The position numbers and the translations under genes were made by a program. This document shows, piece after piece, positions 1 through 64,000 of a stretch of 64,000 nucleotides of DNA. The notes under the pieces are model-generated. The model made no database searches, was not told the DNA's origin, and saw only the letters and a program-made list of their open reading frames with translations. The DNA comes from Sandaracinus amylolyticus (lineage in GTDB: Bacteria; Myxococcota_A; Polyangia; Polyangiales; Sandaracinaceae): positions 9,931,945 to 9,995,944 of the forward strand of contig NZ_CP011125.1 of assembly GCF_000737325.1 (NCBI RefSeq), in the 5' to 3' direction. Every line of letters starts with the position of its first letter. The first letter of the stretch is position 1.

Positions 1-553
1 CGATCGTGAGCACGGCGTCGAACGCGCGCGCGAGATGCTCGGCCACGTGGCGGGCGACCCACGCGCGCTCGGGGTCGCGCACGACGTACGCGGGGTGCGA
101 GGGGATCGCGACGCCGTGCACGAGCTCGCCGCGATCCGGGCGCCCGACCGACTGGCTCGGAGGGTCGTCGCGACGCGCCCAGAGGCGGAGCTCGCGATCG
201 ACGGGCAGTCGATCGTCGTCGATGCCGTCGTTCCATCGAGCGAGCTCGGCGCTCGAGATGCCGTAGCGCTCGCAGATCATCGTGACGGTCTCGCGCGGCC
301 GCACGCGATGGCGGATCGCGTGGCCGTGCCCGACGACCAGTGACTGCCCGGCGCGCAGGCGATCGAGGTTCTGTCCCTCGTTGAGCGCACCGAGCTCGGA
401 CAGCGAGAGCCCGTGGCGCGACGCGATGCGCATCGCGGTGTCGCCGCGGACGACGGTGTACGCGATCGGCTCGAGATCGGCGCGTGCACCGAGCGGAGCG
501 AGCGCGAGCGCGACGATCACGAGCGCGACGCCGAGTGCGGCACGGGCGCGCAT
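1..553 (-). CDS. LysM-domain peptidoglycan-binding protein, putative cell-wall peptidase (5' part only; runs off the window)
   Basis: My own translation of the minus strand from the ATG at 553: signal peptide MRARAALGVALVIVALALAPLGARA, then two LysM-like modules (YTVVRGDTAMRIASRHGLSLSELGALN; HRVRPRETVTMICERYGISSAELARWN), then a peptidase-like region. The open frame reaches position 1. It is absent from the ORF track because it crosses the window edge. Confidence 0.6.
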   Translation of the reverse strand, partial: MRARAALGVALVIVALALAPLGARADLEPIAYTVVRGDTAMRIASRHGLSLSELGALNEGQNLDRLRAGQSLVVGHGHAIRHRVRPRETVTMICERYGISSAELARWNDGIDDDRLPVDRELRLWARRDDPPSQSVGRPDRGELVHGVAIPSHPAYVVRDPERAWVARHVAEHLARAFDAVLTI

Positions 554-641
554 GCTCCGACCCTCACCCGAGCCTCGCGCAGAACGCAAAAAAGCGACGG
601 GCCCGCCGGTGCGCGGGCCCGTCGCTCTCGGGACGCGAGCC

Positions 642-1488
642 TCAGCGCGCGGCGATCGGCACGACGGTGCACGCACCATCGCCCGGCGGGTCGTTGCAGA
701 CGAGGAGCTCGCGATCGACGCGCGGGCGCCCCGACGCACGACCGACCGCGACCAGCGTGTGGCGCGAGCCGGCGCTCGGCGTGAACCGCGCGACGCCGAG
801 GACGCGGCCGCGGCACGGCGTCGGGTTCGGCGCGCGGAGCTGCAGCGCGATCTCGCCCGAGGGCAGCACGTCGGCCCACTCGCCCGCGTCGCCGCGCGCG
901 AACGCGTTCGGCTCGACCGCGGTGAACACGGGGAGCGCGGGATCGCGCGGTGCCGCGCCGGCGACGCAGACGTCGACCGGGCCCTGGCCCGCGATCGCGT
1001 GGTAGAGGCGCAGCGCGGCGAGCCCTTCGCCCGGCGGCTCGGTGCGATCCGGCGCGACGACGACCGCGAGCGGCGGATCGCCGGCGGCCATCCCGACCAG
1101 GATCAGCGTCGTGCTGCTCTCGGACGCGAGCTCGGTGTCGGTGGCGAGCAGCTCCGGCGCCTCGCCGGTCTCGACCGAGGGCACGCCGAGCACGCGCACG
1201 TGGTGGGCGCCGGGCGGCACCTCGAGGTACGCGGTCGCGCTGCGATACGCGAGGTTGCTGATCACCGGCTCGGCGCCTTCGGCGAACGCGAACGACACGC
1301 TCGACACCGCGGGCTCGCTGGTCGCGTGGACGGCGCGGATGCGCGCCGGCGGCGGGGGAGGCGGAGGCGGAGGCGGCTCTTCGGCGCCCGCGGTCGTGGG
1401 CTCGGGCTCTGGCTCGGCGGCAGGAGCGCCGCCACAGGCGGCGAGGGCGAGCGAGATGAAGAGCGTCGACCAGGGACGTGAGCGCATC
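642..1488 (-). CDS. lipoprotein, DUF4397-like
   Basis: Lipobox LALAACGG after MRSRPWSTLFIS. AAGGAGG Shine-Dalgarno sits 5 nt upstream of the ATG at 1488. There is a poly-Pro linker and a C-terminal beta-rich domain; the family call is from memory. Confidence 0.6.
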
Positions 1489-1589
1489 GTTCCTCCTTGG
1501 AGCCAGCCGGCTTTGCCCCCGAGGGGGTGCACGAGTCAAGTGGTGCGGGATGCGGGGGCGGCGCGGATGGCGCATGTTCGCGCCCCTCG

Positions 1590-1892
1590 ATGGACGACGC
1601 GGCCGAGAAGGCGCACGCGCGCAAGGTGCGGCTCATGGCCCGGCTCACGTGGCCGGTGCTGGTCGCGGCGCTGATGCTGGTGCTCGGTCCGGCGCAGCTC
1701 GAGGGCGCGGCGAAGGCGATCACGCTCGCGCTGATGCTGGGCGCGGTGGCGGGCCTGAACGTTCCGTCGTGGGACGTGATCCGCCGGGCACGACGCGAAG
1801 GCGCGCCGGTGTCGTTGGTGCGCGCGCTGGGGTTCGCCCTCGCGCTGCGCCTCGGGGCGGCCGTCGTGATCGCGGTGCTGCTGCTGCGCTAG
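1590..1892 (+). CDS. small hypothetical membrane protein (two predicted TM helices)
   Basis: ORF with coding-like GC3, starting MDDAAEKAHARKV, with two hydrophobic helices. I recognise no homology. Confidence 0.35.
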   Translation: MDDAAEKAHARKVRLMARLTWPVLVAALMLVLGPAQLEGAAKAITLALMLGAVAGLNVPSWDVIRRARREGAPVSLVRALGFALALRLGAAVVIAVLLLR

Positions 1893-1950
1893 TCGCTCCG
1901 CGTTTTCTGGCGCGGTGCTGTTCCGCGGAGCGAACGTCCGGGCCGCGCCA

Positions 1951-2593
1951 CTAACGAGCGAGCGCGCGCAGGGCGGGATCCACGTCGGTCGCGCCGTATC
2001 CGTGCAGAACGATTGGGATCCGCGGGAGGCGCTCCGCGAGGATTCGGGCGTTCGAGCGGGTGCTGACGTCGGGCTCGGGCGTGGTGCGGTTGAGGACGAG
2101 CGCACCGACGGTGAGCCCCCGGCGCGCCGCGGCCTCGCACGTGGTGAGCGCGTCGGAGAGCACGCCGAGCCGGTCGGGCGCGACGACGATCAGCGGGAGG
2201 TGGAGCGAGACCGCGAGGTCCGCGATCGTGTGGTCGCGGTCGAGCGGGACGAGGAGGCCGCCGGCACCTTCGACGAGCACGAAGCGGGCGCGCGCGTGCT
2301 CGCAGAGGGTCGCGAGCAGGGAATCGAGCTGGAGGGGCGGCGCGCCGTCGAGCTCGGCTGCGTAGGGGCTCAGGGGGGCCGCGGCGCGGTACCAGCGAGG
2401 GTCGTCGGCGAGGGCGGGATCGCCCGAGGCGTCGGCGAGCGCGCGCGCATCGGCGGCGACGGGGTCGACGCCGGTCTCGATCGGCTTCAGCGCGGCGACC
2501 GAGATGCCGTCCGCGCGAAGCGCCCGGGCGAGCGCGGTGGCGACCGTGGTCTTGCCGGCGCCGGTGCCGGTCGCGGTCACGAAGAGGCCCTTC
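1951..2593 (-). CDS. bioD: dethiobiotin synthetase
   Basis: N-terminus MKGLFVTATGTGAGKTT (P-loop typical of BioD). Its ATG overlaps the bioF stop (ATGA). Confidence 0.9.
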
Positions 2594-3761
2594 ATCGGCG
2601 GAGGTCCGCGGCGACGGCGGCGAAGGCGTCGAGGACTCGATCGAGGTGCTCGTCGGTGTGTGCGGCGGTCGGGACGAGGCGGAGTCGAGACGTTCCTTGC
2701 GGCACCGTCGGCGGCCGGATGCCGTGGGCGAACACGCCGCGCTCGAGGAGGGCCGCGGAGACGCGCATCGCGGCAGCGGGCTCGCCGAGGAGCACCGGCA
2801 CGATCGGGGTCTCGCCATCGGGGACGTCGAAGCCGAGCGCGGGCAGCTCGCGGCGCAGGCGTGCGGTGTGACGGGCGAGGCGGGCGCGGCCGTCGTCGGC
2901 GCGCTCGAGGAGATGGAGCGCGGTCGGGACCGCCGCGGCGAGGGCGGGGGGCGTACCGGTCGAGAAGACGAAGCTGCGGGCGCGGTTCTCGACGAGCCGG
3001 ACCACGTCGCTGCTCGAGACGACGAAGGCCCCCGCGAGCCCGAGCGCCTTGCCGAGCGTGCCGAGCACGACGTCGGGGCGAACGTCGAGCTCGGCCGAGA
3101 GCCCGCGGCCGCCCGGCCCACGAACGCCGAGGGCATGGGCTTCGTCCACGTAGAGCCCGGCGTCGAAGCGATCGGCGAGGGCACGGAGCGCGGCGAGGGG
3201 CGCGAGGTCGCCGTCCATCGAGAAGATCGAGTCGGTGACCACGAGCGCGGTTCGGGCCTCGTGGCGATGGGCGGCGAGGAGCGCGGCGGCGTGCTCGACG
3301 TCGGCGTGGCGGTAGACGAGGACGCGAGCGCGGGAGAGCCGGCATCCGTCGATCAGCGAGGCGTGGTTGAGCGTGTCGCTGAGGACGAGGTCGCCCGGCC
3401 CGACGAGCGCGGAGATCGCACCGACGTTGGCGGCGTAGCCGCTGGAGAAGAGGAGCGACGACTCGTGTTCGGCGAAGCGGGCGAGGGCGAGCTCGGCCTC
3501 GCGGTGCGGGCTCATGGTGCCGCTGATCAGCCGGGAGGCGGCGGCGCCGGACCCCCAGCGGACGAGGGCGTCGCGTTGGGCGGCGGCGAGCTCGGGGTGC
3601 GAGGCGTGCCCGAGGTAGTCGTTCGAGCAGAGGAGAACGACCTCGCGCCCGTCGATGACGGCGGTGGGCCCTTGAGGGCTGGTGACGCGCCGCGGGGTCC
3701 TGAGCAGCCCGGCGTGTTCGATGTCGGCGAGGCGAGCCCGGACGTGTTCGGCAAAGCGCAC
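2592..3761 (-). CDS. bioF: 8-amino-7-oxononanoate synthase
   Basis: PLP-dependent class-II aminotransferase fold, with SMDGD and a PLP-lysine region (FSTGTPP...). Translationally coupled to bioD. Confidence 0.9.
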   Translation of the reverse strand: MRFAEHVRARLADIEHAGLLRTPRRVTSPQGPTAVIDGREVVLLCSNDYLGHASHPELAAAQRDALVRWGSGAAASRLISGTMSPHREAELALARFAEHESSLLFSSGYAANVGAISALVGPGDLVLSDTLNHASLIDGCRLSRARVLVYRHADVEHAAALLAAHRHEARTALVVTDSIFSMDGDLAPLAALRALADRFDAGLYVDEAHALGVRGPGGRGLSAELDVRPDVVLGTLGKALGLAGAFVVSSSDVVRLVENRARSFVFSTGTPPALAAAVPTALHLLERADDGRARLARHTARLRRELPALGFDVPDGETPIVPVLLGEPAAAMRVSAALLERGVFAHGIRPPTVPQGTSRLRLVPTAAHTDEHLDRVLDAFAAVAADLRR

Positions 3762-3812
3762 GGCGGGCGAGGGTAGCAGGGGAGGGTCAGCGGGGCAGGT
3801 GCGGCGGGTGCG

Positions 3813-5573
3813 CGTTTCACGTGAAACGGTGGGAGCTGAGGTGCTGGAAGGGTCGAGTCCTGTCGGCGGGGCTCGTGGATGGGGGGGACCGAAGCGGCGC
3901 AGCTAGGGGTCGGCGCGGCGGGGCGTCGGGGCGCGGATGGTTGCTGCAGCGAGCGCGCAGACGGCTCTGGCGAGCGTTTCACGTGAAACGGACAACGCGC
4001 GCGGTGAGGCTCGTTTCACGTGAAACTCGTGGCGAGCCCGAAGTCTCGTGGGCGCCGGGTGCGCGCGTACGGCGGGACGGGAGGCAGGGCAGGCTGCCCG
4101 TGCGGGCGAGCGCAGCTGAGCGGGGGACCAGCTCGTCGCGTTGCCGCGGGTTTGCCGCGCAGGTCCCGCGTCGAGCCGAGGGCACCCGGTGGGTGTCGGC
4201 GATGCTCTTCGGACGATTGGTGGGCCGCGGGACGACGGCTGCGGAACCACGCCGTCGCACCGAGCGCTGACGCTCCTGGTAGCGAGCGAGACGAGGAATG
4301 CCGGGGACCTCTTGGAACGGGGCAGGCGGAGACGCGCGCCGGCAGCGGGAGCAGCGTGTTTCCGATCGCCGAGGAGTTGCGGAGGAGCGCGACGCGGCGC
4401 GGGGGAAGGTGGTTTCACGTGAGACGTCGGCGCGTGTCGATGGGAGCGGCGCGCGGGCGCTGCGACCTTCCGTCGAGGCCCGGCGGGACTCAACGAGTCG
4501 GGTCCTCCGGGGGAGACGGCGACCGGTCGGGACGCAGGCATCGCGGGCACTCGGGAGGTGCGGTGCCCAGGGCGGTCGGCGTCCTCCGCGAGCAGTGCAC
4601 AGCCGCTCGGGACGGGTGTTGGACGCAGGGCGACCGGAACGCCGGGGCCGCCTCGTTCGGAGGAGTGCGCGTGGTTCGGCTGCGAGCGCGACGAACGGTC
4701 CACTCGCGCGGGAAGGGGCCAGGGCGGCAGCGGCGGGCGGAGGCTCTCACGCCATGCGTCGTTAGCGACTCGAGCCGCAGACCGCCCGGGTTCGGGGGGA
4801 CACGTTCGCGCGCGATCCACGGTGTGGATGGGAGAGGTGATCGCACAGCGTCGCGGACCGTGGCGGCGGCAGGCTTGGCCCGTGCCTCGATCCGAGCGCG
4901 GCGGGGCCGCTGCGAGAGGGTGGCCGGCGGAGCGCGTGCACCGACGCGGCGCAATCCCCGCGGCCCACGGGAGTTCGGCGCGACGGCGCGGCAGGAGGAC
5001 GCGGGGCCACGCCGACGCGCGCCGACCAGCCCGGCGCCGGCGTCGTGCCCGCACGCGGAGGTCCGCGGCCGCGCGCTCCCGCTGACTAGCAGTGGACCAG
5101 CTCGGGCGGAGGAGGCTGCGTACCGGGGCGCCGCGGCCGGAGACCACGGCACGACGAGTCGTGCGCGCGGTCGGCTCGTGCGTGGCGCGCCCAACGAGCT
5201 CGAACGCTGCCGAGGGGCTCGGCCCCGGCGGTTCACGTGAAACGGACTGCTCAGAGGCCTCAGCACGTGGGGGCTACCCAGTCCGAGACGTCGCGAGATC
5301 GAGGTCCGCGTGCTGGTCGCGCGCACGCGCGCAGCCGAGCGCGCGTGCCGCCGCTTCCACGGTCGACACTTCGCTGCCGCCGGAGGCCGCCGGCAGGCCC
5401 CGCGGGCAGCCGGGGAGGGCACGCCCGTGTCGGGGGTGGCGTCGCTCCTCGTCACCTCCGGGCCCCGATGGAGCTACCAGGCGAGCGCCCGCCCCGCCCC
5501 ATCACCCCAATCGCGCCCCGCTCCCGTCTGTGCGACGCTGACGACCCCTCCCGAGCAGCGTTTCACGTGAAAC
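3813..5573. repeat. six copies of the 14-bp perfect palindrome GTTTCACGTGAAAC scattered through an ORF-free 1.8-kb region
   Basis: Exact copies at 3813-3826, 3976-3989, 4013-4026 and 5560-5573. One-mismatch copies at 4412-4425 (GTTTCACGTGAGAC) and 5231-5243 (GTTCACGTGAAAC). The first lies 52 bp upstream of the bioF start. The last contains the GTG start codon (5567) of the downstream lipoprotein gene. Confidence 0.9.
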
Positions 5574-7747
5574 TTCGACTCACCCCGCTCGCTCTCCTCG
5601 CGCTCCTCGCCGGCTGTAGCTCGCCCGCGACCGACGCCCCCTCGGCGCCCTCGCCCCCCAGCGCGCCCGTCGCCTCCGCGCCGTCCTCCTCCGAACCCTC
5701 GCGCTCCGTCCTCCTCGCCGAAGCCGACGCGCGACGCCTCTCTCCGACCCTCACCGCGGCGCTCGCCTCGCCCGACGCCGAGACCCGCGCCGCCTCCACT
5801 CTCTCCCTCGGCCGGCTGCACGACCCGGCTGCTTTTCCCCTCCTCGCGCGCGCGCTGCGCGACCCCGCGCCCGAGGTCCGTGACGCCGCTTCCCTCGGCG
5901 TCGGCGCCCTCGAAGACGCCGCGCCGGACGCCGCCTCCGCCGCGCTCCTCGGCGCGCTCGCCACCGAGGCCGACCCCGCGATCCGCGCGCACCAGCTCTT
6001 CGACCTCGGCCGCCTCGCCACCGACGAAGCGCTCGCCGCGCTCCCCGCCGCCCTCGCGTCCGAGCATCCCGTCGAGCGCGAAGCCGCCTGCCTCGGCCTC
6101 GCGAACGCCGCCCTGCGAGGTCGCGTCCCGGACGCCTCTCTTCTCCGGCGCGCGGCCACCCGCATCCCCGACGACGCCTCGTCGCGCGTCCGCCTGGCCT
6201 GCGCCCACGCCCTGTCACGCGTCGCGCCCGCGCCCGACCCCGCCGACGCAACCGCGATCGGCGACGAGCTCGCCCGCGGTCTCGACGACGCCGACGCCGA
6301 CGTTCGCGCGATGTCGGCCCGCGCGCTCGCCCGCCACCCCGGCTCGTCCCTCGCGCGCCTCACCGCTGCCACCGAGGACCCCGACTGGACCGTCGCGGTC
6401 CACGCCCTCCGCGCGCTCGCCCGACGCGCGCACGCCGATCACGCCGAGCCCGCCTACGCCGCGCAGATCCGCGCGCTCCTCGACCGCCTCCTCGCCTCCG
6501 GCGACGTCGCCCCCGGCCCACCCCTCCACGTCTTCCTCACCGCGCTCGACGTCCCCGCGCCGATGGCCCGTCACGGCGCGATCCACACCGTCGCCGCCGA
6601 CGCGCTCGCCCGCCTCGCTGCCGTTCCCCCCGACGTCCCGGCCACCCGCGACCGCGGCCTCGCCCACTGCGCGGTCGCGCGCCTGGTCGACCTCGGGCGC
6701 GGCTGGCCTGCGCGCGTCGACACCTGCGGTCTCGAGCAGGTCGCCGACCACGAGCGCCAGGTGCTCGCCGCCGAGGTGCTCACCGCCGTCGAAGGCTCCG
6801 AAGCGCAGCGCGGCGTGTACCTCCAGCGCCTCCTCCGCCACGAGCATGCGCGCGTGCGCCAGGCCGCGGTGACCGGGATGGGCGCCCTCGACACCCGCGA
6901 GGCGCTCGCCGCGCTGCTCGCGACGCTGCGCGACGACGAGGACGCCGGCGTGACCAACGCCGCGCTCGAAGCGCTCCGCGCGGCCGGGTCACGCCGCGCG
7001 AGCCGCCTCGCCGCGATGGTCCTCGCCGGCGACACCGCCGACGACGGCTGGCCCGCCGCCGCCGTTCTCGCCGCCCTCCGCACCGCGCTCGCCCGCGTCC
7101 GCGCCGCGGACGATCTCGAGGGTCTCGTGACGTGGATCGCCACCGCTCGCGAGCTCTCCGCCCGCGAGCTCGCGTCCGACGCGCGCCCCCTCGCCCGGCA
7201 CGCCAACCTCGCCGTCCGTCGCGCCGCGCTCGAGCTCCTCGCCGAGGCGGGGGTCGCTCCTCCGGACGGCGAGCCCGCCGCGCCGCCCCGACCGCTCGAT
7301 GCGCCCTCGATCGCCGCCGCGCCCCAGGGCCGCGTCGTGCTCGACACCGACCGCGGCGAGGTCGTCATCGAGCTCTGGACCGATCGCGCCCCCACGACGG
7401 TCGCCCGCTTCGTCGAGCTCGTGCGCGCCGGCTTCTACGACGGGCTCACCTTCCACCGCGTCGTGCCGGCGTTCGTGGTGCAGGGCGGCGATCCACGCGG
7501 CGACGGGTATGGCGGGCCCGGCTGGTCCCAGCGCTGCGAGGACCATCGCGCCACCTACGACCGCGGCGTCGTCGGGATGGCGCTCGCCGGGCGCGACACC
7601 GGCGGCAGCCAGTTCTTCATCACGCACTCCCCGCAGCCCCACCTCGACGCCCGCTACACCGCGTTCGGGCGCGTCACGTCGGGCATGGACGCGGTCGACC
7701 GCATCCAGCCGGGCGATCACATCCGACGCGCCCGCTTCGAGCAGTGA
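5567..7747 (+). CDS. lipoprotein with HEAT/PBS-lyase-like repeats fused to a C-terminal cyclophilin-type peptidyl-prolyl isomerase
   Basis: The GTG start is followed by KLRLTPLALLALLAGCSS (lipobox). The central part is repetitive, alanine-rich and HEAT-like. The C-terminus has cyclophilin signatures (FHRVVPAFVVQGGDP, GGSQFFIT). The upstream in-frame Met at 5237 gives only an Arg-rich junk extension. Confidence 0.8.
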   Translation: MKLRLTPLALLALLAGCSSPATDAPSAPSPPSAPVASAPSSSEPSRSVLLAEADARRLSPTLTAALASPDAETRAASTLSLGRLHDPAAFPLLARALRDPAPEVRDAASLGVGALEDAAPDAASAALLGALATEADPAIRAHQLFDLGRLATDEALAALPAALASEHPVEREAACLGLANAALRGRVPDASLLRRAATRIPDDASSRVRLACAHALSRVAPAPDPADATAIGDELARGLDDADADVRAMSARALARHPGSSLARLTAATEDPDWTVAVHALRALARRAHADHAEPAYAAQIRALLDRLLASGDVAPGPPLHVFLTALDVPAPMARHGAIHTVAADALARLAAVPPDVPATRDRGLAHCAVARLVDLGRGWPARVDTCGLEQVADHERQVLAAEVLTAVEGSEAQRGVYLQRLLRHEHARVRQAAVTGMGALDTREALAALLATLRDDEDAGVTNAALEALRAAGSRRASRLAAMVLAGDTADDGWPAAAVLAALRTALARVRAADDLEGLVTWIATARELSARELASDARPLARHANLAVRRAALELLAEAGVAPPDGEPAAPPRPLDAPSIAAAPQGRVVLDTDRGEVVIELWTDRAPTTVARFVELVRAGFYDGLTFHRVVPAFVVQGGDPRGDGYGGPGWSQRCEDHRATYDRGVVGMALAGRDTGGSQFFITHSPQPHLDARYTAFGRVTSGMDAVDRIQPGDHIRRARFEQ

Positions 7748-7845
7748 GTATCCTCGATGCTACGGTCCTTTCGACCCAGCCCCGCGCCCGCTCGCACCGC
7801 GCTCCGTACTGCTCGTCCAACCCTGCTTGAACACTCGGAATCTGC

Positions 7846-8646
7846 ATGGTAGCCGGGAACGTCGTGCCGCTCGTCGACCTCACGCGACTGCCCGCGCACG
7901 TCGCCATCATCATGGACGGCAACGGCCGCTGGGCGCAGGACCGCGGGATGCCCCGTCCGATCGGCCATCGCGAGGGCAGCGAGTCGGTGCGGCGCACGGT
8001 GCGCGCGTGCCGCCGCCTCGGCGTCCGGGCGCTCACGCTCTACGCGTTCAGCGAGCAGAACTGGCACCGTCCGCCCTTCGAGGTCGAGGCGCTCATGGAG
8101 CTGCTCCGCGAGTTCCTCCTCTCGGAGCGCGAGGAGCTCATCGCGAACCAGATCCGCCTCCGCATGGTCGGCCGTCGCGATCGTCTCCCCGCGCGAGTCC
8201 GCGAGGTGCTCGATCGCATCGAGGGGGAGACCGCGGACTTCCACGAGATGACGCTCACGCTCGCGCTCTCGTACGGCGGGCGCGAGGAGATCGCGGACGC
8301 CGCGCGCGCCCTCGCGATGCAGGCCGCCAAGGGCGAGCTCGACCCCCATCGCATCGACGAGTCGCTGATCGACGCGGTCCTCCCGTCGATGGAGGTCGGC
8401 GCGGTGGACCTGCTCATCCGCACCGGCGGCGAGCAGCGCATCTCGAACTTCCTGCTCTGGGGCGCGGCGTACGCCGAGCTCTATTTCTCCGATCGCCTCT
8501 GGCCCGACTGGACCGAGGTCGATCTCTACGGCGCGATCGAGTCGTTCCAGACGCGCGACCGTCGGTTCGGTCGAGTATCCTCCGACGCCCAGGTGGCTAC
8601 GATGGATGACCTCGCCCCCGACGCGGCCCCGCGCGCGCATGCCTGA
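7846..8646 (+). CDS. uppS: undecaprenyl-diphosphate synthase (isoprenyl transferase)
   Basis: Motifs HVAIIMDGNGRWA and RTGGEQRISNFLLW. Confidence 0.9.
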   Translation: MVAGNVVPLVDLTRLPAHVAIIMDGNGRWAQDRGMPRPIGHREGSESVRRTVRACRRLGVRALTLYAFSEQNWHRPPFEVEALMELLREFLLSEREELIANQIRLRMVGRRDRLPARVREVLDRIEGETADFHEMTLTLALSYGGREEIADAARALAMQAAKGELDPHRIDESLIDAVLPSMEVGAVDLLIRTGGEQRISNFLLWGAAYAELYFSDRLWPDWTEVDLYGAIESFQTRDRRFGRVSSDAQVATMDDLAPDAAPRAHA

Positions 8647-9523
8647 GACCAGCGCTCCCTCGTCCGAGCCCGACGTGGACAAGAAGAAGGCGGCCGACGC
8701 CGCCTTCCTGCGCAACACGCTCGCGCGCCTCGGGACCGCCCTCATCGGCATCCCGATCCTCCTCTATCTGATGTTCTGGGCGCCCTGGTGGGGCTTCCAG
8801 ATCCTCGTCGCGATCGCGATCGCGCGCGCCTCGCACGAGCTCTTCCGGATCACGCACTTCGACTCGAAGCCGATGCACGTGCTCGGCGTCGTGATGTCGC
8901 TCGCGACGACCGCGGTGCTGGTGTTCCTCCGCGACCAGCCGGACGCGCTGCTCGGCCTGATCCTCGGGCTCGGCGCGGTCGGCGCGCTCGGCGGTCTGCT
9001 CGCGCCGCTGCCCTACGATCGCGCCGGCTCGCGCGTCGCGTGGCTGATCGGCGGCCCGCTCTACGTCGGCGGTCTGCTCGGCACCGTCGCGGTGCTGCAC
9101 ACGCTCGAGAAGGGCGGCGCGTGGGTGCTCCTCGCGATGTGGCTCGCGTGGGCGAGCGACACCGGCGCGTACTTCGCGGGCCGCTACTTCGGCAAGACGA
9201 AGCTCTACCCCGCCGTCTCGCCGTCGAAGACCGTGCAGGGCTCGATCGGCGGGCTGCTCGGGTCGCTCACCGGCGGCCTCGCCGCGCACTTCGGGTTCCT
9301 CCCCGAGCTGCCGCTGCTCGACGCCGTCCTGCTCGCGCTCATCGGCGGTGCGCTGGGTCAGATGGGCGACCTCGTCGAGTCGCTCGTCAAGCGCAGCACC
9401 GGCGTGAAGGACAGCGGCTCGATCCTGCCGGGACACGGCGGTCTGCTCGACCGCGTCGATGCGCTGATGTTCACGGCGCTCGCGTGCCTGATCTACGCGA
9501 GCTGGATCCTGCCTCTGCGATAA
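8639..9523 (+). CDS. cdsA: phosphatidate cytidylyltransferase
   Basis: Multi-TM protein with the C-terminal CDS signature (SxxKRxxGVKDSGxxxPGHGGxxDRxD). It overlaps the uppS stop, matching the usual uppS-cdsA arrangement. The start may be the ATG at 8639 (MPETS) or 8606. Confidence 0.85.
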   Translation: MPETSAPSSEPDVDKKKAADAAFLRNTLARLGTALIGIPILLYLMFWAPWWGFQILVAIAIARASHELFRITHFDSKPMHVLGVVMSLATTAVLVFLRDQPDALLGLILGLGAVGALGGLLAPLPYDRAGSRVAWLIGGPLYVGGLLGTVAVLHTLEKGGAWVLLAMWLAWASDTGAYFAGRYFGKTKLYPAVSPSKTVQGSIGGLLGSLTGGLAAHFGFLPELPLLDAVLLALIGGALGQMGDLVESLVKRSTGVKDSGSILPGHGGLLDRVDALMFTALACLIYASWILPLR

Positions 9524-9734
9524 ATCACGCCGCGATTGACGCACTCGTGATCCGTCGCACTCTCGCGCATTCACGCGCGGGCGACGAAATCCGCTGCTCT
9601 GACGGGCATTTCTGCCTCGTCCGCACGACGCGGCGCGTCGTTGCGCCACATGGACGGGGGGTGCATAGGCCCGCCATTGCCCTCGAGCCCAAGGCGCCAA
9701 TGCCGGCTCCCAGGGGGATGGAGTCCGGAGGACC

Positions 9735-11000
9735 ATGTCTGCCAATCACTACGAGTTCTTCAAGGTCGTCCAGGGGTACCTCGAAGAAGCCGCCGACGTC
9801 ATTCATCTGCCGCGCCACGTCGCCGACATCCTCTCGCAGCCGAAGAACGAGATCATCGTTCACTTCCCGGTGCGGATGGACAACGGCGAGATGCAGCTCT
9901 TCAAGGGCTACCGCATCCAGCACAACAACATCCGTGGTCCGTACAAGGGCGGCATTCGCTATCACGAGGCGGTCACGCTCGACGACGTGAAGGCGCTCGC
10001 GTCGATGATGACGTGGAAGTGCGCGCTGATGGACATCCCCTTCGGCGGCGCGAAGGGCGGCGTGAAGGTCAACGCGTCCAAGCACAGCAAGGACGAGCTG
10101 ATGCGCATCACGCGTCGCTTCACCCACGCGCTCGGCAGCAACATCGGCCCCGAGTACGACATCCCCGCGCCCGACGTCGGCACCAACGCGCAGACGATGG
10201 TGTGGATGATGGACACGTACATGAACCGTGTCGGCGACATGGAGAAGAACGCGCAGCGCCACGTCGTCACCGGCAAGTCGATCAGCGCCGGCGGCTCGCA
10301 GGGCCGCGAGAAGGCGACCGCGCAGGGCGCGATCTACTGCCTCCTCGAGTGGGCGAAGGACAACGACTTCCACCTCGAGGGCAAGACCGCCATCGTCCAG
10401 GGCTTCGGCAACGTCGGCTCGCACAGCTCGCAGATCCTCAACAAGCTCGGCGTGAGCACGATCGCGGTCGGCGATCACTCGGGTTACCTCTACAACCCCG
10501 AGGGCTTCAACGCGGCGAAGCTCGCGCAGTACGTGAAGCAGAACGGATCGATCGCGGGCTATCCCAGCGGTCAGCCGATCGAGCGCGAGGACTTCTTCAA
10601 GATCAAGGCGGACATCTTCATCCCCGCCGCGCTCGAGAACCAGATCGGCGCCGAAGAGGCCCGCTCGCTCTCGTGCAAGGTCGTCGTCGAGGGCGCGAAC
10701 GGCCCGACGAACCCCGAGGGTGAGCGCGTCCTCGCCGACAAGGGCATCACCGTCATCCCCGACATCCTCGCGAACGCGGGCGGCGTGACCGTCTCGTACT
10801 ACGAGTGGGTGCAGAACAAGCGCAGCGAGTTCTGGGACGCGGAAGAGGTCGACGAGAAGCTCGAGCGCCGCATGGTGCGCCAGTATCAGAAGGTGATGGA
10901 CTTCGCGCGCAACCATCGCGTCCTTCCGCGCGTCGCGGCGTACTGCCTCGCGCTGGAGAACCTGAAGGCGGCGTACGAAGAGCGCGGCATCTTCCCGTGA
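9735..11000 (+). CDS. gdhA: NAD(P)-specific glutamate dehydrogenase
   Basis: Glu/Leu/Phe/Val dehydrogenase signature region (GGAKGG, catalytic-Lys context) and a C-terminal Rossmann domain. GGAGG Shine-Dalgarno upstream. Confidence 0.9.
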   Translation: MSANHYEFFKVVQGYLEEAADVIHLPRHVADILSQPKNEIIVHFPVRMDNGEMQLFKGYRIQHNNIRGPYKGGIRYHEAVTLDDVKALASMMTWKCALMDIPFGGAKGGVKVNASKHSKDELMRITRRFTHALGSNIGPEYDIPAPDVGTNAQTMVWMMDTYMNRVGDMEKNAQRHVVTGKSISAGGSQGREKATAQGAIYCLLEWAKDNDFHLEGKTAIVQGFGNVGSHSSQILNKLGVSTIAVGDHSGYLYNPEGFNAAKLAQYVKQNGSIAGYPSGQPIEREDFFKIKADIFIPAALENQIGAEEARSLSCKVVVEGANGPTNPEGERVLADKGITVIPDILANAGGVTVSYYEWVQNKRSEFWDAEEVDEKLERRMVRQYQKVMDFARNHRVLPRVAAYCLALENLKAAYEERGIFP

Positions 11001-11025
11001 TCGACTGACCACCTCGACGAATACG

Positions 11026-11062
11026 AAAAGGCCGACTCCGATGCTCCGGAGTCGGCCTTTTC
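11026..11062. terminator. bidirectional rho-independent terminator between gdhA (+) and the yqeY-like gene (-)
   Basis: AAAA-GGCCGACTCCG-atgctc-CGGAGTCGGCC-TTTTC: an 11-bp perfect stem flanked by A and T runs on both sides. Confidence 0.55.
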
Positions 11063-11086
11063 ATTTCTCTCGAGCGTGCCAGTCGA

Positions 11087-11527
11087 CTACTTCAGCACTT
11101 CCCCCGCGACCTTCGACGCGATGCGTCCGTCGACTCCCGGGAAGCGCGCTTTGAGCTCCTTCATCAGGCGGCCCATGTCCTTCTTGCTCGAGAGCCCGAG
11201 CTCGCTCGTGACCGACGTGATCGCGGCGCGCGTCTCGTCCTCCGAGAGCATCTTCGGCAGATAGCGCTCCAGCACCGCGAGCTGCTTCTCCTCTTCCGCG
11301 ACCGCGTCCATGCGCCCACCGGCGCGGAACTGATCGATCGCGTCGCGCCGCGACTTCACGCCCTTCTGGAGCACCGCGGTCGACTCCTCGTCCGTGAGAT
11401 CGCGTCCGAGCTCGACCTCGCGGTTCAGGAGATCGGCTTTCGCGAGCCGCAGCGCGTCCTTCGCGATCTCGTCCTTCGCGAGCATCGCCTTCTTGAGATC
11501 CGCTTCGATCGTCTGCTTGAGCGACAT
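11087..11527 (-). CDS. GatB/YqeY domain protein
   Basis: Start MSLKQTIEADLKKAMLAKDE, with a Lys/Glu-rich helical YqeY-like sequence. The longer track ORF (start at 11668) adds an Arg-rich, non-coding-like extension, so I take the ATG at 11527. Confidence 0.75.
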   Translation of the reverse strand: MSLKQTIEADLKKAMLAKDEIAKDALRLAKADLLNREVELGRDLTDEESTAVLQKGVKSRRDAIDQFRAGGRMDAVAEEEKQLAVLERYLPKMLSEDETRAAITSVTSELGLSSKKDMGRLMKELKARFPGVDGRIASKVAGEVLK

Positions 11528-11591
11528 GCGGAGGTCTCTACCAGGCGCGTGCGCCCTCGAAAAGACGTCTGCTGGGACTACGCTCGCGCGC

Positions 11592-12020
11592 ATGAACACG
11601 AACGAGCTCCATCGCGGACGTCTGATCGACCACCTCCAGCTCGTCACACGCGACCTCGAGCGCAGCAAGCGCTTCTATCGCGCGGTGCTCGACACGATCG
11701 GGGTGCCGCTGGGCGGGGAAGGGCCGGGGTACTTCTGGGCGGACGAGCTCTTCGTCTCGACCCCCGAGAGCCCCGCGGCCCAGGGCCAGGTGACGGGCCG
11801 CGTGCACCTCGCCTTCCAGGCCGCGGATCGCGCGGCGGTCGATCGCTTCCACCGCGCGGCGATCGAAGCGGGCGGCACCGACCACGGCGCGCCCGGCGAG
11901 CGCCCCTATCACCCCGGGTACTACGCGGCGTTCGTGCTCGACCCCGACGGCAACAACATCGAGGTCGTGCACCACGGCCCGGCGCAGCGCTCCGCGAGCT
12001 CGGTGCAGATCAAGTTCTAA
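11592..12020 (+). CDS. VOC (glyoxalase/bleomycin-resistance) family protein
   Basis: MNTNELHRGRLIDHLQLVTRDLERSKRFY... The sequence fits the paired beta-alpha-beta-beta-beta module typical of VOC proteins. The track ORF begins upstream in junk; I take the ATG at 11592. Confidence 0.7.
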   Translation: MNTNELHRGRLIDHLQLVTRDLERSKRFYRAVLDTIGVPLGGEGPGYFWADELFVSTPESPAAQGQVTGRVHLAFQAADRAAVDRFHRAAIEAGGTDHGAPGERPYHPGYYAAFVLDPDGNNIEVVHHGPAQRSASSVQIKF

Positions 12021-13891
12021 GGCGCGTCGGGGAGGCTGCCGAGCATCTGCTCGAGCTGCTGCATCATGCGCGCGGCGTCCTCGGGCGAGCCTCCCCCGCC
12101 CGGCGCCGCGCCGCCCTGCGCCTGGCCCTGCATCAGGCCGCGCAGCACCTGCTCCATCATCGCGCGCATCGCGGGGTCCTGCATCGCGCCCTGCAGCTCG
12201 GGCGGGAGCATCGCGCCGAGCATCGCGCCCGCGTCGCCGCCTCCGAGGTCGGCGTCGCCGTGGCGCTCGTCGAGCCAGTGGCGCGCCAGCGCGCGCACCC
12301 GCGCTGCGTGCCGTCCCGTGGCGAGCGTGTCGATCGGGCCTCGCGCCGGCGCGCTCCGGAACGCGTAGCGCTCGACGTACGCGCGCAGCCCCGCGAAGAA
12401 CGCCTCGTCGCCCAGCTCGGCGCGCAGCGCCGGGTACAGGTACGGCCCCTTGCCGTACACGAGCCCGGCGTACGCGACCGAGGGACCGAACTCGCTCGTC
12501 GCACGATCCACCGCGCCGTCGGCCACGCCCATCATGCGCATCGTGCGGTAGCCCATCGCGACCTGGCGCTCGCCCTCCTGCCGCGCGCGCTCCGCGCCGT
12601 AGCGCTCCTCGACCCAGAGCATCGCGCTCCACTGCGCGAGCGACTCGTCGACCCACGGATGGGCGCGCGAGTCGCTGCCCACGAGCCCGTGCCACCACTG
12701 GTGCGCGACCTCGTGCGCCGTGACGAACTCGAGCATCGCGCTCTGCATGTCGCCCACCGCGCCCGCGCCCGCGCCGCCCAGCATCGCGCCGAGCCCGCCG
12801 AGCCCCGCCGGTCGATAGAACATGCTCGCGACGGTCACGAGCCCGCTGAACTCGACGCCGCCCGCGCCGCCGACCAGCGCGGCCTCGACCACGTCGAGCT
12901 CGCGGTAGGGATACGGACCGAAGCGCCGCTCGAACACCTCGAGCGCGCTCGCCGCCGTCTCGAGCACCCGCCGTCCCGCCTCGCGATCACGCCCGAGGTA
13001 CCACGAGCGCACGTTCACGCCGTTCACGTCGCGCGCGCTGCTCTCGAGCGCGTGGCCCACGAGGAACGAGAAGTCGCGCACCAGGCCCGCCTGCACCGTG
13101 ATCTCGCGCCGCCGCGCCCGCCCCGGCGCGTCGCGCACCGGCAGCGAGCCCGTCTCCACGCCCGTCGCGACGAGCTGCGCGCCCTGGGGCACCACGATGC
13201 GCGCCCGCACGTGGCTCATCCGATCGTTGCCGAGGTCGCCCAGCGTGCCGCGATCGTCGGTCTCCCACCGCCCCCGCTCGCGCCGCGCCAGCACCGCGAA
13301 GAAGCTCGCGAAGCTCGCGATGCCCTCGCCGCGCGCGAGCAGCCCGTAGTCGCCGCCGGTCTCGCCCATCATCCCGGCGAGGCCCTCCTGGCTCTGCGCC
13401 ATCATCGTGGTGCGCGACGCGTCGATCTCGCGCAGGCGCCCCTGCAGATCGAGCTGCACCCGCAGCGTCGCGCCCGGCGCGATCGGCGCCGACGGACGCA
13501 CCACGAGGATCGACGGCGCGGTCTGCTCGATCGTGCAGCTCACTCCGTCGAGGCACTCCCCCGCGATCATCGAGACCGGCGGCGCCTCGCCCGGCGTCGC
13601 GATCACGTTCGCGAAGATGCGCAGCGCGACCTCGCGCCACGGCGCGCGCTCGTCGTTCGTCACGTGCACGACCTCGCGCAGCCCGAACGCGCGCAGCTCG
13701 TCCTCCACCGCGACGTGCAGGTCGTAGTGCTCGAGCTGCTCGAGCCGCGCGACCTCGAGCCGCTCTGGGAGCCCCGCGCGCTGCGACTCGCGCACGTTCG
13801 CGAGCATCGGCGTCGCGTCGTACGACTGCGCCCGAGCGACGCTCGAGACGGCCCCGATCACCAGCGCGATTCCGATCGTGCGCGAGAACAT
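12017..13891 (-). CDS. secreted M1-family zinc aminopeptidase-like protein
   Basis: Signal peptide MFSRTIGIALVIGAVSSVARAQ. Gluzincin motif HEVAHQWWHG with a downstream Glu. The C-terminal tail is Gly/Met/Gln-rich. Confidence 0.8.
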   Translation of the reverse strand: MFSRTIGIALVIGAVSSVARAQSYDATPMLANVRESQRAGLPERLEVARLEQLEHYDLHVAVEDELRAFGLREVVHVTNDERAPWREVALRIFANVIATPGEAPPVSMIAGECLDGVSCTIEQTAPSILVVRPSAPIAPGATLRVQLDLQGRLREIDASRTTMMAQSQEGLAGMMGETGGDYGLLARGEGIASFASFFAVLARRERGRWETDDRGTLGDLGNDRMSHVRARIVVPQGAQLVATGVETGSLPVRDAPGRARRREITVQAGLVRDFSFLVGHALESSARDVNGVNVRSWYLGRDREAGRRVLETAASALEVFERRFGPYPYRELDVVEAALVGGAGGVEFSGLVTVASMFYRPAGLGGLGAMLGGAGAGAVGDMQSAMLEFVTAHEVAHQWWHGLVGSDSRAHPWVDESLAQWSAMLWVEERYGAERARQEGERQVAMGYRTMRMMGVADGAVDRATSEFGPSVAYAGLVYGKGPYLYPALRAELGDEAFFAGLRAYVERYAFRSAPARGPIDTLATGRHAARVRALARHWLDERHGDADLGGGDAGAMLGAMLPPELQGAMQDPAMRAMMEQVLRGLMQGQAQGGAAPGGGGSPEDAARMMQQLEQMLGSLPDAP

Positions 13892-13947
13892 GGACGTCAG
13901 GGTAACCCCTCGCACTCGCACGAGCATTTCGGGCATCCTTCGGCGCG

Positions 13948-14802
13948 ATGAGCCTCGACCCGATCGTCGATCCACGCACGCTGGTGGCGCGGCAGGAGCG
14001 CGCGAACCTGGTCCTCGTCGACGCGCGCAGCGGCAAGGACTCGCGCGAGCGCTTCGAGGCCGGTCACCTCGAGGGCGCGCGCCACGTCGATCTCGATCGC
14101 GGGCTCTCCGCGCACGTCTCGAACCCCGCGCACGGCGGGCGCCATCCGCTGCCCGATCCCCAGATGTTCGCGCGCGTGCTCGCGTGGCTCGGCGTGAGCT
14201 CGCAGAAGCGCATCGTCATCTACGACGACAAGGGCGGCGCGAACGCGGCGGCGCGCCTCTGGTGGATGCTGCGCGCGACCGGTCATCCGCGCGTGCAGGT
14301 GATCGACGGCGGCTACGACGCCGCGGTCGCGGCGGGGATCCCGGTGGTGCGCGGTCCCTCGGAGCACAGCGATCAGACGACCGCGCCGATCGGCGGGTGG
14401 GCCTCGCCGCTCGCCGACATCGACGAGGTCGCGCGTGCCGCGAGCGATCCCGGACGCCTCGTGCTCGACGTGCGTGATCCCTCGCGGTACCGCGGCGAGG
14501 CCGATCCCTTCGATCCCAACCCCGGGCACATCCCGGGCGCGGTGAACGCACCGTACGCGTCGAACCTCGACGTCGACGGGCGCTTCCTGTCGCGCGACGA
14601 GCTCGCGGCGCGGTATCGCGCGCTGATCGGGAACCGCGATCCGAGCGACGTGATCGTGTCGTGTGGATCGGGCGTCACCGCGTGCCACACGCTGCTCGCG
14701 ATGGAGCACGCCGGGCTGCCGGGCGCGAAGCTCTACGTCGGCTCGTTCAGCGAGTGGGCGCGCAGCGGGCGCCCGGTCGCCAAGGGCGACCAGCGGGGCT
14801 GA
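13948..14802 (+). CDS. sseA: thiosulfate/3-mercaptopyruvate sulfurtransferase (tandem rhodanese)
   Basis: Two rhodanese domains. The active-site loop CGSGVTACH is in the second domain. Confidence 0.85.
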   Translation: MSLDPIVDPRTLVARQERANLVLVDARSGKDSRERFEAGHLEGARHVDLDRGLSAHVSNPAHGGRHPLPDPQMFARVLAWLGVSSQKRIVIYDDKGGANAAARLWWMLRATGHPRVQVIDGGYDAAVAAGIPVVRGPSEHSDQTTAPIGGWASPLADIDEVARAASDPGRLVLDVRDPSRYRGEADPFDPNPGHIPGAVNAPYASNLDVDGRFLSRDELAARYRALIGNRDPSDVIVSCGSGVTACHTLLAMEHAGLPGAKLYVGSFSEWARSGRPVAKGDQRG

Positions 14803-14850
14803 TCTGCGCCCCCGGATGGGGACACTCCGGCGTCGCGGAGCACGATCGAA

Positions 14851-15097
14851 GCGTTCGAATGCCCTCCGGTGACGTCGGAGGAGGGCGTTCCGCGCGTTCG
14901 AATGCGCTCCGGGGACGTCGGGGGAGGCTGCTCCAGGCGTTCGAACGCCCTCCGGTGACGTCGGGGGAGGCCATTCCGAGCGTTCGAGCGCGCTCCGGGG
15001 ACGCGCGGGGAGGGCATTCCACCCGGTCGAGAGCGCGCCGGTGACGCCACGGGAGGCGACTCCACGCGTTGGAACGGGCTCCGCGACGTCCTCGCCG
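14851..15097. repeat. tandem array of about 5.7 degenerate copies of a 43-bp hairpin unit
   Basis: Unit GCGTTCGAATGCCCTCCGGTGACGTCGGAGGAGGGCGTTCCGC recurs at 14851, 14894, 14937, 14980, 15024 and 15067. Each unit has a CCTCCG...CGGAGG stem around GTGACGT. Unit 3 begins with the perfect 12-bp palindrome GCGTTCGAACGC. The array is intergenic and has no unique spacers. Confidence 0.85.
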
Positions 15098-15229
15098 GGC
15101 CCTCGCGCGCGCAGCCCGGTGTCCGGCGCGGTCGGCGTCGCGGCGTCGAAGCGCCCGGGCCGACCGCCCGCGTGGCGGTGAGAGACTTTCGCGCCCTCGG
15201 GGTCCTCCTCGGCAGCAAGGAGGCTCCCC

Positions 15230-15571
15230 GTGCGAAGGATACTGCTCCTCTTCCTGGTCCTCGGGTGCGCGCTCGGATGCGCGCGCGAGGGCGACCCAGA
15301 GGCCGAAGGACAGCCGATCGAGGGCCCGCTCCCCGAGGGCTGCGAGACGATCTGCGCGTCCTACGACTCGTCGGAGTGCCGCGTGGTGTGCACGCCGGTG
15401 CCGCCCGACGCGAGCATCCCCGACGATCCCTACGGCAACGGCCAGCCGGTCGACGCGGGCATCGCGCCGATCCCCGAGCCGCAGCCGGTCGACGCGGGGA
15501 TCGCGCCGATCCCCGAGCCGCAGCCGGTCGACGCCGGGCGCGCCGACCCCCAGCACGACCCCTACGCCTGA
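15230..15571 (+). CDS. small Cys-rich lipoprotein with an internal QPVDAGIAPIPEP duplication
   Basis: GTG start with AAGGAGG 7 nt upstream. Lipobox LVLGCALGC. Confidence 0.6.
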   Translation: MRRILLLFLVLGCALGCAREGDPEAEGQPIEGPLPEGCETICASYDSSECRVVCTPVPPDASIPDDPYGNGQPVDAGIAPIPEPQPVDAGIAPIPEPQPVDAGRADPQHDPYA

Positions 15572-15710
15572 TCTCCGCCGGCGACGGATGTGCCGCGGTG
15601 GATCCACCAAGGCGCTCTCTCGACCCACTCCTCGTCCCCACCACCGCGGGGCCGCGCCGTCGACTCGCCCACCCTCGACGGCGCGGCCCGCGCCACCCCG
15701 CGCGACGCCC

Positions 15711-16304
15711 ATGACCGCACCACTTCGCATCCACGCGCTGCCCCATCCCGACGAGCCGAGCGACGTGCAGCTCGTCGAGCGCGCGCTCGCCGGCGATCGC
15801 TGGGCCGAGGAGGCGATCTACCGCCGCCACGTGCACCGGGTGACGACCGTCGCGGCGCGCCTGCTGCGCTGTCGCGCCGACATCGAGGACGTGGTGCAGG
15901 ACGTCTTCCTCACCGCGTTCCGCGACCTCGCGGCGCTGCGCACGCCCGAGCGCCTCGCCGGGTGGCTCGCGGCGAGCACGGTGCATCGGGTGCACAAGAT
16001 CTTCCGGCGCCGGAAGCTGCAGCGGCTGCTCGGGCTCGACCGCAGCGTGCACGACGAGACGCTGGTCGATCAGGCGCGCGACGACGTGACGCCGGAGATG
16101 CGCGCGGAGCTCGCGCTGATCGACCGCGTGCTCGATCAGCTCGCCCACGACGACCGGATGGCGTGGGTGCTGCGCCACCTGCTCGGATACCAGGTCACGG
16201 AGGTCGCGGAGCTCACCGAGTGCTCGCTCGCCACCGTGCACCGCCGCCTCGCGCGCGCTCAGGCGCGCGTCGATGCCAGCTTCGGGAGCGACCGCGATGC
16301 CTGA
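15711..16304 (+). CDS. ECF (group IV) RNA polymerase sigma factor
   Basis: Sigma-70 region 2 (DVVQDVFLTAFRDLAAL) and region 4 HTH (YQVTEVAELTECSLATVHRRLARA). The upstream part of the track ORF is an Arg-rich shadow; the start is the ATG at 15711. Confidence 0.85.
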   Translation: MTAPLRIHALPHPDEPSDVQLVERALAGDRWAEEAIYRRHVHRVTTVAARLLRCRADIEDVVQDVFLTAFRDLAALRTPERLAGWLAASTVHRVHKIFRRRKLQRLLGLDRSVHDETLVDQARDDVTPEMRAELALIDRVLDQLAHDDRMAWVLRHLLGYQVTEVAELTECSLATVHRRLARAQARVDASFGSDRDA

Positions 16305-17382
16305 CCACGAGCGCGCTCGAGACGCTCTGCGCGAGCGACAGGACGAGGTCCGCGTGAAGCGGATGTGGGATCGGATCGACGGCGCGCGGAGGACCACGCC
16401 GCGCACGAGCCCCACGCGGCGCTTGGTGATCGCGGGCGCGACGCTCGCGGCGGCGGCGGTCGCGCTGGTCGTGGTGGCGCCGCGCGGTGCCGAGGATCAC
16501 GAGCCGGTGCCGCTGACGATCGCGGACACGGTGCCGCTCGCGGGCTCGCTCGCGCCGGGCAGCGTGGTGCGGCTCTCGGACGCGTCGCGCATCGAGGTCG
16601 ACGACGACGCGCGGCTCGACGTGCTCGAGAGCTCGGCGCGCACGGTCGCGCTCGCGCTGCGCGAGGGGCGGGCGCGGTTCGAGGTCACGCCGGGCGGACC
16701 GCGGGCGTGGCGCATCGAGAGCGGCGGGGTGACGGTCGAGGTCGTCGGCACCGTGTTCACGGTCGCGCGCAGCGGCGCGCGGGTGACGGTGTCGGTCGAG
16801 CGCGGCTCGGTGCTGGTGCGGGGCGACGACGTGCCCGATCACGTGCAGCGCCTCGATGCCGGCGACTCGATCGAGGTCGGGCCCGCGCCGAGCGCCGAGC
16901 CGGTGCGCGAGGACGCGCCGGTCGTGGTCGCGAGCGAGACGATCGCGGTGGAAGCACCGTCGCCGCCCGCGGTCGAGCGGCGTCCGACGCCGTCGCGCGA
17001 GGTGGATCAGGATCCCGTCGCGTCGCTGCTGGCGAGCGCCGATGCCGCGCGTCGCCGCGGCGATCACGCCGGCGCGGCGCGGCTGCTCGAGCAGGTGGTG
17101 CGCGAGCACGCGGACGATCAGCGCGCGGCGCTCGCGGCGTACAGCCTCGCGCGGCTGCGGCTCGATCGCACGGGCGAGCCGCGCGCCGCGGCGCGCGACT
17201 TCGCGCGGGCGCTCGAGCTCGGTCTCCCCGATCAGCTCGCGGAGGGCGCGCGGGCGGGACGCGCGATCGCGCTGGCGAGGACCGGTGATGCGCGCGCCGC
17301 GGAGGCGCTCGCGGCGTACCTCGAGGCCTATCCCGATGGGCGTTATCGCGCCGAGGTGCTCCGATGGCAGAGCGAGCTCTGA
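16297..17382 (+). CDS. FecR-family anti-sigma factor with C-terminal TPR-like helices
   Basis: Overlaps the sigma factor stop by 8 nt. One TM helix (LVIAGATLAAAAVALVVVA). FecR-like beta domain (RIESGGVTVEVVGTVFTVARSG...RGSVLVRGDD). Confidence 0.75.
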   Translation: MPDHERARDALRERQDEVRVKRMWDRIDGARRTTPRTSPTRRLVIAGATLAAAAVALVVVAPRGAEDHEPVPLTIADTVPLAGSLAPGSVVRLSDASRIEVDDDARLDVLESSARTVALALREGRARFEVTPGGPRAWRIESGGVTVEVVGTVFTVARSGARVTVSVERGSVLVRGDDVPDHVQRLDAGDSIEVGPAPSAEPVREDAPVVVASETIAVEAPSPPAVERRPTPSREVDQDPVASLLASADAARRRGDHAGAARLLEQVVREHADDQRAALAAYSLARLRLDRTGEPRAAARDFARALELGLPDQLAEGARAGRAIALARTGDARAAEALAAYLEAYPDGRYRAEVLRWQSEL

Positions 17383-18407
17383 GCCGCGCCGTCGCGCTGC
17401 TCTTCGTCGGGCTCGTGACGTGGCCGGCGCGCCTCGCGGCGCAGCAGCTCGAGCCGTGCGACGCGGCGTGGCTCGACGTCGATCACGTGCAGGCGATCGT
17501 GCAGGTCGAGCTCGCCGAGCAGTGGGACGCGTCGTTCGACGACACCGTGGTGCGCTTCGAGGAGTGCGCGAGCGAGCAGCCGCGCATCGTGCTGAGCACG
17601 CCCGGCGAGCCCGACGCGACGCTCACGCTGCGGCTCGCGCGCGTGAGCGCGAGGGCCCGGACGCGCCTGGTCGCGCTGGTGATCGCGGAGCTCTTGCGCA
17701 CCCGCGCGCAGGACGAGGAGATCGACGAGGCCGCCGCAGTGATCGCGAGCCCCGAGCCTGCGGTGACGACCCCTGCGCGCGCCGCGGAAGAGCCCGCGCC
17801 GGTGTCCGAGCCGGCGCCCGCGCCCAGCGTCGCGCTCGCGCTCACCGCGCCCGGGCCCGAGACGACGCTGGGGCCCGACGAGCTCGACGACCCGTTCGAG
17901 TCCCCAGCGCGCCCCCAGCCCTCGCCGTGGCGCCTCGGCGCGACGCTCGGCGCGCGCGTGTTCGTCGAGCCGCTGACGCTCGCGGCGCTCGCCGACGTGA
18001 CGCTGCGCTTCGATCGCCTGCTGATCGCGGTCTCGGGCGCGGGCACCCAGCTCGACATCGCGCCCGGGACGGTGCGCCTCGCGCAGCTCACCGGAGGCGT
18101 CGGTGTGCGCGTCCTCGAGCACCGCGGGAGCGTGCGCGTCGGCTGGGACGTGCGCGGCGATGCCGGCGCGGCGCTCGCGGCCGGCGACGGGGGCGGGTTC
18201 TTCGTGGTGGTCGAGTCGACGACGTACACGTGGGTGCTCTCGGCGAGCACCCAGCTCGAGGTGGTCTGGCCGGTCGGCCCGATCGAGCTCGGCCTCACGA
18301 CCGACGTCGGGTACCAGCGCGGGATCGTCGAGGTGAACTCGTTCGGCTCGGCGGGGCTCGGAGGGTTCTTCGCGAGCGCGGGCCTCGCGATCGGGTGGCC
18401 CCTGTGA
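17364..18407 (+). CDS. secreted hypothetical protein
   Basis: Signal peptide; overlaps the anti-sigma factor stop. The C-terminal half alternates hydrophobic residues and ends ...GLAIGWPL, so it may be a beta-barrel-like outer-membrane protein. No family recognised. Confidence 0.5.
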   Translation: MAERALSRAVALLFVGLVTWPARLAAQQLEPCDAAWLDVDHVQAIVQVELAEQWDASFDDTVVRFEECASEQPRIVLSTPGEPDATLTLRLARVSARARTRLVALVIAELLRTRAQDEEIDEAAAVIASPEPAVTTPARAAEEPAPVSEPAPAPSVALALTAPGPETTLGPDELDDPFESPARPQPSPWRLGATLGARVFVEPLTLAALADVTLRFDRLLIAVSGAGTQLDIAPGTVRLAQLTGGVGVRVLEHRGSVRVGWDVRGDAGAALAAGDGGGFFVVVESTTYTWVLSASTQLEVVWPVGPIELGLTTDVGYQRGIVEVNSFGSAGLGGFFASAGLAIGWPL

Positions 18408-18445
18408 TCGTGAGAGCTTCGGCGACCCTCGCGGTCCGTACGGGC

Positions 18446-19747
18446 ATGGGACATCGCTCGGCGCTCCTGCTGGCCGTCGTGCTCGCCGTCGGATGCAGCC
18501 ACGAGACGCGCAGCCTCGAGACCTTCGAGCCAGGGCCGTTCGCGCCCGACGGCGGCTCCCCCGACGGACCGCGCGACCCGATGCTGGCGTTCGGTCAGGC
18601 GCTGTTCTTCGACCCCGAGCTCAGCGGCAACCGCAACATCTCGTGCGGCACGTGCCACGTCCCGTTCCTCACGACGGCGGAGGGCATCCCGCTCTCGCTC
18701 GGCGAGGGCGCGACCGAGCTCGGCCAGTTCCGCACCCGCAACGACGGCGCGGTGATCCGGCGTCACGCGCTCGATCTCTTCCATCGCGTCGAGATGGACG
18801 TGCTCTTCTGGGACGGGCGCGTCGAGCGGCTACCGAGCGGCGAGGTCGTGGGCCCGGTGCCGACGCCGCCGGAGGTCACGCGCGCGCTCGAGCTCGCGTC
18901 GATCGTGCCGCTGCTCGATCGCGACGAGATGCTCGGCCAGCCCGGCGACGTGGCGAGCGACGGCCGCCCCAACGAGCTCGCGATGATCTCGGACGAACAG
19001 CCCCGGGTGATCTGGGCCGCGATCGTCGAGCGCCTGCGCCAGCACCCCGAGTACGACACGCTGTTCGTCCGCGCGTTCGGGCTCGACCCCTCGCAGATGA
19101 GCATCGGGCACGTCGCGATCGCGCTCTCGCACTTCCAGGAAGTGCTCTGGGGCCCGCGCGGCGAGACCCTCGATCCGCTGCTCGAGGCCGAGACCGCGCG
19201 CGGTCGCGCGCTCTTCGAGGGCGACGGCGGATGCACGCGGTGCCACTCGGGCGACCTCTTCACCGACCAGCGCTTCCACGACATCGCGGTGCCGCAGCTG
19301 GGGCCGGAGCTCGACCTCGGGCGCTTCGAGGTGACGGGCGTCGAGCCCGATCGGTTCGCGTTCCGTACCCCGCCGCTGCGCAACGTGGGGATCACGCCGC
19401 CCTACATGCACAACGGCGCGTTCGAGACGCTCGAGGACGCGGTGCGCCATCACATCGATCCGGTCCGGTCGCTCCGGTCCTACACCGGCGCCCATCTCTC
19501 GCCGACGCTCCGCGCGACGCTGCGCAACGACCCGGCGACCCTCGACGCGATCGAGGCGAACCTCGACCCCGCGACGGCGCCGCTGCGCACGCTGAGCGAG
19601 GACGAGGTCCGCTTCATCGTCACGTTCCTGCGATCCCTGTCGAACCCGCAGGAGATGACGCGCCACCCCGAGGATGCGCTCCCGGTGTCGGTGCCGAGCG
19701 GGCTGCCGGTCGATCGCTGGAACGGCACGCGCCATCCGTTCCGCTGA
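18446..19747 (+). CDS. di-haem cytochrome c peroxidase / MauG-family lipoprotein
   Basis: Lipobox LAVGCS. Two CxxCH motifs (CGTCH and CTRCH) in the MauG/CCP arrangement. The long N-terminal extension of the track ORF (from 16856) is a shadow frame. Confidence 0.85.
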   Translation: MGHRSALLLAVVLAVGCSHETRSLETFEPGPFAPDGGSPDGPRDPMLAFGQALFFDPELSGNRNISCGTCHVPFLTTAEGIPLSLGEGATELGQFRTRNDGAVIRRHALDLFHRVEMDVLFWDGRVERLPSGEVVGPVPTPPEVTRALELASIVPLLDRDEMLGQPGDVASDGRPNELAMISDEQPRVIWAAIVERLRQHPEYDTLFVRAFGLDPSQMSIGHVAIALSHFQEVLWGPRGETLDPLLEAETARGRALFEGDGGCTRCHSGDLFTDQRFHDIAVPQLGPELDLGRFEVTGVEPDRFAFRTPPLRNVGITPPYMHNGAFETLEDAVRHHIDPVRSLRSYTGAHLSPTLRATLRNDPATLDAIEANLDPATAPLRTLSEDEVRFIVTFLRSLSNPQEMTRHPEDALPVSVPSGLPVDRWNGTRHPFR

Positions 19748-19820
19748 TCCTTGAGCGAGGCTGGGCGGCAACCTAGAGTCCAGGGCTGGTCGCACGTCGC
19801 ACCACGTCCCGAGGAGCTCC

Positions 19821-21611
19821 GTGATGCGCCGCATCTTGCTCGCTTCGCTCGCCTGCCTCGCTGCGCTCGCGCCGAGCGTGGCCGACGCACAGCCGCCGCG
19901 GGTCGTCGAGATCCAGTACGTCCCGGTGCAGCGCGCGCAGATCGCGATGTGGGTCGAAGATCCCGACGGGAACTTCCTGCGCACGCTCGGGCTGACCCAG
20001 GCGACCGCGTACCGCGGCATCGGCAATCGCCCCGGCGCGTCGCAGATGAACAGCGGCTTCCGCTGGCCGTACGGGCGGCGCGAGGGCGTGCTGCCGGTGT
20101 GGGCGCATCGTCGCGCGGCCGCGGAGGGCGCGGAGCGGTTCCGGCGCGTGATCTTCCAGAACCGTCGCAGCGAGGGCGACGCCTCGCGCAGCTCGGCGGA
20201 CTACTCGGAGGACAGCTACTTCTGTCTCTCGTTCCGCAGCGGCGACGAGGGGATCGACGCGGTGTCGTGCGCGAGCACGTTCAACAGCGACAAGGGCCGC
20301 TTCGTCACCGAGCAGGACGTGACGCGCGGCTACTTCGAGCCGTACGAGCTCGCGCCGGGCGAGACGATCGAGCGCGAGCTCGACCTGTGGTCGCTCTATC
20401 CGCCGCGCCGCGACGCGCTGCGCTGCACGTCGGCCGGCTGTTACGACCACCCCGACGTCGCGACGTTCGTCGACGAGGCGCGCCGCGTGATGCCCGAGAT
20501 CGACGCGGTCACGATGGCGACGCCGCCCGGCGAGACGCCGCAGCGGATGATGGTCACCTGGCCAGCCGAGCTGCCCGACGGCGAGTACCGGCTCTTCGTC
20601 GAGGTGAACACCGAGCTCGACTACAACGCGGAGTGGGGCCCGGACGAGTACCCGACGCCGCTCGGCCCCGACAACGAGCCGTTCGGCGACGAGTACTGGG
20701 ACTGGTGGGCGGAGAACAACGGCTTCCCGTACCGCGGTCAGCCCTCGGTCGTGTACGCGGTGTCGTTCCGCGTCGGCGGAGGCGCGGATCGCCAGCAGAC
20801 GGCGGAGCCCGAGGGCTACGGCTCGCTCAGCGGGATCGGCGACGACGCGGGCGAGATGCACACGATGGACGGGTCGATCAGCAACGACCCCGAGAGCGCG
20901 CCGGGGAGCGGCGCGGATCGTCTGCGGCTGCAGGAAGGCACGTGGCGCCTGCGCGTGACGGTGACCGGCCCCGAGGTGTGCGAAGAGAACGTCGCGCCCG
21001 AGGAGATCGGCTCGCTCGAGATCACGCAGTACGAGGAGCGGCGCGACGCGCATCGCTACGCGCAGCTCGCGTTCGAGGTGCCGGGGGACGACCTCGGGAT
21101 CGCCGAGTACCAGGTGCGCGTCGCGACGCATGCGATCGCGAGCGAAGAGGACTTCCAGCGCGCGCTGCCGGCGAACGCGGCGAGCCTGGACAGCGTCGCG
21201 CTGATGGTCCCGACGAACCGCGCGACCGGTGAGACGGTCGAGGTCGACTTCGGCGGGCTCGCGCCGGAGACGCACTACTGGGTCGCGATGCGCGCGGTCG
21301 ACGCGTGCAACGTCGCGGGGCCGATCGTGGTCGCGGAGTACACGACGCCGCCGGTGCAGTTCACGACGGTCTCGCCGTGCTTCGTCGCGACGGCGGCGTA
21401 CGGGTCGCCGCTCGCCGAGGAGATCGGCGCGCTGCGTCGGTTCCGGGATCGTCACCTGCGCACGAACGCGATCGGGCGCGCGCTGGTCGCGGCATACGAG
21501 GCGGTGGGCCCGACGCTCGCCGGCGCGATCCGCGACGACGAGGACGCGCGCTCGGTGGTGCGCACGCTGCTGAGCCCGATCGTGGCGCTCGCGCGCTGGA
21601 TCGACGGGTGA
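19821..21611 (+). CDS. secreted hypothetical protein with a conserved C-terminal CFxATAAYGS...LRxFRD module
   Basis: Signal peptide MMRRILLASLACLAALAPSVADA. Trp/Tyr-rich middle (EYWDWWAENNGFPYRGQ). The C-terminal stretch CFVATAAYGSPLAEEIGALRRFRDRHLRTN resembles, from memory, a C-terminal module found on surface proteins of several phyla. Confidence 0.65.
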   Translation: MMRRILLASLACLAALAPSVADAQPPRVVEIQYVPVQRAQIAMWVEDPDGNFLRTLGLTQATAYRGIGNRPGASQMNSGFRWPYGRREGVLPVWAHRRAAAEGAERFRRVIFQNRRSEGDASRSSADYSEDSYFCLSFRSGDEGIDAVSCASTFNSDKGRFVTEQDVTRGYFEPYELAPGETIERELDLWSLYPPRRDALRCTSAGCYDHPDVATFVDEARRVMPEIDAVTMATPPGETPQRMMVTWPAELPDGEYRLFVEVNTELDYNAEWGPDEYPTPLGPDNEPFGDEYWDWWAENNGFPYRGQPSVVYAVSFRVGGGADRQQTAEPEGYGSLSGIGDDAGEMHTMDGSISNDPESAPGSGADRLRLQEGTWRLRVTVTGPEVCEENVAPEEIGSLEITQYEERRDAHRYAQLAFEVPGDDLGIAEYQVRVATHAIASEEDFQRALPANAASLDSVALMVPTNRATGETVEVDFGGLAPETHYWVAMRAVDACNVAGPIVVAEYTTPPVQFTTVSPCFVATAAYGSPLAEEIGALRRFRDRHLRTNAIGRALVAAYEAVGPTLAGAIRDDEDARSVVRTLLSPIVALARWIDG

Positions 21612-21684
21612 GCGGCGACGAGATCATCGGCTCGCCCGTTTCCCGCGCGCTCGTCCGGGACCTGCGGGACGAGCACTCCTGTGC

Positions 21685-22053
21685 ATGATCGCGATCGACG
21701 ATCGCGATCCGTCGTGTGTGGTGGTGACGTGGCCGGCGCGCCGGGTCGGCGCGCCGGAGCTCGCGCGGTTCGGGGACGAGGTGATCGCGCGGCTGCGCGC
21801 GCGAGGAGGCGCGCCGGTCGCGGTGCTGGTCGACGTGCGGCGCGCGGCGCCGCTCGAGCCTTCGGCGGTGGCGCGGCTGCGCGAGCTCGACGCGCGGGTG
21901 TGCGAAGCGGGCGTGATCACGCGGCGCGCGATCGTGGTGCCGAGCGTGATCGCGGCGCGTGTGCTCGGCGTGATGATCGCCGCGGCGCGGCCGCGGGTGA
22001 CGACGCGCGCGTTCGTGGACCTCGAGCGGGCGCGCGCGTGGCTCGCGCCGTGA
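21685..22053 (+). CDS. hypothetical protein
   Basis: Coding-like GC3, and it fills the gap up to a convergent gene end. No Shine-Dalgarno and no recognisable domain. Confidence 0.4.
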   Translation: MIAIDDRDPSCVVVTWPARRVGAPELARFGDEVIARLRARGGAPVAVLVDVRRAAPLEPSAVARLRELDARVCEAGVITRRAIVVPSVIAARVLGVMIAAARPRVTTRAFVDLERARAWLAP

Positions 22054-22965
22054 TCACGGGCCGATGGTGTCGAGGTGCTGCGCCCACGCGGCGCGCTGGA
22101 AGACGTCGGCCTCGGTCTCGGCGAGGTCGTCGCACACCGTCTCGCAGCTCGTCGTCGGGGCGCGGGTGAGGCCGATCGGGCTCGCGCCGGTGATCGCGGC
22201 GTAGAGCACGAGCCCCGAGACGTAGCTGCCGCGGAAGCCGGGGTGCTGGCGATCGTCGAAGTAGAGATCGATCGCGGGCAGCTCGTCCCAGACGCGCAGC
22301 CACGCGAGCCCACCCGCGGCGACGCGCACGTCGAGCGCGTGGCCGAGCGCGATCTGCGGGTCCGCCTGGGCGTGGAAGCCCGCGTGATCCGGGCGCTCGA
22401 CGTACGGCGTCGCGTAGAGGATCGGCGTGGCGCCCACCTCGCGCGCGAGCTCGACGATGCGCGTCGCGTAGTCCTCGAAGAGCCCGGGGAAGCCGGGGAG
22501 CGACTCCGCGAGATCGATCGACTCCGCGATGACGATCACGTCGTAGTCGCCGCCCGTGATCGTCTCGGGAAGACGCCGTCCGTCGAGGAGCGGCTGCTCC
22601 CAGAGGTCGCGCAGGTTCGCGCCGCCGAGCTCGTAGCGCACGCCCGCGACGCGCGGGCACGCGTCGGGCGCGCTCTCGCTCAGCGACGAGACGAGACGCG
22701 GCAGGTCCCAGAACGCGATCTGGCTGTTGCCGACGAAGAGCGTGCGGATCGGATCACGACCGACCCAGGTGCCGCACGAAGGCGGGTCCGACGCGTCGGG
22801 CCCGACGTGGTGCCCGCCATCGCGCGGGATCACCCGCGCATCGCGTGGTGCGCGCGCGTCCTCCGAGGGCGCGATCACGCCTCCGTCGAGCTCGTCGGTC
22901 GCGCCCGTCTCGCACGCCGCGAGCGCCAGCGCCGCCCACAGCCAACCCGCCCGACGAACGCTCAC
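22054..22965 (-). CDS. SGNH/GDSL-like hydrolase lipoprotein
   Basis: Lipobox ALALAACETG. An LFVGNSQ block in the position of the SGNH block I. The family assignment is tentative. Confidence 0.55.
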   Translation of the reverse strand: MSVRRAGWLWAALALAACETGATDELDGGVIAPSEDARAPRDARVIPRDGGHHVGPDASDPPSCGTWVGRDPIRTLFVGNSQIAFWDLPRLVSSLSESAPDACPRVAGVRYELGGANLRDLWEQPLLDGRRLPETITGGDYDVIVIAESIDLAESLPGFPGLFEDYATRIVELAREVGATPILYATPYVERPDHAGFHAQADPQIALGHALDVRVAAGGLAWLRVWDELPAIDLYFDDRQHPGFRGSYVSGLVLYAAITGASPIGLTRAPTTSCETVCDDLAETEADVFQRAAWAQHLDTIGP

Positions 22966-22995
22966 GCGCAGAGACGTGCTCGCGCCGCCCGGCGA

Positions 22996-24549
22996 TCACA
23001 ACCCCAGGCGACGTCTGCGATCGCGAGAGCGCCACTCGTCGACGCGATCGCGCGGATGCATCGGCCCGTCGAACTCGAGCACGAACGCCGCATCCAGATC
23101 GGTGAGCCCGCGGGTGCGCACGTAGATCGTCTTGCGCGCCCAGGGCAGGAAGAAGAGGCGGAACGGGAAGAAGTTCTTCACCACGACGACGTCGGCCTCG
23201 CGCATCGGAAGGCCCATCGCCTCGTAGAACGACGGACGGATCGCGAGCGTCGGGCCCTCGGTCACGACGAGCCGCACCTTGCCGGCGTCCTTGCGCGAGA
23301 CGTGCGCGGGCGCGTCGAGATCGAGCGCGACACGGCGGCCGAACCCGGGGTCGACACGCTTGCTGCGCACCACCGCGTCGCACGTGATCGGCGCGCCGGC
23401 GCGCGCGGGATCGAGCGCGCCACCGAAGCGCACCGAGACCTCGTCGCCGACGTTCTTCGCGTCCATCGCGCGCACGAGCGCGGGGTCGCGCACCGCCGCG
23501 TAGCAGACCATACCCTCGCCGCGCTCCAGCAGGGCGCGGATGAGGTGGGTCGAGTCGCCGCTCGAGCCCGCGCTCACCACGTCGGACGCGTCGGACATCA
23601 CGACCACGCCGAGCTTGCGCGCCCAGGTCGCGCGCTTCGCGTCGTCGACTGCTTGCTCCGCGCTCGCGAAGTCCGGCGTGCGCACGTCGCGCACCGCCCA
23701 GCACGCCTCGGCGAGCTCGTCGGCGAGCGACTCGGCGAGCGCAGGATCGCCGTCGGTGATCGCGAGCGTGCTCCACCCGAGATCGCGCGCGTCGTTCCAC
23801 GGGTGGCACATCATCACGCTCGCGGAGAGCACGCCGCGCTGCTTCTCCATCGCGCGTGCCCGCGCGAAGATCGCGCGCATCGGCGCGAGCAGATCGATCT
23901 CGGCGCCGCCTCCGAGCAGCATCGGCAGCGAGCGCCACGCGAGGCGCGGATCGACCTCGCCACGCAGCGCGCGGATCAGGATCGACGCGGCGAGCCCGCC
24001 GGTGCGCCCGTGATCGCGATGGGGGTTCGTCGCGTAGGGCACGATGATCTCGCTCGCCTCCGCCATCGTGCGCGAGAGGTTCGCGTGCAGATCGAGCGTG
24101 ACCGCGACGCGCCCGCCGCTCGCTTCCTTCGCGAGCTGGGTGAGGCGCGCGTCGGGGTTGTCGATGCCGTCGACGCCCATCGCGCCGTGCAGCACGAGCA
24201 CGACCCCGTCGAGGTCGCGCGCGCGCCGCAGCCCGTCGTCGAGGCGTCCTGCGAGCTCCTCGAAGCACGCCTTGGTCAGCGGCCCACCGGGCACGGCCCA
24301 CGCGCTGAAGAGCGGCACCGGCTCGACGTCGCCCGCCTTGCGCATCGCGCGCACCGCGCCGCTCAGCTCGGCCCACGGCAGGAACCCCGGCGCCTCGTTG
24401 CCGAGCACGCCGCAGCGCGCGAGCAGATCGTCGCCCTCGAGGAAGTGCTGGGCGCGGAAGTCGTCGATCGTGGTGCGCAGCGGCGAGAGCGCGTTCGTCT
24501 CCTGCGCGATGCGCGCGATGGCGATGCGGAGTGGCTTCTTGGTGGGCAC
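22996..24549 (-). CDS. M81-family (MlrC-like) metallopeptidase
   Basis: KPLRIAIARIAQETNALSP matches the characteristic N-terminus of MlrC/M81 proteins. A GTG start at 24549 fits (MPTKKPLRIAIA...). The upstream part of the 553-aa ORF looks non-coding. Confidence 0.7.
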   Translation of the reverse strand: MPTKKPLRIAIARIAQETNALSPLRTTIDDFRAQHFLEGDDLLARCGVLGNEAPGFLPWAELSGAVRAMRKAGDVEPVPLFSAWAVPGGPLTKACFEELAGRLDDGLRRARDLDGVVLVLHGAMGVDGIDNPDARLTQLAKEASGGRVAVTLDLHANLSRTMAEASEIIVPYATNPHRDHGRTGGLAASILIRALRGEVDPRLAWRSLPMLLGGGAEIDLLAPMRAIFARARAMEKQRGVLSASVMMCHPWNDARDLGWSTLAITDGDPALAESLADELAEACWAVRDVRTPDFASAEQAVDDAKRATWARKLGVVVMSDASDVVSAGSSGDSTHLIRALLERGEGMVCYAAVRDPALVRAMDAKNVGDEVSVRFGGALDPARAGAPITCDAVVRSKRVDPGFGRRVALDLDAPAHVSRKDAGKVRLVVTEGPTLAIRPSFYEAMGLPMREADVVVVKNFFPFRLFFLPWARKTIYVRTRGLTDLDAAFVLEFDGPMHPRDRVDEWRSRDRRRRLGL

Positions 24550-24589
24550 GTCGCGCGGCAGCGTATCGCATCGTGTAGATTGCGCGCCG

Positions 24590-26080
24590 ATGCCGCTCAC
24601 GATCCCCTCGCGTGGCCTCGGCGAGAACGAAGTGCTCCGCGCGCTCGACGAGCTCAAGCGCGACGACGCCGACTACGAGCAGGGCCGCACCTTCAGCCTC
24701 GTCTACTACGCGGGCCCCGAGCACCAACGGCTCATCGAGAAGGCCTACACGAAGTTCGCCGCGACGAACGCGCTGAACCCGATGGCGTTCTCGTCGCTGC
24801 GCCGCATGGAGGCCGAGGTCGTGCGCATGACCGCGGACATGCTGCACGGCGGTCGCGACGTCGTCGGCACGATGACGAGCGGCGGGACCGAGTCGATCCT
24901 GCTCTCGGTGAAGACCGCGCGCGATCGCGCGCGCGCGCTCAAGCCGAAGATCGTGAAGCCCAACATCGTCGCGCCCGAGACGATCCACGTCGCGTTCGAC
25001 AAGGCCGCGCAGTACTTCGGGCTCGAGATGCGCTACGCGCGGCTCGACCGCGATCTGCGCGCCGACGTGAAGGACATGGCGAGCCTCGTCGACGCGAGCA
25101 CGGTGCTGATCGCGGCGAGCGCGCCGCAGTACCCGCACGGCGTGGTCGATCCGATCGAGGAGATCGGTGCGCTCGCGGAGCGCAAGAAGATCGCGTTCCA
25201 CGTCGACGCGTGTGTCGGTGGGTTCCTGCTGCCGTGGGTCGAGCGCCTCGGGTATCCGATCCCGCCGTGGGACTTCCGCGTGCGCGGCGTGACGTCGATC
25301 AGCGCCGACGTGCACAAGTACGGCTTCGCCTCGAAGGGAGCGAGCACGATCCTCTATCGCGACATGGACTTCTTGCGGCACCAGTTCTTCGTCTCGACGG
25401 ACTGGCCGGGCGGCATCTACGCGTCGCCGTCGATCCCGGGCACGCGCTCGGGCGGCGCGATCGCGGCGGCGTGGGCGTCGCTGGTCGCGATGGGCGAGAG
25501 CGGGTTCCTCGATCACACGCGCCGCGCGATGAGCGCGTCGCGCGCGCTGATCGCGGGCATCGAGCAGATCCCCGAGCTCGAGGTGATGGGCCGCCCCGAC
25601 GCGACGATCGTGTCGTGGCGCAGCCGGAAGACCTCGGGGCTCGACGTGTACACGCTGGCGGATCGTCTCGAGGACCGCGACTGGAACGTCGATCGCCAGC
25701 AGAACCCGCCCTGCATCCACTGCACGGTCACCTCGAACCACGAGGGCGTCGTCGAGGAGTACCTGCGCGACGTGCGCGAGGCGGTGCAGTTCGTGAAGTC
25801 GCACCCCGAGCTGCAGTCGCGCGGGAACGCCGCGATGTACGGGATGATGGCGAAGGTGCCGTTCCGCGGGATGGTGAAGAAGAGCGTGCTCGAGGTGATG
25901 GAGAAGATGTACGGGCCCGACGCGGCGCGGCCCGACCTCGACATGCTGGGCGGTGGCGAGGACGAGAGCGTCGTGATGAAGCTCGTGAAGAGCTACGGCG
26001 ATCGCGCGCTCGGCGTGCTCGATCGCCTGAACGACGTGCGCGATCGCTTCCGTCTCACGAAGAAGCGCCGTACCCAGTAG
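24590..26080 (+). CDS. PLP-dependent group-II decarboxylase-fold enzyme, sphingosine-1-phosphate-lyase-like
   Basis: SGGTESILL, the PLP-Lys context HKYGFASKGAS and the overall length match the S1P-lyase/glutamate-decarboxylase family. The start is the ATG at 24590. Confidence 0.8.
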   Translation: MPLTIPSRGLGENEVLRALDELKRDDADYEQGRTFSLVYYAGPEHQRLIEKAYTKFAATNALNPMAFSSLRRMEAEVVRMTADMLHGGRDVVGTMTSGGTESILLSVKTARDRARALKPKIVKPNIVAPETIHVAFDKAAQYFGLEMRYARLDRDLRADVKDMASLVDASTVLIAASAPQYPHGVVDPIEEIGALAERKKIAFHVDACVGGFLLPWVERLGYPIPPWDFRVRGVTSISADVHKYGFASKGASTILYRDMDFLRHQFFVSTDWPGGIYASPSIPGTRSGGAIAAAWASLVAMGESGFLDHTRRAMSASRALIAGIEQIPELEVMGRPDATIVSWRSRKTSGLDVYTLADRLEDRDWNVDRQQNPPCIHCTVTSNHEGVVEEYLRDVREAVQFVKSHPELQSRGNAAMYGMMAKVPFRGMVKKSVLEVMEKMYGPDAARPDLDMLGGGEDESVVMKLVKSYGDRALGVLDRLNDVRDRFRLTKKRRTQ

Positions 26081-26084
26081 CGCG

Positions 26085-27086
26085 TCAGTCCGCGACGCAG
26101 ATCACGCTGCGCGTCGCGCACTCGCCGTCGCCCGAGCGCTGGAGGCCGGATGCGATCTCGAGCGCGCGTGTCTGCGCGGGGCACGCGCAGTCCTCGCCGG
26201 TCGCGCACGACGTCGCGCCTTCGCAGCGCAGCTCGGTGTACGCCGACGCGATCGTCGCGCCGGGCTCGGGCGCGCTCGCGAGGCAGAACACGATCCGGGT
26301 GCGGCGATCGATGTCGTTGCGGCCGATCCAGCTGCGGCTCGGCGTGAAGCCCTCGGGGCACGCACACTCGCCGGTGTCGCCGTTGGGCTCGAGGCAGCGA
26401 CGGCTCGGCTCCTCTTCGACGACGTAGGCCCCGCCGTACGAGCCGCTCTCGGGCGTCGTCGCAGCCTCGCAGAGACCGAGGATCGCGTGCACGCGCGGGT
26501 CCTCGCGATCGACGCGCCATCGCACCTCGAGCGCGGAGAACGGGCCGCAATTGCACGCGCCGGTCAGCGGGTTCTCGTCGACGCAGGTCCCGTCACCGCG
26601 CCGCACGTACGCGCCGCCGAACGCGCTGCAGCGCTGCGAGGTGCCCACGGTGACCGGCTCGAAGCCCGCTTCGCACGACACGCCGCAGGAGCCTTCGTCG
26701 CAGCTCGCTTCGCCGTGCGCGGGAGGCGCTTCGCAGGCGGTGCAGTCGCTCGTCGATGCGTCGAGGCCAGCATCGTCGTGCCCGCCATCGTCGAGTCCGG
26801 CATCGTCGAGTCCGGCATCGTCGAGTCCGGCATCGTCGAGTCCGCCGTCGTGATCGTCGACGCCTCCTTCGGGCCCGCCGGCGTCGTCGACGTAGAGCCC
26901 ACCGTCGACCCAGTCGCCGAGAGGAAGACAGCGATAGCTCAGCCGATGTCGCGCGCGACCTTCGTCGCAGGCGCATCGGTTCGCGCCGGCGTTCCACGAC
27001 GAGCCCTCCGGGCAATTCGGGTCGCCGACGCAGGCGCTGGAGAGGACGGAGAAGAGAAGCGCGGAGCAGAAGAGGAAGCGGTGCAT
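26085..27086 (-). CDS. Cys-rich secreted protein with five DDAGL repeats
   Basis: Signal peptide MHRFLFCSALLFSVLSSAC. Many paired cysteines. 15-bp in-frame repeats encode GLDDA. Confidence 0.55.
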   Translation of the reverse strand: MHRFLFCSALLFSVLSSACVGDPNCPEGSSWNAGANRCACDEGRARHRLSYRCLPLGDWVDGGLYVDDAGGPEGGVDDHDGGLDDAGLDDAGLDDAGLDDGGHDDAGLDASTSDCTACEAPPAHGEASCDEGSCGVSCEAGFEPVTVGTSQRCSAFGGAYVRRGDGTCVDENPLTGACNCGPFSALEVRWRVDREDPRVHAILGLCEAATTPESGSYGGAYVVEEEPSRRCLEPNGDTGECACPEGFTPSRSWIGRNDIDRRTRIVFCLASAPEPGATIASAYTELRCEGATSCATGEDCACPAQTRALEIASGLQRSGDGECATRSVICVAD

Positions 27087-27173
27087 GCGTGATGATCTCG
27101 GGTTGCGAACCGAGACCTCGCGCGCCCGCATTCCCTTGGGCGACGCGCGATGTTCGCGTTCAGCGCAGCGCGA

Positions 27174-28268
27174 TCATTCGATGGCTTCGAGCAGCGCGTC
27201 CGCGATCGCGTCCGACTCTTCGGGGCGGAACCGCGCGTTCTGCTCGAGGTGCAGGAAGCGCCCGCTCGCGCTCCCCGCGGCGTCGACGCACGCGTCGGGC
27301 GCGCCGTTCAGATGGCGGCCTTGCGCGTCCGTCGTCCCGCACAGGCGCGCGTCGCGCGGCACGTCGGGATCGCCGAAGTCGTTGCACGTGGTGATCGACT
27401 CGGTCGGGAAGCGTGCGTGCAGCGCGCGCGCGAAGCGTGCGACCGCGCTCGTCTCGCCGGTGTCGCGCGACGTTCCGTCGGACACGCTGATCCCGGCCTC
27501 GCTCATTCCGTGCACGCCGACGACGAGCGCGGTGGGGTACGCGGCCGCGAGCGCGACGTGCGCCGCGTGGAAGATCGAGTCCGTCGCGTGCGCCATGTCC
27601 GACTCGCGCACCGGCGCGTCGGGGCCACATGCGTCCGCGGTTCCGTCGCAGCCCGATGCGCGATCGCTGCCGCAGCGATGGGTGCCCGCGACGAGCACCG
27701 CGCGCGCGCCGGTGCGCGCGAAGATCGCGGCGCTCTCGGCTTCGGTGTCCGCATCCCAGATCGGGTGCGGCGCTTCGAGGATCAGCGGGCGCGCGTCGTC
27801 ACGCGTGTCGATCACGAGCGTCGCGTGCCCGGTCTCCGGCGCGCTCGGTCGCAGCACGACGAGCTCGGCTTCGTCTCCTTCGCCGCGGCACAGCACGTAG
27901 CTCGCCGCGCTCGCCGCGCTCCGCGCGTCGTCGAAGCGCGCCTCGGCGATCGCGGTGACCGCGTCGCCGATCGCATCGCGCGCGGCCGAGGTCGGCGCGC
28001 GGTAGTCGTCGGTGTCGCGCGCGATCGGCGCGATGCGCTCGAGCTCGAGCCACACGCGCGCGCCGTCCTCGCACACGTCGAGCGGAGCGTCGTCCGCCGG
28101 TGCGTCGATCGTCGGCGCGTCGCTCGTCGCGGCGTCGCGCACGCTCGCGTCGAGATGCGCGGCATCGAGCGCGCTCGCGTCGCGGCTCGTCGCGGCATCG
28201 AGCGCGCCCTCGCTCTCTCCGCACCCGACGATCAGCACGATCAGGCCGAGCCGCGCGACGCGCCTCAC
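27174..28268 (-). CDS. hypothetical lipoprotein
   Basis: GTG start giving VRRVARLGLIVLIVGCGES (lipobox). The N-terminal region is Asp/Ala-rich and the remainder looks globular. The track ORF extends upstream in a shadow frame. Confidence 0.5.
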   Translation of the reverse strand: MRRVARLGLIVLIVGCGESEGALDAATSRDASALDAAHLDASVRDAATSDAPTIDAPADDAPLDVCEDGARVWLELERIAPIARDTDDYRAPTSAARDAIGDAVTAIAEARFDDARSAASAASYVLCRGEGDEAELVVLRPSAPETGHATLVIDTRDDARPLILEAPHPIWDADTEAESAAIFARTGARAVLVAGTHRCGSDRASGCDGTADACGPDAPVRESDMAHATDSIFHAAHVALAAAYPTALVVGVHGMSEAGISVSDGTSRDTGETSAVARFARALHARFPTESITTCNDFGDPDVPRDARLCGTTDAQGRHLNGAPDACVDAAGSASGRFLHLEQNARFRPEESDAIADALLEAIE

Positions 28269-29353
28269 TCGACCACCACCAGCACGCCGATCATCGGGCC
28301 CCCGAGCTCGACGGCGCGCTGCGACGAGTCGAACGGCTGCAGCACCAGGTGGTCGTAGCCCGCGAAGATCTCGACCGAGTCGATGCGCACGCCGAGCGAC
28401 GCACGCGCCTGCGCCGAGAACGTCTCGCCGATCGTGCCGAACGAGCCCTCGAGCCCGAGCACGACCGACTCGTACACGTCCACGTCGACCCCGAGGATCG
28501 CATCCACGCCGAATTGCGGCCCGATCCAGTCCTGGAAGTGACGCACCGCGAGCGCGATGCGCAGCTGCGCGACCTCCTCGTCGATCAAGCGCGCGCCGAT
28601 GCCGAGCCGTCCGATCGCGAGCGCGTCGAAGCCCGCGTCGCGCGGCTCGAGGTACCCCGAGTACCCGAGCAGCACGTCGATCCGGTACGGCAGCGACACG
28701 CGCCCCGAGACCGTCACGCGCGCGACGTCGTCGAACACGTAGCCCGCGTCCGCCGAGATCACGCCCTGCACCTCGGGCCGCACGGTCACGACCTCTTCCT
28801 CTCCGACCGCCACGAGCGTGCCCTGCGGCGTGCCCGCGGGCGGCGGCTGATCGGGCACGGCGCGCGGCGGCGGGACGATCGGCGACACCAACCGCACGCC
28901 CGCCGAGCCGCCGTACATCGGATCGCGCGGCGGCTCGGCCTCGGCCGCGGGCGGCTGCACGATCACGGTGGTCGTCGTCGTGGTCGTCGTCGTGACCGGC
29001 GGCGTCCACGTCGTGCCACCCCAAGGCCGCCACACGCGGTGCGGCGGACGTTCGCGCGTCTGCGGCGGAGGGCTCTCCCGTGGCTGCGGATCGGGCACGT
29101 CGGGGCGGTCGTAGCCGCCCCCGAGCGGCGGCCGGACCACGCCGCCCCCGCCACCACCGCGATCCGGCGGGGGCGGTCGCGACGCCGCGCCGCCTCCGCT
29201 CGATCCGCCTCCGTCGACCACAACGCTCGCCGGCTCGCGCCCGCGCACCGCGTCCGAGCTGCGCTGCAGCAGCTGCGCGTGCACCGCGGCTGGGTCGGCG
29301 CCGAGCAGCGCGAACGTGATCCCGATCCCCGCTACGACCGTCTTGCCCCGCAT
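28265..29353 (-). CDS. secreted Pro/Gly/Thr-rich protein with a C-terminal beta-rich domain
   Basis: Signal peptide MRGKTVVAGIGITFALLGADPAAVHAQ. An eight-Thr run. A 4-nt overlap (GTGA) with the downstream lipoprotein gene start. Confidence 0.55.
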   Translation of the reverse strand: MRGKTVVAGIGITFALLGADPAAVHAQLLQRSSDAVRGREPASVVVDGGGSSGGGAASRPPPPDRGGGGGGVVRPPLGGGYDRPDVPDPQPRESPPPQTRERPPHRVWRPWGGTTWTPPVTTTTTTTTTVIVQPPAAEAEPPRDPMYGGSAGVRLVSPIVPPPRAVPDQPPPAGTPQGTLVAVGEEEVVTVRPEVQGVISADAGYVFDDVARVTVSGRVSLPYRIDVLLGYSGYLEPRDAGFDALAIGRLGIGARLIDEEVAQLRIALAVRHFQDWIGPQFGVDAILGVDVDVYESVVLGLEGSFGTIGETFSAQARASLGVRIDSVEIFAGYDHLVLQPFDSSQRAVELGGPMIGVLVVVE

Positions 29354-29370
29354 GCGCGAAGCATGTCCGA

Positions 29371-30849
29371 TCACTTCGCGAGCCGCAGGTTCACGAATTC
29401 GGGCTCGTCCGTCACCTCGCGCACCACGTGGGGCGCGAGCCACGCGGGCAACGTCACCTCGGTGCGCTCGTCGGGCAGCTCGATCTCCGCGAGCACCAGA
29501 TCGCGATCGAGGAACTCGTCGATCTCCCACGTGCGCTCGCCCTCGGGCACCGCGAAGCGGCGCTTGCGCACCCGCTTGCCCTTCGTGAGCGGCCACATCT
29601 TCGCGAAGATCTCGCGCGTGGTCTCTTCCTCGACCTCGACGCGCGAGAGGCCACGACCGAGCTTCACCGTGCGGAAGAAGTGCTCCTCGCCGTCCTTCTT
29701 CGTGCGGCGCAGCCGCTCGTGGAGCTCGGTGCCCGGCACGTAGCCCTGATCGAGCTGCGTGCACGGGAACGCGCGCGCGTGGTCGGGCACCGCGGAGAGC
29801 AGGTACTTGCGCTCGATCTCGCGCGGCAGCTCCTTCGGTCCGAGCCCGTCCGCGAGCGTCTCGACCGAGCCGACCAGCGCGTCGAGCGCTCCGTCGCGCG
29901 CGATCCACTCGGTCTTCAGCTGCGCGAACAGCTCCTCGCGGCGATCGTGGGTGCGGCGCACCAGCGCGAGCAGGCCGAGCTGCTCGTCGCCTTCGCTCGA
30001 CGCGGTCACGCCGTCGCTCGCGTGGCTCTCGGCCTCGTCCGCCAGGCGCGCCGCGCGCTCGACCGCAGCCTGCGCGATCTCCTCGCGCAGCAGCGTCGCG
30101 CGCACCGCGACGTCGTTCAGCTCGCCGAGCAGATCTTGCAGGCCCTTGAGGCGCCGCACGATCTCCTTCGCATCCTCGATCGACTCTTCCTTGAGCGGCT
30201 CGAGGAGATAGCGGAGGCGCTTGCCGTCCTTGCGCGCCTCGTGCGCGAGCGCCTCGTCCTCGACGGTGTGCACCTCGCGCAGCTTGTCGCGCAGATCTTC
30301 GACCTGCTCGCGCAGCAGCGCGGCCGTCGCGTCGGCGAAGCGACCCGCGCCGCGCGCCTCGCCGACCACGTGCTCGATGTCGTAGCGCGAGAGATCGCGG
30401 CGCAGCTTCGGCAAGAGCGCGAGCAGCGCGGGCACGGTGTCGTCGCGCAGCGCTCCATACGCATCGTCGTGTTTGGCGACGAGCCGCGACGCGAGCCACG
30501 CGACGCCTCGATGCGCGCCACCCTCGAGCTCGCCGCGCACCTGCTCGAGCCACGCGAGCTGCACCTCGGTGTCGCGCGCGGTGCCGGTCTCGGCCACGAG
30601 GTCCTTGAGCTTCCTGCGACGCTTCTTCGAGAGCGCGCCGTCGAGCGGCGCGTCGTAGGTCCGCAGCACGGTGCGCAGCTTGCGCAGCGCGACGCGCAGA
30701 TCGTGGAGCGCCTCGGCGTCCTCGTGATGCGCGGCGATCACGCGCTCACCGGCCGCGCACGCCTCGTCGATCCAGCGCACGGCGAGCCGGCGCGCGCCCT
30801 CTTCGGGGATGCACTCGAGCAGCGGGAGCACGCCGGCGCGGGGCGACAT
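29371..30849 (-). CDS. CHAD-domain / CYTH-domain protein (triphosphate tunnel metalloenzyme family)
   Basis: The N-terminal half is CHAD-like (conserved LHDLRVALRKLR). The C-terminal half is CYTH-like (EIERKYLL...EIDEF...EIELPDE). The domain order is the reverse of the usual CYTH-CHAD order. Confidence 0.75.
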   Translation of the reverse strand: MSPRAGVLPLLECIPEEGARRLAVRWIDEACAAGERVIAAHHEDAEALHDLRVALRKLRTVLRTYDAPLDGALSKKRRRKLKDLVAETGTARDTEVQLAWLEQVRGELEGGAHRGVAWLASRLVAKHDDAYGALRDDTVPALLALLPKLRRDLSRYDIEHVVGEARGAGRFADATAALLREQVEDLRDKLREVHTVEDEALAHEARKDGKRLRYLLEPLKEESIEDAKEIVRRLKGLQDLLGELNDVAVRATLLREEIAQAAVERAARLADEAESHASDGVTASSEGDEQLGLLALVRRTHDRREELFAQLKTEWIARDGALDALVGSVETLADGLGPKELPREIERKYLLSAVPDHARAFPCTQLDQGYVPGTELHERLRRTKKDGEEHFFRTVKLGRGLSRVEVEEETTREIFAKMWPLTKGKRVRKRRFAVPEGERTWEIDEFLDRDLVLAEIELPDERTEVTLPAWLAPHVVREVTDEPEFVNLRLAK

Positions 30850-31095
30850 CGCGCCGAGCCTAGCAAACGTGTCCTCCGTGGCTCGTGACAGCCCACGTGA
30901 TGCGCGGATAGTCGCTTATCGCAGCGGATAAACGCGAGCACCACGATTCGCGGCGTTTCCGCGCAGCACGCGCCGGCACGCGCACTGCTCAGGGGCGCCG
31001 CGGCGCAACGTCGACGAATCCCTGCGGCGCGCACGGGCCCACAGAAATCGGTGGTGCGTGTTCCGCGAGTTCCGGGCCGTCGAGGTCGCTCCACT

Positions 31096-31135
31096 CCTTC
31101 GCGGGTTCGACTCCCGCCGCCCCCTCCGGGGCGTG
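31096..31135 (+). other. tRNA/tmRNA-like 3' fragment (T-arm + acceptor 3' strand + CC) with no complete gene
   Basis: cttcGCGGGTTCGACTCCCGCCGCCCCCTCC closely resembles the ssrA 3' end (E. coli GCGGGUUCAACUCCCGCCAGCUCCACCA). About 115 nt upstream lies aGGGGCGCC...GTCGACGaatccc, which resembles the tmRNA 5' end. No tag ORF or pseudoknot region lies between them, and I could not fold a complete cloverleaf. Confidence 0.35.
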
Positions 31136-31456
31136 CTCTGGTGAGCAGGGCTGACTGAAAATCAGCAAAAGACGTCCGTCTCACACACGGAAGCTGTCCA
31201 AACCCAACAACCCCCAATGCCGTTCTGCCGGCGCGTCGAGTCGTGATCCAGCGCGATCACGGCGAAGCACGCGTGGCCCTGCGAGCTGCCGCGTGACCTC
31301 GTCACGTGTTGCCCGCGCACGCCCGTCCTCGCGACGCGCGTGTGGCTGGTGGCAGCTCCCGCTGCGCGCGCGAGGCGCGCCCGCGGGGCGGCGCCATCTC
31401 CGCGATCGCATCACGCGATCGCTTCGCTCTCGTCTTCCACCAGGAGGGCCGTTCCC

Positions 31457-32545
31457 ATGCGCACCATCATGCTCACCGACACGCAGCGTGGCCTGCTCGT
31501 CCGCGCCGGCCGCGTCGCCGGCTGGCTCGAGCCCGGCCAGCACACGCTGTGGCGCGCGACGACCGACGTTCGCGTGCTCGACCTGAACCGCCTCGCGGAG
31601 CCGTGGACGCCCGAGCTCGCGCGCGTCGTGCCCCAGGGCGTCGCGGAGTCGATCGTCGTGCCCGAGCGTGCGATCGCGCTCGTGCGCGCCGACGGCCTGC
31701 CCGCGAAGGTGCTGGTGCCGGGGCGCTACCTGCTCTGGCAGCAGCGCGCGCAGGTGACCGCGGAGATCGTGAGCACGCTGCCGACGTTCGCGTCGGGTGT
31801 GCCCGAGGCGTTCGTGCCGCTGGTGCCGGCGTCGCTGCTCCGCACGATCGTCGTGCAGCCGTGGGAGCGCGCGCTGCTCGTGATCGACGGCGCGGCGGTG
31901 CGTCTGCTCGAGCCGGGCCGCCACCTCGTGTGGAGCGAGGGTCGCGTCGTGCAGGCACTGCCGGTCGATCTGCGCGAGCGTGAGACCCAGGTCGTCGGGC
32001 AGGAGGTCATGACCGCCGACAAGGTGACGATCCGCATCAACCTCGTCGCGAAGACGAAGGTGGTCGACGCGCAGCTCGCGTGCGCGGCGACGGTGGATCT
32101 GAGCGCGGCGCTCTACACCGAGGCGCAGCTCGCGGCGCGTCGTTTCGTCGCGGGCCACACCGTCGATCAGCTGCTCGAGCGTCGCGAGGACGCACGCCGC
32201 GTGATGCGCGAGTCGCTCGCGGAGCGCGCGCGCACCTGGGGCGTCGAGGTGCTCGAGCTCGACCTGAAGGACGTGGTCCTTCCGGGCGAGATGAAGAGCA
32301 TCCTGAACCAGGTGATCGAGGCGGAGAAGCGCGCGGCGGCGAACGTCGTGCTCCGTCGCGAGGAGACGGCGGCGACGCGCAGCCTCGCGAACACCGCGAA
32401 GCTCCTCGAGCAGAACCCGACGCTGCTGCGCCTGAAGGAGCTCGAGGCGTGGAAGGAGATCGCGGAGCGCGTGGGCCAGGTGACGATCGTCGCCGCGCCG
32501 AGCGAGCTCATGAGCCGTCTCGCGCTGCCGGGCGCGCAGCGTTAG
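31457..32545 (+). CDS. SPFH/band-7 (stomatin-like) domain protein
   Basis: AGGAGG 9 nt upstream of the ATG. The central region matches the SPFH fold, with a coiled-coil tail (EAEKRAAANVVLRREETAATR). Confidence 0.8.
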   Translation: MRTIMLTDTQRGLLVRAGRVAGWLEPGQHTLWRATTDVRVLDLNRLAEPWTPELARVVPQGVAESIVVPERAIALVRADGLPAKVLVPGRYLLWQQRAQVTAEIVSTLPTFASGVPEAFVPLVPASLLRTIVVQPWERALLVIDGAAVRLLEPGRHLVWSEGRVVQALPVDLRERETQVVGQEVMTADKVTIRINLVAKTKVVDAQLACAATVDLSAALYTEAQLAARRFVAGHTVDQLLERREDARRVMRESLAERARTWGVEVLELDLKDVVLPGEMKSILNQVIEAEKRAAANVVLRREETAATRSLANTAKLLEQNPTLLRLKELEAWKEIAERVGQVTIVAAPSELMSRLALPGAQR

Positions 32546-32595
32546 GCGGGCACACACGGGCGAGCCCGGGCACGTGGTGGTGCCCGGGCTCGTTC

Positions 32596-33339
32596 TCATC
32601 TCGCGAGCTGGGCCTCGAGGCGCGCGACGGTGAGCTCGGCCATCGAGCTGACGACCCAGTGCGCGCCGTGATCGCGCAGCGCGTCGCGGTTGCCGCCGCG
32701 ATCGACGCCGACCACGAGGCCGAACCCGCCCGCGCGTCCCGCGGCGACGCCTGCGGTCGCGTCCTCGACGACCACTGCGTCGGCCGGTGCGAACGCGCCG
32801 AGGCGACGCAGGCACTCGAGGAACATGTCGGGCGCGGGCTTGCTCGCGAGGCGCATCCGCTCGAGCTCGTTGCCGTCGACGATCGCGTCGAAGAGCTCGA
32901 GGATCCCCGCGCGCTCGAGCACCGGGATGCAGTTGCGGCTCGACGACGCGACGCCGCGCGTGATGCCGCGATCGCGCAGCGCGCGCACGAGGTGCACGGC
33001 GTGCTCGTCGACCTCCACTCCGTCGCGCGCGATCGCGTCGCGGAACCAGTGATCCTTCTGGGCCGCGAGGCCCTCGACGGTCGGTGCGCCTTCGGGATCC
33101 GACGCGTCGCCCTCGGGCAGCGTGATGCCGCGCGACGCGAGGAACGTGCGCACTCCGTCGCGGCGCGCGCGACCGTCGACGTACGCGAGGTAGTCGCGCT
33201 GGATGTCGAACGGCTGGAACCCGACACCCTCGCGAGCGCGCAGGAACCCGTCGAACAGCGACTTCCACGCGGCGGCGTGGAGGCGCGCGGTGCGCGTGAG
33301 CACGCCATCGAGATCGAACACCACGGCGGCGAGCGTCAT
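32596..33339 (-). CDS. HAD-superfamily hydrolase, beta-phosphoglucomutase-like
   Basis: Motif I VVFDLDGVLT. Overall beta-PGM-like layout. The start ATG overlaps the stop of the upstream GH65 gene. Confidence 0.8.
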   Translation of the reverse strand: MTLAAVVFDLDGVLTRTARLHAAAWKSLFDGFLRAREGVGFQPFDIQRDYLAYVDGRARRDGVRTFLASRGITLPEGDASDPEGAPTVEGLAAQKDHWFRDAIARDGVEVDEHAVHLVRALRDRGITRGVASSSRNCIPVLERAGILELFDAIVDGNELERMRLASKPAPDMFLECLRRLGAFAPADAVVVEDATAGVAAGRAGGFGLVVGVDRGGNRDALRDHGAHWVVSSMAELTVARLEAQLAR

Positions 33340-35810
33340 CCGCGCCCCACGCGCCGGTGCGCATCGGCACCGGCGCCGCGACGGAACGGCTCGCGCCCCG
33401 CGGGCGGTGCGACGGTCGGGACCTGCTCGCGCACCGGGCACGGCATGAGCCGCGACGCGTCGTGCTCCAGCGTGAAGCGCTCGCCGTGGTGCTCGAGCTC
33501 GATCGGATCGCCGCTGCGCAGCTCGTAGCGCGCGTCGTGAGGCGTGATGTCCACGCGGATGCAGCGACCGCGCATCAGGAGGTGGAACGCGAGGCGCGTC
33601 ATCGGCGCGACCAGCCGCGGCGCGAACGCGAGCACGTCACCCTGATCGCGCATCCCGCCGAAGCCCGCGACCGCGACGAGCCACGCGCCCGAGAGCGCCG
33701 CGAGGTGCAGCCCGTCCGCGGTGTTGCCCGCGATGTCGCGCAGATCGACGAGCGCGGTCTCGCGGAAGTACTCGTACGCGAGCTCGAGGTGACCGACCTC
33801 CGCGGCGACCACGCCCTGGATCGACGCGGAGAGCGTCGAGTCGCGCACCGTGATCGCCTCGTAGTGCTCGAAGTCGCGCCGCTTCTGCTCGAGCGTCATC
33901 TCCTCGCCGCAGAGGAAGAGCGCGAGCACGAGGTCGGCCTGCTTCACGACCTGGCTCGAGTAGAGCAGGTAGTACGGGAAGTGGAGCAGCAGCGGGTACG
34001 CGTCGGGCGGCGTGTCCTCGAAGCGCCATCGGCGGAAGCGCGTGAAGCCGTCGCACTGCGCCGTGACGCCGAGCTCGGTGTCGAACGGGACGACGATCGC
34101 GCCCGCGGCCTCGCGCCACTTCGCGATCTCTTCGCCGTCGACGCCGAGCGCGGCGGCGCGCTCGGGGTGTCGCTCGGCGGCGCTCGCGGCGCTGCGGAGG
34201 TTGCGCGCGGCCATGAGGTTCGTGAACGTGTTGTTGTCGCAGAGCGCGGTGTACTCGTCGGGCCCGGTCACGCCGTCGATGCGGAAGCCGCCCTCGGCGT
34301 CGTGGTGCCCGAGCGAGGCCCACAGGCGCGCGGTCTCGACCAGCATCTCGACGCCGACGTCGCGCTCGAACGCGGTGTCGCCGGTCGCGCTCACGTAGCG
34401 GCGCACCGCGTCGGCGATGTCGGCGTTCACGTGGAACGCGGCGGTGCCCGCGGGCCAGTAGCCGGAGCACTCCTCGCCGCGGATCGTGCGCCACGGGAAG
34501 CACGCGCCGCGAAGGTGCAGCTGCGCGGCGCGTGCGCGCGCGAGCGGAAGCGTCGAGTGACGCCAGCGGAGCGCGTCGCGCGCTGCGTCGGGCGTCGTGT
34601 ACGTGAGCACCGGCAGCGTGTACGTGTCCATGTCCCAGAAGGTGTGCCCGTCGTAGCCGCGGCCGGTGAGGCCCTTCGCGGGGATCGCACGGTTCTCCGC
34701 GCGCGCCGCGGCCTGCACGATCTGGAAGATCGCGAAGCGCATCGCCTGCTGGAGCTCGGGGTCTCCGTCGATCTCGACGTCCGCGTGCTCCCACACCGTG
34801 TCGAGGTACGCGCGCTGCGCGGCGAGCAAGCCGTCCCATCCGGTGCGCCGCGCCGCGGAGAGCGCGGCATCGACCTGATCGCGCAGCGCGGGCATCGAGC
34901 GCTCCGCGGACCAGCCGTACGCGAGCAGCTTCACGACGCGCAGCGTCCGGCCGGGCGCGAGCTCCGTGCTCACCGTCACGCGCGCGAGATCGGTCTCGCT
35001 CTCCGCGCTCGACACCGTGCCCTCGGGACCGTCGATCACGTGATCGAGCGCGGCCGCCATGCGCAGCCCGCTCACCCGCGCGCGGTGGCCCATCGCGACC
35101 TCGCTGTCGCGCGCCGTGTGGTACTCGCACACGAGCGCGCCGCGGAGCGCGGCGGCCGAGCGCGGATCGTCCTCGCCGTGCACGATCGTCGGCTCGTTCG
35201 CGACGACCGAGGACTGCACGACGATGCGCGCGGGCGCGCCGATGGCCTCGACCTCGTAGCAGACCGCCGCGATCGCGCGCTGCACGAACGAGACGAGGCG
35301 CGTCGAGCGCACGCGCACCGCCTGGCCCGCGGGCGAGGTCCACATCACGTCGCGGCGCAGCACGCCGTCGCGCAGGTCGAGCACGCGCTTGTGGCGCTCG
35401 AGGGTGCCGTAGCGCACGTCGAAGGGCTCGTCGTCGACCAGCAGCCGCACGAGCTTGCCGTTGGTCACGTTGAGCAGCGTCTGGCCCTCTTCGGGATAGC
35501 CGTAGCCCGGCTCCGCGTAGGGCAGGGGGAGCGCCTCGAAGAAGCCGTTGAGGTACGAGCCGGGCTCGCGGTGCGGCTCGCCCTCGTCGAGGTTGCCGCG
35601 GAGGCCGATGTGCCCGTTCGAGAGCGCGAACACGGACTCGCTCGTCGCGAGCCGATCGAGCCGCAGCGATCGCTCGACGATCGCCCAGGGCGCGATCTCG
35701 AACGCGCTGCGATCGATCACGGGCTCTCCTGCGCGTGGTGCACCGGAGAGGACGTAGGCACCGCGACGTCGGAAACCTGAGACGAAACGCGCTCGGTCCG
35801 GCCACTCCAT
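33336..35810 (-). CDS. glycoside hydrolase family 65 disaccharide phosphorylase (kojibiose/trehalose/maltose phosphorylase-like)
   Basis: GH65 N-terminal beta-sandwich, (alpha/alpha)6 barrel and C-terminal domain are recognisable. A GH65 gene coupled to a beta-PGM gene is the classic pairing. The Arg-rich extension upstream of MEWPDRARF in the track ORF is a shadow. Confidence 0.85.
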   Translation of the reverse strand: MEWPDRARFVSGFRRRGAYVLSGAPRAGEPVIDRSAFEIAPWAIVERSLRLDRLATSESVFALSNGHIGLRGNLDEGEPHREPGSYLNGFFEALPLPYAEPGYGYPEEGQTLLNVTNGKLVRLLVDDEPFDVRYGTLERHKRVLDLRDGVLRRDVMWTSPAGQAVRVRSTRLVSFVQRAIAAVCYEVEAIGAPARIVVQSSVVANEPTIVHGEDDPRSAAALRGALVCEYHTARDSEVAMGHRARVSGLRMAAALDHVIDGPEGTVSSAESETDLARVTVSTELAPGRTLRVVKLLAYGWSAERSMPALRDQVDAALSAARRTGWDGLLAAQRAYLDTVWEHADVEIDGDPELQQAMRFAIFQIVQAAARAENRAIPAKGLTGRGYDGHTFWDMDTYTLPVLTYTTPDAARDALRWRHSTLPLARARAAQLHLRGACFPWRTIRGEECSGYWPAGTAAFHVNADIADAVRRYVSATGDTAFERDVGVEMLVETARLWASLGHHDAEGGFRIDGVTGPDEYTALCDNNTFTNLMAARNLRSAASAAERHPERAAALGVDGEEIAKWREAAGAIVVPFDTELGVTAQCDGFTRFRRWRFEDTPPDAYPLLLHFPYYLLYSSQVVKQADLVLALFLCGEEMTLEQKRRDFEHYEAITVRDSTLSASIQGVVAAEVGHLELAYEYFRETALVDLRDIAGNTADGLHLAALSGAWLVAVAGFGGMRDQGDVLAFAPRLVAPMTRLAFHLLMRGRCIRVDITPHDARYELRSGDPIELEHHGERFTLEHDASRLMPCPVREQVPTVAPPAGREPFRRGAGADAHRRVGRG

Positions 35811-35825
35811 GCGCGGGAGGCACGC

Positions 35826-36950
35826 GTGACCGTGAGACGATGGCGGAGGCAGGGGCTGCTCGGGATCGCGCTCTCGCTCGGCGCGTGCGCGAGCGCGGAC
35901 GATCGACCGCTCGACGCGGCGGTGCCGCTCGATGCGACGTCCGTGCTCGACGCGACGGTGCTCGACGCGACGACGGTGCTCGACGCGACGACGGTGCTCG
36001 ACGCGGGCGCGACGGGCTGCGACACGACGACCGAGCTGCTCGATCTCGAGGCGCAGCTCGCGAGCGGGCCCGAGACGTGCCGCAGCTGGGCCGACGCGGT
36101 GCGCGGCCGCGTCGCCGTGAACGGCTTCGGGAGCTCGGTGCTCTGGTCGGCGCGCGGCGAGCCGCGCCTGGGGGTGGTCGTCGGCGCGATGCATGTGCTC
36201 GGGCCCGGGTGGTTCGGCGGAGAGCCGGGCACCGACGTGGCCGAGCGCCTCGCGGCGCCGAGCGACGACGAGTCCGGCATCATGCGGATCCGGGTGCGCA
36301 CCGCGAGCGGCGCGATCGACCGCACGTTCGTCTCGCCGCAGTGGGTCACCTATCGCCCATCGATTCCCGCGGCGCAGCACGAGGACGTCACGACGATCCT
36401 CCCGCGTCACGATCTCTTCGTCGGGCTGGTCGACGGCCATCGCGCGCAGGACGATCTCGTCGCGCCGCTCGCGCCGACGTTCGCCGACCGCAGCGCGCTC
36501 GCGATCCACGATCCACGCGGGCTCGTGGACGACGAGCGCTCGTTCGTCGACGCGACGCCGGGCGGGCTCGTGATGTTGATCGGCTATCCACAGGCGGGCC
36601 CGGAGGGCGGCGCGTTCTCGATCGGGCGCGTGCTCGACGACGAGGGCGCGCGCGCCGCGATCGAGTGGCTCGCCGATCAGGGCGACGAAGAGGGCGAGAT
36701 CGCGTACGAGCCCGAGGTCGAGGCGATCGTCGAAGGGCACGCGGTCGCGGGCATGAGCGGCGGCGGTGCGTTCGATCGCGACGGGCGGCTCGTCGGCGTG
36801 CTCGTGCGCGCGAGCGATCCCGAGGCCGAGCGGCAGTACGTACGCGTCGTGCGCATGCGCTACGTCGCCGAGTCGGTCGCTCGCGCGCGCGCCGCGCTCG
36901 ACGCATCGGCGCGCGCTGCGATCGATCCGCTGCTGCCTCCGCTCGAGTGA
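35826..36950 (+). CDS. lipoprotein with a trypsin-like (PA-clan) serine-peptidase fold
   Basis: Lipobox LSLGACAS. VLDAT-type repeats. HVLG, and GMSGGGAFDRDGRLVGVLV resembling the GDSGG catalytic-Ser block. Confidence 0.55.
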   Translation: MTVRRWRRQGLLGIALSLGACASADDRPLDAAVPLDATSVLDATVLDATTVLDATTVLDAGATGCDTTTELLDLEAQLASGPETCRSWADAVRGRVAVNGFGSSVLWSARGEPRLGVVVGAMHVLGPGWFGGEPGTDVAERLAAPSDDESGIMRIRVRTASGAIDRTFVSPQWVTYRPSIPAAQHEDVTTILPRHDLFVGLVDGHRAQDDLVAPLAPTFADRSALAIHDPRGLVDDERSFVDATPGGLVMLIGYPQAGPEGGAFSIGRVLDDEGARAAIEWLADQGDEEGEIAYEPEVEAIVEGHAVAGMSGGGAFDRDGRLVGVLVRASDPEAERQYVRVVRMRYVAESVARARAALDASARAAIDPLLPPLE

Positions 36951-38702
36951 TCAGTCGAGGACGATCACCATCACCGCGTACTGGCCCCACGCCGCGCCAG
37001 GCACGCGATGCCACGCGAGCCCTACGCCGAGCCGCAGCGCGGGGCGCGCGAGGAGCTCCTCGGGCCACGCGAGCTGATCAGCCGAGAGGCCTTCCATCAA
37101 GAGCGCTTGCACGCGTCGCCCCGGCGCGCGCGACGCCGTCTCGTTCATCACCGCCTCGAGCGCCTGGCCCGGCGTGCGCGTCCCGCGCTGCACCGCGGCG
37201 CTCGCCTGCTGCATCCCCGGGATGTTGCCGACGAACGAAGGTGCGGCGAGGCCCCGCGCAGCGCGCGCCGCGACGAGCGAGCGCATCACCTGCTCGCGCG
37301 CCCGCTCGAGCTCGCTGCCTTCGAAGAACGCATAGGTCGCGAGCAGCCCGACGAACGCCTGCTGCTCGGCGTCCCAGCGCACGCCGATCGCCGCGCCGCG
37401 CATCTCGGGATCGAGCAGCACCGCGCGCGTCCACGGATCTTCGACCAGCAGCGCGAGCCACTCGCCGGCGTGACGCGTCGCGATGATCGCCGCCGAGCCG
37501 AGCCGCGCGTCGCGGATCGTCCCGCCCGAGACGTTCCAGCCGGCCATCACGCCGAGGCCGATCACGTCGGCGGCCTCGGACTGACCTCCGAGGTGCGCCG
37601 CGAGCCAGCTCGGCACGAGGCCCTGCAGCGTCGCGCTCTGCGCGAGCTCGAGCGCGAGCGGCGCGCGACCGGTGCGCGCACGCAGCGCGTTGGCGCGCGC
37701 GAGCAGCGCCTCGACGAGCGCGCCGGGCTCGCTCGCGGTCGCCAGCGCGGGGTCGACCTCGAGGGCCGGCATCGTCGCGGCGTCGTCGCGGCGCAAGAGC
37801 ACGCGACCGACCGCGCGACCCAGCAGGCGGCCCGGCGGGAACGCCATGATCTCGACGCGCGCCATGCGATCGTCGAGGTGCATCGGGCAGCGAATCGCGA
37901 TCTCGGGCAGCGCGACGTCGGGCGCGAGCGCGCAGCGCGCGAAGTCCGCGGGGCCGAACGTGACGTACGCCTCGACGTTCTGCGCCGCGCTGCGCAGCCG
38001 CCCGCGCAGCACCACGCCGTCGCCCTGCACGAGCGGCGCGCGCGTCGTGAGATCGAGCTCTTCGATCGCGCCGACGAACGCCGCGACGACGAAGCCGTTC
38101 GCGGCGCGCTCGACGTGCATCCCGACGTGGGTCGCGCCCTGCTGCGCGAGCGACGCGAAGCGCTCGCGCGCCATCGTGCGGAGCGGCTCGCCGTAGGTCG
38201 CGAGGAACGCCGCATCGGTCGTGCTCGCGGGCACCGTGACGTGGCTCGACTCGACGAAGAACTGGATCGCGGTCGATCCGCAGCGCGTGAGCGCGAAGTG
38301 CGCGAGCCGCGTGTCGACCGGCCCGGGATGCGCCGCGAGATGACGCGCGACCTCGCGCGCACCGCACGTCACCGCGCGCGAGATCGGCGGCGCGCCGGTG
38401 ACGCGCGCCGCGACCTCGGGCCCGATCGCCTCGAGCGGTGTCGTGGGCGCGAACGGCGCGCGCGGATCGTCGTCGGGGAAGGGCCCGCCGAGCGTCCACA
38501 CGTCCGGCCACAACGCGGTCGGCGCGGCTGGGTGCGTGGAGGTGGGCGCCGCCGCGACGATGCGATCCAGCTGATCGCGCGACGGGAATTGCGCGGCGGG
38601 CTGCGAGCGCTGGGCGGCGAGCGAGCCCGACGACCGGACGTTCATCGCGCCGCCGCCGCACCCGGCGAGCACGAGCGTGAGAGAGACGAGGAGGTTCCGC
38701 AT
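36951..38702 (-). CDS. hypothetical lipoprotein
   Basis: MRNLLVSLTLVLAGCGG lipobox. 583 aa. No family recognised. Confidence 0.5.
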   Translation of the reverse strand: MRNLLVSLTLVLAGCGGGAMNVRSSGSLAAQRSQPAAQFPSRDQLDRIVAAAPTSTHPAAPTALWPDVWTLGGPFPDDDPRAPFAPTTPLEAIGPEVAARVTGAPPISRAVTCGAREVARHLAAHPGPVDTRLAHFALTRCGSTAIQFFVESSHVTVPASTTDAAFLATYGEPLRTMARERFASLAQQGATHVGMHVERAANGFVVAAFVGAIEELDLTTRAPLVQGDGVVLRGRLRSAAQNVEAYVTFGPADFARCALAPDVALPEIAIRCPMHLDDRMARVEIMAFPPGRLLGRAVGRVLLRRDDAATMPALEVDPALATASEPGALVEALLARANALRARTGRAPLALELAQSATLQGLVPSWLAAHLGGQSEAADVIGLGVMAGWNVSGGTIRDARLGSAAIIATRHAGEWLALLVEDPWTRAVLLDPEMRGAAIGVRWDAEQQAFVGLLATYAFFEGSELERAREQVMRSLVAARAARGLAAPSFVGNIPGMQQASAAVQRGTRTPGQALEAVMNETASRAPGRRVQALLMEGLSADQLAWPEELLARPALRLGVGLAWHRVPGAAWGQYAVMVIVLD

Positions 38703-38747
38703 GGGCGCCGCTGATACGACGCGCCGCGCGCGCGGGCCAGCCGACGA

Positions 38748-39440
38748 TCAGCGGCACGCCTCGAGCGACCACTCCACCTCGGTCACGCCGTACGACGGCG
38801 CGCCGTCGAACACGCGGAGCCGCGCGCTCGTCACCTCGATGCTCGACGACGGCACGATCGCGAGCCGCGATCGCGTCGACGGACACGACGCGCGCTCTCC
38901 GTCGACGCACCGCTCGTAGACGTAGCGCTCGCCGCGCGCGATCTCGACCGTGCTCTGGGGATCGCCTTCGCTCGAGCCGCCCTGGTAGCAGCACGAGATC
39001 CACGACCCGTCGCTGCGCTCGAGCTCGAGGCGCGTCCAGTGATCGCCGGCGTTGCCGTCGCTCACGTCGAGCCACAGGGGGATCGTCACCGAGCGCGCCG
39101 GCGAGAACGAGTGGCTCGCGACAGTGGTGCGCGGCGGATCGGCGCACTCGCTCGCGCGCAGCATCACCACCGTGCAGCTCCCGCCGTCGATCACCGGCAC
39201 GCCGGCGTCGCTGCCCGCGTCGATCTCCTCGAACGTTCCCGCGTCCTCTTCGACGTGCGCGTCGACCGGTGGATCGATCGGCACCCACGCGTCCGCGAGC
39301 ACGATGCCCGCGTCGTCGGGCGCGACCGGGTCGAACCCGATCCTCCCGCACCCGCCGATCGCGACCGCGACGACGACCGCCGAAACGCGCACTCGCGTGC
39401 GCCGTGCTCCCCAGCTCCCCACGTACGCTCCCCTGACCAC
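38748..39440 (-). CDS. hypothetical Cys-containing lipoprotein
   Basis: AVVVAVAIGGCG lipobox. An alternative GTG start is closer to the lipobox. Confidence 0.45.
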   Translation of the reverse strand: MVRGAYVGSWGARRTRVRVSAVVVAVAIGGCGRIGFDPVAPDDAGIVLADAWVPIDPPVDAHVEEDAGTFEEIDAGSDAGVPVIDGGSCTVVMLRASECADPPRTTVASHSFSPARSVTIPLWLDVSDGNAGDHWTRLELERSDGSWISCCYQGGSSEGDPQSTVEIARGERYVYERCVDGERASCPSTRSRLAIVPSSSIEVTSARLRVFDGAPSYGVTEVEWSLEACR

Positions 39441-39512
39441 GCGCGAACGGCGCGTGCTGCCGCCCGCCCGGTTAGCGCGCTGCGTGCCAGAGCGAGCTGA
39501 GGTCCGCAGTCC

Positions 39513-40889
39513 TCACGTGAGCCCGCGGAGCGGTCCGTTGCAGAAGTCGCGATCGCCGAACACGTCGGTCTCGACGCCGAACGCCTGGCACAGCGAGACC
39601 AGCAGATCGTTGTGCGGCGTCTCGTCGCCGTCGAACTGCAGATAGCGACCGGTGCGGAAGTGCGGCGTGCCGTCGTCGTTCGCGACGTTGCCCGCGAGCA
39701 CGAACGGGATGTTGCGCAGCGTGTGGCTGTTGCCCTTCCCGAGCTCGTTCACCCAGAGCACGACGGTGTGATCGAGCATCGAGCCCTCGCCCTCGGGCGT
39801 GCTCGCGAGGCGCTCGAGCACGTACGCGTACTGCTCCGCGTACCAGGTGTTGATGCGCACGAGCTTCTCGACCGCGTCGGTGTTGCTGTCGCCCTCGTGC
39901 GAGAGATCGTGGTGGTTCTCGGTCACGCCGAGGTGCGGGAACGGGATGTTGCCGACCGAGTTGGTCCACTGGATCGAGCCGACGTTCGTGAGCCCGCACG
40001 CGAACGCCATGCACATGAGGTCGGTCTGCAGCCGCACGATCTCCGGGAAATTCTCGGCGCGTCGATGATCGATCGCGGTGCCCAGCTCGGGGATGCGGCA
40101 CTCCGCGCCGAGCGCGCCGGGCGCGCTGATCCGGCGCTCGATGTCGCGGATCGTCTCGAGGTGCAGCGCGAGGCGCTGGCGATCGGGCGCCGCGAGCCGC
40201 GCGCTCAGCCGCTCGTAGTCCGCGAGGTTGTGATCGAGCACGCTCTGCCGCAGCGCGAGGCGACGGCGCGCCGCGTCGGGATCGATCGACGCGTCGCCGA
40301 ACAAGCGCTCGAACGCGCGCCACGGGCTCGCCTCGGGCGGCAGCGGCTCGTTCGCCGCGCGATAGCTCATGCGCGTCCAGACGTTCGCGTACTCGGGGCT
40401 CATCGCGCCGAGCTCGAGCGAGCGGAAGCGCGTCGAGCCTCCGATCTGGTTCGCGATCGCTTGATCCACCGAGAGATCGCTGGCCCAGCTCACCGGCGGG
40501 CACGAGTCGCAGCCGCCCACGACGTCGCCCGGGAGCAGCGGCACGCCCGTGAGCACGTGGCCCATGCCCTTCTGGTGTCCGTCGCCCGGCCCGCGATCGG
40601 TCGAGAGCATCGACACGCCAGCGAGCACCAGCACGCGCTCGCGATACGGCTCGAGCGGCGCGAGGATGCGCTTGAAGCGGAAGTCGGTCTCGCCGCCCTC
40701 GGGCCGCCACTCGTCGGGCCAGGTGCCGTTCGGCGAGAACACGACGAGCAAGCGCTTCGGCGGCGCTCCGTCCTGCGCACCGGCGCCGTTCAGCAGCCGC
40801 AAGAAGGGCAGGGCGATCGCGCCGAACCCGACCGCGCCCACGAACGCGCGGCGGCGCAGCGTCTTCTGCTGGAACATCGGGAGCAGCAT
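39513..40889 (-). CDS. DUF1552-family protein with a Tat signal
   Basis: MLLPMFQQKTLRRRAFVGAVGFGAIALP twin-arginine motif. DUF1552 architecture. The start shares one nucleotide with the upstream stop (TGATG). Confidence 0.8.
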   Translation of the reverse strand: MLLPMFQQKTLRRRAFVGAVGFGAIALPFLRLLNGAGAQDGAPPKRLLVVFSPNGTWPDEWRPEGGETDFRFKRILAPLEPYRERVLVLAGVSMLSTDRGPGDGHQKGMGHVLTGVPLLPGDVVGGCDSCPPVSWASDLSVDQAIANQIGGSTRFRSLELGAMSPEYANVWTRMSYRAANEPLPPEASPWRAFERLFGDASIDPDAARRRLALRQSVLDHNLADYERLSARLAAPDRQRLALHLETIRDIERRISAPGALGAECRIPELGTAIDHRRAENFPEIVRLQTDLMCMAFACGLTNVGSIQWTNSVGNIPFPHLGVTENHHDLSHEGDSNTDAVEKLVRINTWYAEQYAYVLERLASTPEGEGSMLDHTVVLWVNELGKGNSHTLRNIPFVLAGNVANDDGTPHFRTGRYLQFDGDETPHNDLLVSLCQAFGVETDVFGDRDFCNGPLRGLT

Positions 40890-42523
40890 CAGCGCGCCTC
40901 CGGGATGCGACGGTGCGTGAACGCGTCGGAGGTCACGAGCGCGACGACGAGCTCGCGCACGTCGTGGCCCGACTCGGAGAACGCATCGTCGATCGCGTCG
41001 GTCGAGCAGCGATCCTGCGCGGTCTCGATGCGCCCGATCGCATAGCGGAACCACTGACGCGCGATGCACTCGTGCACCGTCTCGCTCGCGGCGAGGCGCT
41101 CGCTCAGCTCGATCACTCCGTCGAACGCGCCGCTCGCGTCGCCGCCCGACACGATCTCGCCGCTCGCGTCGATCGCCTGGCCCTCTTCGGTCGCGCGGAA
41201 CCGACCGATCGCGTCGTAGCCCTCGAAGCCGAACCCGATCGGATCGATCAGCGAGTGACACGCGGCGCACGACGGATTCTCGCGGTGCTCGCCGAAGCGC
41301 TCGCGCGTCGTGAGCCCCGGCATCAGATCGGGCGGCGTGGTGTCGACGTCGGCGGGCGGCGGCGGCAGCTGCTGACACAGCAAGCGCTGCCTCACGAAGA
41401 TGCCGCGATGGATCGGATCGCTCTGGTTCGACTTCGCGAGCAGCGCGAGCAACCCCGGCTGGGTGAGCAGTCCGCCGCGCTGGCTCGGATCGATCTCGAC
41501 CGCGCGCAATTCCTCGCCGGTGATCCCGGTGAGCCCGTAGATCGGCGCGAGCCGCTCGTTCACGTAGGCAGTGCCGTCGCCGACGAGCAGCGCGTCGAAG
41601 TCGCCGCCGTCGCGCAGCATCGCGTCGACGTACGCCTCGATCGACGCGCGCATGTCGCTCGCGAGCGCGCGATCGAACTCGGGGTGAATCGCCGAGTCCT
41701 TCTCGATCGTCCCGAGCCGATCGAGATCGAGCCACTGCCGCGTGAAGTCGTGCAGACCGCGCGCGGCGCGTGCGTCCTCGAGCATGCGTCGCGCCTGCAT
41801 CTCGACGTTCGCGGGATCGTCGAGCTCGCCAGCCTCCGCCGCGTCGAGCAGCTCCTCGTCGGGCACCGATCGCCAGAGGAAGAACGCGAGACGGCTCGCG
41901 ATCTCGTGCCCCGAGAGCGGCATCACCGCGCCCGGCGCGGCGTCGGGCTCGGCGCCTTCGACGTGATAGAGGAAGCTCGGCGACACCAGGATCGCCTCGA
42001 GCACGACCTGGATCCCGGTGCGGTGATCGCCGAGCGCCGCGCCCTCGCGATAGAGCGCGCGCAGCGACGCGCTCTCCTCGCTCGTGAGGGGACGACGATA
42101 CGCGCGACGCCCGAAGCGCTCGATGAATTCCGAGGCGCACGCCTCGCCGGCAGCGCATCCGGTGAGCGCATCGAGATCGGCGGTCGCGCGCTCGGCGGTC
42201 GACGTCGCGGCGTCGAGGTACTGCTCGACGAGCAGCGGCGAGACCGCGCCGCCCACCTCGAAGCCCGTCGTGATGTCGTCGGGCGCGAATTCGCGCGCGG
42301 GGCGCGACGTGTCACCGAGCAGATCTTCGATCGCGTAGTCGTACTCGGTCCGCGTCAGCCGCGTGATCGCCGAGGGCGCGACCGCCGGTGTGCCGCACGT
42401 CGCCGGCCCGCCCCCGCCGCGATCGCCGAGCCCGCGTGGGCCCGTCGGTCCGTCGAGCAGCGTGCCCTCGCAGCCCGCGAGCGCGAGCACGAGCCCGAAG
42501 AAGAGCGCCGTCGACCTCCCCAT
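40889..42523 (-). CDS. DUF1592/DUF1588-family lipoprotein with a CxxCH haem-binding motif
   Basis: Lipobox LALAGCEG. CAACH motif near the C-terminus. This is the usual partner of DUF1552 in Planctomycete-type pairs. Confidence 0.8.
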   Translation of the reverse strand: MGRSTALFFGLVLALAGCEGTLLDGPTGPRGLGDRGGGGPATCGTPAVAPSAITRLTRTEYDYAIEDLLGDTSRPAREFAPDDITTGFEVGGAVSPLLVEQYLDAATSTAERATADLDALTGCAAGEACASEFIERFGRRAYRRPLTSEESASLRALYREGAALGDHRTGIQVVLEAILVSPSFLYHVEGAEPDAAPGAVMPLSGHEIASRLAFFLWRSVPDEELLDAAEAGELDDPANVEMQARRMLEDARAARGLHDFTRQWLDLDRLGTIEKDSAIHPEFDRALASDMRASIEAYVDAMLRDGGDFDALLVGDGTAYVNERLAPIYGLTGITGEELRAVEIDPSQRGGLLTQPGLLALLAKSNQSDPIHRGIFVRQRLLCQQLPPPPADVDTTPPDLMPGLTTRERFGEHRENPSCAACHSLIDPIGFGFEGYDAIGRFRATEEGQAIDASGEIVSGGDASGAFDGVIELSERLAASETVHECIARQWFRYAIGRIETAQDRCSTDAIDDAFSESGHDVRELVVALVTSDAFTHRRIPEAR

Positions 42524-42685
42524 GCAGCGCGTCTGCTCAGCACGTGCCGAACCAAGCGCTGGGGTCGGGAATCCTCTTTCGATCCGCGCCGGCGGAGCAG
42601 CGCGTGAGGAGCACGGCGCGCTCCGCGTTCCACGATCCGTGCGACATCTCCGCAGGATCGATCACACGCGAAGACACGGCGGCGC

Positions 42686-43576
42686 GTGTATATGTTCGGC
42701 GACGTGCGCGCGTCGATCGTCGTCCTCGTGATCACTCTCGCGGGCTGCAGCTCGCTCCTCACCACGTCCACCGAGGCGCCGCCCGCGGCCGCGCCCGTCG
42801 CGGATCGTGACGGCGACGATCTCGCCGGCGAAGCCGATCGCTGCGCCGACGCCGCCGAGGACGTCGACGGCTTCCGCGACGACGACGGATGCCCCGATCC
42901 CGACGACGACGAGGACGGGATCGTCGACGCCGACGATCGCTGCCGCTGCATCGCCGAGGATCGCGACGGCTTCGAGGACGAAGACGGGTGCCCCGACCTC
43001 GACAACGATCGCGACCAGATCCTCGACGCGTGCGACGCGTGCCCGAACGAGATCGAGGTGTACGACGGATGCGCCGACGAGGACGGCTGTCCCGATCGCG
43101 CGCACATCGACATCGAGAGCGGGCGCATCGTGATCCTCGAGCAGATCCTCTTCGCCCGCGGCTCGAGCGCGGTCGCGCCGAGCGCGCACCCGCAGCTCGA
43201 CGCGATCGCCGCGGCGCTCGCGCAGAACACCCAGCTCACCCGCATCTGCGTCACCGGCCACACCGACTTCGGTGAGCCGCGCCCCGATCGCTTGTCGCGA
43301 GCGCGCGCGACCGCGGTGCGCGACTGGCTCGTCGCGCACGGCATCTCCCCCGAGCGCCTCGAGATCGAGAGCGCTGCCGACGCGCGTCCGATCGTCCCGC
43401 GCAGCGCGTCGACGAGCGCGCGCGCCGCGAACCGCCGCGTCGACTTCGAGATCCTCGACGTCACCGGGGGTCGCGCTCCGTCGCTCGGCCGCGGCGGCGG
43501 ATGCACCACGTCGTGGCGCTCGCCGTGCTTCGATCAGCCGCCCCCTCCGCCGCGCGACGTGTGCGCGGAGCCGTGA
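42686..43576 (+). CDS. OmpA-family lipoprotein with thrombospondin type-3 (Ca-binding) repeats
   Basis: Lipobox LAGCSS. Repeated DxDxDGxxDxxDxC blocks. C-terminal OmpA-like peptidoglycan-binding domain (TGHTD...NRRVDFEI). Confidence 0.8.
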   Translation: MYMFGDVRASIVVLVITLAGCSSLLTTSTEAPPAAAPVADRDGDDLAGEADRCADAAEDVDGFRDDDGCPDPDDDEDGIVDADDRCRCIAEDRDGFEDEDGCPDLDNDRDQILDACDACPNEIEVYDGCADEDGCPDRAHIDIESGRIVILEQILFARGSSAVAPSAHPQLDAIAAALAQNTQLTRICVTGHTDFGEPRPDRLSRARATAVRDWLVAHGISPERLEIESAADARPIVPRSASTSARAANRRVDFEILDVTGGRAPSLGRGGGCTTSWRSPCFDQPPPPPRDVCAEP

Positions 43577-43587
43577 AACGACGAAGC

Positions 43588-43609
43588 CCCCGGTGCTCGC
43601 GCACCGAGG
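43588..43609. terminator. possible hairpin terminator between convergent genes
   Basis: CGGTGC-tcgc-GCACCG stem-loop 12 nt after the ompA-like stop. No U-run follows. Confidence 0.3.
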
Positions 43610-43637
43610 GCCTCGTCTCACGCGCCTTCTGCTGCGA

Positions 43638-46463
43638 TCAGTCCATCGGGCGCACGGTGAGCTCGCGCTCCGCGTGCGACATCACGTCCTGCTCGGTGAA
43701 GTAGAGCGGCGGCTGCTCGTTGCGGATCCAGAGCAGCGCCTCGTCCTGCTTGTGCGGGCTCATCGGATCGATGCTCTGTCCACCCGGGATGGCGTTGAAC
43801 GCGCGCGGGCCGTCGGCGGTCATCTCGACGATGAGGCGCTGCGACGCGCCGCTCCCGAACGAGAAGCTCTCGGTGTTCCACAGACCGAAGTTGCCGGGAT
43901 CGACGTTGCCCCAGTCGCCGTGCCGCGGGAACCCGTTGGGGTACGTCGGATCGTTCTCCGCCGGGATCGACAGCACGTCGTCACCGCCGAGGATCGGCAC
44001 CACGCTGTTGAAGCGCACCGTGTGCAGACGGCCCCAGCGCCACTCGGTCCAGTCGCTGGTCTCCATGCGCTCGGTGAGGAACGCGAGGCCCGCGAGCACG
44101 CCGCGGATCACGATCTCCTCCTTCGTCTCGACGGCATCGGTCCGGATGTCGTCCCAGAGCACCGACTCCATCGCCGCCTCGTCGTAGCTGAGCAGGCGCG
44201 ACGGCGACGTCAGCATCCACTCGATCAGACGCGCCGACTCGCTCGTCGGTCCGCCGATCATCGCGCGCTCGGTCTCGTCGCCGAGCGCGAGCGGGATGAT
44301 GCGCGTGAGCGCCGCGTTGAAGATCGTCGTCGCGACGCTGTCCGCGATCTCCGCGGTGTCGGTCGCGCCGACGCCGTGCGGCGTCTCGAACGTCCACTCC
44401 ATGAGCTGCGTGCGCGCCGCCGCGAGGTCGGTCTCCTCGTCCTCGGTGAGCCCGAGCGCTTCGATGGCGGCGGTGTCGCCGAGGATCGCGACGATCGGAT
44501 CACGCAGCGTGCGGCCGAGCGGCGACTGCGTCTCCGCCTGCAGCGCGATCATGTCGTCGGTCGTGATGTCGCCGCGCTCCACGAGCTCCGCGAGGCGCTC
44601 CTGGATGCGCGCCTCGCGCCACCCGTAGTCGAAGCCCGCGCCGACGTAGTGCTCGTCGTTGCAGGGGTTGCCGTCCTGCGTGACGCCGACGTTGTCCTGG
44701 TTCGCCGTCGCGATCCAACCACGCGCAGGCGCGAGCTCGTGCGGGATCGCGGTGTCCGCGAGGTCGCCGGTCCACTCGTACTCGCCGGTGCCGGGCACGA
44801 CCATGTGCGGGCAGTAGCCCGTGTGCTCGCCGGTCTCCTCGTCGATCACGAGGTTCGTCGCCATCTCCGAGCGCACCGGGATGCGCGCCTGCGTCGACCA
44901 CATGATGTCGTCGCGATCGACGATCATGAAGTTCTGCGAGCCGACCTCGAACGCATCGAGCGCGGCGCGCCCCGACTCGACGTCGGTCGCGGTCATCAGG
45001 CCGGTGAACGTCGCGAGCTCGTTGCTCGGCTCCCAGCCCGTGTAGCGCACGCTGACCGCGACGAAGCGATCCGTCGTGCCCTCGACCGCGACGCAGCTGC
45101 CCGGGAGGAACTGGCTGCCCGGACGATGCGACGCGTACGGGAAGCGCACCGTGATCGGGTCGCCGCTCGCGAGGCTGATCGTCTCCTCGTGGAACGCGAT
45201 CGGGCTCTGTCCGCCCATCCACAGCACGGTGCCGCCCGTGACGTTGCCGTCCGCGTCGCACGTGCCCGTGATCTGCTCCTGGTACGCGTCGGTCACGTCG
45301 TAGCCGGTCGTCGTCACGCCCCACGCGATGTCGCGGTTGAAGCCGATGACGACGCCGGGAAGGCCCGCGAACGCAGTGCCCTGCGCGTCGATCATGTCCT
45401 CGCCGCCCATGCGCGCGGTGTTGAGGTGCACGTACCACCACACCGCGGGCGAGATCAGCGACAGGTGCGGATCGTTCGAGAGGATCGGGTTGCCGCTCGC
45501 GGTGTGCTCGCCCGAGACGGTCCAGTTGTTCGAGCCGCGCGTGACGAGGTCACCGAAGATGCGCGACTGGCGCTCCTCGATGCGATCGAGGAACGGCATC
45601 GCGCCGCGGATCGCGCGCACGTTCGGCGTGAAGCGCGCGCCGAAGGGACGCGGATCGATCACCGGAAGCAGCGCCATCGTCGTGCCGTCGGGGAAGCCGT
45701 CGTCGGTGAACGCCTCGCGCGCCGGCCGCTGCGTGAAGAGGTCCTCGAAGAGGCCCGAGCGCGCCGCGATGCGCGGATCGGCGTCGTCGGCGGGGAACGC
45801 CTGCTGGATGAGCGCGAGGCGCGCCGAGCGATTCAGATCGTCGCGCGGATCGAAGCTCAGGTTCGCCGACTGGAAGCGCGCGAGCGCGAAGATGTCGGCG
45901 GGCTCCCAGTGCCCGAAGCTCGAGCCGAAGATCACGAGGTTGATGACGTCCGCGCCCATCACGGCGGGGTCCTCCTCGCGGCGCATCACGGCATCGATGT
46001 AGAGGTTGATGCCCTCGACGAACGCCTCGGCCGACAAGCGCGCCGGATCGTCCGTGGGGAGGCTCTCGTAGATCTCGACGCCCATGCGCCGGTAGCCTTC
46101 CCAGCGCGAGATCACGTCGTCCTCGAGCGAGTCCTCGCCCGCGATCTCCGCGATGCGACCGAGCACGCTGCGACGGATGAACTCCATCTGGGCGAAGCGA
46201 TCGCGGCTCATCAGGTAGCCCTGCACGACGAGCACGTCGTGGCGCGTCGTCCCGTAGATGTGCGGGATGCCGCGATCGTCGTACACGACCTCGACCTCTC
46301 CATCGAGGCCCGGCAGCGCGAGGTCGGTGGTCGTCATCATCCCCGCGTCGGTGCCGCCGTCGGTCGTGGGCGGCGCGTCGTCGTCGTCGCCGCACGCAGC
46401 GAGCAAGGGCAGCGATGCGAGAGAGAGCAGGAGCAAGCGGAACCGGTACGTCATGCGCGGCAT
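43638..46463 (-). CDS. penicillin-acylase-family Ntn hydrolase (S45; possible acyl-homoserine-lactone or beta-lactam acylase) lipoprotein
   Basis: Lipobox LPLLAACGDD. The beta-subunit N-terminal nucleophile context GSNNW. Conserved alpha and beta subunit regions. The start is either 46463 or 46454. Confidence 0.85.
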   Translation of the reverse strand: MPRMTYRFRLLLLSLASLPLLAACGDDDDAPPTTDGGTDAGMMTTTDLALPGLDGEVEVVYDDRGIPHIYGTTRHDVLVVQGYLMSRDRFAQMEFIRRSVLGRIAEIAGEDSLEDDVISRWEGYRRMGVEIYESLPTDDPARLSAEAFVEGINLYIDAVMRREEDPAVMGADVINLVIFGSSFGHWEPADIFALARFQSANLSFDPRDDLNRSARLALIQQAFPADDADPRIAARSGLFEDLFTQRPAREAFTDDGFPDGTTMALLPVIDPRPFGARFTPNVRAIRGAMPFLDRIEERQSRIFGDLVTRGSNNWTVSGEHTASGNPILSNDPHLSLISPAVWWYVHLNTARMGGEDMIDAQGTAFAGLPGVVIGFNRDIAWGVTTTGYDVTDAYQEQITGTCDADGNVTGGTVLWMGGQSPIAFHEETISLASGDPITVRFPYASHRPGSQFLPGSCVAVEGTTDRFVAVSVRYTGWEPSNELATFTGLMTATDVESGRAALDAFEVGSQNFMIVDRDDIMWSTQARIPVRSEMATNLVIDEETGEHTGYCPHMVVPGTGEYEWTGDLADTAIPHELAPARGWIATANQDNVGVTQDGNPCNDEHYVGAGFDYGWREARIQERLAELVERGDITTDDMIALQAETQSPLGRTLRDPIVAILGDTAAIEALGLTEDEETDLAAARTQLMEWTFETPHGVGATDTAEIADSVATTIFNAALTRIIPLALGDETERAMIGGPTSESARLIEWMLTSPSRLLSYDEAAMESVLWDDIRTDAVETKEEIVIRGVLAGLAFLTERMETSDWTEWRWGRLHTVRFNSVVPILGGDDVLSIPAENDPTYPNGFPRHGDWGNVDPGNFGLWNTESFSFGSGASQRLIVEMTADGPRAFNAIPGGQSIDPMSPHKQDEALLWIRNEQPPLYFTEQDVMSHAERELTVRPMD

Positions 46464-46559
46464 GATACACGGGCGAAACATCGCGCTCGTGATCGCGCTT
46501 GACGCGCGCGCTGCGCAGACACACACCGCGCCACCTGATTGTCCGCTGAGGAAATGAAC

Positions 46560-47669
46560 ATGGCCGAGCTCACCACCGAGTCGCTCCGCACCGCGCTGTC
46601 GAAGGTCGTCGATCCGGTGTTCGAAAAGCCGATGCTCGACATCGGCGCGCTGACCGATCTGTCGGTGGAGCCCGGTGGCGAGGTGAAGGTGCGCGCGCAC
46701 CTCGCGACTCCGTCGAGCACCGTGCACGCGAAGGTGCGCGAGGAGATCGAGCGCGCGGCGCGCGAGGCCGGCGCGACGGCGGTCGACATCGCGATCGACG
46801 TGCAGGTCCCGACGCGCGAGGTGATGGGCGACGACCCGATCCCCGGCGTGAAGAACGTCGTGCTCGTGATGAGCGGCAAGGGCGGCGTCGGGAAGAGCAC
46901 GACCGCCGTGAACCTGACGCTCGCGCTCAAGCGCGCGGGGCTGCGCGTCGGCATCCTCGACGCGGACATCTACGGCCCGTCGATCCCGACGATGATGGGC
47001 GTGCACGGCCACCCGCCGACGCGCGACGACAAGAAGATCCTCCCGCTCGAGCGCTTCGGCGTGAAGATGATGTCGATCGGCTTCCTGCTCGAGGACGACA
47101 AGCAGGCGGTGATCTGGCGCGGACCGATGCTGCACAGCGCGCTGCAGCAGTTCCTCAAGGACGTCGAGTGGGGCGAGCTCGACTACCTCGTGCTCGACCT
47201 GCCGCCGGGCACCGGCGACGTCGCGCTGACGATGGCGCAGAAGCTCAAGGTGAGCGGCGTCGTGATGGTGACCACGCCGCAAGAGGTCGCGCTGCAGGAC
47301 GTCTACAAGTGCGTCTCGATGTGCAGCAAGCTGAGCCTGCCGATCCTCGGCGTGATCGAGAACATGAGCTACTTCGTCGACAGCGCGGGCGTGCGACAGG
47401 AGCTCTTCGGACGCGGCGGCGGCGAGAAGATCGCGGAGTTCGCGAAGGCGCCGCTGCTCGGTCAGATCCCGCTCGAGCCGCCGGTGCGCGAGTGGGGCGA
47501 CAAGGGCATGCCGATCGTGCAGAGCGTGCCCGACAGTGCGAGCGCGAAGGCGTTCACCGCGGTGGCGGACGCGCTGATCGCGAAGGTCGCGAACCTGCAC
47601 TTCGAGCGCACCGGCGGGACTCGCATCCCCGCGGCGAAGGGCCCGACTCGACTGCGCATCGTGCGCTGA
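46560..47669 (+). CDS. apbC: Fe-S cluster carrier ATPase Mrp/ApbC
   Basis: N-terminal DUF59-like domain. Deviant Walker A GKGGVGKST. CxxC. GAGGA Shine-Dalgarno 9 nt upstream of the ATG at 46560. Confidence 0.85.
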   Translation: MAELTTESLRTALSKVVDPVFEKPMLDIGALTDLSVEPGGEVKVRAHLATPSSTVHAKVREEIERAAREAGATAVDIAIDVQVPTREVMGDDPIPGVKNVVLVMSGKGGVGKSTTAVNLTLALKRAGLRVGILDADIYGPSIPTMMGVHGHPPTRDDKKILPLERFGVKMMSIGFLLEDDKQAVIWRGPMLHSALQQFLKDVEWGELDYLVLDLPPGTGDVALTMAQKLKVSGVVMVTTPQEVALQDVYKCVSMCSKLSLPILGVIENMSYFVDSAGVRQELFGRGGGEKIAEFAKAPLLGQIPLEPPVREWGDKGMPIVQSVPDSASAKAFTAVADALIAKVANLHFERTGGTRIPAAKGPTRLRIVR

Positions 47670-47682
47670 TCGCTCTCTCTCC

Positions 47683-47908
47683 GAGGGCTGCTCGGCCTGC
47701 GTTCGACGTCTTCTCGAGACCCCTGCGCGGGCGGTGGCTTCACGGCGGTGCATGCGAAGGGGGCTTGGCCCCCTCCGCCCCACCCCTTCGGGGCTCGAGA
47801 GTCCGTCGCGCGGGCGTCGGGCACGAGCGCGGCCGGTGGGCATGCTCGATCGTGTCGGTCCCCCGCGAAGCGGGGGCCCCTAGCCGACACTTCGCGGGTC
47901 GCCGAGAT
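47683..47908 (+). repeat. copy A of an approximately 226-bp highly structured repeat element
   Basis: About 95% identical to the copies at 49241-49466 and 51940-52166, both in opposite orientation. Ends CTCGGC...GCCGAG form a 6-bp terminal inverted repeat. It contains several perfect GC hairpins (GGGGGCttgGCCCCC; CCCCCGCgaaGCGGGGG nested in GTCGG...CCGAC) and SphI/XhoI-type palindromes. Confidence 0.9.
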
Positions 47909-47947
47909 CGATGGCCGTGAGATCGACGACGAGGCTGAGTCGTGACC

Positions 47948-48042
47948 GTGAGCGCGCGCTGGAATCACGTCGACCGATGAGGTCGCGCCGTCACCGCGAG
48001 CGCGCGCAGGAATCACGTCGACCGATGAGATCGGCGTGACTC
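47948..48042. repeat. two tandem 47-bp direct repeats
   Basis: GTGAGCGCGCGCTGGAATCACGTCGACCGATGAGGTCGCGCCGTCACC is repeated with a few substitutions. Core GAATCACGTCGACC. It lies between element A and the RDD gene's Shine-Dalgarno. Confidence 0.75.
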
Positions 48043-48073
48043 GAGCGTCCAACGAGACGACAAGGAGGCTCAC

Positions 48074-48535
48074 GTGGCTGCCGAGGTCTCGATGGACTCG
48101 CTCGTTCCTGCCGAGCTCCCCGTTCGCATCGCTGCGCGCGCCATCGACGTCGCGATCGTGGTCGCGATGAACGTCGGGCTCGGTCAGCTGATGGGGTTCG
48201 GATTCGACTGGCTGATCGTGGGCTCGATGCTCGTGCTCGCGTACTTCGCGCTGCTCGACGCGTTCGTGGGCGCGACGTTCGGCAAGCTCGCGCTGGGGCT
48301 ACGCGTGATCGGCCCCGAGGGCGAGCGCGTCACGATGAAGCAGGCGCTCACGCGCGAAGCGTTCACCGTGCTCGGCGCGATCCCTTTCATCGGCCCGATC
48401 CTCGCGCTCGCCGCATGGATCTGGATCGTGGTGACGATCCGCAACAGTCCGCTGCGCCAAGGCCGCCACGACGCGCTCGCAGGCGGCACCCGCGTGGTGC
48501 GCGCTACGAAAACCGTAGCGCTACGAAAACCGTAG
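48074..48535 (+). CDS. RDD-family membrane protein
   Basis: GTG start with AAGGAGG 6 nt upstream. Three TM helices with RDD-like topology. Confidence 0.7.
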   Translation: MAAEVSMDSLVPAELPVRIAARAIDVAIVVAMNVGLGQLMGFGFDWLIVGSMLVLAYFALLDAFVGATFGKLALGLRVIGPEGERVTMKQALTREAFTVLGAIPFIGPILALAAWIWIVVTIRNSPLRQGRHDALAGGTRVVRATKTVALRKP

Positions 48536-48553
48536 CGCTACGAAAACCGTAGC
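48502..48553. repeat. three perfect tandem copies of the 17-bp hairpin GCTACGAAAACCGTAGC
   Basis: Each unit is a 6-bp stem with a 5-nt loop. The first two lie in-frame in the last codons of the RDD CDS (RATKTVALRKP*). The third lies just past the stop. Confidence 0.85.
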
Positions 48554-48621
48554 GCGCGCAGCGCAGGTGCAGGCGCGAGGGACTGCAGGGCGGGCGCCCA
48601 TCGTCCCTCGTTCGCGCCGCA

Positions 48622-49128
48622 TCAACGCGGACCGAACCGACGCTCGAGCTCCGCGTATTTCCGGAGGAACACCTCCTCGTCCAGCTGCTCGCCTGCCGGC
48701 TCGATGGCGCGCGCGACATCCACTGCGAGACGCCTGCCGGTGATCCGCTCGTAAGCCCTTCTCGCTGCGTAACGCATCCCTTCCTGCGAGAACGCGCTGT
48801 CGCCGGACAACCGCGCGAGCGTCAGTGGATCGCGCAGCGCGTTCTCGAAGACCTCGCGCCCGAGCCCGATCAGGCCCGACCGGAAGTCGGTGAATCCGTC
48901 ATCGCTGCACCCGCCCTCGATGACGTAGGCCGCGTGCCAGAGATCCCAGCGATACGCACGCGCGTGCAGGGTCTCGAAGATGTGCGCGAACCCGGCGACG
49001 TCCTCGGGCGTCAACGCGCGCAGCAATCTCTCGAGCACCGCTGGCTGCCCCCGCGCTTCGTCAGCGCTGCGGTGGTCGCACCCACGTCGCGATGCGTCGA
49101 TGAGCGCCCAGAACCACGCTTCGTCCAT
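48622..49128 (-). CDS. DUF4240-like protein
   Basis: MDEAWFWALIDASRR...YRWDLWHAAYVIEGGCSDDGF. I recall this as DUF4240; assignment from memory. Confidence 0.55.
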   Translation of the reverse strand: MDEAWFWALIDASRRGCDHRSADEARGQPAVLERLLRALTPEDVAGFAHIFETLHARAYRWDLWHAAYVIEGGCSDDGFTDFRSGLIGLGREVFENALRDPLTLARLSGDSAFSQEGMRYAARRAYERITGRRLAVDVARAIEPAGEQLDEEVFLRKYAELERRFGPR

Positions 49129-49240
49129 CGCTTCATCCTACCGCGCGGTCTCGCCGCGACCCTGAGTCGCTCGATGGCCACGCACGCCCCGCGCCGAGCT
49201 TCCCGAGCCAGCCCGCGCGTCGAAGCTCACCGCCTTTGTT

Positions 49241-49466
49241 CTCGGCGATCCGCGAAGTGTCGGCTAGGGCCCCCGCTTCGCGGGGGACCGACACGATCGA
49301 GCATGCCCACCGGCCGCGCTCGTGCCCGACGACCACGCGACGGACTCTCGAGCCCCGAAGGGGGTGGGGCGGAGGGGGCAGAGCCCCCTTCGCATGCACC
49401 GCCGTGAAGCCCGCCGCCCGCGCAGGGATCTCGAGACGACGTCGAACGCAAGCCGAGCAGCCCTCG
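49241..49466 (-). repeat. copy B of the approximately 226-bp structured element (inverted relative to A)
   Basis: Reverse complement aligns along the full length of copy A. Differences fall mainly in hairpin loops (for example cttgg to ctctg). Confidence 0.9.
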
Positions 49467-49506
49467 CACACGCTCGCGCAGCGAGAGAGGCCGAGCGGCC
49501 CGAGCG

Positions 49507-50004
49507 CTATGCGACGTTCGCTTCGCGCGGAGGGTCGCCCATGCGCATCGCGCGCCGCCACACGCCCGTGCTCTCTTCGGCGAGGTACTCGCTGCGCGTC
49601 GGCACTCCGTCGAACACCAGGCCCATGCCCGGCAGGTTCGTGCGGCGCGCCCAGATCACGCGACACGGGAAGAAGTACTCGCAGCCCGCTGCTTCGTCGA
49701 CGAGCCGCACGATCACGCGCGCGCCGATCACCGGCGGTCGCGTCGTCGCGATCGCGAGGCCGTTGCCGCTCAGGTTCTTCACCTCGCCGGACTCGAAGCA
49801 CCCCGGCATCGTGAAGCTCACGGTCTTCGGGAACGGCAGTCGCGGCATCGTGCGCGCACCTGGGCTGCCGTCGCCGGTCAGCAGGCGCCCGAGCCCGAAG
49901 AGGCGCGCGCGCTCGTCGTCGTCGAGCGGGACCTCCAGACGATCCTGCTTCGCCCGGAGGAGCTGATACTCGAAGATCATCTCGAGGACGTTGCGGGTCG
50001 TCAT
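49507..50004 (-). CDS. PilZ-domain protein (putative c-di-GMP receptor)
   Basis: GGGAGG 5 nt upstream of the ATG at 50004. EMIFEYQLLRAKQDRLEVPLDDDERARL fits the RxxxR...D/NxSxxG PilZ pattern (RLFG...). The upstream track extension is junk. Confidence 0.65.
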   Translation of the reverse strand: MTTRNVLEMIFEYQLLRAKQDRLEVPLDDDERARLFGLGRLLTGDGSPGARTMPRLPFPKTVSFTMPGCFESGEVKNLSGNGLAIATTRPPVIGARVIVRLVDEAAGCEYFFPCRVIWARRTNLPGMGLVFDGVPTRSEYLAEESTGVWRRAMRMGDPPREANVA

Positions 50005-50240
50005 CGACGCCTCCCTTGTGATGCTCCCGATTTCTGCAACCGAGGTGCCACGAGCCACGAATCGATCGGTTCCGACGCACGCCCCACGCGAAAGTTCTCG
50101 ATCTGCCTCGCGACCTGCGCGCACGGGTGGGGCGCGACGGTCGGACAGCCGTGTCATGGTTCGCGTTGGATCCGCGTACCCGGGTACGCACTCTGCGTCC
50201 CGCGCTCCGCATCCCTTGCGTAGTAGAAGCAGCGCAGTCG

Positions 50241-51665
50241 ATGGACCTGTTCGACCACAAGGAAGATCGCGACCGCGAGGGCGCACCGCTCTCCGATCGC
50301 ATGCGGCCGCGACGTCTCACCGACATGGTCGGACAGCGACATCTCGTGGCCGAGGGCTCGCTGCTCCGTCGCGCGATCCAGCAGGACCGGATCCCGTCGA
50401 TGATCCTCTGGGGCCCGCCCGGCACCGGGAAGACGACGCTCGCGCGCGCGGTCGCCGCGGAGACCAAGGCGGTGTTCGTCCCGTTCAGCGCGGTGATGAG
50501 CGGCGTGCCCGAGCTGCGGAAGATCCTGGCCGAGGCTGCGGAGCGGAAGCGCCTGCACGGCACGCGCACGATCCTCTTCGTCGACGAGATCCACCGCTGG
50601 AACAAGGCGCAGCAGGACGCGCTGCTGCCCCACGTCGAGCGCGGCGCGGTGGTGCTGATCGGCGCGACCACCGAGAACCCGAGCTTCGCGGTGAACGCGG
50701 CGCTGCTCTCACGAGCGCGCGTGTTCCGCCTCGAGCCGCACGAGCCGAGCGATCTGCGCGCGCTGCTCGAGCGCGCGATGAGCGACCGCGAGCACGGCCT
50801 CGGCAAGCTCGCGCTCACCGTGGATCCCGAGGCGCTCGGCGTGATCGCGGAGATGGCGCAAGGCGACGCGCGTCGTGCGCTCGACGTGCTCGAACTCGCG
50901 GCGAACGACGCGACGGCGAGGAAGGTCGCGCTCGATCGCGAGGCGGTGGAGCAAGCGCTCGCGTCGCGCACGCTGCTCTACGACAAGAGCGGCGAGGAGC
51001 ACTACAACGTCGTCTCCGCGTTCATCAAGTCGATGCGTGGCAGCGATCCCGACGCCGCGATCTACTGGATGATGCGCATGCTCGAGGCCGGCGAAGATCC
51101 GCTCTTCGTGATGCGGCGCCTGGTCATCTTCGCGAGCGAGGACGTCGGCAACGCGGACCCGAACGCGCTGCAGATCGCGGTCGCGGCGGACGCGGCGTTC
51201 CGTCGGCTCGGCATGCCCGAGGGCCTCCATCCGCTCGCGCAGTGCTGCACGTACCTCGCGAGCACCGTGAAGAGCAACGCGAGCTACGAAGCGTGGCAGC
51301 GCGCGCAGGACGCGGTGAAGCAACACGGCCCGCTCCCCGTGCCCATGAAGCTGCGCAACGCAGCGACCAAACACATGAAGGCGTGGGGATACGGCGAGGG
51401 CTACCGCTATCCGCACGCCGAGGGCGGCCACGCGCAGGGCGAGACGTACTTGCCCGACGCGCTCGTGGGCGCGCGCTTCTACGAGCCGAAGGACATCGGC
51501 ATCGAGTCGCGGATCAAACAGCGCCTCGCGAAGCTCCGCGGCGACGAGCGACCGCCCACCGAAGACCCGCCGCGCGCCGAAAACGACGCCCGCCGCACCG
51601 ACCGTTCGCGCCCCGACGTCCCGCGTGAGGAAGGCCCCCGCACCGACCCCCCGGACGAGCGCTGA
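50241..51665 (+). CDS. rarA: replication-associated recombination protein A (AAA+ ATPase)
   Basis: Walker A GPPGTGKTT, Walker B ILFVDEIHR, sensor and MgsA C-terminal domain. Followed by a Pro/Arg/Asp-rich tail. Confidence 0.9.
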   Translation: MDLFDHKEDRDREGAPLSDRMRPRRLTDMVGQRHLVAEGSLLRRAIQQDRIPSMILWGPPGTGKTTLARAVAAETKAVFVPFSAVMSGVPELRKILAEAAERKRLHGTRTILFVDEIHRWNKAQQDALLPHVERGAVVLIGATTENPSFAVNAALLSRARVFRLEPHEPSDLRALLERAMSDREHGLGKLALTVDPEALGVIAEMAQGDARRALDVLELAANDATARKVALDREAVEQALASRTLLYDKSGEEHYNVVSAFIKSMRGSDPDAAIYWMMRMLEAGEDPLFVMRRLVIFASEDVGNADPNALQIAVAADAAFRRLGMPEGLHPLAQCCTYLASTVKSNASYEAWQRAQDAVKQHGPLPVPMKLRNAATKHMKAWGYGEGYRYPHAEGGHAQGETYLPDALVGARFYEPKDIGIESRIKQRLAKLRGDERPPTEDPPRAENDARRTDRSRPDVPREEGPRTDPPDER

Positions 51666-51742
51666 CGCCCATCCAGCACCCAGCTTCGGATCCCGATCGC
51701 ACATCGCGCGCGCTCATCCAACCGAGCGCGCGCAGCTCGCTC

Positions 51743-51918
51743 GCACGTCGCGCGCTCTTCCGAATCACACGTCGCGCTCGCCCGAAAACACATCGCGCTG
51801 TTCCGCCGAATCGCACGTCGCGCGCTGTTCCGAATCACGCGTCGCGCTCTTCCGAATCACACGTCGCGCTCTTCCGAATCAGACGTCGCGCGCTCTTCCG
51901 CCGAATCGCACCGACCGT
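51743..51918. repeat. array of about seven 22-27-bp direct repeats (iteron-like)
   Basis: Units ACGTCGCGCGCTCTTCCGAATCAC with variants (GCCGAATCGC, CCGAAAACAC). The array abuts copy C of the 226-bp element. Confidence 0.8.
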
Positions 51919-51939
51919 GTCGATCGAACCGCCAGAGTG

Positions 51940-52166
51940 CTCGGCACCCCGCGAAGTGTCGGCTAGGGGCCCCCGCACAGCGGGGGACCGACACGATCGA
52001 GCATGCCCACCGGCCGCGCTCGTGCCCGACGACCACGCGACGGACTCTCGAGCCCGAAGGGGGTGGGGCGGAGGGGGCCAAGCCCCCTTCGCATGCACCG
52101 CCGTGAAGCCCGCCGCCCGCGCAGGGATCTCGAGAAGCCGTCGAACGCAAGCCGAGCAGCCCTCGC
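51940..52166 (-). repeat. copy C of the approximately 226-bp structured element (same orientation as B)
   Basis: Near-identical to the reverse complement of copy A. Same CTCGGC/GCCGAG ends. Confidence 0.9.
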
Positions 52167-52198
52167 ACGACACGAAAAGGCCGAGCGGCCCCGAGCAC

Positions 52199-52879
52199 CT
52201 ACCAGCGGACCGATCCCTCGAGCTGCCTCGGCGTCTCTCCGAGCGAGATCTCGACGTGCGCGCCCGGGTACGAGCCGGCCTCGAGCAGCGCGACGCCGTA
52301 GCCCTCGAGGAAGCGATGCCACGCGACGCAGCGTCGCGCCTCCTCGGGCATCTCCTCGATGCGGAAGCGCGTCGCGCGCTCGCCCATCTCGACCACCACC
52401 ATGCGCCCGAGATCGCGAGTCACCGCGCGCCAGACGTGCGGCGAGACGCGCAGCAGGTGACCCGGCGCGCCTCCGTAGGAGCGCATCCAGCTCCGCAGGA
52501 TCGGAGAGAGCACGCCGCCGCTCATGTTGTCGAGCAGCCGCGCGCGCCCGAACGCGGCGATGCCGTCGTCCCCGTACTCCGCCGCGACCGACTCGAGGAT
52601 CACGATGTGGTACGCGACGGGGCACCACGAGCCATCGAGCGCGCTGTCGATCCAGGAGCGGACCTTCGGCATGCGCGCGATCGCACGCGCGCGGACACGA
52701 GGCCACTGCCCGAGGTCGATCAGCGTACGACGGACGCCCGAGACCACCGCGGACGCGATGCGCGGCTCCTCGGCGACCGTCACCGCGACGAACGGTTGAC
52801 GTGCCAGCAATGTCACTCCCCCCATCGCGATTCTAACAGCCTGTCCAGCGTTCGCTCGACCCCTGATACGAATCGTCAC
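52199..52879 (-). CDS. hypothetical protein (possibly a Myxococcales-restricted family)
   Basis: Coding-like composition. An alternative start (MGGVTLLARQ) lies at about 52825. No recognisable catalytic motif. Confidence 0.45.
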   Translation of the reverse strand: MTIRIRGRANAGQAVRIAMGGVTLLARQPFVAVTVAEEPRIASAVVSGVRRTLIDLGQWPRVRARAIARMPKVRSWIDSALDGSWCPVAYHIVILESVAAEYGDDGIAAFGRARLLDNMSGGVLSPILRSWMRSYGGAPGHLLRVSPHVWRAVTRDLGRMVVVEMGERATRFRIEEMPEEARRCVAWHRFLEGYGVALLEAGSYPGAHVEISLGETPRQLEGSVRW

Positions 52880-52910
52880 GCGCGAGCGTCCCCCACTCGC
52901 GCGCGATGCG

Positions 52911-53444
52911 TCAGCCCTTGCTCTGCAGGTACTTCGTCAGCGCGTCGCTCACGCTGGTCAGGTTCGCGGTGATCTGCTTCACGAGGAAGCTCTCGACCGT
53001 CTTGCCGATCGAGCCCGCGAGGAACGACGGAACGCCCTTCACCTTCTTCACGTCGATGGAGATGTCACCGACGATCTCGAGCCGCGTGCGATCCGCGCCG
53101 AGCTCGATGAACGTGTTCTTGCCGCTGCACGTGACGGCCTCGGTGAAGACACTCGTGCGGATGTTCCACTCGCACGTCCACGCGCTCTGATCCCACTTCG
53201 CGAAGTCGTCCCACGAGAGGCTCTCGCCGCCGATCACCTTCACGATCGGCGCGGGGATGTCGCCGCCGCCGTGCCACACGTTGTGCAGCGTCGCGATCGC
53301 GCCTTCGTCCGTGCGCGACTTCACCTCGATCGCGCGCACGTTCGGCAGGTACGCCGTGAAGTCCGGGAGCTCGTCTCGATAGGCGCGGAACACACGCTCG
53401 CGCGAGAAGGGCAGGACGCTGTCGGCTTCGATCCTCACCGCCAC
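52911..53444 (-). CDS. SRPBCC (polyketide cyclase/START-like) family protein
   Basis: 177 aa. Lower-GC, Lys-rich. The beta-grip pattern is typical of SRPBCC proteins. Confidence 0.7.
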   Translation of the reverse strand: MAVRIEADSVLPFSRERVFRAYRDELPDFTAYLPNVRAIEVKSRTDEGAIATLHNVWHGGGDIPAPIVKVIGGESLSWDDFAKWDQSAWTCEWNIRTSVFTEAVTCSGKNTFIELGADRTRLEIVGDISIDVKKVKGVPSFLAGSIGKTVESFLVKQITANLTSVSDALTKYLQSKG

Positions 53445-53484
53445 CTCCGCCGTCGTCGTGGTCGACGAGGCGGCGAGATGTAGC

Positions 53485-53952
53485 TCACGCGGATGCTTCG
53501 CGCAGCGTTCGCCGGTGACGGATCGCGTGCTGCAACAGATCGGAGAGCGCGGTGCGGATCTCGCTCGCGTCGAGGGACTCCGTCGGCAGCTCGACGGTGA
53601 GGACGACGTCGCCGTCCTCGTCGTACGCGAACTTCGTCTGGTACATGTCGCGGTTCATCCGCAGCAGCCATCGCGACAGCTCGAACGAGTTGTCGCCGCG
53701 CGTGCGGAGGAACGGCACGACGGACGCGATGAGCCAGTTCTGATCGAGCCGCACGAACACGACGAGCTCGCCCTCGCTGGTGTCGTGCACGCAGCGGAAG
53801 GTGCGATCGTCGTGGCGCGCCGCGCTCCAACCGAGCTCGTCGAGCTGCAGGGCTAGCGCACGCGGCTCGGTCAGCCTATGGATCTGCCTCATCGCTCCGA
53901 TCAACCCGCGCGCGCTCGGGGGTGTCAAGCCGCGCCGCTCTTGATGGAGCAC
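53485..53952 (-). CDS. YbjN-like (T3SS-chaperone-like fold) domain protein
   Basis: About 150 aa. The pattern (FRCVHDTSEGELVVFVRLDQNWLIASVV) resembles the YbjN family. Possible start at MRQIH (53892). Confidence 0.5.
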   Translation of the reverse strand: MLHQERRGLTPPSARGLIGAMRQIHRLTEPRALALQLDELGWSAARHDDRTFRCVHDTSEGELVVFVRLDQNWLIASVVPFLRTRGDNSFELSRWLLRMNRDMYQTKFAYDEDGDVVLTVELPTESLDASEIRTALSDLLQHAIRHRRTLREASA

Positions 53953-53992
53953 GTCCCGCGCTCACGCACGGGAAGAGCAACAGGAGGCGAGC

Positions 53993-54220
53993 GTGGGCGC
54001 GACACGACGAGTGAAGGGCACGATCCGCAAGCTGGGCATCGAGGGCGGAGTCTGGGCGCTCGTGACCGACGAGGGCGACACGATCGAGCTGATCGAGGCG
54101 CCCGCCGAGCTGTGCCAGAACGGCCGTCGCGCCGAGGTCGAGCTCGAGCGCGAGGGCGCCGACGTGACGATCGGCATGACCGGCGCAGCGGGCCGGGTGC
54201 GCTCGCACAAGATGCTCTGA
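53993..54220 (+). CDS. small hypothetical protein (75 aa)
   Basis: GTG start with AGGAGG 7 nt upstream. Strong GC3 bias. Followed by the hairpin GCGGActcTCCGC. Confidence 0.5.
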   Translation: MGATRRVKGTIRKLGIEGGVWALVTDEGDTIELIEAPAELCQNGRRAEVELEREGADVTIGMTGAAGRVRSHKML

Positions 54221-54260
54221 GGAGCGCGGACTCTCCGCTCTCCGAGGAAGCGGGACGTCA

Positions 54261-54700
54261 GGAAGACCACGTCGAAGGTCTTCGGTGAGCCCGTCGTGCT
54301 CGCCGCGCGTCCTCTTTCGAGCAGTTTTCGAGGAAAGCAGGAGGGTTGGGAAGACCACGTCGAAGGGTCCTGCCGTGAGCCCTCCATGCTCGGAGCGCGT
54401 CCTCTTCGAGCAGTTTTGAGGAACGCAGGAGGGTTGGGAAGACCACGTCGAAGGTCTCCTCGTCGACCTCGAAGCGCTCGGAATCCTCAAATCGGCAGGC
54501 TCGTGAAGACGCGGCGAGGAGCGACTGGCGCAGCGCCGTGGTCTTCCTTCCCCCCTGCCTTCCTCAAAAAAATCCGGAAGGCCCCATCGGGCGCTCCGAG
54601 GATCGACCTGGCGCAGCGCCGTGGTCTTCCTTCTCCTCCTGCCTTCCTCAAAAAATCCGAAGGGCCCGTTCGATCGCGCTCCGAGCAGCCTCCTGCTCTC
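54261..54700. repeat. composite array of about 2.5 direct and about 2 inverted copies of an approximately 88-bp unit
   Basis: Direct units start at 54261, 54349 and 54437; each begins with the palindrome GAAGACCACGTCGAAGGTCTTC. At 54530-54700 there are two copies of the reverse complement of the unit junction (CGCCGTGGTCTTCC|TTCCCCCCTGCCTTCCTCAAAAAAATCC). The array ends 150 bp before the start of the giant gene. Confidence 0.8.
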
Positions 54701-54851
54701 CTCGCCAATTCCTGATTTCCTGGGGCGAAACGCGGACTTCGCGAGTCGGGGATGATCCCTATTTACTTCGCGCGCCGATCACAGCGATTCTGGACGAGTC
54801 CGCTGCGGCCGTCCGTCCCCCGGCCGCGGCGATGACGCTCGCCGGAGGCTT

Positions 54852-61898
<7,047 letters not shown>

Positions 61899-61951
61899 GC
61901 GGGTAGGGCGCTCGCGCGCGAGGCTCGGGCGCCCGTGCCTACGTCGTCGAG

Positions 61952-62863
61952 ATGGACTCGTGCGACGTGCAGGGCTTCCGGGCGGTGCGCATCCAGCGCG
62001 GCTCGACGACGCTGGTCGTCGTTCCGGCGCTCGGCGCGAAGATCGCGTCGATCCACGCGGCCGGCCGCGAGTGGTTGTGGACCAGCGCCACGATCCCGTA
62101 TCGCGCTCCGATCGACGGCGCTTCGTACGTGGAGACCGCCGACAGCGGCGGCTTCGACGAGTGCTTTCCGACGGTCTCGCCCTGCACGCTGCCGGGCGGC
62201 GTGACGCTGCCGGATCACGGCGAGCTGTGGGCGGTGGAGCCCGAGATCGACGCGCGAGACAGCACGCTGTCTGCACGCTGGACGGGCCGGCGCGCGAAGT
62301 ACGTGTTCGAGCGCCGCATCGACGTCGACCCGAGCGGCGCTGTCACGATGCGCTACGCCGCGACGAACTCCGGCAACGTGCGCATGCCGTTCTCGTGGTC
62401 GTCGCATCCGCTGATGCCGCTGACGAACGACGTGACGCTCGTGTTGCCGAAGGACGCGATCACGAGAGTCGACGCGCAGCACGACATCGACCTCGGCGGC
62501 CACGGCGCGGAGCACCGATGGCCGGTGATCGCGGGTCACGACATGACTAGGCCCGCGGCATTGGGGCGTCACTACGCGACCAAGCTGTTCGTCGCGCTCG
62601 GAGACGTGAAGACCGTGGGGCTCGCAGTGGAAGGCGCGCGATTGACCGCCGAGCTCGAAGGCATCCCGGACTTCGGGCTGTGGATCAACCACCGCGGCTG
62701 GACGCCGTTCGAAGGCGGCACTCCGTACCTCAACTTCGGCTTCGAGCCGTGCATCGGCGCGCCCGACTCGCTGGCGCGCGCGCTCGAGCCCGGCTGGGAG
62801 AACGCGCACTGGCTCGCAGCAGGCGAGACGAGGCGCTGGGCGATGCGCTGGACGTTCGCGTGA
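61952..62863 (+). CDS. aldose-1-epimerase-like (galactose mutarotase fold) protein
   Basis: 303 aa, beta-sandwich-like. Motif layout is similar to the DUF4432/YeaD-type mutarotase-like family. The assignment is tentative. Confidence 0.6.
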   Translation: MDSCDVQGFRAVRIQRGSTTLVVVPALGAKIASIHAAGREWLWTSATIPYRAPIDGASYVETADSGGFDECFPTVSPCTLPGGVTLPDHGELWAVEPEIDARDSTLSARWTGRRAKYVFERRIDVDPSGAVTMRYAATNSGNVRMPFSWSSHPLMPLTNDVTLVLPKDAITRVDAQHDIDLGGHGAEHRWPVIAGHDMTRPAALGRHYATKLFVALGDVKTVGLAVEGARLTAELEGIPDFGLWINHRGWTPFEGGTPYLNFGFEPCIGAPDSLARALEPGWENAHWLAAGETRRWAMRWTFA

Positions 62864-62933
62864 TCGACGGCGCGCCGGTCGCGTGACCCACGGTCCCGAC
62901 CAGCCGGGGCGCGATCGTGGCAGCATCGCGCGC

Positions 62934-64000
62934 ATGGACACGACGGACGTGCTCGTCGTCGGCGCGGGGCCGACCGGGCTCACGATGGCGTGCGAGCTCG
63001 CGCGGCGCGGGCTCGCGGTGCGGGTGATCGATCGCGCCGCGGCGCCGAGCACGCGCTCGAAGGCGATCGTCGTGCACGCGCGCACGCTCGAGATCTTCGA
63101 GGACGTCGGGATCGCCGAGGACCTGATCGCGCGCGGGCTGGTGCTCCGTGGCATCACGATGTGGGCGGGCGGCGAGGTGATCGTGAGCGCGGGGTTCGAG
63201 GAGCTCGACACGCGCTTCTCGTACTTGCTCTCGGTGTCGCAAGCGGAGACCGAAGCGGTGCTCGCCGCGAAGCTCGAGTCGCTCGGCGTGGAGGTCGAGC
63301 GCGGGACGACGCTCGGCTCGTTCCGCCAGGACGGGACCGGCGTCACCGCGACGCTGCGCACGAACGACGGGGAGACGACGGTGCGCGCGGCGTGGCTCGT
63401 CGGATGCGACGGCGCGCACAGCACGGTCCGCGAGACGCTCGAGCTGCCCTTCGAGGGCACGACGTACGACGAGCGCTTCCTGCTCGCCGACGTGACGATC
63501 GGCTGGGACACCCGCGACGATCGCATCTCGACGTGGTTCGCCGAGGACGGCGTGATCGCGTGCTTCCCGATGCCGGGCGGGCGATGGCGCGTCATCGCGA
63601 GCGCGCCCGCGGGCGACGAGACCGAGGCCGCGCCGACGCTCGACGAGGTGCAGGCGATCTTCGATCGACGCACCGCGACCGGCGGCGTGCTCGGCGACGC
63701 GACGTGGCTCGCGCGCTTCCGCATCCACTGCCGTCAGGTCGCGCGTTATCGCGACGATCGCGTCTTCCTCGCAGGCGACGCCGCGCACGTGCACAGCCCC
63801 GTCGGCGGTCAGGGCATGAACACCGGCATCCAGGACGCGCACAACCTCGCGTGGAAGCTCGCGATGGTGCACCGCGGCGAGGCGCGCGCGCTCTTGCTCG
63901 ACAGCTACGAGCAGGAGCGCCACGCGATCGCGCGCAGCGTGCTCAAGAGCACCGACCTCGCGACCAAGGTGGGCACGCTCAAGAGCAGCGTCGCGCGCGC
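62934..64000 (+). CDS. FAD-dependent aromatic-ring monooxygenase (PheA/TfdB-type), 3' end outside the window
   Basis: My own translation: MDTTDVLVVGAGPTGLTMACELARRG (GxGxxG), then DG and GDAAH motifs (CDGAHSTVRE; FLAGDAAHVHSPVGGQGMNTG). The frame stays open to position 64000. It is absent from the ORF track because it runs off the edge. Confidence 0.85.
   Translation, partial: MDTTDVLVVGAGPTGLTMACELARRGLAVRVIDRAAAPSTRSKAIVVHARTLEIFEDVGIAEDLIARGLVLRGITMWAGGEVIVSAGFEELDTRFSYLLSVSQAETEAVLAAKLESLGVEVERGTTLGSFRQDGTGVTATLRTNDGETTVRAAWLVGCDGAHSTVRETLELPFEGTTYDERFLLADVTIGWDTRDDRISTWFAEDGVIACFPMPGGRWRVIASAPAGDETEAAPTLDEVQAIFDRRTATGGVLGDATWLARFRIHCRQVARYRDDRVFLAGDAAHVHSPVGGQGMNTGIQDAHNLAWKLAMVHRGEARALLLDSYEQERHAIARSVLKSTDLATKVGTLKSSVAR

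Follow-up and report, generated by a model that had tools for sequence, protein, structure and literature searches.

Six probable chromosomal parS sites clustered in a long gene-free spacer between bioF and a cyclophilin-type lipoprotein gene of Sandaracinus amylolyticus

Introduction

The palindrome tGTTNCACGTGAAACa is the pan-bacterial parS consensus and the nucleation site of ParB/Spo0J. Tabulated parS sequences read GTTTCACGTGAAAC in M. smegmatis, TGTTTCACGTGAAACA in H. neptunium, AGTTTCACGTGAAACT in S. pneumoniae, and TGTTNCACGTGAAACA in both B. subtilis and C. glutamicum (PMC7022226). Most bacteria carry one to four parS sites, several carry five to eight, and a few carry 20 or more (PMC3899335; PMC3778016). 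B. subtilis, M. smegmatis, and H. neptunium have single or dispersed sites, many of them intragenic.

M. xanthus belongs to the same phylum as Sandaracinus, and its ParABS system is essential (PMC3899335; PMC3778016). Its chromosome has 22 to 24 parS sites within about 3 kb, located about 4 kb upstream of parAB and 30 to 35 kb from oriC, and M. xanthus ParB binds these sites in vitro (PMC3899335; PMC3778016). Other described parS sites lie at promoters or at the 5' ends of genes, and an influence of such promoter-proximal sites on neighboring genes is reported for P. aeruginosa parS3 and parS4 (PMC5521831) and for the S. pneumoniae parS near comCDE (PMC4488948). Noc sites (NBS, ATTTCCCGGGAAAT) and the parS sites of plasmids and secondary chromosomes (for example Burkholderia chrII, GTTTATGCGCATAAAC) are likewise 14- to 16-bp palindromes of ParB-family CTPase clamps.

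The present work concerns a 64-kb stretch of the S. amylolyticus chromosome (the window; all coordinates refer to it). A preliminary description of the window had reported six copies of a palindrome in a gene-free stretch next to bioF, had found that the motif matched no operator that could be named, and had listed several possible explanations for it. Here the palindromes, the spacer that contains them, and the corresponding loci of relatives are compared with known partition sites.

Results

The spacer separates two genes that are transcribed away from each other. The features of the locus are as follows.

2592 to 3761, minus strand: bioF (8-amino-7-oxononanoate synthase, AKF11449.1), left flank, transcribed away from the spacer
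3762 to 5566, no strand: non-coding spacer, 1,805 bp, holding the six sites
3813 to 3828, no strand: putative parS-1, CGTTTCACGTGAAACG, a 16-bp perfect palindrome with an exact 14-bp core at 3814-3827
3975 to 3990, no strand: putative parS-2, CGTTTCACGTGAAACG, exact
4012 to 4027, no strand: putative parS-3, CGTTTCACGTGAAACT, exact, 37 bp after parS-2
4411 to 4426, no strand: putative parS-4, GGTTTCACGTGAGACG, one core mismatch
5229 to 5244, no strand: putative parS-5, CGGTTCACGTGAAACG, one core mismatch
5559 to 5574, no strand: putative parS-6, CGTTTCACGTGAAACT, exact, holding the GTG start (5567-5569) of the lipoprotein gene
5567 to 7747, plus strand: gene for a lipoprotein of 726 aa with HEAT repeats and a cyclophilin-type peptidyl-prolyl isomerase (PPIase) domain (AKF11450.1), right flank

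The 726-aa PPIase is 100% identical to S. amylolyticus AKF11450.1, which is encoded on a contig of 10,327,335 bp. The accession numbers AKF11449.1 and AKF11450.1 are consecutive, so the GenBank annotation has nothing between bioF and the PPIase gene. Further left are genes for menaquinone synthesis, a LysM peptidase, and a DUF4397 protein as well as bioD, and on the right follow uppS, cdsA, gdh, yqeY, an M1 peptidase, and more chromosomal genes of an ordinary kind. On the left, a Logan contig extended the sequence by about 7 kb beyond the window and ended in men genes; on the right it reached no further than the window.

A search of the 64-kb window for GTTTCACGTGAAAC with up to two mismatches returned six matches, all inside 3814-5573. 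The expected number of such matches by chance in 64 kb is 0.04, and six copies were reached in none of 100 shuffles. Exact copies begin at 3814, 3976, 4013, and 5560, and two copies carry one core mismatch (4412, GTTTCACGTGAGAC; 5230, GGTTCACGTGAAAC), in agreement with the earlier count of four exact and two one-mismatch palindromes. Four of the six coordinates given in the preliminary description are unchanged, and the two given as 3813 and 5231 should read 3814 and 5230. Extended to 16 bp, the core reads CGTTTCACGTGAAACG/T. Together the six copies span 1.76 kb at irregular spacing within non-repetitive DNA, and their 90-bp flanks showed no mutual similarity above a shuffled null. No further copy of GTTTCACGTGAAAC was found in the other 62 kb of the window or in 7.4 kb further left, and 7-mer half-sites in the window were also confined to the spacer, with the exception of one GTGAAAC at 43573. 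A REP- or MITE-like dispersed repeat was rejected, given no copy away from the locus in 64 kb and the unrelated 90-bp flanks.

The sites at the two ends of the cluster lie close to the flanking genes, as the preliminary description had noted. The first precedes the bioF start (3761) by 52 bp, where about 50 bp had been reported. The last contains the start codon of the downstream gene: with any start other than GTG 5567-5569 the lipoprotein signal peptide VKLRLTPLALLALLAGC would be lost, and the NCBI and Logan gene calls both begin the 726-aa product there.

Compared with the parS consensus tGTTNCACGTGAAACa (PMC7022226), the 14-bp core is exact in four of the six copies and differs at one position in the other two. 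The exact string GTTTCACGTGAAAC also recurs together with "parS" in 26 published papers. The earlier statement that the motif matches no nameable operator thus no longer holds, since the motif is the parS core (PMC7022226).

The spacer has a G+C content of 75%, with 43% G and 32% C on the plus strand. In a GC frame plot, G+C at the three codon positions stayed level, at 0.69-0.82, between about 3660 and 5460, in contrast to GC3 values of at least 0.9 in the genes on either side. Long open reading frames in the spacer have Arg/Gly/Pro-rich translations, and eight of them had no Pfam match at E<=1. Comparison of the spacer by tblastx with all comparison loci and a second genome, with shuffled controls, gave only compositional noise. 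A gene caller predicted a 406-aa ORF at 4020-5240, which merely takes its start from a GTG within one parS and its stop from a TGA within a second. The absence of a convincing coding sequence, proposed from the first inspection, is therefore borne out by the flat codon-position G+C and by the Pfam result. An intact gene in the same interval of relatives, which the preliminary description had named as evidence for a decayed pseudogene region, was not found; the relatives show a short intergenic region.

Apart from the parS sites, no repeats, extended repeat families, or terminal repeats were found in the spacer, and it had no transposase signal (Pfam, E<=1). An origin of replication in the spacer was rejected, given no DnaA box at <=1 mismatch and no AT-rich stretch that could serve as an unwinding element. 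A scan of the spacer for promoters and terminators found nothing, and such a scan is uninformative at 75% GC. Rfam had no match in the whole window at the gathering threshold and none in the spacer at E<=1. Folding of the spacer on either strand showed no excess energy relative to shuffles (z-scores +0.40, +1.24, and +0.07), and a structured non-coding RNA was rejected on these grounds, including the long structured RNA that had been offered as one explanation.

Orthologous loci were compared in relatives, comprising one genome locus (L003), 15 metagenome loci (L007-L011, L013-L021, and L024), and three contigs (L087-L089). The PPIase orthologues in these 19 loci have 41-68% identity to the S. 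amylolyticus protein, and relatives with flanks long enough share the gene order bioD-bioF, PPIase-uppS-cdsA-gdh. At least one parS at <=1 mismatch was present in the bioF-PPIase interval of all 19 loci, with one to four sites in each, and exact copies numbered 32 in 248 kb. Nearly all of the relatives' sites are found in the last 350 bp before the PPIase gene. By comparison, 67 loci (638 kb) with only more distant cyclophilin homologues had eight sites, all on short contigs and directly behind the stop codon of apparent partial orthologues. About 10 relatives have additional copies inside the PPIase gene or at or after its 3' end.

Arrangement of the sites also recurs among relatives. The site nearest to bioF is 43-112 bp from the bioF start in L003, L087, and L089, and parS pairs spaced 35-37 bp apart are found again. 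The GTG start of the PPIase gene also falls within a parS in L003, where it is the third site (MKHLSAVFIALLASC), and in L092 a site with one mismatch likewise overlaps the PPIase start. In most other lineages the sites are 30-250 bp upstream of the true PPIase start, so the start-codon overlap appears to be a peculiarity of Sandaracinus and Sandaracinus-like genomes and not the essential feature of the element. Most relatives have two to four sites in a bioF-PPIase interval of 150-470 bp (for example 300 bp with three sites in L087, 178 bp with two in L089, and 185 bp with three in L003). Beyond the sites, intergenic sequences from different loci are unrelated, and only the 14- to 16-bp site is conserved.

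A second genome labelled S. amylolyticus (CP070225.1) has a spacer of 2,216 bp at this locus, also with six sites, the spacings of which are unlike those in the window. The locus is at 8.22 of 10.75 Mb, counted from the start of the assembly, and the 19 kb around the cluster contained no further parS. The two genomes share 84-97% identity in the neighboring genes and 76-96% in other intergenic regions, but their spacers can be aligned only at the edges, over about 50 bp next to bioF and 80 bp next to the PPIase gene. Between these edges, the interiors (1.67 kb in the window and 2.08 kb in CP070225.1) gave nothing above shuffled controls in sensitive blastn and tblastx searches. Both spacers are non-coding and near-equal in composition (A.13, C.32-.33, G.43, T.11-.12). 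Identity between the two genomes dips toward the spacer from both sides, and divergence is already high in the adjacent PPIase gene, where third-codon-position identity is 69%.

Long or repetitive arrangements also occur in other lineages. Locus L019, from a separate lineage, has an unrelated non-coding spacer of 1.6 kb with sites at both ends and a GC skew opposite to that of the window. Contig L088 ends inside a tandem array of 72-bp parS units that are 97% identical. The long spacers and the L019 and L088 arrangements indicate that parS arrays in this clade expand and turn over.

Pfam scans of about 48 ORFs across the window and motif scans revealed no parA, parB, or dnaA from about 11 kb left of the cluster to 58 kb right of it, a range made up of the window and about 7 kb added on its left side. 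All that these scans returned was a P-loop protein of the Mrp/ApbC type at 46539-47669. Neither the GC-skew profile of the 64 kb nor the accession numbers and locus tags were informative about the distance to the origin. Motif scans for ParA, ParB, and DnaA were also negative within 10 kb on either side of the cluster in every relative. Since ParABS is essential in M. xanthus, ParB and ParA are expected to be encoded in the Sandaracinus genome.

Discussion

The six palindromes are very probably chromosomal parS sites, and the 1.8-kb spacer that holds them would be the centromere (partition site cluster) of the S. amylolyticus chromosome. Of the explanations first offered for the palindrome, nucleation sites for a DNA-structuring protein was essentially right. 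A site that is kept while its surroundings diverge is best explained by selection that maintains a binding site for a protein at a fixed place in the chromosome, and conservation of the 14- to 16-bp site alone points to a protein-binding centromere and not to a mobile repeat, an RNA, or a decayed gene. The element is thus of a known kind, a canonical parS cluster, set in an unusually long gene-free spacer. Six sites are on the high side yet inside the known range. The two sites with a core mismatch may bind ParB weakly. A literature search returned no paper that pairs Sandaracinus with ParB, and the cluster was not described there for this genus.

The M. xanthus cluster is similar to that of Sandaracinus in that dense 16-bp ParB palindromes occupy a few kb, in numbers above the norm of one to four. 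The two clusters differ in that the M. xanthus consensus is TGTTCCACGTGGAACG whereas Sandaracinus has the universal GTTTCACGTGAAAC core, in site number (22 against six), in the spacing of the Sandaracinus sites, which is irregular in a non-repetitive spacer, and in the lack of parAB within about 11 kb to the left and 58 kb to the right in Sandaracinus. The sites of B. subtilis (Spo0J), M. smegmatis, and H. neptunium (PMC7022226) have the same 14-bp core, of which four of the six Sandaracinus copies are perfect palindromes. Sandaracinus sites differ from these in being clustered and intergenic, and in having C/G at the outermost positions, where this type of consensus has T/A. NBS and plasmid-type sites are distinguished at the specificity-determining central positions, at which the Sandaracinus sites match the ParB type.

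By analogy with characterized systems, ParB would bind the six sites in S. amylolyticus. ParB dimers would recognize each 16-bp palindrome through their helix-turn-helix domains, bind CTP, close into a clamp, and slide onto flanking DNA. Repeated loading at six close sites would build one large partition complex over the spacer and its neighbors, with bioD-bioF on one side and PPIase-uppS-cdsA on the other. Nucleoid-bound ParA-ATP would then pull duplicated complexes apart, and the partition complex would probably also load SMC. The cluster presumably lies near the replication origin.

Location of the outer sites suggests an effect on the neighboring genes. With sites in the bioF promoter region and at the PPIase start codon, bound ParB could lower the transcription of either gene, and ParB may affect the two flanking promoters. 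A position at a promoter or gene 5' end is shared with P. aeruginosa parS3/parS4 (PMC5521831) and the S. pneumoniae site near comCDE (PMC4488948); overlap with a start codon was seen only in Sandaracinus-like genomes. The preliminary description had suggested that a protein or RNA binding at the last site would occlude translation initiation. A DNA-bound protein would not block translation initiation; any effect on the PPIase gene would be through transcription, and the RNA hairpin formed by the motif at the PPIase start codon is weak (-3.7 kcal/mol, z -0.95).

The same positions could be read as those of an operator, with a transcription factor (a biotin regulator or a CACGTG-binding repressor) controlling the divergent bioF and PPIase genes from copies that have been auto-amplified. 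Sites do lie between the two divergent genes in every relative, one of them about 50 bp from the bioF start, and one overlaps the PPIase start codon in Sandaracinus. We nevertheless consider an operator highly improbable. The sequence is identical to the parS consensus and, to our knowledge, unlike any biotin operator (BirA, BioQ, or BioR boxes). As many as six copies are distributed across 1.8-2.2 kb, the majority at a distance from both promoters, and about 10 relatives have further copies within the PPIase gene or at or past its 3' end. A regulon-wide operator family, as first suggested, is not supported, as the sites occur in arrays at one locus in 64 kb, with no copy upstream of any other gene. 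Origin of the region as the remnant of an integrated plasmid or mobile element with its own partition site, or as a decayed gene with coincidental motifs, is barely credible, even though the region is long, gene-free, and G-rich on the strand antisense to a would-be minus-strand gene, and a gene caller predicts the 406-aa ORF. That ORF only runs from a parS GTG to a parS TGA, no frame has a Pfam match at E<=1 or a codon-position signal, and relatives have no gene in the interval. The decayed mobile element of the preliminary description likewise finds no support, given the unrelated flanks of the copies, the lack of a transposase signal or of terminal repeats besides the sites, and the position of the sites in the same housekeeping synteny in 19 relatives.

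A different question is whether the spacer has a function of its own while the sites are true parS, either as a gene-free platform for ParB loading and condensation or as a transcribed G-rich modulator of the centromere. The two Sandaracinus genomes have non-coding spacers of 1.8 and 2.2 kb with near-equal composition, six sites each, and no sequence similarity, the separate lineage L019 has a non-coding spacer of 1.6 kb, and M. xanthus spreads 22 sites over 3 kb (PMC3899335; PMC3778016). On balance, a functional spacer is quite unlikely: closer and more distant relatives (L087, L089, L003, and others) need only 150-470 bp and two to four sites, nothing in the spacer except parS is conserved, no RNA family or folding signal was detected, and the GC skew of L019 runs opposite to that of the window. 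Neutral drift with insertions and deletions may suffice, and such unconstrained change may explain much of the lost alignability between the two spacers. The DNA between the sites is without detectable sequence-specific role, and the sites are the conserved part.

A related speculation, which we also regard as unlikely, is that the Sandaracinus centromere is a dedicated gene-free region of about 2 kb in which selection keeps the number of sites at six and the DNA between them changes in sequence, spacing, and length much more rapidly than intergenic DNA elsewhere. Such a region may also lie unusually far from parAB or oriC. If this were true, it would be a small-scale bacterial counterpart of regional centromeres that evolve rapidly.

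Identification of the palindrome as parS has practical consequences. A motif that appeared to be without a known operator is very probably a standard bacterial centromere site, which removes the apparent mystery, and the interval between bioF and the PPIase lipoprotein gene can be annotated as the probable partition site of S. amylolyticus and of the whole related Myxococcota clade. The 406-aa ORF is a caution for annotation, as GTG and TGA internal to parS can bracket spurious ORFs in high-GC genomes. The bioF-PPIase locus would be a natural target for ParB ChIP, origin-region tagging, and work on chromosome organization in these very large genomes. Finally, a gene-free, fast-changing spacer with six sites in two species offers a modest lead on how parS arrays may grow, shrink, and be maintained.

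Gene annotation in and around the spacer

Annotated lengths of the genes flanking the parS-containing spacer vary by source. The bioF product (window 2592-3761) has 307 aa in GenBank (AKF11449.1) and 389 aa in RefSeq (WP_053238313.1). The PPIase lipoprotein (5567-7747) has 726 aa in GenBank (AKF11450.1), 394 aa in RefSeq (WP_240481326.1), and 759 aa in one Logan call. Both genes are strongly C-rich on the sense strand, with coding-strand GC skew of about -0.2 to -0.3 (window 2000-7500); therefore, local skew follows the direction of transcription. No clear replication-related skew was seen in the 64-kb window.

One protein has been called within the spacer:

4020-5240, +, 406-aa protein, called on Logan contig SRR29904086_453 and one contig of SRR29904083

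This call is spurious because the palindrome supplies its own GTG start (in parS-3) and TGA stop (in parS-5), and the frame has no GC signal by codon position. The ORF has no Pfam matches and no homologues in its cluster, and GenBank annotates no gene at this location.

Three other reading frames lie further along the window:

43638-47879, -, stop-free frame of a penicillin-amidase gene, with Pfam domain
46539-47669, +, Mrp/ApbC-type P-loop ATPase gene, with KGGVGKS at 46878
54852-61898, +, very large ORF (~2,350 aa) with four MopE-type metal-binding repeats, a DUF4114 domain, and a BNR repeat-like domain

The penicillin-amidase frame runs about 500 codons upstream past its Pfam domain, and this extension is antisense over the genuine plus-strand ATPase gene, an artefact typical of high-GC DNA. 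Although it belongs to the MinD/ParA superfamily, the ATPase itself is no partition ParA.

Divergence of the spacer and retention of parS sites

The spacer (window 3762-5566) was compared with that of L092, a second genome labelled S. amylolyticus (CP070225.1, record 8,216,555-8,237,724). The flanks share 84-97% identity, which falls on approach to the spacer from either side, and the spacer interior is fully unalignable between the two genomes. Despite this, each spacer retains six parS sites, and their base compositions are nearly equal. A long non-coding spacer also occurs in L019, a metagenome locus (73% GC) from an independent lineage with 45% PPIase identity:

L019 8264-9897, non-coding bioF-PPIase spacer of 1.6 kb, with parS sites at each end

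The L019 spacer shares no similarity with that of the window and is skewed the opposite way in GC.

Arrangement of parS sites in relatives

Neighbouring parS sites 35-37 bp apart start-to-start (~3.5 helical turns) recur in six lineages, represented by the window, a genome locus (L003), and four metagenome loci. Spacings of 26, 32, 46, 50, or 72 bp are seen in other lineages.

parS pairs spaced 35-37 bp
Window: 3976/4013
L003: 9846/9882
L015: 9926/9962
L018: 7772/7809
L019: 9863/9898
L021: 3347/3384

In many relatives, an additional parS lies at or just past the PPIase stop codon, and the PPIase gene is thus bracketed by sites. In the window, no parS is present in the interval past this gene (7747-7846).

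parS at or just after the PPIase stop codon (relatives)
L007: 2503
L009: 2651
L014: 1828
L027: 1367
L028: 717
L030: 609
L033: 915
L034: 411
L036: 350
L075: 593

The metagenome contig L088, from a relative at 61% PPIase identity, breaks off within a tandem array (positions 1-300) of 72-bp units with 97% mutual identity. Every unit contains an exact parS, and the array has at least four sites. This suggests that parS units were recently amplified and that the repeat broke the assembly.

Follow-up and report, generated by a model that had tools for sequence, protein, structure and literature searches.

The region of Sandaracinus amylolyticus described here, part of a 64-kb stretch of DNA that we refer to as the window, probably consists of two independent units (Table 1). 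Unit 1 (15179-19747) is, as judged from sequence comparisons, likely an ECF regulon that is complete in itself and conserved in Polyangia; Unit 2 (19821-21611), the gene for a 596-aa CFI-box-CTERM protein, most likely lies outside this cassette. Our favored explanation overall is that Unit 1 is a trans-envelope ECF regulon and that Unit 2 is independent of it. The first-pass annotation had listed six plus-strand ORFs as a single module; all six exist with the boundaries it gave, including overlaps of 8 nt between the sigma and anti-sigma factor genes and of 19 nt between the anti-sigma factor gene and the 347-aa protein gene. Its description of the secreted proteins as Trp/Tyr-rich applies modestly to the 596-aa protein (W 2.0%, Y 3.9%; five neighboring proteins, W 1.6%, Y 2.1%) but not to the 347-aa protein (W 2.3%, Y 0.6%).

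Table 1. Features of the probable ECF cassette and of the adjoining 596-aa protein gene (positions in the window).
Feature	Position	Strand	Basis
ECF-type promoter motif, lipoprotein gene	15179..15205	+	TGAGAG-N16-GGTCC
Small lipoprotein, 113 aa	15230..15571	+	ORF and lipobox LGC
Degenerate promoter-motif copy, sigma gene	15589..15617	+	TGTGCC-N16-GGCGC; relaxed scan; weak call
ECF sigma factor, 197 aa	15711..16304	+	Pfam and NCBIfam
FecR anti-sigma factor, 361 aa	16297..17382	+	Pfam FecR and hydropathy
Predicted outer-membrane barrel protein, 347 aa	17364..18407	+	Predicted fold
ECF-type promoter motif, di-haem gene	18411..18437	+	TGAGAG-N16-GGTCC
Di-haem CCP/MauG-superfamily lipoprotein, 433 aa	18446..19747	+	Pfam, NCBIfam, PDB alignments, column conservation
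596-aa secreted protein, not cassette	19821..21611	+	NCBIfam NF041770

The sigma factor matched Pfam Sigma70_r2 (41 bits), r4_2 (35 bits) and Sigma70_ECF as well as NCBIfam TIGR02937 (64 bits; cut-off 42.9), and sigma factors of different cassettes are 42–64% identical. The anti-sigma factor matched Pfam FecR (54.5 bits) and, weakly, TPR_6, and has a single-pass layout with a short cytoplasmic N-terminus, a transmembrane helix identified by hydropathy (residues 43–61), a periplasmic FecR domain (residues 91–172), and a C-terminal TPR-like region. In the 347-aa protein, a signal peptide is followed by an N-domain of ~95 aa with an alpha/beta fold, a conserved Cys pair and an ARxRxxAL helix, then by a Pro-rich disordered linker of ~60 aa and a predicted 8-stranded beta-barrel (residues 189–346); the protein is predicted to sit in the outer membrane as a barrel, with its N-domain tethered in the periplasm through a long Pro-rich stretch. 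The sigma–FecR–barrel–CCP cassette recurs with unrelated flanks in eight other Polyangia lineages (L081-83, L084/85, L086, L088, L090, a Logan contig, L091, and L092). The Logan contig carries FecR–barrel–CCP, L091 carries sigma–FecR–barrel before the contig ends, and L092 is rearranged, with the barrel, FecR, and sigma genes on one strand and, divergently, genes for a 159-aa protein, a DPY lipoprotein and CCP in this order. Counting against our favored explanation, a distant barrel-family locus (L089) has a FecR and a barrel gene without CCP downstream. Because CCP homologues with 40–44% identity are present in L087 and L093 without the cassette, the enzyme clade extends beyond the cassette.

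A promoter motif, TGAG(C/A)(C/G)-N16-GG(T/C)CC, is common to the lipoprotein, sigma, and di-haem genes of the cassettes. On both strands of the window, TGAGMS-N16-GGYCC occurs only twice (0.52 matches expected), directly upstream of the lipoprotein gene and the di-haem gene; this supports, at the level of the DNA sequence, that the di-haem enzyme is under ECF control, the promoters being assigned by motif conservation only. The motif of the lipoprotein gene ends 24 nt before the GTG start codon, with the SD sequence AAGGAGG in between, and the equivalent position is filled in 7 of 8 cassette loci. The motif of the di-haem gene ends only 8 nt before the ATG, which implies a leaderless or near-leaderless transcript; a spacing of 8–9 nt is also found in L080, L081, L083, and L088, and in L090 the motif is located at the annotated start of the di-haem gene. 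Upstream of the sigma gene, the degenerate copy in the window lies at a distance of 94 nt, a second S. amylolyticus strain has TGAGCC...GGCTC at this site, and other cassettes have a good motif 7–15 nt before the sigma start. Overall, there are 2–3 matches per cassette locus at equivalent positions and 13 scattered matches in 1.29 Mb of non-cassette loci. The conserved cassette and the shared motif before the di-haem and lipoprotein genes thus bear out the original proposal that the di-haem enzyme is part of an ECF sigma/anti-sigma-controlled module.

The di-haem lipoprotein matched Pfam CCP_MauG (94 bits) and has the lipobox AVGC, the haem motifs C67xxCH and C263xxCH, and W122 between the haems. 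At the axial-ligand position, it has His336 inside the motif RHH[LFI]DP; PDB alignments place this residue opposite BthA Tyr463, MauG residue 294, and the MbnH Tyr, and His is found here in 96 of 120 family members and in every cassette-linked member. The best-scoring curated model was NCBIfam TIGR03981, 'His-Xaa-Ser system-associated MauG-like protein' (216 bits, below the cut-off of 340), which aligned end to end (residues 44–398 with model positions 45–411) and was the best match for all 19 of the 19 clade members tested. The cassette differs from that system in having no HxsA-D or radical-SAM genes, and a PADLOC search found nothing. Judged by these alignments, the enzyme is in a separate clade nearest TIGR03981, neither canonical bCCP nor MauG. 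It shares with MauG, MbnH, and BthA two c-type haems, the conserved inter-haem Trp, the PYMHNG...L..A motif before the axial ligand, the absence of the bCCP distal His, and a gene position beside small secreted proteins, but it scores far under the family cut-offs (118 vs 444 and 108 vs 363), and the known substrates have no homologue here. Moreover, the replacement by His336 of the Met of bCCPs or the Tyr of MauG (Y294), BthA (Y463), and MbnH speaks, on this alignment, against bis-Fe(IV) chemistry of the MauG type. The Y294H variant of MauG (PDB entry 3orv) is reportedly inactive in TTQ synthesis.

The alternative that the enzyme is an ordinary bCCP that takes electrons from a periplasmic cytochrome to reduce H2O2, and the cassette an oxidative-stress ECF regulon, has several points in its favor: canonical bCCPs (1EB7, 1NML, 1IQC) are the best PDB sequence matches (~90–95 bits; 95 bits vs 52 for MauG), the haem motifs, inter-haem Trp, two-domain layout, and Ca-site Asn region are shared, and ECF-controlled oxidative-stress regulons are common. 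We nevertheless consider it doubtful because His takes the place of the Met that ligates the electron-transfer haem and E, Q, or T that of the distal His71 in the 'SIGHGW' loop, because the S. amylolyticus protein is ~100 residues longer, lipid-anchored, and has a conserved C-terminal VPSGLP beyond the alignments to the shorter solved bCCPs, and because the cassette has no cytochrome c or azurin gene and the nearest NCBIfam models are MauG-like.

The 113-aa lipoprotein is acidic and Pro-rich, with six Cys, [D/N]PY motifs, and a C-terminal ...HDPYA; its gene contains an internal 39-bp repeat (2.5 copies), and profile searches of Pfam and NCBIfam gave no family match. A comparable small DPY-motif lipoprotein adjoins the sigma or the CCP gene at every cassette locus, making this co-regulated protein the best candidate partner of the di-haem enzyme. 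It is conceivable, albeit unlikely, that the enzyme oxidatively modifies this lipoprotein (e.g. Tyr of the C-x-[DN]PY-x3-C loops) or the barrel protein, which would, by analogy, parallel the enzyme–partner pairs MauG/preMADH, MbnH/MbnP, and BthA/BthB. Such maturation within the cassette fits with the presence of the lipoprotein in 9/9 lineages and of the cassette promoter motif before its gene, with the operon of L092, where 1 nt separates this gene from the CCP gene that follows it, and with the nearest curated family, TIGR03981, taking its name from an associated system in which a short-repeat peptide is matured (PMC13128918). On the other hand, the lipoproteins are barely alignable (E 0.002–10) and of low complexity, and the DPY motif could, therefore, be compositional; the L090 lipoprotein is without the Cys pair; the barrel family is without an invariant aromatic residue; and the His found in place of Tyr294 speaks against a stabilised bis-Fe(IV) oxidant.

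The 596-aa protein of Unit 2 comprises a conserved N-domain, an FN3-like region (residues ~375–510), and a three-helix CFI-box-CTERM (residues 520–588), whose sequence CFVATAAYGS...LRRFRDRHL matched NCBIfam NF041770 CFI_box_CTERM at 79.5 bits (cut-off 40); a literature search on the CFI-box domain found none. Relatives are encoded in at least 576 genomic stretches, of which 79 loci were examined, and the protein is a widely conserved secreted protein of Polyangia that is probably surface-located. In relatives, the gene order is peptidase M1–rhodanese–beta-propeller–596 gene, with the rhodanese gene 1–2.5 kb upstream of the 596 gene in L012, L017, L020, L022, and L075 and the beta-propeller gene, which is absent from the window, directly upstream in 12 loci. 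The cassette beside the 596 gene therefore looks like an S. amylolyticus-specific insertion or replacement, and we propose that the two adjoin because the cassette inserted between the rhodanese gene and the 596 gene in this lineage. In both S. amylolyticus strains, 73 nt separate the CCP gene from the 596 gene, which has the same orientation, and the two may be co-transcribed by read-through. The 596 gene is without the conserved cassette promoter motif, and in the second strain ~70 bp are inserted between two half-sites.

The 596-aa protein also touches the DUF2271 (PF10029) cut-off with a borderline match (residues 221–265). DUF2271 is a proven ApbE substrate with a [S/T]GA[S/T] motif (PMC8238504), a D-[AT]-[VI]-[TS]-x-A-T-P motif is nearly invariant among 596-family members, and 596 paralogues pair with a gene similar to DUF3570, the other new ApbE substrate domain. 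Nevertheless, that the protein is an ApbE-flavinylated redox protein of the DUF2271 type exchanging electrons with the di-haem enzyme is highly improbable: the flavinylation motif is not matched, its Gly never being Gly in the 596 family, [S/T]GA[S/T] is absent from 35 of 37 adjacent DUF3570-like proteins, no ApbE gene is among the L018 neighbors, and the 596 and CCP genes do not co-occur. The suggestion of the first-pass annotation that the 596-aa protein is a module member and maturation substrate, with the enzyme as a MauG-like maturase crosslinking or modifying its Trp, Tyr, or Cys, we regard as next to untenable: despite the gene adjacency, the invariant Trp, Tyr, and Cys, the highly conserved loops that are poorly predicted by the model, and the MauG-like families as best NCBIfam matches of the enzyme, the cassette is beside a 596-family gene in 0/79 loci, no cassette locus outside S. 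amylolyticus has a 596-family gene, the two are on separate contigs (L016, L092) in the MAG JAFLCL01, the promoter motif is missing, inter-strain identities of 94% (596 protein) and 80% (CCP) give no sign of co-evolution, and His replaces the Tyr ligand needed for bis-Fe(IV) chemistry. Because the cassette adjoins the 596 gene in S. amylolyticus only, the enzyme–substrate link is not supported. The same annotation had named lack of co-occurrence and grouping with canonical bCCPs as evidence against maturation; the former was found, whereas the enzyme does not group with these bCCPs.

Unit 1 as a trans-envelope ECF regulon resembles the FecI–FecR–FecA system in the translational coupling of its ECF sigma factor to an anti-sigma factor that spans the membrane once and has its FecR domain in the periplasm, in the outer-membrane protein of the same operon with an extra periplasmic N-terminal domain, and in its sigma-dependent promoters, one of them autoregulatory (putative here, from the motif). 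It differs in that the predicted barrel is 8-stranded, of ~160 aa and on a Pro-rich tether rather than a 22-stranded TonB-dependent transporter, in that the C-terminal part of the anti-sigma factor is TPR-like, and in having as its output a di-haem enzyme and a small lipoprotein instead of an uptake system. By description, the architecture also matches that of ECF267 (Casas-Pastor et al. 2021, PMC7826278), although the conserved Ser/Thr kinase of this group is only sporadically near cassettes (L084, L086, Logan contig).

We suggest that the N-domain of the barrel protein would contact the periplasmic part of the anti-sigma factor, and that the two would form a trans-envelope sensor similar to FecA–FecR–FecI in which no TonB-dependent transporter takes part. 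An envelope signal would cause release of the sigma factor, which would induce its own gene, the lipoprotein, and the membrane-anchored di-haem enzyme. One haem of this enzyme would be open and the other is predicted to be bis-His, which is not typical of the second haem in bCCPs. Judging from its superfamily, the enzyme would most likely carry out peroxide-dependent, peroxidase-type oxidation in the periplasm; its role may be peroxide detoxification or, alternatively, oxidation of the co-induced DPY lipoprotein.

The first-pass annotation had proposed, as one of two options beside envelope peroxide defence, that the di-haem enzyme, a lipoprotein of the CCP/MauG superfamily (CCP), matures the 596-aa secreted protein encoded next to it. 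An ORF check recovered all six plus-strand genes of this proposal where they had been placed (table) in DNA with a G+C content of 72-75%, and the overlaps reported between the sigma and anti-sigma genes (8 nt) and between the anti-sigma and 347-aa genes (19 nt) proved exact. The description of the secreted proteins as Trp/Tyr-rich holds marginally for the 596-aa protein (W 2.0%, Y 3.9% vs 1.6%, 2.1% in five neighbouring proteins) and fails for the 347-aa protein, which is Tyr-poor. Pfam and NCBIfam gave no family match for the lipoprotein and the 347-aa protein, PHROGs and PADLOC gave none for any protein of the region, and a scan of 14700-22200 returned neither sigma-70 promoters nor intrinsic terminators.

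The suggested maturation of the 596-aa protein is refuted by gene neighbourhoods in both directions. The 596-aa family has many members and is well conserved, with the best 120 database matches 48-78% identical and mostly ~590 aa in length, and a scan of one genome per species revealed at least 576 coding stretches. We fetched the best 79 of these, which are all Polyangiales or Sandaracinaceae MAG loci, together with flanks of up to 10 kb, and ran the co-occurrence check that had been recommended for the two families: in tblastn searches with all window proteins, a lipoprotein, sigma, FecR, 347-aa or close CCP gene lay beside a 596-family gene in 0/79 loci. Searching from the other side, via contigs encoding CCP homologues and 347-aa-family members, we found a recurrent arrangement of sigma, FecR, a 320-410-aa protein and CCP_MauG (table), the flanks of which are different in each lineage; a 596-family gene is absent from the fetched DNA of these cassette loci outside S. 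amylolyticus. The MAG JAFLCL01 has both a cassette (L092) and a 596 orthologue (L016), on separate contigs. CCP homologues of 40-44% identity stand alone without a cassette in L087 (Chloroflexota) and L093, and L089 encodes a very distant 347-aa-family member with FecR kept and no CCP downstream. A CCP_MauG-type gene distantly related to that of the window (25-29% identity) does occur at ~4-5 kb from the 596 orthologue in a few loci, either past the M1 peptidase gene or on the other strand (L005, L006, L009; also L033 and L036); we did not count these genes as co-occurrence because they are too distant and too irregular.

Among the 596 loci, the rhodanese gene lies 1-2.5 kb upstream of 596 in L012, L017, L020, L022 and L075, the M1 peptidase gene is likewise upstream in several, and the gene directly upstream encodes a YVTN/lactonase-type beta-propeller (secreted, ~337 aa; Pfam matches Lactonase, Cytochrom_D1 and YNCE) in 12 orthologous-group loci. 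Because these three genes precede 596 elsewhere, the ancestral order, as reconstructed by this comparison, is peptidase M1, rhodanese, beta-propeller, 596. The propeller gene is absent from the 64-kb window, and in both sequenced S. amylolyticus strains the five-gene block (15230-19747) sits where it would be. The apparently inserted cassette has at its left edge 5.6 copies of a 43-bp tandem repeat, which lie in the 427 bp separating the rhodanese and lipoprotein genes and have a counterpart (43/86 bp x 5.8) in the second strain (L080). The repeat had no Rfam match and no further good copy within the 64-kb window, its folding is not convincing (z = -1.9), and the sole match in an Rfam scan of 14700-21800 was a sub-threshold miRNA within the tandem repeat. 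Directly downstream of 596 lies an ORF for a 122-aa SpoIIAA-like/DUF7793 protein, which overlaps 596 by 4 nt in the second strain and was not found beside 596-family genes in the 79 other loci.

Genes, promoter elements and comparison loci; positions are those of the window unless a database locus fetched for comparison (L number) is named.
Feature	Locus	Position	Strand	Details
M1 peptidase gene	window	12017-13975	-	
Rhodanese gene	window	13948-14802		
43-bp tandem repeat	window	14851-15090		
Counterpart of 43-bp repeat	L080 (strain 2)	4380-4630		
Promoter motif	window	15179-15205		ends 24 nt before lipoprotein start codon; AAGGAGG Shine-Dalgarno between
Lipoprotein	window	15230-15571	+	113 aa
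39-bp repeat in lipoprotein gene	window	15443-15539		
Degenerate motif TGTGCC...GGCGC	window	15589-15617		upstream of sigma gene
ECF sigma factor	window	15711-16304	+	197 aa; Sigma70_r2/r4_2
FecR-type anti-sigma factor	window	16297-17382	+	361 aa; FecR
Secreted (barrel) protein	window	17364-18407	+	347 aa
Promoter motif	window	18411-18437		ends 8 nt before di-haem ATG
Di-haem lipoprotein	window	18446-19747	+	433 aa; CCP_MauG
CFI-box protein	window	19821-21611	+	596 aa; CFI-box-CTERM
SpoIIAA-like/DUF7793 ORF	window	21685-22053		
Cassette	L081-83			CCP 51% identical; then Uma2 and glycogen genes
Cassette	L084/85			CCP 49% identical; then EF-hand, DUF6265 and TatA/TatC genes
Cassette	L086			CCP 44% identical
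Cassette	L088			CCP 51% identical; then PhoD gene
Cassette	L090			CCP 46% identical
Cassette genes	Logan contig			FecR - 347-family protein - CCP
Cassette genes	L091			sigma - FecR - 347-family protein, then contig end
Cassette, rearranged	L092			CCP 44% identical; 347-family<-FecR<-sigma, divergent from 159aa->181aa->CCP
578-aa protein gene	L090	8652-10388		after CCP gene
Distant CCP_MauG-type gene	L005	5085-5915		
Distant CCP_MauG-type gene	L006	4700-5638		
Distant CCP_MauG-type gene	L009	4988-5797		
Beta-propeller gene before 596	L002, L005, L006, L008-L010, L012, L015, L017, L020, L022, L075	L009 8949-9959		
DUF3570-like gene	L018	12028-13200		Pfam 80.8 bits

As is typical of ECF sigma factors, a conserved bipartite promoter motif, TGAG(C/A)(C/G)-N16-GG(T/C)CC, precedes the sigma operon itself and its putative targets across cassettes, the copy nearest the window sigma gene being degenerate. 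The divergent intergenic regions of the cassettes contain TGAGCC(G/A)(T/C)TT...GG(T/C)CC in both orientations. Counting both strands, the 64-kb window has exactly two TGAGMS-N16-GGYCC matches vs 0.52 expected; each cassette locus has 2-3 matches at equivalent sites before the lipoprotein, sigma and CCP genes, and across the 1.29 Mb of the 79 loci without a cassette there are 13, which are scattered. Degeneration of the sigma-proximal copy is plausible, as the sigma operon of S. amylolyticus can be driven from the co-directional lipoprotein promoter. Motif and start codon are 7-9 nt apart at the sigma gene of four lineages (L081, L088, L090, and L092 as a -10 variant), 14-15 nt apart in L084 and L086, and 7-9 nt apart at the CCP gene of three lineages (S. 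amylolyticus, L081-83, L088); the recurring 7-9-nt distance suggests leaderless transcripts. No conserved copy of the motif lies upstream of the 596 gene. A TGAGCG...GAGTCC sequence at that site was rejected because its spacing is 3-4 nt too long and its half-sites are ~70 bp apart in the second strain.

The sigma factor has Sigma70_r2 and r4_2 domains (TIGR02937, 64 bits vs a cut-off of 42.9), is 42-64% identical across cassettes, and is encoded with its cognate membrane anti-sigma factor, a FecR-domain protein with one TM helix. The periplasmic FecR domain (PF04773, 54.5 bits, residues 91-172) is common to this anti-sigma factor and FecIRA-type signalling, whereas the TonB-dependent transducer with an N-terminal signalling domain that defines FecIRA-type systems is missing from the cassette.

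Between the anti-sigma and CCP genes, the cassette encodes the 347-aa protein, which evolves fast, with positional equivalents 24-37% identical, and is rare: an exhaustive HMMER search of 1.84 billion proteins gave 22 representatives at E < 1e-3, vs only two relatives in a word-indexed protein search. The family alignment has four parts, namely a signal peptide, a ~95-aa N-domain (ARxRxxAL helix; Cys pair conserved in most members), a Pro-rich linker, and a Gly-rich C-terminal beta region. AlphaFold2 models the last part as an 8-stranded antiparallel barrel at 189-346 (pLDDT 80 overall, >95 in the C-domain), and a closed 8-strand barrel of ~150 residues after a signal peptide is the layout of the OmpA-TM/OmpX/NspA class. 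Based on this alignment and model, the 347-aa protein is therefore predicted to be an outer-membrane anchor with a periplasmic domain on a ~60-residue tether. Each cassette also encodes an acidic, Pro-rich lipoprotein of 100-240 aa next to the sigma gene; most lineages have the two genes divergent, S. amylolyticus has them co-directional, and L092 has the lipoprotein gene immediately upstream of the CCP gene instead. These lipoproteins are barely alignable, yet [D/N]PY motifs are common to all, often at the extreme C-terminus (DPYA, DPYQ, DPYSV) or within Cys-flanked loops (CDPYAGEC, CNPYTGDC). In the window's lipoprotein gene, a 39-bp x 2.5 in-frame repeat encodes QPVDAGIAPIPEP units; the two strains have different numbers of copies, giving lipoproteins of 113 aa vs 106 aa. 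Comparison of these strains gives 93-94% identity for the sigma factor and the genes flanking the cassette and much less for the envelope-exposed products (lipoprotein 76%, FecR 84%, barrel 76%, CCP 80%), which suggests that the periplasmic and outer-membrane parts are evolving fast or diversifying. In L090, the gene after CCP encodes a 578-aa protein that combines cytochrome c and copper type II monooxygenase domains, a further periplasmic redox enzyme perhaps recruited to the regulon.

The di-haem enzyme itself scored best with TIGR03981 ('His-Xaa-Ser system-associated MauG-like'; 216.3 bits, below the cut-off of 340), as did 19/19 clade members tested, and fell far short of the curated scores of the next-best models, for MauG (TIGR03791, 117.8 vs 443.85) and MbnH (TIGR04039, 107.6 vs 362.85). 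Among solved structures, bacterial cytochrome c peroxidases (bCCPs) ranked top (95 bits), followed by MbnH (66) and by MauG and BthA (~52). Like bCCPs, the enzyme has two haem sites (C67xxCH71 and C263xxCH267) and an inter-haem Trp, W122, which is conserved in 119/120 homologues; in place of the distal His in the bCCP 'SIGHGW' loop it has a Glu, at a position that is variable across the family. That the enzyme acts in peroxidase-type stress defence by removing peroxide is, in our estimate, rather unlikely. The axial-ligand position is His336 in 'AVRHHIDP', which aligns with Tyr463 of BthA ('AVAFY'; 'AFM' in the Y463M variant), residue 294 of MauG ('ILFH' in the Y294H variant) and the Tyr of MbnH ('IDIY'), and corresponds to Met275 of bCCP (P. 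aeruginosa numbering) by spacing from the aligned EEAV272 only. The residue is His in 96, Tyr in 11 and Met in 6 of 120 relatives, and RHH[LFI]DP is present in all cassette-linked enzymes. Canonical bCCPs use His/Met ligation of the electron-transfer haem, and MauG, BthA and MbnH use His/Tyr ligation of the six-coordinate haem, whereas the window enzyme has His336. Because of this residue at the key ligand position, the enzyme is, judged by its sequence, not a canonical bCCP and not of the MauG type either, and its second haem is predicted to be bis-His. The MauG Y294H variant reportedly no longer forms the bis-Fe(IV) state or makes TTQ, which speaks against MauG-like long-range oxidation of proteins by the window enzyme. 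A P..VPSGLP motif at the CCP C-terminus (residues 413-420) is invariant in 19/19 aligned clade members, cassette-unlinked ones included, and falls outside the stretch that aligns with solved bCCPs. A literature search returned no paper on this RHH-motif clade.

Sequence and comparison together establish the gene set, the translational coupling, the common promoter motif and the predicted topology of each product. In our working model, the N-domain of the barrel protein and the FecR/TPR anti-sigma factor would form a trans-envelope sensor, a signal would release the sigma factor, and the freed sigma factor would induce its own gene together with those for the lipoprotein and the lipid-anchored di-haem enzyme, in the manner of FecIRA-type signalling. 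Both the DPY lipoprotein and the barrel protein co-occur with CCP, unlike the 596-aa protein, and are candidate substrates. That the enzyme oxidises the co-induced lipoprotein, as a maturation internal to the cassette, seems unlikely to us; beyond this and peroxide removal, we assign the remaining probability to other or mixed roles of the enzyme. A fuller version, in which the cassette is an undescribed trans-envelope device, is more speculative still, and we regard it as quite improbable: the Pro-rich-tethered small barrel would contact the FecR/TPR anti-sigma factor, the bis-His di-haem enzyme and the [D/N]PY lipoprotein would be an enzyme-substrate pair, and an envelope signal would lead the enzyme to crosslink, or modify by oxidation, the Tyr in the Cys-flanked DPY loops. 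If true, this would add to MauG-like protein chemistry a new branch that does without a Tyr-ligated bis-Fe(IV) state. A literature search found no paper describing this cassette and none joining an ECF sigma factor, cytochrome c peroxidase and FecR.

The C-terminal 'CFxATAAYGS...LRxFRD' module of the 596-aa protein is CFI-box-CTERM (NF041770; 79.5 bits vs a cut-off of 40; residues 520-588, model positions 1-69 of 69); a literature search returned nothing on CFI-box-CTERM or CFIATAA. In the AlphaFold2 model (pLDDT 74), a signal peptide and a beta-rich N-domain precede three C-terminal helices that are CFI-box-CTERM. The best-conserved stretches of the family, GIGNRPGASQMNSGFRWPYGRREG (residues 66-89) and 114-156 (around C135/C150), are the worst modelled (pLDDT <50); such loops would fit a fold that depends on a cofactor, metal or partner. 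DUF2271 and DUF3570 proteins are ApbE substrates with [S/T]GA[S/T] motifs (PMC8238504). We considered flavinylation of the 596-aa protein because it has a borderline, partial DUF2271 match (PF10029; 27.3 bits, equal to the cut-off) and because its paralogues have a DUF3570-like neighbour: in a distant paralogous branch (L018 onwards; L019-L079), such a gene follows on the same strand after ~40-370 bp in ~35 loci, and the pair looks like a conserved two-gene unit. The idea is unsupported because x in the motif of the family, D-[AT]-[VI]-[TS]-x-A-T-P, is never Gly, the [S/T]GA[S/T] motif is absent in 35/37 of the neighbouring DUF3570-like proteins, and no ApbE gene was seen near L018.

The outcome corrects an attractive but wrong guilt-by-adjacency inference and puts in its place a testable unit, a five-gene ECF regulon that is conserved across Polyangia and has a defined promoter motif. 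Almost all Polyangiales carry the 596-aa CFI-box-CTERM family, and its two conserved gene partnerships, with the beta-propeller and the DUF3570-like barrel gene, are starting points for study. ECF systems with a FecR-type anti-sigma factor and no TonB-dependent transducer are poorly understood, and the cassette is one whose outer-membrane partner is compact and in which two genes can serve as clear reporters. Its di-haem enzyme stands for a large CCP/MauG clade of thousands of sequences in which the key axial ligand is His, not Met or Tyr.

Follow-up and report, generated by a model that had tools for sequence, protein, structure and literature searches.

Short, hairpin-dominated non-coding repeats that follow genes are known in bacteria, ERIC and BIME among them. 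The REP/BIME/REPIN unit is a palindrome of 20-40 nt, usually present in hundreds of copies and associated with a RAYT transposase, an ERIC-like element folds as a whole into one long imperfect hairpin, and SPRITE or terminator-like repeats consist of a G+C-rich hairpin followed by a T-run. Integron attC sites carry R''/R' core sites (RYYYAAC ... GTTRRRY), are 57-141 bp long and form arrays of one orientation. Bacterial 3'-UTR-derived small RNAs and stabilising hairpins lie directly after a stop codon on the strand of the gene and combine conserved blocks with strong hairpins, and putative mobile promoters, reportedly described by Matus-Garcia et al. in 2012, are homologous intergenic DNA upstream of unrelated genes. 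MITEs carry terminal inverted repeats of about 4-30 bp between flanking direct repeats (target-site duplications) and occur in many dispersed copies alongside a related IS or transposase. They are smaller than about 500 bp, lack coding capacity, form stable hairpins and are typically A+T-rich (PMC10969869).

Using a repeat finder, MAFFT and blastn we identified three copies of an element in the 64-kb stretch of Sandaracinus amylolyticus DSM 53668 DNA analysed here (the window), c1 at 47682-47906 (+; CGAGGG...GCCGAG, 225 nt), c2 at 49241-49466 (-) and c3 at 51940-52165 (-). The identity is 94.7% over 228 columns for c1 and c2 (E 4e-97) and 93.4% over 226 columns for c1 and c3 (E 8e-94), a similarity far beyond chance, confirming the original prediction of three copies of about 226 bp with about 95% identity (93-95% found), whose coordinates were right within 1-2 nt. 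The element has a G+C content of 74% and is non-coding, as G+C is flat over the codon positions and indels between the copies shift the frame; a 113-aa ORF over c3 was rejected as a real protein, its only match among 1.84 billion representatives being a chance one. Each copy contains two CTCGAG, two GCATGC and one CGATCG, with CTCGGC/GCCGAG near the ends. No fourth copy was found in the window by blastn (word 7) or nhmmer --max, and about 82 kb of related loci held no further copies outside this locus, so that, judged from these sequences, the element looks local rather than genome-wide.

The complete module comprises about 265-285 nt, i.e. a leader of 33-40 nt, the 226-nt core and a short tail. 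The leader, an extra 33-40 nt 5' of the core shared by c2 and c3 (GCTCGGGGCCGCTCGGCCT...; p=0.0016), begins directly after a stop codon. In c2 it covers 49467-49506 (-), directly 3' of the stop codon of PilZ (49507-49509), and includes GGCCGCTCGGCC (49489-49500) with a pyrimidine run behind it; in c3 it covers 52166-52198 (-), directly 3' of the stop codon of a 226-aa gene (52199-52201). c1 has lost most of its leader, a remnant (TCGCTCTCTCTC) being left at 47670-47681 (+), where it separates the core from the stop codon of apbC (47667-47669); the c1 site of a second S. amylolyticus genome (CP070225, the second strain) has the full 42-nt leader, and the alignment shows two deletions in the genome of the window. 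About 12 nt 3' of the core (GCCGAG-N6-GGCSGT) are in register among the copies, at 47907-47918 (+; N6-GGCCGT) in c1, 49229-49240 (-) in c2 and 51928-51939 (-) in c3, and the 3' boundary of the element is fuzzy. The motif GCTCGG recurs in leader, core and tail.

All three copies follow a gene on their own strand, at a distance from stop codon to core of 12 nt (c1), 40 nt (c2) and 33 nt (c3), or 0-1 nt once the leader is counted; taken alone, the agreement in orientation has a chance probability of about 0.125. c1 lies behind apbC/Mrp-NBP35 (46539-47669, +; Pfam PF10609, 3.6e-101; start codon uncertain), c2 behind a PilZ-domain gene (49507-50004, -), for which an identical protein is recorded as S. 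amylolyticus PilZ, and c3 behind the 226-aa ORF (52199-52879, -). The latter has no Pfam or NCBIfam match, is annotated shorter in the second strain and has an orthologous stretch in the related locus L104; it can be aligned with the L105 and L106 regions as well. c3 had been placed before this gene; as the gene is on the minus strand, c3 is located 33 nt downstream of its stop.

Comparison with relatives shows that c2 is the founding copy, occupying the same position in four or more Sandaracinus lineages, partial in L105 and full length in L110/L111. At the c3 site the stop codons of rarA and the 226-aa gene are 0-13 nt apart in L105 and L106, and at the c1 site the apbC stop lies 12 nt from that of the converging gene in L107, which is homologous to a gene of 196 aa that the annotation of the second strain contains. 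Because these sites are empty or nearly so, c1 and c3 are later local duplicates: two further copies of the module arose in the S. amylolyticus lineage, in very tight spacers between convergent genes 1.5-2.7 kb away, each duplicate being oriented like the gene whose stop codon it adjoins. In the more distant relatives L101 and L102 apbC and PilZ are directly adjacent, and L101-L103 gave no match to the element. In the second strain all three of these sites likewise hold the element, every copy carrying deletions, which indicates that the copies are dispensable at least there. Its c1 is 98% identical to c2 of the window vs 95% to its own orthologue, showing that the local copies exchanged sequence by gene conversion, and copies decay by deletion between short direct repeats. 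Downstream of c2, both halves of a 6-mer pair change together between lineages.

Next to its surroundings the element is well conserved. Compared with the second strain it is 91-95% identical, where third codon positions reach 81-92% and the adjacent spacer 75%. Compared with L105 the core is 85% identical, where third positions reach 66-78% and the PilZ-rarA promoter region 78%. In L110 a 48-nt stretch is identical to c3 and the central blocks of the PilZ copy are about 95% identical, where third positions of PilZ are at 63%, which points to selection on this copy. Since the oldest copy is conserved across related lineages, the element probably has some function.

Three hairpins form locally in the core, namely an apical one of GC pairs, one of C(UUCG)G type and, towards the 3' end, a two-tier GC hairpin of 39 nt. 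The apical one (AGGGGGC-TTG-GCCCCCT) is located at 47758-47774 (+) in c1, 49373-49389 in c2 (loop TCT) and 52072-52088 in c3. The small one (CCCC-UUCG-GGGG), with a UUCG-type tetraloop on the forward strand, is located at 47783-47792 (+), 49354-49363 and 52053-52062, respectively, and is also a separate hairpin in the predicted fold of the L110 copy. The 3' hairpin (GTGTCGG-TCCCCCGC-GAA-GCGGGGG-CCCCTAG-CCGACAC in c1) spans 47852-47890 (+), 49257-49294 and 51956-51994 (loop TGT in c3). Across the five copies with the whole 3' hairpin the stems are fixed and the loop is variable, with four loop sequences (GAA, TGT, GGT and GGA) among the six copies reaching it, and the one change in about 30 stem positions converts a wobble U.G into a Watson-Crick U-A pair. 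Perfect GC stems of 6-7 bp with 3-nt loops, 6-bp palindromes and the CTCGGC/GCCGAG pair had been predicted, and all are present. Only the two local GC hairpins behave as structure, their stems being frozen and their loops free. The claim that substitutions fall in loops therefore holds for these two 3-nt loops and fails for the long-range helices, and selection on secondary structure, likewise proposed, agrees with the fixed stems of the two strongest hairpins and not with the overall fold.

For the whole element, folding z-scores against shuffles range from -1.0 to -2.6. The proposed covariation check gave no genuine compensatory base pair in alignments of 3, 4 or 7 copies, a few one-sided changes keeping the pair. 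Two flagged pairs are dubious, 85-89 as it rests on a deleted, misaligned copy, and 224-236 as it lies in the poorly aligned 3' tail, in an RNAalifold helix of the 4-copy alignment only. Substitutions in the most diverged copies (L105, L110) break long-range helices (about 8 predicted pairs in L105), and which long-range helices are predicted depends on the copies aligned, the covariation term being positive. In the apical region the C-rich arm is perfectly conserved and its predicted partner varies, which hints at a constraint other than intramolecular pairing; the conserved tract contains CCUCC, which is anti-Shine-Dalgarno-like.

We found no U-run after the large 3' hairpin on either strand, nor a T-run behind the large hairpins, and the signal scan revealed no promoter-like or terminator-like signal that would delimit a discrete RNA in the element. 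Among the three leaders only that of c3 passes the terminator scan (52194-52181), with a small hairpin followed by TTTT. The c2 leader has the same small hairpin with a TCTCTC tail; this hairpin has just 4-5 bp and is not kept in L110. Rfam 15 gave no match at gathering score in the window, and at E up to 10 the copies were overlapped only by mir-343 (microRNA-precursor) models at about 20 bits, far below gathering. The original prediction had not recognised the element as a described repeat family, and indeed no described repeat or RNA family fits. The element resembles hairpin-rich repeats after genes in being short, non-coding and found in either orientation, such repeats being thought to affect transcript ends or stability (PMC10969869), but such families are dispersed in tens to hundreds of copies, whereas three local copies are known here, with one of three leaders passing the terminator scan and no Rfam similarity. 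It differs from REP/BIME/REPIN in its unit of 226 nt or more with several different hairpins, seen in three copies, and from ERIC-like elements in that its long-range pairing is not conserved.

The element also resembles 3'-UTR-derived small RNAs and stabilising hairpins in position, strand, conserved blocks and strong hairpins; it lacks a U-run terminator, and the same 3' module behind three unrelated genes is unusual. We tentatively favour, at somewhat less than even confidence, a lineage-specific 3'-UTR or intergenic hairpin module that was copied locally and has a terminator or 3'-stabiliser role. The module would form the 3' end of the upstream gene's transcript, where its very stable hairpins may end or protect this transcript and insulate the closely packed convergent genes; such a terminator or 3'-stabiliser module might also be released as a 3'-UTR-derived small RNA. 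Arguing against this role are the short leader hairpin that L110 lacks, the missing U-run, the lack of compensatory changes together with the broken long-range helices, the modest folding scores, the deletions in the second strain and the C-rich arm that stays constant opposite a variable predicted partner. If it is a functional 3'-end element, it offers a clear example from nature in which a conserved non-coding unit has been duplicated behind unrelated neighbours in a little-studied myxobacterial genus, and a concrete candidate for RNA-end mapping in S. amylolyticus.

A non-autonomous transposable element, either a MITE or one without terminal inverted repeats, belonging to a genome-wide family and moved by an unseen enzyme into terminator-like convergent spacers, with the window holding a local cluster, is an unlikely alternative. 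It would account for at least two duplicative insertions into near-empty spacers, for copies in both orientations, for paralogues as similar as between-strain orthologues and for breakpoints of later gene insertions and deletions inside the element, and a size below 500 bp with stable hairpins is MITE-like (PMC10969869). With 226-285 nt and no coding capacity the element is indeed within MITE dimensions, and it shares with the prokaryotic Correia, Chunjie and QMITE elements an intergenic location, a predicted stable transcript structure and duplicative spread. However, the best end-to-end inverted match is 5-8 bp long and not above chance (p 0.2-0.9 vs window controls), and CTCGGC/GCCGAG is replaced by GTGTCC/GGCGAG in the orthologous copies of the deeper lineages L105 and L110. 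No target-site duplication or other direct-repeat flank was seen at any copy, the 3' edge being fuzzy and the insertions old, and no parent IS is known. The three copies lie within 4.5 kb, with none in the other 59 kb of the window or elsewhere in the related loci, which total about 82 kb. The PilZ copy, moreover, is an old one and appears to be under purifying selection, and the G+C-richness contrasts with typical MITEs. The element does not look like a classical MITE, and the data carry neither the MITE- or REP-like assignment of the original prediction nor a claim to a structured RNA family with covariation.

Also against a mobile element, distant blastn found no match in plasmids or phages, and viral contigs had 0 matches to three patterns, two of them from perfectly conserved blocks. 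Metagenomes had 0 matches to 24- and 22-mers, a weak null as the patterns include positions that differ in L105 and L110. The 18-mer GGTGGGCATGCTCGATCG gave 100 single matches in unrelated taxa in a genome-collection scan, the source genome not being among them; none extends past about 30 nt, and we rejected them as chance matches. A six-frame concatenate of the element had no match, by a concatenated-query method that missed the window's own RDD and DUF4240 clusters, which exist on record, so that we give this negative no weight. The S. amylolyticus genome paper (PMC5010890) does not describe the repeat.

Equally improbable is that the element encodes a small RNA or serves the downstream gene (RDD/MarR for c1, DUF4240 for c2) in cis, as a leader or 'mobile promoter' module, c3 being an orphan. 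Like putative mobile promoters, c1 and c2 lie upstream of unrelated, lineage-specific genes in the same orientation, RDD (MarR in the second strain) and DUF4240, and block-wise conservation equal to or above that of the PilZ-rarA promoter region, the UUCG-type tetraloop on the forward strand only and the conserved CCUCC tract with its variable predicted partner would suit this reading. Yet only the upstream gene is constant across lineages, the downstream gene being MarR in the second strain and differing at its N-terminus in L110, there is no downstream gene for c3, and a conserved TAGGAT box that belongs to DUF4240 itself lies 6 nt ahead of the ATG, 100 nt past the core. The lack of promoter- or terminator-like signals and of an Rfam match also argues against this reading. 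A sigma-54 promoter in the core was dismissed as the spacing is lost in L110, and a c-di-GMP riboswitch beside PilZ as no GEMM model matched at E up to 10.

A more speculative reading, which we consider quite unlikely, is that the module is mobile or copyable without terminal inverted repeats, lands directly after stop codons in tight convergent spacers and carries the same conserved 3'-end RNA module to unrelated genes, which might create a small co-regulated set via a copied 3' UTR rather than a promoter.

Slightly less probable still is a site that acts at the DNA level and marks the borders of a variable gene island, serving either as a platform for protein binding or as a recombination hotspot prone to hairpin formation. 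The interval from apbC to PilZ is a gene-content hotspot with c1 and c2 as an inverted pair at its two edges, the junction of a MarR-MFS insertion in the second strain lies inside c1, and the GCTCGG recurrence and the 6-mer pair changing in both halves would fit. But no recombinase or integrase gene was noticed beside the copies in the window or in relatives, c3 flanks no island, and the 196-aa gene that separates c1 from c2 seems to be ancestral, which means that c1...c2 did not insert as one unit; we rejected the two copies as terminal repeats of a single transposon for the same reason. Further candidates were discarded: an integron attC site, as the one GTT-heptamer present, GTTCGAC, does not match GTTRRRY, the element exceeds attC sites in length and its copies stand in opposite orientations behind core genes; a group II intron fragment, as GTGCG precedes only c2 and c3 and no domain V/VI matched in Rfam; a retron msr/msd, as neither a neighbouring reverse transcriptase gene nor long a1/a2 repeats are present; and a G-quadruplex, the G-rich strand having only three runs of at least 3 G.

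A neutral local segmental duplication without function, which the original prediction had named as the outcome should no further copies or covariation be found, matches the confinement of the three copies to 4.5 kb, the two later duplicates, the lack of covariation and the decay by deletion in the second strain, but is very improbable, since the core clearly exceeds neutral expectation in its conservation, being far better conserved than synonymous sites and the neighbouring spacer at both evolutionary depths compared, and has frozen stems with free loops. The apbC-PilZ interval is in itself a hotspot of gene gain and loss, with three gene contents among the five genomes or contigs in which it is at least partly covered, and the element marks its edges.

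The three copies of an approximately 226-nt element foreseen in the original prediction were borne out by inspection of the sequence, a repeat finder, alignments and blastn, which place the core at 47682-47906 on the plus strand (c1) and at 49241-49466 (c2) and 51940-52165 (c3) on the minus strand. In blastn c1 is 94.7% identical to c2 (E 4e-97) and 93.4% identical to c3 (E 8e-94), and the sequence contains the 6-nt palindromes that had been described, as well as the stem-loops with perfect GC stems and loops of 3 nt. A fourth copy, even a diverged one, was not found within the 64-kb window, neither by blastn (word size 7) nor by nhmmer --max with a profile built from six element copies. The element is non-coding, as none of its reading frames shows the surplus of G+C at third positions that would be typical of genes in a genome of 72% G+C, single-base indels distinguish the copies in the alignment, and ORFs overlying them matched no Pfam family. 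Gapped pairwise alignment revealed that c2 and c3 share an extra 5' leader (GCTCGGGGCCGCTCGGCCT...) beginning directly 3' of the stop codon (p=0.0016 against window controls), most of which is missing from c1. On the 3' side the three copies stay in register through the motif GCCGAG-N6-GGCSGT, and past this motif their similarity is not above chance.

RarA of the window matches the S. amylolyticus protein at 100% identity, and several other proteins encoded here have database entries under DSM 53668 accessions. The gene order of the locus was assigned by Pfam. c1 follows apbC/Mrp (plus strand, stop codon 47667-47669) and is itself followed by an RDD gene on the plus strand and a DUF4240 gene on the minus strand. 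Next comes c2, located downstream of the stop codon (49507-49509) of a minus-strand PilZ gene, and beyond PilZ lie rarA (plus strand), a tandem array and c3. The latter had been described as lying before the gene at 52199-52879, but this gene, coding for 226 aa with no assigned function, is on the minus strand with its stop codon at 52199-52201, so that c3 is downstream of it. Thus, each of the three copies lies downstream of a gene and shares its strand, with 12 nt (c1), 40 nt (c2) and 33 nt (c3) between the stop codon and the core.

The tandem array between rarA and c3 (51744-51900) comprises 6.8 copies of a 22-24-nt unit with the consensus CACGTCGCGCGCTCTTCCGAATCA. It is absent in a second S. 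amylolyticus strain (CP070225, locus L104), where the remnant of c3 directly reaches the rarA stop codon, and in a related locus (L101) its place is taken by a tandem repeat of 15 nt that is not related to it. Further tandem repeats are found between c1 and the RDD start (48 nt, 1.9 copies, 47941-48033) and overlapping the end of the RDD gene (48501-48555), the latter being a perfect 17-nt repeat (GCGCTACGAAAACCGTA, 3.2 copies) that reads on the minus strand as a 14-bp hairpin followed by TTTT, with a terminator-like score.

As the element occupies the same three sites in the second strain, the copies are older than the strain split. All three counterparts are damaged: c1' is truncated at about core position 160 by an inserted MarR-MFS gene pair, which replaces the 47941-48033 stretch together with the 3' third of c1; c2' has an internal 30-nt deletion between GTGG repeats; and c3' is missing its leader and 3' end along with 32 nt of its interior, but retains the TGT loop that marks c3. 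c1' is closer to c2 of the window (98% identity, 196/200) than to its own orthologue (95%), a pattern that indicates gene conversion among local copies.

We also compared deeper lineages, at about 84-86% nucleotide identity. A full-length copy is present behind PilZ in L110 and L111 and a partial one, cut by the contig end, in L105; in L106 there is no copy behind PilZ and a different gene begins 28 nt after it. At the c3 site the stop codons of rarA and the converging gene are 13 nt apart in L105 and 0 nt apart in L106. At the c1 site of L107, 12 nt lie between the stop codons of apbC and the gene converging on it, a homologue of the 196-aa gene annotated in the second strain. With the PilZ copy present in deeper lineages, the c3 site near-empty in L105 and L106 and the c1 site near-empty in L107, c2 is the oldest copy. 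c1 and c3 are duplicates of later date that came to lie in very short spacers separating convergent genes; these spacers left almost no other room, which explains why both abut stop codons. The empty sites in relatives show duplicative copying to new sites. In the more distant L101 and L102 apbC and PilZ are directly convergent and none of the RDD, DUF4240 and 226-aa genes is near rarA; the element was not found in L101-L103.

The apbC-PilZ interval (47661-49548) is a gene-content hotspot. It holds no genes in L101 and L102, apparently only a 196-aa-type gene in L106 and L107 (each contig covering one interval end), RDD and DUF4240 in the window, and MarR, MFS, RDD, the 196-aa gene and DUF4240 in the second strain. 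The leader of the PilZ copy contains about four tandem copies of an approximately 16-nt unit (TCTTCGCTGCGCGGGC) in L105 (134-223) and L109 (1183-1271), and one in the window.

The element of the window is 91-95% identical to that of the second strain, compared with 81-92% at third codon positions and 75% in the 84 nt between c2 and DUF4240. For L105 the values are 85% in the core (111/130), 66-78% at third codon positions and 78% in the PilZ-rarA promoter region. Against L110 PilZ third positions are 63% and the PilZ-rarA region 78% identical; the whole spacer reaches a mean of only 77% because variable linkers lower it, and identity rises to about 95% in its central blocks, CGGCGGTGCATGC through GTCGTCGGGCA, and in the 3' hairpin. 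L110 also contains a 48-nt stretch identical to c3. The repeat is real and conserved, and by these values the core is under purifying selection, as conserved blocks with variable linkers between them.

Two strong local hairpins of the core, the apical and the 3' hairpin, behave as proposed, with loops that vary on fixed stems. The 3' hairpin is whole in five of the six copies that reach it; its loops read GAA, GAA, TGT, TGT, GGT and GGA, with one change (U.G to U-A) among about 30 stem positions. The apical loop is TTG or TCT, the single stem mismatch occurring in L105. Folding is just 1.0-2.6 sd better than that of dinucleotide shuffles on either strand, the long-range helices predicted vary with the set of copies used, and the aligned copies contain no genuine compensatory pair. 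Substitutions in L105 and L110 disrupt about eight predicted pairs, and a C-rich arm (GCCCCCTCCGCCCCACCCCC) is invariant, its predicted partner being variable. Support for the modelled overall RNA fold is weak; no Rfam family matched with the threshold relaxed to E up to 10, and the element is not a covariation-supported RNA family.

The repeat is probably functional, and we tentatively favour a 3'-end module. Transcription of the upstream gene would run on into the module, which would form the 3' end of the transcript; its hairpins would terminate or protect that transcript and insulate convergent genes that lie close together. Release of the module as a 3'-UTR-derived RNA may occur as well. 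In favour of this are the frozen stems and free loops, the c3 leader with its terminator-like score, the sequence conservation, and a position and orientation that stay the same with respect to the stop codon upstream. Against it stand the leader hairpin, which is weak and not retained in L110, large hairpins with no U-run after them, the lack of covariation and the deletions in all three second-strain copies. The upstream gene is constant across lineages and the downstream gene variable, again in favour of a 3'-end module; a small-RNA gene or a leader/promoter module serving downstream genes is doubtful.

Membership in a genome-wide mobile family is unlikely. MITEs are small, have terminal inverted repeats and, in young copies, flanking direct repeats, and are usually A+T-rich with many copies (PMC10969869). 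The element resembles them in its small size, but its ends carry no inverted repeat above chance, it is G+C-rich, and only three copies are known, all local. The 6-bp inverted termini CTCGGC/GCCGAG are not retained as a pair in L105 or L110, no flanking duplication is visible at the three copies, and the 3' edge is fuzzy; on these grounds we do not file the element as MITE or REP. Scanning a genome collection with one element 18-mer gave chance matches only, two metagenome scans gave no hit but used patterns that included positions variable between lineages, and viral contigs, plasmids and phages yielded no match. Concatenated-query protein searches failed their positive control, as the window's own proteins, present in the collection, were not recovered, making their nulls unreliable. 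The S. amylolyticus genome paper does not mention the repeat (PMC5010890). The element is lineage-restricted and, on present evidence, local; it falls, unclassified, within the wide range of bacterial repeats that are rich in hairpins and lie in intergenic DNA or 3' UTRs. A DNA-level binding or recombination site at variable-island edges is quite improbable, and a neutral duplication, contradicted by the conservation, very improbable.

The gene downstream of c2 has a -10-like box (49135-49140, minus strand) 6 nt upstream of its ATG, a spacing that suggests leaderless mRNAs. The box reads TAGGAT in the window and in the second strain (L104 about 8943-8948) and TACACT in L110 (about 1303-1308), where it precedes a different gene. 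A direct 6-mer pair also lies downstream of c2 (49194-49209, minus strand), reading GCTCGG-GAA-GCTCGG in the window and GTACGT-GGT-GTACGG in L110. In the second strain it is GTACGG-GAA-GTACGG, so that its two halves differ from those of the window in concert. At 14851-15090, 54261-54667 and about 54.7-61.9 kb the window contains other intergenic tandem arrays (43 nt x 5.6, 88 nt x 2.2 and 83 nt x 1.9) and a very large gene with internal repeats of about 165 nt coding for CxxxDDDCDG-type units, which is annotated as DUF4114 / MopE-like in relatives (about 2,300 aa).
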